From IMG/VR virus record IMGVR_UViG_3300045210_000027: a stretch of DNA of 20,000 bases. One strand, written 5' to 3'. Shown piece after piece: positions 1 through 20,000 of this stretch. The translations under genes were made by a program, and so were the position numbers. Numbering within the stretch: the first letter of the stretch is position 1; every line of letters starts with the position of its first letter. Under the pieces are notes generated by a model. It ran no database searches and was not told where the DNA came from. It worked only from the letters and a program-made list of their open reading frames with translations. The stretch comes from an uncultured virus (IMG/VR IMGVR_UViG_3300045210_000027). Lineage: Duplodnaviria; Heunggongvirae; Uroviricota; Caudoviricetes.

Positions 1-1419
1 CCCGGCCTTGCCGGCTGCGGACGCGATCCGCCCCAGGCCGGAAGTGATGCCGGGGGATGTGGACTTGAGTCGGCGGAAGGCGTCGACCGTGGAAACGATC
101 CGGGGAGCGAGGAGGAGGAATCCTCCGGCCACCGTCGCAGTGACTCCGACGAACCCGCCCAGGGAGGCGATGGTCGTCTTGATCGGGGTGGGGAGGGCCT
201 GGAAGGCGCGCATGAGGTCGGCCGTCCTGTTGAGGAGGCCGACCAGGAGCCCGCCACCCTCGGGGCCGACTAGCGGCGCCGCGAGCTCGGACGACAGGTC
301 TCGCCACGCGGCCTTCACCCGGTCGAACGCGCCCGAGAGCGTGTTCTTCACGTTATCGGCGGCGCCGCCAAAGCGGTCCTGCATCCCCGCGGCGAGAGCG
401 TCCAGGGCCTGGCCGGCGTCGAGAGTCCCGGCCGTGATCTGCTCCCGGATCTGCGCGCCGGTCATGCCCATCTGGGAGCCGATGATGGTCGCCGCGTCGA
501 CGCCTCGGACAGCGAACTGGTTCAGGTCTTCGGCTGTGATCTTCGAGGAGGCACTGATCTTCGAGAAGATGTTCGACAGTTCGGCAATGTCCTGGTTCGA
601 ACCACCAGTTGCGGCCACCGCGTTCTGGATGGAGTCGAGGTAGGGGATGACCTTCTGCGCCTCGATGCCGAAGCCGAGCATCTGCTGCTGCGCCTTGATG
701 AAAACGTCCTTGGCAAACGGGCTCGTGGACGCGAATTCGTTGAGCCGGTCCATCTGGGCGTTCGCCTGCTCAGCCGACCCCGTCAGGGTCGTGAGCGCCG
801 CACGTGACGTCTGCTGAAGCTGGTTGTATGAGATGCCGGTTGCGAGGGCCGCTACACCGATACCGGTGACCACGGCCCCGAATCCGGCGAGGGCGGTGCC
901 GGCGGTCGTCCACGCCTTCTCGTTGTCTCGAACCGACTGAGCGACCCTCGAGAAGGCGGTCTCGGTTCGCTTAGCGCTGCTCTCAGCGGTGCTCGCCTGG
1001 GCGTCTGCAGCAGCCTGTGCCGTTGAACTCGCAGACTCCTGGGCGGACGCCGACGACTCTGCTGCCTGCGCCGTGCTGTCAGCCGCTGCAGCGGACCGCT
1101 CTCCAGCGGATTCCGCCGCCTCCCCGGCTGCCTCCGCGCTCTTGGCCGCACCCTCCGAGGCGGCGGAAGCGGTCTGCCCAGCGGCCTCCTGAGCGGCAGC
1201 CGACGACGTCGAGGCATCCGAGGAGGTGCGGGCGGCCGCCGACGTGGTGGTCGCCGCGTCGGTGGCCGCCTTCCCCTTCCCGGTCTCGGCCCGCTCCGCC
1301 CGCTTCCCAGACTGCTCGATCCGCGACGCGGCCTGCTCGGAAGCCGACCCCGCCTCGCCCATCGCGGACTTGTACTGGTTGATCTCCGCAGTGAGCCGGA
1401 TAGCGACAGAACGGTCCAC
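1..1419 (-). CDS. Tape measure protein, N-terminal part (runs off left edge; absent from the ORF track)
   Basis: GTG at 1419, 3 nt after the chaperone-extension stop, with GAGGAGG upstream. Translates MDRSVAIRLTAEINQYKSAM..., then an Ala/Ser-rich stretch, then a tape-measure domain (LTGSAEQANAQMDRLNEFASTSPF...MLGFG...KITAEDLNQFAVRGV). Open to position 1. Confidence 0.93.
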   Translation of the reverse strand, partial: MDRSVAIRLTAEINQYKSAMGEAGSASEQAASRIEQSGKRAERAETGKGKAATDAATTTSAAARTSSDASTSSAAAQEAAGQTASAASEGAAKSAEAAGEAAESAGERSAAAADSTAQAAESSASAQESASSTAQAAADAQASTAESSAKRTETAFSRVAQSVRDNEKAWTTAGTALAGFGAVVTGIGVAALATGISYNQLQQTSRAALTTLTGSAEQANAQMDRLNEFASTSPFAKDVFIKAQQQMLGFGIEAQKVIPYLDSIQNAVAATGGSNQDIAELSNIFSKISASSKITAEDLNQFAVRGVDAATIIGSQMGMTGAQIREQITAGTLDAGQALDALAAGMQDRFGGAADNVKNTLSGAFDRVKAAWRDLSSELAAPLVGPEGGGLLVGLLNRTADLMRAFQALPTPIKTTIASLGGFVGVTATVAGGFLLLAPRIVSTVDAFRRLKSTSPGITSGLGRIASAAGKAG

Positions 1420-1422
1420 GGT

Positions 1423-1812
1423 TCATGCCTCCTCAGGCTCGGGGGAAAATGGCGGTTCGGGGTCGCGCAGGTCGACGAGGTAGGCGAACGCGCCCGGCTC
1501 TTTCAGGGCGTCCTTGTTGGCTTCCCGGTAGGCGTCCAGGACCGCCTTGCGGTAGTGGGTGCCCATCCGGGCCTCCCACGCGTCCTGCAGGTCCTTGTCC
1601 AGGCATTCGTCGGCCCACCCGCCGCACCCACAGGGGCAGCGCATGGACTCCACGACCGTGTAGGCCTGCGTCAGCAGCAGGTCCTCAACACCCCACGTCT
1701 CGCCGGGCACGCCCCAGTACTGGTGTGGTGGCCGCCCCCACTGGTGGGCGGTCTTCAGCGCGGTTAGCGCCGACGCCCTCGCCGGGTTGCGGAGGACGCC
1801 GGCGAGGTAGGG
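1423..1812 (-). CDS. Tail assembly chaperone C-terminal extension (gpT-like), probably made by -1 frameshift
   Basis: Frame is open from 1878 to the stop at 1423 and overlaps the TAC 3' end in the -1 frame (PYLAGVLRNPARASALTALKTAHQWGRPPHQYWG...CPCGCG). No good RBS before the GTG at 1710. Sits between TAC and TMP. Confidence 0.8.
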   Translation of the reverse strand, partial: PYLAGVLRNPARASALTALKTAHQWGRPPHQYWGVPGETWGVEDLLLTQAYTVVESMRCPCGCGGWADECLDKDLQDAWEARMGTHYRKAVLDAYREANKDALKEPGAFAYLVDLRDPEPPFSPEPEEA

Positions 1813-2429
1813 ACCGTCACGGACGGTGCCTGGTTGTTGGCCATCGCGAAGGTGACGAGGAGTCGGCGGATCTGCGGCTCACTGGACTCCCGGAGGGCAG
1901 CCAGGTGCTCGTAGGTGACGCCGGCGGGCTGGATGATGGCGCCAGCGAGCTGGTGCAATTGCACGTACACGGACTTCTCGTCCTTGCTCTTCCCGTGGGT
2001 GTCGGAGTGGTTCTCCCACTCCTTCTTGACGCGGTTCAGCCAGGTCTCGGACCGGCCCTCGATGCGGAACGTGACGCCGGAGTCCACGAACGTCTGCTGC
2101 AGGTCGAACAGGCGGGCCTCGAGCTCCTCGGACGACAGGTTGTCCTCCATGCCGGACTCGTCGGCCCCGCTGGCTTCGGTCGCCCTCGCGACCTGGAGCT
2201 GCTGCTCGAGGCTGTCGATCTCTCCGAGCAGGTCGGCGCGCTGGTAGACGTTCACGGAGCGGATGGTGGAGCGGACGCCCTGGACCCACGAGTCGAGGTC
2301 GAAGTCGGCCGGCGGCGGGAGGTCGGGCTCGGACACGTCGGGGGCGGGTGCGGCCTGGCTGGTGGGCGTCTCCTCGCGGGGCTCGTCCTCCACCGGCTGG
2401 TCGGGGCTGTCACTGAAGTAGGTGGTCAC
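1764..2429 (-). CDS. Tail assembly chaperone (gpG-like), 221 aa
   Basis: RBS GAGGAG then GTG at 2429. Acidic protein (FDLDSWVQGVRSTIRSVNVYQRADLLGEID...). Follows the major tail gene. Confidence 0.85.
   Translation of the reverse strand: MTTYFSDSPDQPVEDEPREETPTSQAAPAPDVSEPDLPPPADFDLDSWVQGVRSTIRSVNVYQRADLLGEIDSLEQQLQVARATEASGADESGMEDNLSSEELEARLFDLQQTFVDSGVTFRIEGRSETWLNRVKKEWENHSDTHGKSKDEKSVYVQLHQLAGAIIQPAGVTYEHLAALRESSEPQIRRLLVTFAMANNQAPSVTVPTSPASSATRRGRRR
1806..1814 (-). other. Candidate programmed -1 frameshift site (GTC CCT ACC)
   Basis: After this point the 0 frame becomes low-complexity (TSPASSATRRGRRR*) while the -1 frame becomes protein-like. Not a canonical XXXYYYZ heptamer. Confidence 0.5.
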
Positions 2430-2466
2430 GGGGTTCTCCTCGATGTCACGGGTGCGGGCATGGGTG

Positions 2467-2498
2467 AGGCCCCCAGTCCTGGTGTGGCTTGGGGGCCT
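2467..2498 (-). terminator. GC-rich hairpin (9-bp stem) followed by CACCCATGCCC
   Basis: AGGCCCCCA (2467-2475) pairs with TGGGGGCCT (2490-2498). No long U tract. Confidence 0.45.
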
Positions 2499-2522
2499 GC
2501 TGGTGTCACGGGGTGGTGGGGG

Positions 2523-2562
2523 TCCCGGCCTGCCCGCCCCGTGACATGCGGGCAGGCCGGGA
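2523..2562 (-). terminator. 15-bp perfect inverted repeat just after the major tail gene (terminator or mRNA stabiliser)
   Basis: TCCCGGCCTGCCCGC / GCGGGCAGGCCGGGA with a 10-nt loop, 12 nt after the stop codon. Confidence 0.65.
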
Positions 2563-2574
2563 GAACAGGGGCGG

Positions 2575-3087
2575 CTACTCGCCGGCGACGACGGTGCCGC
2601 GGGGGACGACGCCGCCGGTGACACCCATCGGCTGCACGAACTTGATGTAGCCGGACAGCTCGGTGGGCTGCTGCGGGTCGTCCGTGATGATCGGGTACAT
2701 GCTGTACGGGTCGCCGGCCTCCCACGGCTTGGAGGCGGGCGGGCCGATGCGCTCCACCAGGTACAGGTGGAGGCCCTTGCCGGTGAACAGGTTGTAGCCG
2801 ATGTCCTGCTCCTCATCGCTGAGGCCGGACTCGTCGAGGTACCGGAACACCGAGAACGTGGCCTCGTAGTTCGACGCCCCGTAGGTGGTGGAGTTCCCGG
2901 AGTCCTCCAGGCCCGGCTCGTTGAGCGTGTCGGAGCCGGTGGGGGACAGCCGGTAGCCGGAGCGGAGGATCGACTTGGAGATCCGCTGGCCTGCGGACAG
3001 CTCGGCGACCGTGAGGGCGTCCGGGTCTGCCGGGGCGACCGCGAGGGCCTCCAGCCGGATGCGGCCCTCGAAAAGGGACTTGGCCAT
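2575..3087 (-). CDS. Major tail (tube) protein, 170 aa
   Basis: RBS AGGAGG then ATG at 3087. Actinophage tail-tube-like motifs (LTVAELSAG, YLVERIG, WEAGDPYSMYPI). Position in operon. Confidence 0.88.
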   Translation of the reverse strand: MAKSLFEGRIRLEALAVAPADPDALTVAELSAGQRISKSILRSGYRLSPTGSDTLNEPGLEDSGNSTTYGASNYEATFSVFRYLDESGLSDEEQDIGYNLFTGKGLHLYLVERIGPPASKPWEAGDPYSMYPIITDDPQQPTELSGYIKFVQPMGVTGGVVPRGTVVAGE

Positions 3088-3088
3088 G

Positions 3089-3271
3089 TCAGGCCTCCTT
3101 GCTGCCCGCGGCGCGAGCGGTCGTGGCGGCCGGGGCCGCGGGCTTGCCCGCACCCTTCGGCTCCTTGTCGGTCAGGTTCGGGAACAGGTCGTGGTCGAAC
3201 CACTCCTGCGGCACGTTGTGGGGAAGCTTCTCCCCGGTGCGGGCATCCCATGCGGGCACACGCTTGGCCAT
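3089..3271 (-). CDS. Small hypothetical virion-region protein, 60 aa
   Basis: RBS AAGGAGG then ATG at 3271 (MAKRVPAWDARTGEK...). Fills the gap between the tail terminator and MTP genes. Confidence 0.75.
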   Translation of the reverse strand: MAKRVPAWDARTGEKLPHNVPQEWFDHDLFPNLTDKEPKGAGKPAAPAATTARAAGSKEA

Positions 3272-3282
3272 GGCGGCCTCCT

Positions 3283-3705
3283 TTATCCGGTGGTGGTGAG
3301 GTAGGTGAGTTGGACGTAGTGGCGGGCGGGGTTGACGCCCCGGTCCTTGAGGACCGGGAGATTGGTGATGGTGGGGTCCTCCTCCAGGGGCGCCGCCCAC
3401 GGAGTGAGTACCGTGCCGTCGAGCGCAGACCGGACGAGGGAGACGGTGTCGAGCGTCCACATCACGTCCCCGGAGGCGACCGTGAGCACGGCCTGCCAGG
3501 TGAGGTCCCCGCTGGTGGCCGACTCCAGTTCCCTGGACGCGGCCGGGCGGATACCGGGGTCGGCCCAGAGCACGACGTAGGGGTACACGCGGCCGTCCGC
3601 CGTGGCCGGCGGGTGGTCGGGGACCTCGTTGTCGTAGACGGTGATGGTGGTGATCCGGCGGAGCGCGGTGAGGACGCCCGCGTGGAGGGTGCCGACGCCG
3701 GTCAC
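3283..3705 (-). CDS. Tail terminator/completion protein
   Basis: VYDNEVP...YPYVVLW motif typical of tail terminators. GTGA overlap with the upstream gene. Confidence 0.8.
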   Translation of the reverse strand: MTGVGTLHAGVLTALRRITTITVYDNEVPDHPPATADGRVYPYVVLWADPGIRPAASRELESATSGDLTWQAVLTVASGDVMWTLDTVSLVRSALDGTVLTPWAAPLEEDPTITNLPVLKDRGVNPARHYVQLTYLTTTG

Positions 3706-4040
3706 GTGAACGGCCCCTGGGCAACCTGCTGGAACGCCTTCTCGACGGACGGCAGGACGTCAGCGAGGGCGGGTGCCATGAACGGCTGCGCCCTCATCCT
3801 GCTGGTGCCCATCTCCACGAACACGCCGTAGTTCGCGGTCGGCCCGATCTCGGCGGTCAGGCCCTGCACGTTCCGGCCGATCGAGGAGCGCAGGAAGCCG
3901 GTGTCGACCGGGGAGTGGCGCTTGCCTGCCGCCTCGACGTCCGCGGCGCCCTTCGCGATGACCGTCTCCGCGGCCGAGGTGATGTCAGCTGCGGAGAGCT
4001 TCCCGCCCAGGTTGTGCAGATCGCTGGCGTCCCAGTTCAT
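3702..4040 (-). CDS. HK97 gp10-family phage protein
   Basis: Signature PVDTGFLRSSI...YGVFVEMGTSRMRAQPFMAPA. Confidence 0.93.
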   Translation of the reverse strand: MNWDASDLHNLGGKLSAADITSAAETVIAKGAADVEAAGKRHSPVDTGFLRSSIGRNVQGLTAEIGPTANYGVFVEMGTSRMRAQPFMAPALADVLPSVEKAFQQVAQGPFT

Positions 4041-4477
4041 GGGGCACCACCGGGCTGGCTCTGCAGGTTCAGGTCCGCGTACACGACCCGCTCGAACCGG
4101 CGGGAGGAGTAGTCCAGGCCGGTGACGGTCAGGACCTTCCCCACGAGCGTGGTGTCGTCGGGGCAGGCGGTGATGGTGATGGCCGCGTCGACCGGCACTT
4201 CCGGGGCGTCGGCCTCCAGGCTGATCTGGTAGGCCCGCTGGGTGACGTCCTGCCGTGCCGCGTCCGCGGCCCCGCCTCGGCCGTCCAGTGGCTGCGCCCG
4301 GAACGGTCCCTCGTGGAGGAGAGCCCCCGGCGTGGACGGCTGGGCGCCCCCGGTGGGGGTCCAGCCACCGATACCCGGGTCCCGGATCGTGAGGTGGCCG
4401 TTGAGCGCCCCGGCGGCGGCCGGCTGGTGGTGCGGGGACCAGTCCGGGTGGATCGTGGTCGTGGAGGGGAACGGCAT
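4037..4477 (-). CDS. Head-closure/stopper-like protein
   Basis: 146 aa beta-rich ORF between the adaptor and gp10 genes. ATGA overlap with gp10. Confidence 0.7.
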   Translation of the reverse strand: MPFPSTTTIHPDWSPHHQPAAAGALNGHLTIRDPGIGGWTPTGGAQPSTPGALLHEGPFRAQPLDGRGGAADAARQDVTQRAYQISLEADAPEVPVDAAITITACPDDTTLVGKVLTVTGLDYSSRRFERVVYADLNLQSQPGGAP

Positions 4478-4480
4478 GGC

Positions 4481-4837
4481 CTATCGCCGCCTCGGGTGGA
4501 ACTCGAGGACCGTGAACAGTCCCTCCCCGTCCGCGTCCTCTGCGGCCTCCTCGTCGTCGGCGGCACGCTTGCGGTAGGCGGCGGCCAGGGCGCGGAGCTC
4601 GGCCGCGACCTTCGCGGCGTCCGTGGACAGGTCCTGGGTGCGGATGACCTTCCCGACGAGCACCTCGGACACGGCGATCGCCTCGAGGGCGTCGGCAGCG
4701 GCCCGGCGCACGTGCCAGGTCTCCTCGCCGCCGGCCATGCGCAGGAACGCGGCGAGCTGGTCGTCGGTGAGGATCTGGCGGTCCGGGTCGACGTCGGCGA
4801 TGAGGAGCCGCACGTCCCCCACACTGGTTTCAGGCAT
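4481..4837 (-). CDS. Head-to-tail adaptor/connector
   Basis: VRLLIAD...LTDDQLAAFL...AAADALEAIA pattern. First gene after the capsid gene. Confidence 0.82.
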   Translation of the reverse strand: MPETSVGDVRLLIADVDPDRQILTDDQLAAFLRMAGGEETWHVRRAAADALEAIAVSEVLVGKVIRTQDLSTDAAKVAAELRALAAAYRKRAADDEEAAEDADGEGLFTVLEFHPRRR

Positions 4838-4873
4838 GATGCGGCTCCTTCACGGGGTTGACGCGGGGTGGGG

Positions 4874-4915
4874 GTCCGCCCGCCTGCCGGGCAACGGGGC
4901 GGCAGGCGGGCGGAC
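4874..4915 (-). terminator. 16-bp perfect inverted repeat after the major capsid gene
   Basis: GTCCGCCCGCCTGCCG / CGGCAGGCGGGCGGAC with a 10-nt loop. Confidence 0.65.
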
Positions 4916-4931
4916 GATCAGCGCGTGCCTG

Positions 4932-6008
4932 CTACGCGTTGCCGGTGGCGACGAACGTGCCGGTCGGGATCACCAGCGACGAACCCGTCGAGTGCCGCAC
5001 CCGGTACTGGACGGTGTCGTCGTCGAACGACCCCTCCTCCGGGGCGACGCTGCCGCCGACGACACGGTTGCCCGCATCGTTCTTCACCCGCAGGTCCGGC
5101 TGCTCGTTGCCACGGAGGAACCCGGTCACGTGCGCGGGCCGCGGGCTGTTCGGCGCGGGGAGCACGAACCAGGTGCGGTTCACACCGGAGAAGCCCGAGG
5201 CGACGACCGGGAGCCACGGGTTCACGACCAGGGTCAGCACACCGGAAAGGTGGTTCGACTCGGTCGTGGTCGTGTTGCCGTCCGTGCGGCGGATCTCCGT
5301 CGCGGTGAGGATCTTCCGGGCCTGCATCTCCAGGGCCGGGGGCACCATGAGGACGCTGCCGGACACGACGATCGGGCGACCGTCCTTGTCCTTGCGGGTG
5401 GAGATCGCCTGCAGGGCGGCCTCCACGTTGTCCGCGGACAGTGCGCCCTCAGCGCCCGTGACAGGGGCGTTACCGTTCTGGGCGCGGAAGAACGCGGTGT
5501 TGAGGCCCGTGTTGCCGGCGTTGAAGAACGCGGACGCGGCAACGATGTCCTCGGTCTCCCGGGCCGCGGTACCGAGCCGCTCCGGGAGGTTCCGGAACGC
5601 GTCGAGCTCGTCGTTGATGAACATCTCCCACGTCAGCGGGATCCGGTCACCGTACTTCTCGACCTTGAACTCGTACTCGGCCTCGGTCAGACCCCGGGCC
5701 GGGTACTCGCTGGCCTCCTTGACCTTCGACAGGCCGGCGCGGCCACCGAGGAGCTCGACGAGCTTCTTCGGCTTGAAGTTGGGGACCACGGAGCGGCGGG
5801 AGTACTTCTGCCAGACCGGGGCGATGCCCTGGTATTCCTGCAGGAGTTCACGGCCGTAGGCCGCGCCGAGCAGGATCGGGAAGTCGGCCGTGGTCATGGA
5901 CTCCATGACGTCGGCGCGGGCCCGGAAGTCACCGTCGAGGGCCTTCTGGAAGGTGGTGCGGGCCTCCAGGATGCGCTGGTTGCGCTGGAGGACGGGGGTG
6001 GTGGTCAT
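4932..6008 (-). CDS. Major capsid protein (Mu gpT-like, HK97 fold), 358 aa
   Basis: ESMTTADFPILL...V.NFK...KYG..I.LTWE.FINDEL.AF..LP..LG.AA..TED motifs. RBS AGGAGG. Confidence 0.93.
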   Translation of the reverse strand: MTTTPVLQRNQRILEARTTFQKALDGDFRARADVMESMTTADFPILLGAAYGRELLQEYQGIAPVWQKYSRRSVVPNFKPKKLVELLGGRAGLSKVKEASEYPARGLTEAEYEFKVEKYGDRIPLTWEMFINDELDAFRNLPERLGTAARETEDIVAASAFFNAGNTGLNTAFFRAQNGNAPVTGAEGALSADNVEAALQAISTRKDKDGRPIVVSGSVLMVPPALEMQARKILTATEIRRTDGNTTTTESNHLSGVLTLVVNPWLPVVASGFSGVNRTWFVLPAPNSPRPAHVTGFLRGNEQPDLRVKNDAGNRVVGGSVAPEEGSFDDDTVQYRVRHSTGSSLVIPTGTFVATGNA

Positions 6009-6022
6009 GGTGGGGGTCCTCC

Positions 6023-6349
6023 TCAGACCTGTGCGATGCGGACGGGGACCGGCGCGGCCGCGGCGGTCTTGGTGGCGAGGGCGTAGCCGAACGGCTCGCC
6101 GAGCTCGCCGGCTGCGACCACGAGGGTCTTGCCGTCGAGGTAGAGCGGGGAGCCCACGTCGGTCACTGCGCCGTCGACCTCGAGGTCGTATGCGCCCTTG
6201 AGCCAGACGGTCGCGTTGCCGTCCTCGTCTCGGCTGGTCTGTGCGACACCGTTGAGGGCTCCGACCCGGACGGGGTCACCGGAGACGGTGCCCGAGGGGA
6301 CGGGCAGGGTCAGGTGGTCGGCGTCGCGGAAACGCTCGTTGGTTGCCAT
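6023..6349 (-). CDS. Capsid cement/decoration protein (DUF2190-like), 108 aa
   Basis: RBS AAGGAGG then ATG at 6349. VSGDPVRVGALNGVA...GAYDL...G..LY...FGYAL pattern. Confidence 0.85.
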   Translation of the reverse strand: MATNERFRDADHLTLPVPSGTVSGDPVRVGALNGVAQTSRDEDGNATVWLKGAYDLEVDGAVTDVGSPLYLDGKTLVVAAGELGEPFGYALATKTAAAAPVPVRIAQV

Positions 6350-6350
6350 G

Positions 6351-6782
6351 TCAGGCCTCCTTGATGGTTCGGCCCGTGAGGGCGGCGAGAGCGGCATCCA
6401 GGTCGGCCTCCGTGAGGTCCTCACCGCTGCCGTGGGGGTTGGTGTCGCCCAGGCCGCGGGGGGCGCCCGCGCCGCGGGCCTCCTGGGCCTCGGCCGCGGC
6501 CTCAGCCACAGCGGCGGCGAACGCCTCCTGGTCGAGGCGCCCGGACTCACCGGTGGGCGGGTCGACGAGCAGGCCGCGCCGCTCGAGGGCCGTGAACTGG
6601 TGGCCGGACTCGGCGATGATGCGGGCCGCGTGCGCCCGGTCCGCCTCCTGGTGGGCTTCGCTGACGGACTGGCGGGCGGTGTCCCGCTCGGTGATGAGGG
6701 TGTCGCGCTCGGTTTCGAGCACGGGCACCCGGCGGTCAGCCTCTTCGAGCTGAGCCAGTCGGCTCTCCTCGATCTGGGGCAT
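6351..6782 (-). CDS. Nested in-frame scaffolding protein from an internal start, 143 aa
   Basis: GAGGAGGACACC-ATG inside the protease ORF (SEEDT-MPQIEES...), at the start of the coiled-coil region. Confidence 0.65.
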   Translation of the reverse strand: MPQIEESRLAQLEEADRRVPVLETERDTLITERDTARQSVSEAHQEADRAHAARIIAESGHQFTALERRGLLVDPPTGESGRLDQEAFAAAVAEAAAEAQEARGAGAPRGLGDTNPHGSGEDLTEADLDAALAALTGRTIKEA

Positions 6783-7598
6783 GGTGTCCTCCTCGGACTC
6801 GGTGGTGTGGGGCTGCCCCGCCGGGGTGACGGGGACGAATGTGGTGACGCGGCGGACCTGGGTGGGGGTGCCGGTCAGGCTGGTGGCGTTCTCACCGGTG
6901 GTGGCGTAGGCCTGCTGCCAGGTGCCCTGGTCGGGTCCGGTGTCGATCTCGAACCAGACGGTGGTGTCGTCGTGATCGACGACGTACACGAACAGGTTGT
7001 TCCCAGCCCCGTACCTGGCCTTCAGCAGGTCGGCGAGCTCCTCGCGCCGCTGATCGGCGGTCGCCTCGGTGACGGGCTGGGTTTCGCGGACGATGAGGGG
7101 CGAGGTGCGGCGCGCGGACTCGTACACTTCGCGGACGCGGCCGCCCCTACCGGCCTGGGTCACGAAGTCGACGCTGATGCCCTGGTCGAGGGACTCCACG
7201 ACGCGGCGCCCGGACTCGTCGGCCTCCCCGAGGGTGGCCTGGGCGCGGATGGAGACGCCGATGGCGTCGTGCATCTCGGTGAGGACCTGCGTCCAGGGGC
7301 TGTACGTCTTGGCTTCGGCGACCAGTGCGGTCCCGTCCCAGCGGGCGTCCTCGGTGAGCACGCCGGCGACGTCGCGGATGGATCGTTCGGGCCGGTCGTA
7401 GTTCTCGGTCTCCCCGGGGTGGTCGCTGAACATGAGCGTGCCCGCCGGGAAGACCTTGCTTTCGGCTGCGGCCTGCAGGACCTGGGGCGTGTACACGCCG
7501 GACGAGCCGACGCCGGGAGTGATGAGCTGGATGAGCATGTTGCCGCCGGCGGCGGGGCCCGCGAGGGTGGTGCTCTCGCGGATCAGTGTCCCGGTCAT
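6351..7598 (-). CDS. Prohead maturation protease/scaffold fusion
   Basis: RBS AGGAGG then ATG at 7598. Protease-type motifs (MFSDHP, IGVSIRA, SVDFVTQAGRGG) followed by an acidic coiled-coil C-terminus. Confidence 0.85.
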   Translation of the reverse strand: MTGTLIRESTTLAGPAAGGNMLIQLITPGVGSSGVYTPQVLQAAAESKVFPAGTLMFSDHPGETENYDRPERSIRDVAGVLTEDARWDGTALVAEAKTYSPWTQVLTEMHDAIGVSIRAQATLGEADESGRRVVESLDQGISVDFVTQAGRGGRVREVYESARRTSPLIVRETQPVTEATADQRREELADLLKARYGAGNNLFVYVVDHDDTTVWFEIDTGPDQGTWQQAYATTGENATSLTGTPTQVRRVTTFVPVTPAGQPHTTESEEDTMPQIEESRLAQLEEADRRVPVLETERDTLITERDTARQSVSEAHQEADRAHAARIIAESGHQFTALERRGLLVDPPTGESGRLDQEAFAAAVAEAAAEAQEARGAGAPRGLGDTNPHGSGEDLTEADLDAALAALTGRTIKEA

Positions 7599-7639
7599 GC
7601 GCGGCACCTCCTAGGGGTGGTTGGGTGGGGCCTGTGGGT

Positions 7640-7822
7640 ATGGATGACGCGAACGACGAGGGCGGGCCGGGGGAGTGCCCGGGGCATGACTTCGTGCTGC
7701 GTCGCGTGGAGATCAAGCCGCACGGGGCGGGCATGGAGCATGAGTGCCGGTGGTGTGGCGCGGTCCTGTACCTGGCGCCGGGCTGGTCGACGCGCGGCGA
7801 GTGGGCCCCAGAGCAGACCTGA
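7640..7822 (+). CDS. Small antisense-oriented putative Zn-binding protein, 60 aa
   Basis: MDDANDEGGPGECPGHDFVL...HECRWCGAVLY has CxxH and CxxC ligand pairs and GC-rich third positions. Lies wholly in the MuF-protease intergenic gap. Confidence 0.6.
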   Translation: MDDANDEGGPGECPGHDFVLRRVEIKPHGAGMEHECRWCGAVLYLAPGWSTRGEWAPEQT

Positions 7823-7840
7823 CGCGCGGGGCATGGGTAA

Positions 7841-7867
7841 GGCCCCGGAGCGATGCTCAACGGGGCC
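7841..7867. terminator. Hairpin between converging transcripts (possible bidirectional terminator)
   Basis: GGCCCCG-GAGC-GAT-GCTC-AA-CGGGGCC. On the minus strand it is followed by TTACCCATGCCC. Confidence 0.55.
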
Positions 7868-7873
7868 AAGAGC

Positions 7874-7922
7874 GAAGGCGGCTCAGCTGTGCGAATGAGT
7901 GGTGCACTGCCTGCCGCCTTCT
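7874..7922 (-). ncRNA. Candidate small hairpin RNA directly downstream of the MuF-nuclease gene
   Basis: GAAGGCGGC...GCCGCCUUC 9-bp outer stem plus an inner GUGC/GCAC stem. The 5' end coincides with the predicted start site of the promoter at 7929-7957. Confidence 0.45.
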
Positions 7923-7924
7923 CC

Positions 7925-9469
7925 TCACACTGTACCGCGGTGGGTCAGCCATGTCACGGTCCCGTCTTTCGCGACGTGGATCGCCTCGAGGAACGAACGC
8001 TGTCCGATGAGTCGACGCCGAAGCTCGTCGAGAATGTCAGGATCGGCCAGTGGCGTGCGGGCGGTGTCGAGGATCAGCCGATCGGCCTGGTGTCGTCCTC
8101 GAGCGAGCTGCCGTGAGATCGTGTGCCGTCCCGCGCCCTGCGGGCTCTTGATCTCCCAGGCGAACCCGCCAATGGTGACGTCCGGGTTCCGGGCGCCGCG
8201 TGTGAAGTCGAGTGGATTGAACGTGATGTCCAGGCCGACCGCAGCCAGGCGGTTCGCCGTATCCAGCTCGTGCTGCGCAACGAGCAGCCCGTCTGGTCGG
8301 TACACGACGCCCGCCCGCTCGGCACCTGGCATGAGGATGCGCTCTCCGAGCGGTCCGTCGTCCCCGGCCGGTGCCCCGCGCAGCGGCCCAGTGGGTGGCC
8401 GCCCGCCCGAACCCCCACCGGAGCCCCTACCCGGTGCCCTCGCGGGCACGTGGCTGTCACGCCAACCGTCCGCGGTGCGCCGCTGGGACCACTGCTCGCG
8501 GGGCCAGTTCCCTGACCGCCACTGCTCGTAGCCGCGCCCGCCGAGGATCCGCCGCTGCTGCTCCTCCGACAGCCCCTCAAACCAGGCGTCCGCATCCGAC
8601 TGCAGGTCCCGTGGCTCGTCGATGCCCTCGAACCCGAGCTCGGCCCACGTCTTCGTCTTCGGCACCCGCGCACACCGCCCGTTCGGGTGGTCATACGGGC
8701 CAGGCTCATCAACCGGGTGCAGGGTGCCGTGCATCGCAATGCAGGACCGGCAGGTGGAGGGGTCCAGGTGTGCTTCCCACACCCAGCCGGCGAGCGTCGA
8801 CCTGTTGGCCTGGTCCACGACGTGGGAGGCCTCGCGGGCCGCGTCCAGCATCTCGGTTCGGGCGATCGTCATCGCCCTGGTCAGGCCACCGTTGAACTGG
8901 TCCTCGATGCCGCGGACCATCCTCCTGGCCGCGGTGCGCGGGTTGTCGCCCACCGCGATACCGCGGGCCAATTCCCGGCGGATCGCGGCCGTCGCTGCCG
9001 GGCTGATCTCCCGGTGCCGGGACGTGATCTGCCCGCTGACGCGCTGCACCATGGCCGTGACCTGCACGCTGCTGGCAGCGTGCAGAGTCGTACTGAGTAC
9101 GCCGCCGGCCGCCCGTGGGGGCAGCTGGGCCGTGATCATGGCCTGCTCGGCGGCGATCGCCTCATCGACTGCCACCCGCAGGCGGCCCGTAGCGCCGTCC
9201 GCCGCCTCCAGGGCGAGCTGGTCGAGCGACCCGGACACGGCCTCGAGGGCGGCCTGCATGCGTGCAGACCGGCCGATCATGGAGGGGCTGATCGTGTCCC
9301 CGTCCGCGGCCAGCGCGAGTGCGAGCGCGGCGGCGTCGACCTCGGCGGCGACCTGGTCCCAGGCCAGCACCCACGAGGCCACCAGTGCGCGAGTGTGCGC
9401 GTCCTCCACGCCACGCAGGAAGTCGTTCAGGTCCTGCTCGATGTCGAGGACGCCCCGGCCGATAGCCAC
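7925..9469 (-). CDS. MuF/SPP1 gp7-like minor head protein with a C-terminal CdiA-CT-like PD-(D/E)xK nuclease (MuF polymorphic toxin)
   Basis: MuF core (RAMTIARTE, W.WEAHLDPSTCRSC...HPNGRC), Gly/Pro linker (GRGSGGGSGGRPP), then HE...A..LA..G...NPD......WEIKSPQG...I..QL.....QA..LILD..RT. Confidence 0.88.
   Translation of the reverse strand: MAIGRGVLDIEQDLNDFLRGVEDAHTRALVASWVLAWDQVAAEVDAAALALALAADGDTISPSMIGRSARMQAALEAVSGSLDQLALEAADGATGRLRVAVDEAIAAEQAMITAQLPPRAAGGVLSTTLHAASSVQVTAMVQRVSGQITSRHREISPAATAAIRRELARGIAVGDNPRTAARRMVRGIEDQFNGGLTRAMTIARTEMLDAAREASHVVDQANRSTLAGWVWEAHLDPSTCRSCIAMHGTLHPVDEPGPYDHPNGRCARVPKTKTWAELGFEGIDEPRDLQSDADAWFEGLSEEQQRRILGGRGYEQWRSGNWPREQWSQRRTADGWRDSHVPARAPGRGSGGGSGGRPPTGPLRGAPAGDDGPLGERILMPGAERAGVVYRPDGLLVAQHELDTANRLAAVGLDITFNPLDFTRGARNPDVTIGGFAWEIKSPQGAGRHTISRQLARGRHQADRLILDTARTPLADPDILDELRRRLIGQRSFLEAIHVAKDGTVTWLTHRGTV
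7929..7957 (-). promoter_or_regulatory. Housekeeping-sigma-type promoter embedded in the last codons of MuF
   Basis: GTGACA-N17-TACAGT on the minus strand (-35 at 7957-7952, -10 at 7934-7929). Confidence 0.6.
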
Positions 9470-9481
9470 CGTGGCCCCCGC

Positions 9482-11062
9482 CTACTGGTCGGTGTAGGGG
9501 GCGCCAGCGGCGCCGCGGCCCTCACGCCACGCCCGGACCGCCTCAGACCCCGCCGTCGCGGTGGGGTCGATCCAGTTGCCGTCCTCATCGGTCGCGGCCG
9601 CGACGATGTCGTCCGCGTCCCGCACGCCGAGCGCCGCGAGCAGCAGCTTCAGGGTCTGGACGGGCGGCATCTTGCCAGTGCTGTCGGCCTTCGAGATCGC
9701 TTCCACGATCGTCTCGGCCGGGGTCTCGTCCAGTCCCGGCCACACGACCTCGATCGTGTCGTCGTCCCCGTTCGTGTCCCCAGCGAGGGCGAGCGTCTCC
9801 GCCCCGGTGAGTGGGTCGCGGCGTACCGACCCCGCCAGGGGGCCCTGGGGTGCGCGGACGGCCTGCGTAATCACGTAGCGGGCGATTGCCGTGTAGGCGG
9901 CCGTCCACACAGCCTGGCGGGCCTGCATGGCCAGCCGCATCGGAAGGTTCAGGGTCTCAGCGACCGCCCTGGCCCCTGTCTGGCCGGGGTCGGACATGAG
10001 GGTGGTGACCGGTATGTCGAGGGCGGCGGCCACCATGGTGGCCAGGGGCCGGCCGGACTCGGAGTCGATGGTGGCGCCCGTCTTCGGGATCGCCTCCAGC
10101 GTGACCTCCGGGTCCATGACCGCGGTCGCGCCGGCGTTCGTGTCGTTCCCGGCCGGGGCCTGGCCGGCGGGCCGGCGGGACAGTGCCTGGCGCAGGCGCC
10201 GCGACTTGCTGCCCTTCGTGGTGGCCCGCCACGCGAACTGCGACAGGGACTTCACGAGGGTCGCCCAGTCGGCCAGGAAGTCCCGGTAGGCGCGCGCCCA
10301 CGTGAGTGCCGAGTAGGCGTCACCGATGCCGAACTTCCAGCCCGCCAGGCCGCCGACCCGCACGTGGTAGACGGGGCTGTCCCAGTTGACGGGGTGGCCG
10401 TCGAGGAACTTGATGCGGCGGGCGGGCCGGTACCTGAGCGCCGGGTAGTACTCGGTGCGGCGCGTGTCGACCAGGCGACCCTGCTCGTTCAGGCCGCGGC
10501 TGGACCACTCGCGCTTGTAGAACCAGGGCTCGGACGCGTCCTCGGGGTTCGTGACGATGTCCGTGACCTCGTCGAACAGGATGGTGCGCATCTGCACGTA
10601 CCCCGTGCGGGGGCTGGTGAAGCAGGCGATGAACACGTTGCCGTCCGTGCCGATGGCCCGCTCCAGGGTCTCCTGGGCCTGGCTGCCGGTCACGGCCGCC
10701 TGGTTCCCTTCGTCCTGCCACCAGGCGCGGATGACGGCGTTCACGTCCTGCTGGCCGTCCTCCTGCCCGTTCGCCCTGGCCGCGATCTCCACGCCCTGCC
10801 CGAACACGTAGGCCTGCCTGACGGCCAGGCCCCGCTTGATGAGGGGGTTGGCGATCGCGAACACGCGGGCGTTGCGGGCGATGGTGGTCAGGCCGGCGCG
10901 GGAGAACTCCTCGTCCATGCCGGCGGTGAGGGACCGCCACCCGGCGTCGTCCATCGCGAGCTCGAGGTCGGCGACGGACTCGCGGAGGATCTCGATCTCG
11001 TTGCGGTACTGGTCGGCTTCGGTGGTCGCCTTCCGGCCGGTGAGTGTGTCCCACAGGGGCAT
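9482..11062 (-). CDS. Portal protein, 526 aa
   Basis: Size and position after TerL. NPLIKRGL...YVFGQG and DGNVF motifs. Confidence 0.9.
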   Translation of the reverse strand: MPLWDTLTGRKATTEADQYRNEIEILRESVADLELAMDDAGWRSLTAGMDEEFSRAGLTTIARNARVFAIANPLIKRGLAVRQAYVFGQGVEIAARANGQEDGQQDVNAVIRAWWQDEGNQAAVTGSQAQETLERAIGTDGNVFIACFTSPRTGYVQMRTILFDEVTDIVTNPEDASEPWFYKREWSSRGLNEQGRLVDTRRTEYYPALRYRPARRIKFLDGHPVNWDSPVYHVRVGGLAGWKFGIGDAYSALTWARAYRDFLADWATLVKSLSQFAWRATTKGSKSRRLRQALSRRPAGQAPAGNDTNAGATAVMDPEVTLEAIPKTGATIDSESGRPLATMVAAALDIPVTTLMSDPGQTGARAVAETLNLPMRLAMQARQAVWTAAYTAIARYVITQAVRAPQGPLAGSVRRDPLTGAETLALAGDTNGDDDTIEVVWPGLDETPAETIVEAISKADSTGKMPPVQTLKLLLAALGVRDADDIVAAATDEDGNWIDPTATAGSEAVRAWREGRGAAGAPYTDQ

Positions 11063-11089
11063 GGTGGTGGGCCCCCTCTCGTGGGTGCG

Positions 11090-12580
11090 CTAGTAGGTGG
11101 CGAGGTAGCCGTGCGGGTCGTCCTCGAGGAGTTCGTCGCTGGTGACCTGGTCGTCCTCGTCGAGGATCGGCAGGAGGAGCAGCTGGTCGAGGGCCTGGGA
11201 CAGGGCGTCGATGGTGTCGTCGTGGCTGGCGTTGGGGAAGCCGCGGGCTTCCTCCAGGAGCTCGGCCACGTTCGGCAGGATCTCGGGGGTGGGTAGGTGC
11301 ACGTTGTGGGCGTGCACGAACGGGGACACGGCGGCGGCGCGGGAGTACTTCGAGCCGCGGGGCTCGACGGGGATGAGGCCGGGGACCTGGCCGGACAGGA
11401 GCGTGATCACTGCGGGGCCGTTGGCCTTGTCCTCGACGAACTTCGCGACGGCCTGCGGCCACTTCCGTGTCATGGCCCGGATCGCGGCGAGGGTCGCGTT
11501 GATGTTCATGCGGGCCCGCACCTGGTCCACGAGGTAGGCGTGGACGCCGATGCGGAGCCACACCTGGCCGACGACGTAGTCGCTGGACTTGGTGTCCTTG
11601 AACGTCAAGTCCCACGACTGGATGAGTTCGACGTCCTCGCCGGGCACCCACTTGGTGCCGTCCGCGCGTTCGACCCAGGGGGGTGTGTCGTAGGTGGCCC
11701 ATTCGGCGGGGAACAGGTCACCGGCTTCGGGGCTGGGGCGGCCCTGGTAGAGGGCGGCCCAGTCTCGGGGGCCGGCCTGCACCTTGCGGGCGTCCCACTG
11801 GCTGGTGGTGCGGCCCCTCGCGGACAGCATGTATTCGCCGGGTGCGCGGCCGAGCGGGTCGGTCTGGCCCTTCTCGGGCCGGTGGTCGGCCTGGGCGGGG
11901 ATGTTGATGACGTCCCACAGGTCGCCGTCTTCTTGTTCGAGGAGTCGGCCGGCGAGGTCGGCGTGATGCCAGCGGGTGAGGATGAGGATGACGGGGGCGC
12001 CGGGTGCGAGGCGGGAGGAGGCGGTGGAGGTCCACCAGTCCCAGACGCGGTCGCGGTAGGTCTCGGAGTCGGCCTGTTCGCGGTCCTTGAGGGGGTCGTC
12101 GATGATCATCGCGTCGGCGGGGCGGGAGGTGAGGGCGCCGCCGACTCCGACTGCGTACACGCTGCCGGGTCGGCCTGCGAGCTCGAACTCGTTCTGTGCG
12201 GCGACGTCGTCGCGGAGCCGGATGTTGAGGGTGTCGGTGTGGGTGGTGATCTCGTCGCGGATGAGGCGGCCCATGCGGCGGGCGACGGCGGCCGCGTATG
12301 AGGCGATGACGATGCGCGTGTCGGGGGAGCGGTTGAGTAGCCAGGCGGGGGCCCACTTGGTGGCGAGCGTGGACTTGCCCTCCTGTGGGGGCATGCTGAT
12401 GATCAGGCGGGCGTCGGGGGTGGTGAGTGCGCGTGTGAGGGCCTGGTCGATGAGGTCGATTGCGGGGGTGCGGCGGAACCTGGGGTCGAGTGCGGCGCCC
12501 ATGGTTGCGGGGGTGTCCCACCGGGGGGCGGGGGTGGGTTCGAACTGTCGGGCGGCGTGCTCCCAGGCTGTCAGGAGCAC
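11090..12580 (-). CDS. terL: Terminase large subunit, 496 aa
   Basis: Walker A (IISMPPQEGKS), Walker B (MIIDDP), nuclease motifs (QSWDLTFK, VEDKANG, HDDTIDA). RBS GGAGG. Confidence 0.96.
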   Translation of the reverse strand: MLLTAWEHAARQFEPTPAPRWDTPATMGAALDPRFRRTPAIDLIDQALTRALTTPDARLIISMPPQEGKSTLATKWAPAWLLNRSPDTRIVIASYAAAVARRMGRLIRDEITTHTDTLNIRLRDDVAAQNEFELAGRPGSVYAVGVGGALTSRPADAMIIDDPLKDREQADSETYRDRVWDWWTSTASSRLAPGAPVILILTRWHHADLAGRLLEQEDGDLWDVINIPAQADHRPEKGQTDPLGRAPGEYMLSARGRTTSQWDARKVQAGPRDWAALYQGRPSPEAGDLFPAEWATYDTPPWVERADGTKWVPGEDVELIQSWDLTFKDTKSSDYVVGQVWLRIGVHAYLVDQVRARMNINATLAAIRAMTRKWPQAVAKFVEDKANGPAVITLLSGQVPGLIPVEPRGSKYSRAAAVSPFVHAHNVHLPTPEILPNVAELLEEARGFPNASHDDTIDALSQALDQLLLLPILDEDDQVTSDELLEDDPHGYLATY

Positions 12581-12598
12581 GGCCGCCTCCCAGGGTTG

Positions 12599-12985
12599 CT
12601 ACTCGGTGTCTTCCTCGGTCATGCCCTCCGGGGCGGGGACCATGGACTCGACAAACTTCGCGAGCTTGGACTCCGGATCAGGCTCGGGGGCCGGTTCCGG
12701 GAAGAATTTCTCGAGCGCGTTCTCGTAGTTGTGGTCGACGCTCACCAGGAGATTGTCGAGCGGATTGAGGTCCCGCCCGTGCTTTGCCCTGTCGAGCGCG
12801 AGCATTGCGATCGCGGCGGTCTTGGCCGTCGTCACCGTCCCGTTGACGGCTACGGCGAACCCTCCTCGGTCGTCTCGTTCGATGGTGGAACGGAGTCCGT
12901 AGTGCGTTGCGACTGCGGCGATCCGGGCTGTGCCACGTCGACTGCCGATGTCGCGGAATGTCATTTCGAAGCGAATGTGCGCCAT
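12599..12985 (-). CDS. Orphan protein (128 aa), probably leaderless, moron-like
   Basis: ATG at 12985 lies 7 nt after a TAnnnT -10 box. No RBS. No family recognised. Confidence 0.65.
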   Translation of the reverse strand: MAHIRFEMTFRDIGSRRGTARIAAVATHYGLRSTIERDDRGGFAVAVNGTVTTAKTAAIAMLALDRAKHGRDLNPLDNLLVSVDHNYENALEKFFPEPAPEPDPESKLAKFVESMVPAPEGMTEEDTE

Positions 12986-12992
12986 GGGGCCG

Positions 12993-13014
12993 ACCGTATC
13001 GGTGGCCACCGACA
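12993..13014 (-). promoter_or_regulatory. PafBC/RecA-NDp-type DNA-damage promoter motif with an internal 14-bp palindrome
   Basis: Minus strand TGTCGG-TGGCCACCGA-TA-CGG-T matches TGTCGG-N10-TA-N3-T exactly. TCGGTGGCCACCGA (12999-13012) is a perfect palindrome. Confidence 0.7.
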
Positions 13015-13042
13015 TTGCTTTACGGCGATACCCAGGGATGGC

Positions 13043-13077
13043 GAAAGCCCCTGGCGTCCAAAGCGCCGGGGGCTTTC
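13043..13077. terminator. Intrinsic terminator, likely bidirectional
   Basis: GAAAGCCCCTGGCG / CGCCGGGGGCTTTC 14-bp stem with one mismatch; TTT follows the GC stem on both strands. Confidence 0.7.
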
Positions 13078-13159
13078 ACTGTGGGTGTGCGCGTTGCGCA
13101 ACACTAGTGAACATACCGTCCTGCCAGGTCAAGCACCAGTACCAGTTCGGCGTGTCGCC

Positions 13160-13516
13160 CTATCCGATGCCCCAGCCCTTCTGGAAGTCGGGGTGGTCGC
13201 GGTAGACCTCGGCGAGGGCGGCGAGTTCCGAGCAGTCCTCGGTGGATGCGTCCCAGCTGTCTGATGAGCAGCCCGGGTCGTAGTCCGGTATGCGCTCAGA
13301 CCGGTGCATGTCGACGATCGCCCGCTTGGCCTGGCACTCGGCGAGCCACCTGCCGAGCCCGAGGCCGATCTCGGTGTACTCGCTGCTTGGGTAGGTGCCG
13401 AAATCGTTGACGAGGTCGGCCTCGGGTGCGCCAGCTTCGAGCCACGTGGCCTTGAACCTGGAGGCGGTCGCCTCGTCCTCGGCGATCCTCGCGAGGAGGA
13501 ACTCGACGATGGTCAT
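13160..13516 (-). CDS. DUF6221-like actinobacterial phage protein
   Basis: FLLARIAEDE...LAEC.AKRAIV...LA.LA.VY.DHPDF...W signature. Confidence 0.82.
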   Translation of the reverse strand: MTIVEFLLARIAEDEATASRFKATWLEAGAPEADLVNDFGTYPSSEYTEIGLGLGRWLAECQAKRAIVDMHRSERIPDYDPGCSSDSWDASTEDCSELAALAEVYRDHPDFQKGWGIG

Positions 13517-14352
13517 GCCGTGATCTTCCCAGACAGGCCCGCCCGCCGCGCCCCGGGCCGCGAGGCAGCGCCGATCGCGAGCTCGAGCACGTCACCCACC
13601 CGATACCGGGGCCTCCCACCCAACGAGTCCACTCGCACTAGGCGACCGTCCGCCGCCCACGTCCGGATCGTCGACAGGCTCACCGACAGGCCACCGAAAG
13701 CCTCCCCAGCCAGGGCCCGCGTGATGTCCGGGCCGGTCGCGACCGCCTCCCACGCCTCAGCGAGCAGCCACTCCCGCCGCGCCGCGACCTCGTACTCGCT
13801 GCCACACCTGGGGCAGGCAACCGTGGCGCGGGACGGCTGGGCGTACAGCTCGCCCGTGCACGACGCGGGCAGCCCGTCCACGTCGACGGTGGTGGCGGTG
13901 CAGGGGCCGGCGTAGTGGGTGTCGGCGGGCCGGTCGACAACGCTTGCCGCGGTCCGCACTGCCGCCGTGATGGCCTCGAGGGCCTCGGGGCCGGCTTCTT
14001 GGGTGGCGAGCCAGTGGGCGCGGACGTCGAGGAACCGTTCGATGGTCGTCCACGTGTCCGGGGTGGCCTCGTGGCGGGCGGTGGCGATGTAGTCGGTCCA
14101 GGTGAGGACGCTGGTGCGGGCCTGGTAGGCGCGGTCGCTGGCCTGCATGTTCACGGGTAGGGGCGTGTTGGCGCTCTTGCTGCCGTTGCGGGTCGTGAAG
14201 CGGAGGCGTCGGCCGATGGCGTCGTCGAGGGCGCGCATGAGGTCGGACATGCCGTCGAGGTGTGTGCGGAGGAGGTTGATGCAGGGGGTGCAGATCGTGC
14301 GTCCGGGGGGCAGAGGGCGTCGGGTGCAGGTGGGGCAGGTTGGTTCGGTCAT
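13513..14352 (-). CDS. Zn-finger plus C-terminal HTH DNA-binding protein (putative late-gene regulator)
   Basis: Several CxxC pairs (CPTC, CTPC, CPRC) and an excisionase/MerR-like HTH (STIRTWAADGRL...RPRYRVGDVLEL). Located at the early/late boundary. Confidence 0.75.
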   Translation of the reverse strand: MTEPTCPTCTRRPLPPGRTICTPCINLLRTHLDGMSDLMRALDDAIGRRLRFTTRNGSKSANTPLPVNMQASDRAYQARTSVLTWTDYIATARHEATPDTWTTIERFLDVRAHWLATQEAGPEALEAITAAVRTAASVVDRPADTHYAGPCTATTVDVDGLPASCTGELYAQPSRATVACPRCGSEYEVAARREWLLAEAWEAVATGPDITRALAGEAFGGLSVSLSTIRTWAADGRLVRVDSLGGRPRYRVGDVLELAIGAASRPGARRAGLSGKITA

Positions 14353-14397
14353 CGTGTCCTCCTGGGGCAGATAACAGCGTCTCTCGGGGCGGTGGGG

Positions 14398-15030
14398 TTA
14401 GTGGTCGGCGAGGCGGCGGAGCTCGCGGGGCACGATCTGGGCGACCTGCTCGGTCCAGACGGTGCGAAGGGTGTCGGCCATGCCGGCGGCGAGCAGGGCG
14501 GCGAGGAGCGTGTCGAGGATGGTGCGCAGGGCGCCGGCGAGCATGTCGCCCTGCTGCTCGGCGAGAGCGATGCGGCGTTCCTCGCAGCCGGCGGCGCTTG
14601 CTGCGGCCGCGAACTTCACGAGCTGCTCCTCAGCCTGGCGGAGCATGGTCCACCAGATGTGAGGCTTGGCCTCCTCGGTGGTGCCGTAGTCCTCGCCGCC
14701 GGTCTTCTCCCTCGTGCGGCCCCAGATGCGGTCAGCGTCGTCGAGCTCGGCGACCTTCGCGCGGAGGGCGAGGACCTCGGCGTACTTCCAGGACACGGCC
14801 CGCAGCATGGCGTCGCGGTGGTCGATGTGGGGGACGTTCTCGCCGTAGGCGGCGGCGAGGCCCCGGCGGAGAGCTCGGGCCTCTTTCTGCTCGGCGAGGC
14901 GCCTGTTGGCGGCGGCGCGTGCTTGGGGGGTGGCGCCGCCGTGGGCGCGGCAGACGGTGCCGCCGCGGATGGGGTGGTTGCGGCAGGGCTCGCCGTGCCG
15001 GTTGGTGGCGGTGCACAGGGGCGCGGTCAC
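14398..15030 (-). CDS. terS: Probable terminase small subunit (HGG-motif type), 210 aa
   Basis: C.A....G.PC...PIRGGTVCRAHGGATPQ N-terminus, AKPHIW...AG.EER.I.LAEQQG, C-terminus ending VPRELRRL. Typical of actinophage TerS. Confidence 0.75.
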   Translation of the reverse strand: MTAPLCTATNRHGEPCRNHPIRGGTVCRAHGGATPQARAAANRRLAEQKEARALRRGLAAAYGENVPHIDHRDAMLRAVSWKYAEVLALRAKVAELDDADRIWGRTREKTGGEDYGTTEEAKPHIWWTMLRQAEEQLVKFAAAASAAGCEERRIALAEQQGDMLAGALRTILDTLLAALLAAGMADTLRTVWTEQVAQIVPRELRRLADH

Positions 15031-15128
15031 GCCTCCTCCTTCCGATGCTTGGCCTCACAGGCCTTCGCGAGGCTGGTGACGGGCCAGGCGCGGCCGCAGG
15101 TGCCGCACCGCCACGGGTCGGGGCTCAC
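15027..15128 (-). CDS. 33-aa Zn-finger microprotein (not in the ORF track)
   Basis: MSPDPWRCGTCGRAWPVTSLAKACEAKHRKEEA. GTGA overlaps at both ends, and its 3' end supplies the terS RBS (GGAGGAGG). Confidence 0.7.
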   Translation of the reverse strand: MSPDPWRCGTCGRAWPVTSLAKACEAKHRKEEA

Positions 15129-15424
15129 CACGCACCAGCCACTCGCGCGATCCCGGCGGCGATCTCGATGCCCGACCACTCGCCCTCTGCGTACTGGTCC
15201 CACGGCTCGGCCTGGGCGGCGATCGCGGCCCTCTCGTCGAGTAGGGCGACGATCCGCTCGCGCTCCTCGGCGCGGACCTGCTCGTCGTGGGCGGCGAGCC
15301 AGCGGTCGAACTCGTCCAGGTGCTGGACGGGCTCGAACGCATAGCCGTCGTCGTGGTCGAGGCCAGCTTGGATGTACGCGAACGTCATGCGCACGTCGTC
15401 GTTCGTCGGCGTCCAGTCACTCAT
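15125..15424 (-). CDS. Hypothetical phage protein
   Basis: Coupled ORF with the common actinophage module FDRWLAAHD..VRAEER. Confidence 0.75.
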   Translation of the reverse strand: MSDWTPTNDDVRMTFAYIQAGLDHDDGYAFEPVQHLDEFDRWLAAHDEQVRAEERERIVALLDERAAIAAQAEPWDQYAEGEWSGIEIAAGIARVAGAW

Positions 15425-15983
15425 CGCTCGCCTCCCGGTAGGGGTTTCGCTCGAAGATCGGGTCGTGCCACTTGACCTCTGCGCCGAGGTGTTGGAGCGC
15501 GGTCGTCGCGCCCTCGTCCCATGCCTTCGCGGCGATCTCGCGGTCCCGGTCGGGGTCGCGGAGGTATCCGTCAGCGTGCAGGGCGCGGGCTACCTTCCGG
15601 TACGACTCTCGCGATTGGCGCATGGCGTCGTCCCATGGCGTCGGGTCGGCAGGAAACCCGGGGTCGCTGTCGTAGATGATCCGCGCCGCCTGCTCGATGA
15701 CGTCGCCGGACTGCTGCACGGGTGCGTCAGTAGCCCGCGCCACCTGCTCGATGACGTCGCCGGTCTGTAAAGCGGGCTTTGCAGTACGGCTTTCCAGTAG
15801 CGCGAGCACGGCGTCGACCTGCTGTTCCAGCCCGTCGCACCGCTCCGTGTCGCAGTAGCAGTCCTCGCCCTCGACTGCGCACGTGCCGCCGCAAAGTGGT
15901 TGGCCGCAGTCGCAATGGTCGGGGTGGTGAACGTCTGTCACGCTCAGCGCCCGCACGATCTCGTCGCGGGTGGGGTTGCTCAT
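15417..15983 (-). CDS. Hypothetical modular phage protein (Cys-rich N-terminus, internal repeat)
   Basis: Coupled ORF with HCDC...C...C...CYC...C, duplicated GDVIEQ.AR, and an AAKAWDEG module. Confidence 0.75.
   Translation of the reverse strand: MSNPTRDEIVRALSVTDVHHPDHCDCGQPLCGGTCAVEGEDCYCDTERCDGLEQQVDAVLALLESRTAKPALQTGDVIEQVARATDAPVQQSGDVIEQAARIIYDSDPGFPADPTPWDDAMRQSRESYRKVARALHADGYLRDPDRDREIAAKAWDEGATTALQHLGAEVKWHDPIFERNPYREASDE
15681..15767. repeat. 33-bp direct repeat, two copies, period 54
   Basis: CCGCGCC(G/A)CCTGCTCGATGACGTCGCCGG(A/T)CTG at 15681-15713 and 15735-15767. Confidence 0.9.
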
Positions 15984-16270
15984 GATCGGGCCTCCTTCGC
16001 GGCCAGGAGCGCGGCTATGGCGATCTCGGCCGCATAGGCCGGATCGGGTCGGGTCCCGTCTGCCGCCATGTGGTCCGAGACCGCTTGCGCCCCGGCCTCG
16101 ATCTCGGCGGCCGTCGGGTCCTGCTCGGCCTGCCAGACGGCTCCGGCGATGAAGCCGTGCACGTACCCCTCCCGTTTGGCGAACTGCTCCATGGTCGGCA
16201 CGGTCTGCCCGCTAATCCCCGGCCGGGTTCTACGCTGCGCTTCCGCGCGTGCGCGGTCCTCAGTGCTCAT
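15980..16270 (-). CDS. Hypothetical phage protein
   Basis: ATGA-coupled at both ends. GFIAGA.W module. Confidence 0.78.
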   Translation of the reverse strand: MSTEDRARAEAQRRTRPGISGQTVPTMEQFAKREGYVHGFIAGAVWQAEQDPTAAEIEAGAQAVSDHMAADGTRPDPAYAAEIAIAALLAAKEARS

Positions 16271-16659
16271 GTCGTTGGCTCCTTCCAGTCGGTGACTTCG
16301 CGGCAGACGAGGTGTCCGCCGTGGCGGCGCTGGTATCGCAGGGCGTCCTCATAGGACCAGTCGATCGAGTTGTCGAAGATCCACGGCTCTGGGCCGTCGC
16401 CCTCCACGGTCCACTCGGTGGTGGTCGGCTCGGCCTGCTCGCCCGGCACGTGTAGGACGGTGAAGGGGCCGTATGTATCCATCACGAGAGGGTTGATGGC
16501 CGACAGGCGGCCATACGAGGTGGCGTAGACAAGGCACTTCCCGGCCTCCACGCTGCGCAGTTCCGCCACCGTTCCGTGCACATTGCGCACAACGCTCCTA
16601 ACCGGCAGCGCGTCCAGGTCCTCGGCGGTCTCGATCACGTCACCACGCCGCGAGCTCAT
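16267..16659 (-). CDS. Hypothetical phage protein, 130 aa
   Basis: ATG at 16659 overlaps the upstream stop. IETAEDLDALP..SVV...GPFTVLH.P module. Confidence 0.75.
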   Translation of the reverse strand: MSSRRGDVIETAEDLDALPVRSVVRNVHGTVAELRSVEAGKCLVYATSYGRLSAINPLVMDTYGPFTVLHVPGEQAEPTTTEWTVEGDGPEPWIFDNSIDWSYEDALRYQRRHGGHLVCREVTDWKEPTT

Positions 16660-17129
16660 CGCGCGCCCCCAGCCGTGAGCTGCAGCGGCTCGACCGCGCC
16701 GGACTCGTAGGCGTGGGCGATCGCCGGCAGCACGTCCTCCGCGACCGTCCTGCCCGAGGGGAGCACCGTGTGCGGAAGGAACTCCTCCTCGAAGGTCGTT
16801 ATGCCGGCGGCCACCGCCTCGAGCTTCGCCTTCACCACGAGGGCCAGCGCCCGCCATCGCTGGCGCACCGCCTGCTCGTAGGCCTGCTCCTGCGCGGTCG
16901 CCGACCGGTCCCGCCCGGTAGGAGTCAGGCGGAACTCGCGGGAGTCGCGGTCCGGAAGCGGGAGAACGAACCGGACCCGCCGGGAGTGCGCCTCGAACTG
17001 GATGCTCGCGCGGTCCCCCTGCCAGGCGTATGCGAACGCGGACGCGCCATAGCGGGCGAGGGTGCGCTCGATTTCAGACCGGGACCGGTCCGAGGACACG
17101 TCGGTGCCCTGCGCGTACCGGCCGCTCAC
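16656..17129 (-). CDS. Conserved-type hypothetical phage protein, 157 aa
   Basis: YA.GT.V...RS..EIE..L.RYGA..F...RQRWRAL.LVVKAKLEAV..GI.TFEEEFL pattern of a widespread uncharacterised phage family. Confidence 0.85.
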   Translation of the reverse strand: MSGRYAQGTDVSSDRSRSEIERTLARYGASAFAYAWQGDRASIQFEAHSRRVRFVLPLPDRDSREFRLTPTGRDRSATAQEQAYEQAVRQRWRALALVVKAKLEAVAAGITTFEEEFLPHTVLPSGRTVAEDVLPAIAHAYESGAVEPLQLTAGGAR

Positions 17130-17731
17130 CGCTCGTCCTCGGCGTCCTGCGGAGTGTGGACACAGCGGTTAGGGCGTACCGTCGCGACATGGGAACTCTG
17201 ATAGTGGTGCTGCTCGTCGCCTGGTTGATCCTGTCGATCATCGGATTCGTGCTGAAGGGACTGCTCTGGCTGGGCCTTATCGGTGTTGTGCTGTTCGTCG
17301 GCACCGCCGTGATCGCCCTGATGCGTCGCAAGGCTCACCGTCGGGACTCGCCTCCCGCTCCCTGAGCGCGAGACGGCGGCCGTTTCTGCGTGCCGACGTT
17401 CCTGGCAATGTGGTCGTGCGGCTGCCGTCTCATTCATCGCGCCGGCGCACATGGCCCGGCACGCGTCCGCGACCGCACGATCCGACCCCGACCGGACGAT
17501 GTCCCGCAGGTGCCGCAGCTCGTGGGACCGGACCAGCGTCACCGGCACCACGCCCTCGAGGCGGTCGGTGCCGTCCCGGTAGAGCCGCTGCCCGCCACCG
17601 ATCGCCTGGTAGTGCCCCGCAAGGTCACGCACGAAGTAATCCGGCCTGCCACCGGCCGGGGTCGCCTCGATCAGATGCGCCGTCGGCCAGGCGGCGGGCG
17701 CGGTGAGGGCGTGGGAGGTGTGGGGTTCCAT
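17126..17731 (-). CDS. Hypothetical protein; its C-terminal third is the antisense reading of a nested gene
   Basis: RBS AGGAGG then ATG at 17731. Open to a stop that overlaps the next GTG start (GTGA). Confidence 0.65.
   Translation of the reverse strand: MEPHTSHALTAPAAWPTAHLIEATPAGGRPDYFVRDLAGHYQAIGGGQRLYRDGTDRLEGVVPVTLVRSHELRHLRDIVRSGSDRAVADACRAMCAGAMNETAAARPHCQERRHAETAAVSRSGSGRRVPTVSLATHQGDHGGADEQHNTDKAQPEQSLQHESDDRQDQPGDEQHHYQSSHVATVRPNRCVHTPQDAEDER
17189..17365 (+). CDS. Small two-TM membrane protein, 58 aa, probably leaderless
   Basis: MGTLIVVLLVAWLILSIIGFVLKGLLWLGLIGVVLFVGTAVIALMRRK. TACCGT -10 box (17177-17182) 6 nt before the ATG. Locally lower GC. Confidence 0.8.
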   Translation: MGTLIVVLLVAWLILSIIGFVLKGLLWLGLIGVVLFVGTAVIALMRRKAHRRDSPPAP

Positions 17732-17734
17732 GGG

Positions 17735-18097
17735 TCAGTCCTCCTGGGGGGTGGTCGATGGGTCGGGGTCGCCGTAGCCCGCGGCGTGCAGCAGCTCGAT
17801 GAGGTCACCGAGGCGGATGAGCGCGGGGTAAGCGGCGGCGTTCTCGCCCTGGCCGTTGCACCGGAACACGGCGAGGGGTAGGCGGCCGTGGGCGGCCTGC
17901 TCGGCCTGCTTGAGCCAGGCGAGCGGGTCGAGGTTGGTGCGGGCCTTGACCTCGACGCTGATGTCGGGGGTGCCGGTGATGTCCGCGCCTTGCCGTCCTG
18001 CGCCGGCGGACTCGGCGTAGGGCCAGCCGTTGGTGGCAAGGAGTTGGGCGACGACTTTCTGGGTGCGCATTCCGCGGTGCTTCCGTGCTTGCGTCAT
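17735..18097 (-). CDS. Holliday junction resolvase-like PD-(D/E)xK nuclease, 120 aa
   Basis: RKHRG..TQ..VA..L...GWP...G.DI.G....SVEVKAR motif. RBS AAGGA. Confidence 0.8.
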   Translation of the reverse strand: MTQARKHRGMRTQKVVAQLLATNGWPYAESAGAGRQGADITGTPDISVEVKARTNLDPLAWLKQAEQAAHGRLPLAVFRCNGQGENAAAYPALIRLGDLIELLHAAGYGDPDPSTTPQED

Positions 18098-18117
18098 TGC
18101 GGTGAGTTCCTTTCCGG

Positions 18118-18498
18118 CTAGAAGGTTGGGGGCCCGTCGAATACGGGGCGGGTGTGGTCGATTTCGAATTGGAGTTGCTGAATTGAGGGCGCTCCCTGGC
18201 CGCATTTGTGTTCGGCGAGGATTGGTCCGGCGGGTTTGCCTATTCGCCTGTGGGTGGCGCCGGGCCATGCGCGCCAGCTGCCGATGCGCCATTGGCCTGG
18301 CTGGCCGGTGAGGTCGCAGGTGCGGCGGTTCAGGACGAGGAGGCACGCGACTTCGCTTGCCGTGTCGAGTGGGTGGGGGTCGAGGGTGGCGGGGAGGCTG
18401 GGCGCCTCGGTCCAGCCGGTGATGACGGGCGCCTTGCACTTGGGGCAGGGGCGGAGGGTGGCGGGCCGGTTCGCGTTCCGCTGGGTGGTGGTCTTCAT
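18118..18498 (-). CDS. Hypothetical Zn-ribbon protein
   Basis: CPKC near the N-terminus and EHKC near the C-terminus. ATGA overlap with the helicase stop. Confidence 0.72.
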   Translation of the reverse strand: MKTTTQRNANRPATLRPCPKCKAPVITGWTEAPSLPATLDPHPLDTASEVACLLVLNRRTCDLTGQPGQWRIGSWRAWPGATHRRIGKPAGPILAEHKCGQGAPSIQQLQFEIDHTRPVFDGPPTF

Positions 18499-20000
18499 GA
18501 GTCCGCCTCCTCGGGGTCGAGGAGCTCTCCGGTGTGTGGGTCGACGCGGAGGCCGGTTTGGTAGTCGAGATGCCCAGGGGGACGGTGAGTGTTCGGTGCG
18601 TCCGTGACCGTCCCCACCGCCCCTACGGGGGGGCGGTGGTGGGGGACAGTCACTTCACCGTCCCGGGGGACGGTTGGGGGACGGTTGGGGGACGGTGGTG
18701 TTGTGGGGGCGATCAGGTCGTTCAGCGGCGGCTCGTAGGCGTCAGCCTCGGGGTCGCTCTTCTGTCGGTAGACGGTCGCGGAGCGGAACAGACGTGCGTT
18801 CCTGGGGCCGGGCTCCTCGGTGATGTACCCGCCGTCTGAGAGCAGGTTGACGGCGTCGGCGAACGTCTGTCGCTTGGCTCGCCCGCCGTCGTCCCGGTAC
18901 GCGGTCTCGACCTGACGGAAGGACATGGGCTGGCGCTCCGCTTCGAGGAGCCGGCTGACCTTCTCCATCACACCGGTGGGCTTGAACGGCTTCCCGTCGT
19001 CGTCGTGACGGTCGGTGACGTTGGTGTCCGGTGGGTCGAACTGGAAGCTGATCCGATTGTCGTCGCCAGTGGAGTCGATAATGATTCGTGCGGCTTCCTG
19101 GGACCTGTCGCTGGACCGGTATGCGCCACAATGTGCGCGCACTTCACCGGGTCGGTCTTTCCCGACGCGCAGACTGATGCTGCCTTTGAGGCCTTTCCCG
19201 ATAACTTCGACGGGTTCGACGCTGAATGATGCGCCGTCGAGGGTGGCCATCTTGGCTTGCCCGCCGATGGCGAACCGGCCGCGGGTCTCGGTGTTCTTGA
19301 TGACGTGGTCGATGAGGATGACGGCTGCCCCGGTGCTGGTGGACAGCATGCGGGGGATCATCCGGTGCCAGGTGCTGACCTCGTCGTTGTCCTTGGATGC
19401 GGCTCCGGACTGGCCGAGGGCGTCAGTGACTCCGTCGATGATGACGAGGCGGAGCTGCCGGCCGAGGAGTTCGCGCCACTGGTCGAGCTCGGTGATGGCG
19501 TAGGGGGATGTTTCGGGGCGGATGTAGGTGAACTGGTCCCGGATCTGGGTGGGGGTGGCGCCAAGCTGGAGGAGCCTGTTGGTGATGGGCCCGGGGGCGT
19601 CCTCGTAGTCGATGTAGGCGACCTGTTGGCCGGCGTTCAGTTCGACGGCGGCGAGGGCCTGGACGATGAGGCTCTTGCCGGATTCGCTTTCGCCGTGGAA
19701 GTCGTGGACCTTCCCGGGGTAGATGAGGTTGATGCCGTCTGTGCGGGTGAACAGTTCGGGCCGGTCGGGGGTCCAGGTTCCGTCGAGGTAGGGGGTGAGG
19801 TCGATGGGCTGCCAGGACGGGGCGGGTGTGTCAGAAGAGGGTGACTCGGACGGGTCCGTCGAAGTCGCCTCGCTCGATCCGATTGAGGAGGTATTGGTAG
19901 GTGCCCCGGGGTGAGGCGATGAACCCGTCGTAGTCGCCGGAGCGGAGGTGCTCGAGGAGGGCGGCGCGGTCGAGTTCGTGCTCGTCGTCCATGAGGTCGT
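18495..20000 (-). CDS. RepA/AAA_25-like replicative helicase with C-terminal wHTH (5' end outside the window or reached by recoding)
   Basis: Frame has no stop from 20000 to 18495. Walker A GESESGKS, YIDYED, Walker B LVIIDG, ILIDH, KDR. The ORF track shows only the part from 19361. Confidence 0.88.
   Translation of the reverse strand, partial: TTSWTTSTNSTAPPSSSTSAPATTTGSSPHPGAPTNTSSIGSSEATSTDPSESPSSDTPAPSWQPIDLTPYLDGTWTPDRPELFTRTDGINLIYPGKVHDFHGESESGKSLIVQALAAVELNAGQQVAYIDYEDAPGPITNRLLQLGATPTQIRDQFTYIRPETSPYAITELDQWRELLGRQLRLVIIDGVTDALGQSGAASKDNDEVSTWHRMIPRMLSTSTGAAVILIDHVIKNTETRGRFAIGGQAKMATLDGASFSVEPVEVIGKGLKGSISLRVGKDRPGEVRAHCGAYRSSDRSQEAARIIIDSTGDDNRISFQFDPPDTNVTDRHDDDGKPFKPTGVMEKVSRLLEAERQPMSFRQVETAYRDDGGRAKRQTFADAVNLLSDGGYITEEPGPRNARLFRSATVYRQKSDPEADAYEPPLNDLIAPTTPPSPNRPPTVPRDGEVTVPHHRPPVGAVGTVTDAPNTHRPPGHLDYQTGLRVDPHTGELLDPEEADS
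18577..18696. repeat. Iteron-like GGGGGACGGT repeats in both orientations (candidate replication origin)
   Basis: Three tandem 11-bp units at 18665-18696, further copies at 18577-18586 and 18641-18650, inverted ACCGTCCC at 18607 and 18657. Confidence 0.75.
19831..19998 (-). CDS. Alternative-frame ORF overlapping the helicase linker (at least 53 aa)
   Basis: (DL)MDDEHELDRAALLEHLRSGDYDGFIASPRGTYQYLLNRIERGDFDGPVRVTLF*, with mostly G/C third positions. Confidence 0.55.
   Translation of the reverse strand, partial: DLMDDEHELDRAALLEHLRSGDYDGFIASPRGTYQYLLNRIERGDFDGPVRVTLF

Follow-up and report, generated by a model that had tools for sequence, protein, structure and literature searches.

The question raised by this locus is which molecule, if any, would neutralise a phage-borne toxin whose gene is followed by no recognisable immunity gene. 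The locus lies in a stretch of 20,000 nucleotides (the window) from an uncultured virus of the Caudoviricetes (IMG/VR IMGVR_UViG_3300045210_000027). To our knowledge, polymorphic toxins such as those of the CDI, Rhs and MuF kinds are regarded as having protein-based immunity, and we know of RNA antitoxins acting on a toxin protein only in ToxN-like type III families.

A MuF head protein with a C-terminal nuclease-like domain

The MuF-toxin fusion ORF occupies positions 7925-9469 on the minus strand (514 aa counted from the first GTG; 494 aa in the gene-caller version, P0004), with its TGA stop at 7927-7925 (−), and its neighbours are the terminase, portal, protease/scaffold, decoration protein and capsid genes of a head/packaging module. 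A Phage_Mu_F domain (Pfam PF04233, E 7.8e-12) spans aa 162-267 (8669-8986 (−)). The C-terminal domain of 14 kDa at aa ~387-514 (7928-8311 (−)), predicted to be a PD-(D/E)XK nuclease of the CdiA_C/CdiA-CT Bp1026b type, matched CdiA_C (Pfam PF18451, E 5.5e-9) at aa 427-505 of the ORF, and no family covering the toxin was found in PADLOC or NCBIfam. GC3 is 0.77 in the nuclease domain versus 0.90 in the MuF part. The similarity of 25 MuF relatives to the window protein stops at about aa 339-359, before the toxin extension; most of these relatives are ~345-350 aa long and four extend for another 34-218 codons. The locus thus has the organisation of the MuF polymorphic toxins of temperate phages as presented in the cited sections of Jamet et al. 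2017 (PMC5576092), in which an N-terminal MuF domain encoded in the packaging/head module is joined to a variable C-terminal toxin.

Structural modelling of the nuclease domain in AF2 (pLDDT 93.8) and a Foldseek search with the model gave 4g6v_A, from the CdiA-CT/CdiI pair of Burkholderia pseudomallei 1026b (PDB 4G6V), as the best match (E 1.8e-7, TM 0.70/0.74, probability 1.00), the runner-up having an E value of 0.026. The two domains appear to share the PD-(D/E)XK fold at a sequence identity of 18%, their NPD motifs align, and the putative catalytic set E28, D57, E/D66 and K68 (domain numbering) compares with E187, D214, D223 and K242 of the Bp1026b toxin, as given in the part of its description used here. 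E28, D57 and K68 are invariant among 25 toxin homologues; at position 66, 24 of them have E or D and L037 has F. The 4g6v fold and the three invariant residues make the toxin domain real-looking, and the modelled likeness to chain A of 4G6V, with Glu/Asp/(Asp/Glu)/Lys at the catalytic positions, would place it in the CdiA-CT Bp1026b type; the label 'tRNase' given to it by the first-pass annotation likewise stands for modelled fold likeness to 4g6v. According to the portion of PMC9086364 cited, the substrate of the Bp1026b toxin is the acceptor stem of tRNA-Ala and other PD-(D/E)XK CdiA-CTs are DNases, and the cited text of PMC5576092 counts the nuclease domain of Bp1026b CdiA-2 (cd13442) among the highly toxic domains of polymorphic toxins.

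Candidate proteins in the immunity position

No small co-oriented immunity ORF lies directly 3' of the MuF toxin. The only ORF on that strand, of 79 aa at 7595-7834 (−), has a junk composition (rich in Arg and Pro; GC of 0.81/0.61/0.75 at the three codon positions), runs antisense to a conserved 60-aa gene and was rejected as an immunity gene; none of the remaining ORFs overlapping the toxin region shows a coding-like GC pattern. The first-pass annotation, which had ended the nuclease domain at 7925 and seen no co-oriented gene behind it, was right on both counts, but the gap is not gene-free, as it had missed the convergent 60-aa gene at 7640-7822 (+), a zinc-ribbon-like gene (motif CPGH...CRWCG, GC3 0.90) that occupies most of the space 3' of the toxin. 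Homologues of this gene are 56-57% identical, and in 25 of its 26 non-identical viral loci it adjoins MuF, usually with the two stops overlapping by 4 nt. It was rejected as the antidote because it is kept beside MuF without toxin domain or long C-terminal extension in 24 of the 26 loci; judged by these sequence comparisons, it is a gene of the phage lineage and not of the toxin cassette. The next co-oriented gene is a protease/scaffold-like head gene at 6351-7607 (−) (PHROG 15531, E 1.7e-24) with an AGGAGG ribosome-binding site.

A conserved downstream protein was found in a single toxin clade. The toxins of L008, L019, L022 and L037 group together (91/97) in a tree from which the truncated L043 was excluded, and each is followed by an overlapping, mutually homologous ORF of 100-112 aa, the RNA unit described below being absent. 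An HMM of this immunity family, which has no sequence relative in the PDB, matched the positive control, genome G003, and gave no match in the window, in any RNA-bearing locus, in either of two proviruses with a completeness of at least 90%, or in the genomes G002 and G001, the latter the whole genome of a Microbacterium strain with two prophages carrying toxin and RNA. The distributions of the RNA unit and of the protein partner are mutually exclusive. An unrecognised antidote protein could still be encoded elsewhere in the phage or its host, since immunity proteins are diverse and the viral contig is 43% complete, and a toxin produced only late in lysis may require no antidote.

A promoter-like site and two hairpins behind the toxin gene

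A promoter-like site in the last toxin codons, GTGACA-N17-TACAGT, a hairpin at its predicted start and a second hairpin beyond had been pointed out in the first-pass annotation, and all three were recovered. The -35-like hexamer GTGACA lies at 7957-7952 (−) within the toxin ORF and the -10 box TACAGT, of the form TAnnnT, at 7934-7929 (−) within its final codons (G-T-V-stop). Together they form the sole sigma-70-like match in 7400-8400 (1 found; shuffle mean 0.1), and the -35 box is not conserved among relatives. Hairpin 1, the conserved RNA, covers the 48 nt of 7921-7874 (−) and begins 7 nt past the -10 box. Its outer stem of 9 bp (GAAGGCGGC/GCCGCCUUC) is followed inward by an A/GA internal loop, a 3-bp helix, an A-A mismatch within CAG/CAG, a 4-bp helix and an 11-nt loop. 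Hairpin 2 at 7867-7841 (−) reads GGCCCCG...CGGGGCC and then UUACCC, and a counterpart comes after the RNA in L115 and L169. It likely serves as terminator both for the small RNA and for the two genes that converge here; no canonical U-tract terminator was found in the window.

Hairpin 1 exceeds chance. Cofolding of the two hairpins gave -51.6 kcal/mol (z = -4.0), a stability equalled by 0 of 200 shuffles; a structure descriptor of the hairpin 1 core matched once in the 20-kb window, at hairpin 1 itself, which scored 66.4 bits with the covariance model. Rfam searches at the RNA positions, with E up to 1, gave no match in the window or in 27 related loci, ARAGORN reported no tRNA at the hairpins, and the likeness of one hairpin arm to a tRNA D-arm was judged to be chance. 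In four metatranscriptome runs (X21-X24) the region is present only as contigs spanning everything, and these gave no transcript ends. We propose that the 102 nt past the toxin stop contain a self-contained small RNA gene, in which the sigma-A-type -10 box buried in the last toxin codons would drive transcription from the foot of the irregular 48-nt hairpin to a point past it (in the window, past the second hairpin), yielding an RNA of ~50-90 nt.

Linkage of the RNA unit to the toxin domain

Inspection of homologues for a conserved terminal promoter and a covarying hairpin, a check suggested by the first-pass annotation, gave a positive answer. A unit consisting of a -10 box, 6-8 nt and an asymmetric hairpin abuts the toxin stop, on either strand, in the window and at 14 other toxin loci (L014, L015, L121/L125, L092, L095, L096, L128, L131, L134, L135, L137, L172, L160 and L168), the toxins of which are 43-53% identical to that of the window. 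The covariance model scored 36-80 bits on the forward strand and 14-24 bits on the reverse strand at units beside homologous toxins; in the first 11 units the forward scores were 57-80 bits against 14-24 bits, with G-U pairs tolerated on one strand only. Chance pattern-scan matches lacking the outer stem (L098, L101, L104, L106-L111, L113, L114, L139 and L143) were left out of the counts.

The unit accompanies the toxin domain on three different N-terminal carriers as well as on stand-alone toxins, in distantly related bacteria and phages; in 27 relatives that share the gene order but have no toxin, the unit is absent. No credible unit was present in the 26 toxin-less loci L064-L089, the sole matches (16.2 and 14.5 bits) falling at unrelated places, nor in the toxin-less L149 and L151. 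Together with its absence from the clade with a protein partner, this distribution supports the earlier proposal that an RNA occupies the immunity slot and moves with the toxin tip as a cassette. The proposed position, 3' of the toxin on the same strand, holds for the window, L115, L168, L169, L174-L176 and all stand-alone homologues, but not for one clade of 13 loci, in which the unit is inverted and converges on the toxin gene, ending 1-9 nt from its stop.

Units were also found apart from an intact toxin. In polymorphic toxin loci, orphan toxin-tip/immunity modules reportedly arise by C-terminal displacement, and L115 is alike: a new tip (EndoU toxin and a small ORF) inserted upstream has displaced the CdiA_C domain, leaving its last ~18 codons and, in the position of an orphan immunity gene, the RNA unit in place of a protein immunity gene. 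RNA units without toxin in other integrated elements (L103, L105, L100 and L116, the last with two hairpins and an adjoining integrase fragment) are likewise similar to orphan immunity genes.

Among 45 genomic toxin homologues, at least 33 have a related promoter-hairpin(-terminator) gene right after the stop. Most of these homologues are stand-alone genes of 125-160 aa, mostly from Saccharibacteria, without a conserved protein neighbour, and U-tract terminators come after the hairpin in low-GC hosts. In an alignment of 21 CPR units TAnnnT is invariant (21/21) and 6 of 11 pairs show compensatory changes. The presence of such stand-alone pairs in Saccharibacteria, whose genomes are reduced, hints at a function in mobile-element or host conflicts. 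RNA types follow toxin clades, so the number of independent events is small and the toxin-RNA linkage could be co-inheritance.

Covariation and conserved architecture

In alignment A5, comprising 18 units, 99.3% of the cells are paired and three pairs show double changes. Its covariation score was reached by 0 of 500 shuffles, and slid controls paired at 32-60%; the A5 loci were found through exact pattern scans, and part of the sequence invariance of A5 stems from this selection. A TAnnnT box 6-8 nt ahead of the hairpin foot was located by script in 14 of the 18 units and by eye in L135, and an own -10 box is absent from three (L100 and the second hairpins of L116). The core is retained in L160, the outer stem of which is wholly different, and L169, L174 and L176 keep the layout of 3 bp, A-A mismatch and 4 bp with different letters. 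Covariance model R1 misses L169, L175 and L176, and their likeness is based on a descriptor scan (L169) and fold reading.

Possible roles of the RNA

Our preferred interpretation, to which we give somewhat better than an even chance from the comparison of sequences, is that the partner of the toxin is a small RNA with a promoter of its own, which neutralises the toxin in the manner of a type III antitoxin. The RNA would be the conserved genetic partner of the CdiA_C/Bp1026b-type nuclease domain and would most likely neutralise the toxin by acting on the protein itself, serving as a structured inhibitor or pseudo-substrate. Owing to its own promoter it could be produced in the lysogen at a time when the late head genes are not expressed, and lysogens would thereby be shielded from toxin carried by sibling virions.

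The RNA might instead partner the nuclease without being its antidote, as a cofactor, activator, dedicated substrate or helper in folding or capsid packaging, with a protein that is perhaps non-toxic alone. The same linkage and covariation would be expected, as would the invariant non-canonical core (A-A mismatch in CAG/CAG), which suggests protein recognition, and comparative data cannot separate inhibition from activation. We nevertheless consider such a role unlikely: one toxin clade has replaced the RNA by a small protein, encoded by an overlapping ORF where an immunity gene classically lies, the toxin-less units and the unit beside the orphan toxin stub fit an antidote better than a cofactor, and the closest solved relative is described, in the cited part of PMC9086364, as a growth-inhibiting toxin with its active site blocked by an immunity protein.

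Type I-like action, in which an antisense or cis-acting RNA pairs with the 3' end of the toxin mRNA and lowers its stability or translation, seems improbable. Complementarity does not arise in the window, L115, L168, L169, L174-L176 and all stand-alone homologues, where unit and toxin share a strand; a toxin domain fused to its carrier offers no separate ribosome-binding site as a target, and an RNA working by antisense pairing could do without a conserved irregular helix. The idea draws on the 13 convergent loci, in which late read-through transcripts would include the exact complement of the RNA unit.

Comparably improbable is a generic promoter/terminator acting as an insulator at a mosaic phage junction, without specificity for the toxin and with an antidote protein elsewhere or unneeded. 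Terminators are expected between convergent or tandem genes such as those flanking the hairpin, the promoter aims at scaffold/capsid genes in the window and L115, units away from the toxin exist (L103, L105, L116 and L100), and about 10% of MuF toxin genes are without a small downstream ORF in the cited part of Jamet et al. 2017 (PMC5576092). Against this, the 27 toxin-less relatives sharing the gene order are without the unit, which recurs with its own terminator 3' of stand-alone toxins in unrelated chromosomal contexts; the promoter faces away from the head genes in 13 loci, and none of 150 other genomes sampled from the order of G001 carries the unit.

A DNA-level element, that is, a hairpin-forming recombination or homing site that moves the nuclease cassette and is possibly recognised by the nuclease, would agree with units in either orientation at cassette borders and beside the integrase fragment of L116, with the DNA-structure nucleases among PD-(D/E)XK enzymes and with the GC3 of the toxin domain below that of its carrier, but it is very improbable given the one-strand tolerance of G-U pairs noted above and the features of a transcript, namely the constant spacing of 6-8 nt between the TAnnnT box and the foot of the hairpin, and the U-tract terminators of low-GC hosts.

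Relation to known systems

The proposed RNA antidote is closest in kind to type III toxin-antitoxin systems (ToxIN, CptIN and TenpIN), which, in the descriptions of them used here, pair a nuclease toxin with a small structured non-coding RNA and no protein antidote and are frequent on mobile elements and phages; by analogy, the window RNA may act through the same direct RNA-protein inhibition. The type III RNAs are, in those descriptions, arrays of tandem repeats that precede the toxin gene, are transcribed together with it and are cleaved by the toxin, whereas here the RNA is one hairpin (two in L116); in the window it lies 3' of the toxin with a promoter-like site of its own, and across loci the unit, with a -10 box of its own, is placed either 3' of the toxin or converging on it. 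No such tandem repeats were found in 7500-8500, and the predicted toxin fold is PD-(D/E)XK and not ToxN-like. Unlike in type I systems, the RNA is on the toxin strand in the window and all stand-alone homologues, with no antisense, and the toxin is a 14-kDa nuclease domain and not a small membrane protein. The Bp1026b system differs in that its carrier is CdiA, in place of a phage head protein or none, and its partner the CdiI protein, in place of an RNA gene. Compared with the MuF polymorphic toxins in the sections of PMC5576092 cited, the window is without a co-oriented downstream ORF and has a putative promoter-hairpin RNA gene in that slot. No described equivalent appeared in Rfam or in the literature searched, and no paper found there connects this toxin family with an RNA partner.

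The balance is even on the broader proposition, likewise drawn from comparative data, of a widespread, hitherto undescribed two-part system, with the window as one member, in which one hairpin RNA with its own promoter neutralises a tRNase-like toxin of PD-(D/E)XK fold. If true, a PD-(D/E)XK nuclease partnered by an RNA would go against both of the rules named at the outset, protein-only immunity and RNA antitoxins confined to ToxN-like families. It would define a new RNA-antitoxin family, common as a stand-alone pair in Saccharibacteria and present also in Actinomycetota and Bacillota, as a compact protein-RNA pair of ~130 aa and ~45 nt, and would bring a sizeable toxin family (2,942 cluster representatives at E <= 0.001) into the RNA-antitoxin world. 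Among polymorphic toxins it would also be the first case of 'immunity' provided by an RNA, travelling together with the toxin tip on phage head proteins, and would account for some phage-borne toxin genes that seemingly lack an antidote gene. The toxin-less copies in other mobile elements would then be orphan RNA immunity against incoming phage toxin, which raises the idea that small RNA genes may be traded among prophages and shield each from the injected toxins of the others.

The toxin tip and its carrier

The window is 20 kb from an uncultured viral contig of 22 kb (G+C 70%, estimated completeness 43%) and carries its head module on the minus strand, with genes for the large terminase (11090-12580), the portal (9482-11062), a decoration protein, the major capsid protein and a protease/scaffold-like protein (6351-7607). 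Between the portal and the protease/scaffold-like gene lies the MuF-toxin fusion ORF (7925-9469, minus strand), in which a Gly/Pro-rich linker joins a Phage_Mu_F domain (aa 162-267, E 7.8e-12) to a CdiA_C domain (PF18451, aa 427-505, E 5.5e-9). GC3 within this single ORF is 0.77 in the toxin part (7928-8311) versus 0.90 in the MuF part (8435-9469), as would fit a recently acquired tip.

Modelled with AlphaFold from 25 homologues, the last 141 residues reached a pLDDT of 93.8 and gave only one strong match among solved structures, the CdiA-CT toxin of B. pseudomallei 1026b (4g6v_A; E 1.8e-7, TM 0.70/0.74), the next-best match having an E value of 0.026. Sequence-only comparison with 4g6v was weak (E 0.26), with the NPD motif nevertheless aligned. 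All of the 25 homologues share E28, D57 and K68 (domain numbering), and 24 of them have E or D at position 66. According to a review (PMC9086364), the toxin of 4G6V is a PD-(D/E)XK enzyme that depends on Mg, has E187, D214, D223 and K242, and cleaves tRNA-Ala in the acceptor stem, while other toxins sharing the fold are DNases. The label 'tRNase-like' for the window nuclease is therefore drawn from its fold.

The region downstream of the toxin stop codon

The first-pass annotation had placed a promoter-driven hairpin RNA, a candidate antitoxin, in the immunity-gene slot behind the toxin, and the toxin stop, the promoter-like site and both hairpins were all confirmed at the positions it named. 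Just ahead of the stop codon (7927-7925, minus strand) lies GTGACA-N17-TACAGT (7957-7929, minus strand), the only promoter-like match in 7400-8400 (shuffle mean 0.1). Hairpin 1 (7921-7874, minus strand; 48 nt) starts seven bases past TACAGT and is followed by hairpin 2 (7867-7841, minus strand); folded jointly, the two give -51.6 kcal/mol (z = -4.0). No canonical U-tract was found in the window after the RNA unit, that is, the -10 box, a 6-8 nt spacer and the asymmetric hairpin.

No co-oriented coding gene follows the toxin, as the sole same-strand ORF (7595-7834, 79 aa) has a non-coding composition, being Arg/Pro-rich with GC by codon position of 0.81/0.61/0.75, and was rejected as a high-G+C artefact. 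The gap is not free of genes, however: the annotation had missed a convergent gene at 7640-7822 (plus strand). This gene encodes a zinc-ribbon-like protein of 60 aa (MDDAN...CPGH...CRWCG) in which the CPGH and CRWCG motifs are invariant; its GC3 is 0.90, and Pfam and PHROG have no family for it. Its homologues reach 56-57% identity, and 26 non-identical viral loci (L064-L089) contain relatives. In the window and in 25 of these 26 loci it lies on the opposite strand between the MuF and protease/scaffold genes, tail to tail with MuF, the two stop codons overlapping by 4 nt in 18 of the 25. The match of the neighbouring MuF relatives to the window MuF ends at about residue 339-359, four of the 25 frames extend 34-218 codons further, and a CdiA_C domain is encoded nowhere in the 26 loci. 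The 60-aa gene, kept beside MuF in loci lacking CdiA_C, therefore belongs to the phage lineage, not the toxin, and was rejected as the antidote. Compared with these phages, the window has acquired linker, nuclease domain and the 102 nt with the two hairpins. One MuF relative (L087:3258-3920, minus strand) has another C-terminal extension of ~218 aa with a weak LPD1 match (E 0.0024), separated from the small convergent gene by a strongly folding 149-nt spacer; this extension may be another toxin tip.

A conserved RNA unit beside related phage toxins

In the nearest homologues of the toxin (43-53% identical) the carrier is another one, Phage_min_cap2 (PF06152), and no ORF separates toxin from scaffold gene. 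Directly after their toxin stop lies the window's hairpin in reverse complement, an orientation that can be read because the stem is imperfect. In each case, and in the window, a TAnnnT box (TAGAAT, TAGAGT, TATGAT, TAACAT, TAGACT or TACCCT; TACAGT in the window) precedes the same hairpin end by 6-8 nt.

Viral and metagenome collections were scanned by patterns, and a covariance model of the unit, R1, was then built. R1 units abut the toxin stop at 54-80 bits in the window, L014, L015, L121/L125 (the second prophage of the Microbacterium genome G001), L092, L095, L096, L128, L131, L134, L135, L137 and L172, and at 36 bits in L160 and L168, while the reverse strand of the units scores 14-24 bits. 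Across an 18-unit alignment, 99.3% of cells are paired (32-60% in slid controls), with double changes in three pairs and a covariation score of 0.205 versus a shuffled mean of 0.117, reached by 0 of 500 shuffles; the invariance of many columns stems partly from the exact patterns used in the locus search. L172 has a 3-bp helix altered on both sides, and L160 combines the core with an entirely different outer stem and a TACACT box of its own. The same layout is written in other letters in L169, L174 and L176 (outer stem, internal loop, 3 bp, A-A mismatch within CAG/CAG, 4 bp and variable loop), with a TAnnnT box at or just past the toxin stop and a terminator after the hairpin. Run over 339 kb of toxin loci, a core descriptor matched 18 times, with seven matches lying between -40 and +200 nt relative to the toxin stop; its single match in the window is hairpin 1. 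Of the predicted conserved terminal promoter and covarying hairpin, the hairpin, its covariation and the TAnnnT box were recovered, and the -35 box is not conserved. G001 carries two related prophages ~119 kb apart, L121 (G001:C9:121000-137000) and L015, each with a fusion of minor capsid protein and toxin and with an RNA unit of its own.

No credible R1 match was present in the toxin-less L064-L089, where the only two matches (16.2 and 14.5 bits) fell in unrelated places. The unit was likewise absent from L149 and L151, whose minor capsid proteins are 70% identical to those of toxin carriers and lack the toxin, and from all of a sample of 150 further genomes of G001's order. Rfam 15 gave no family at the RNA positions in the window or 27 related loci; its matches in Saccharibacteria loci, a LOOT RNA (L023:2491-2611, minus strand, 75 bits) and a group I intron (L042:7529-7737, minus strand, 51 bits), are unrelated to the unit. 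In L149, a candidate HNH endonuclease gene recognised by sequence motifs (3657-4142, minus strand) separates the minor capsid gene from the scaffold gene and is read from the opposite strand; in other phages this slot is taken by the toxin tip and RNA.

RNA and protein partners across the toxin family

A profile search for the toxin family returned 2,942 cluster representatives at E <=0.001 and 1,043 at E <=1e-10; among the best 150 of the 2,942, 94 are under 200 aa and the other 56 are longer with the domain at or near the C-terminal end. Most of 45 genomic homologues are stand-alone genes of 125-160 aa from Saccharibacteria and related uncultured bacteria. Right after their stop comes an extended -10 box (TGCTATAAT, TGCTATACT), then ~8 nt and a hairpin that starts GAAGG, ends CCUUC and contains CAG...CAG, followed by a U-tract or a second canonical terminator. 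Tallied over the 45 loci, the partner is of the R1 type in two, a related Propionibacteriaceae type in two, the 'CPR1' type in 22 (17 by regex, 5 by eye), the 'CPR2' type in seven and a protein in three; nine are unclassed, several showing a -10 box and hairpin by eye and one a RelB-like ORF. When 21 CPR1 units are aligned, all keep the T, A and T of the -10 box, and compensatory changes occur at 6 of the 11 predicted pairs. As neighbour genes vary between stand-alone loci, the conserved module is the toxin plus the RNA gene.

Four loci (L008, a MuF fusion, and L019, L022 and L037) have mutually homologous ORFs of 100-112 aa overlapping the toxin stop, and no RNA unit was found in them. Their toxins form one clade (support 91/97) in a tree of 64 rows, from which L043 was dropped; in the other clades RNA types track toxin clades, so that few independent evolutionary events are represented. 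The profile of this partner family had no match in the window or any RNA-bearing locus, in proviruses G155 and G156 (each at least 90% complete) or in the 3.7-Mb genome G001, holder of two toxin and RNA prophages, and it found two copies in the positive control genome G003. RNA unit and small protein partner are mutually exclusive.

Orphan RNA units

L115, apparently a degraded prophage, encodes a nuclease tip of the EndoU family (PF14436) and an ORF of 79 aa (2506-3402, minus strand). Behind them, a stub of ~18 codons matching the C-terminus of CdiA_C leads into a TACCCT box; next come the RNA unit, a terminator resembling window hairpin 2 and a scaffold gene. This looks like C-terminal displacement as in polymorphic toxin loci, with the RNA in the position of an orphan immunity gene. 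RNA units also occur in other integrated elements (L103, L105, L116 and L100) with no CdiA_C domain within 2.5 kb. The L105 unit adjoins an excisionase-like HTH_17 gene, and the L103 unit shares that chromosomal site. In L116 there are two inverted copies of ~140 nt each (2440-2700 and 4180-4400), comprising promoter, hairpin A, hairpin B and terminator, with an integrase fragment and tRNA genes between them and a PemK/MazF-type toxin gene nearby (1667-2233).

Possible roles of the RNA

The RNA unit is discrete, oriented and covarying, has a promoter box at a constant spacing and an end resembling a terminator, and is tightly linked to the CdiA_C-type nuclease domain across carriers, phyla and orientations. 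The invariant non-canonical core of its hairpin suggests recognition by a protein. Immunity proteins are diverse, and the viral contig itself is incomplete. For MuF toxins, Jamet et al. (PMC5576092) give small downstream ORFs at 89.4% of 191 genes. A full-text literature search found no paper linking this toxin family to an RNA partner.

That the RNA is a partner of the nuclease with no inhibitory role is unlikely. Antisense regulation has a slim chance: the RNA lies on the toxin's own strand in the window and all stand-alone pairs, and a fused domain lacks a separate translation start, so pairing with toxin mRNA cannot be the general mode. Equally slim is the chance of a generic promoter/terminator module, the antidote being encoded elsewhere or not needed. 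A DNA-level recombination site is very improbable.

We consider a type III-like RNA antidote somewhat better than an even bet. RNA-library contigs from metatranscriptome runs X21-X24 cover the whole RNA region, such contigs being unable to show transcript ends. The RNA would be transcribed from its own promoter and hence, we propose, also in lysogens, where the late genes are off, and it would neutralise the toxin protein.
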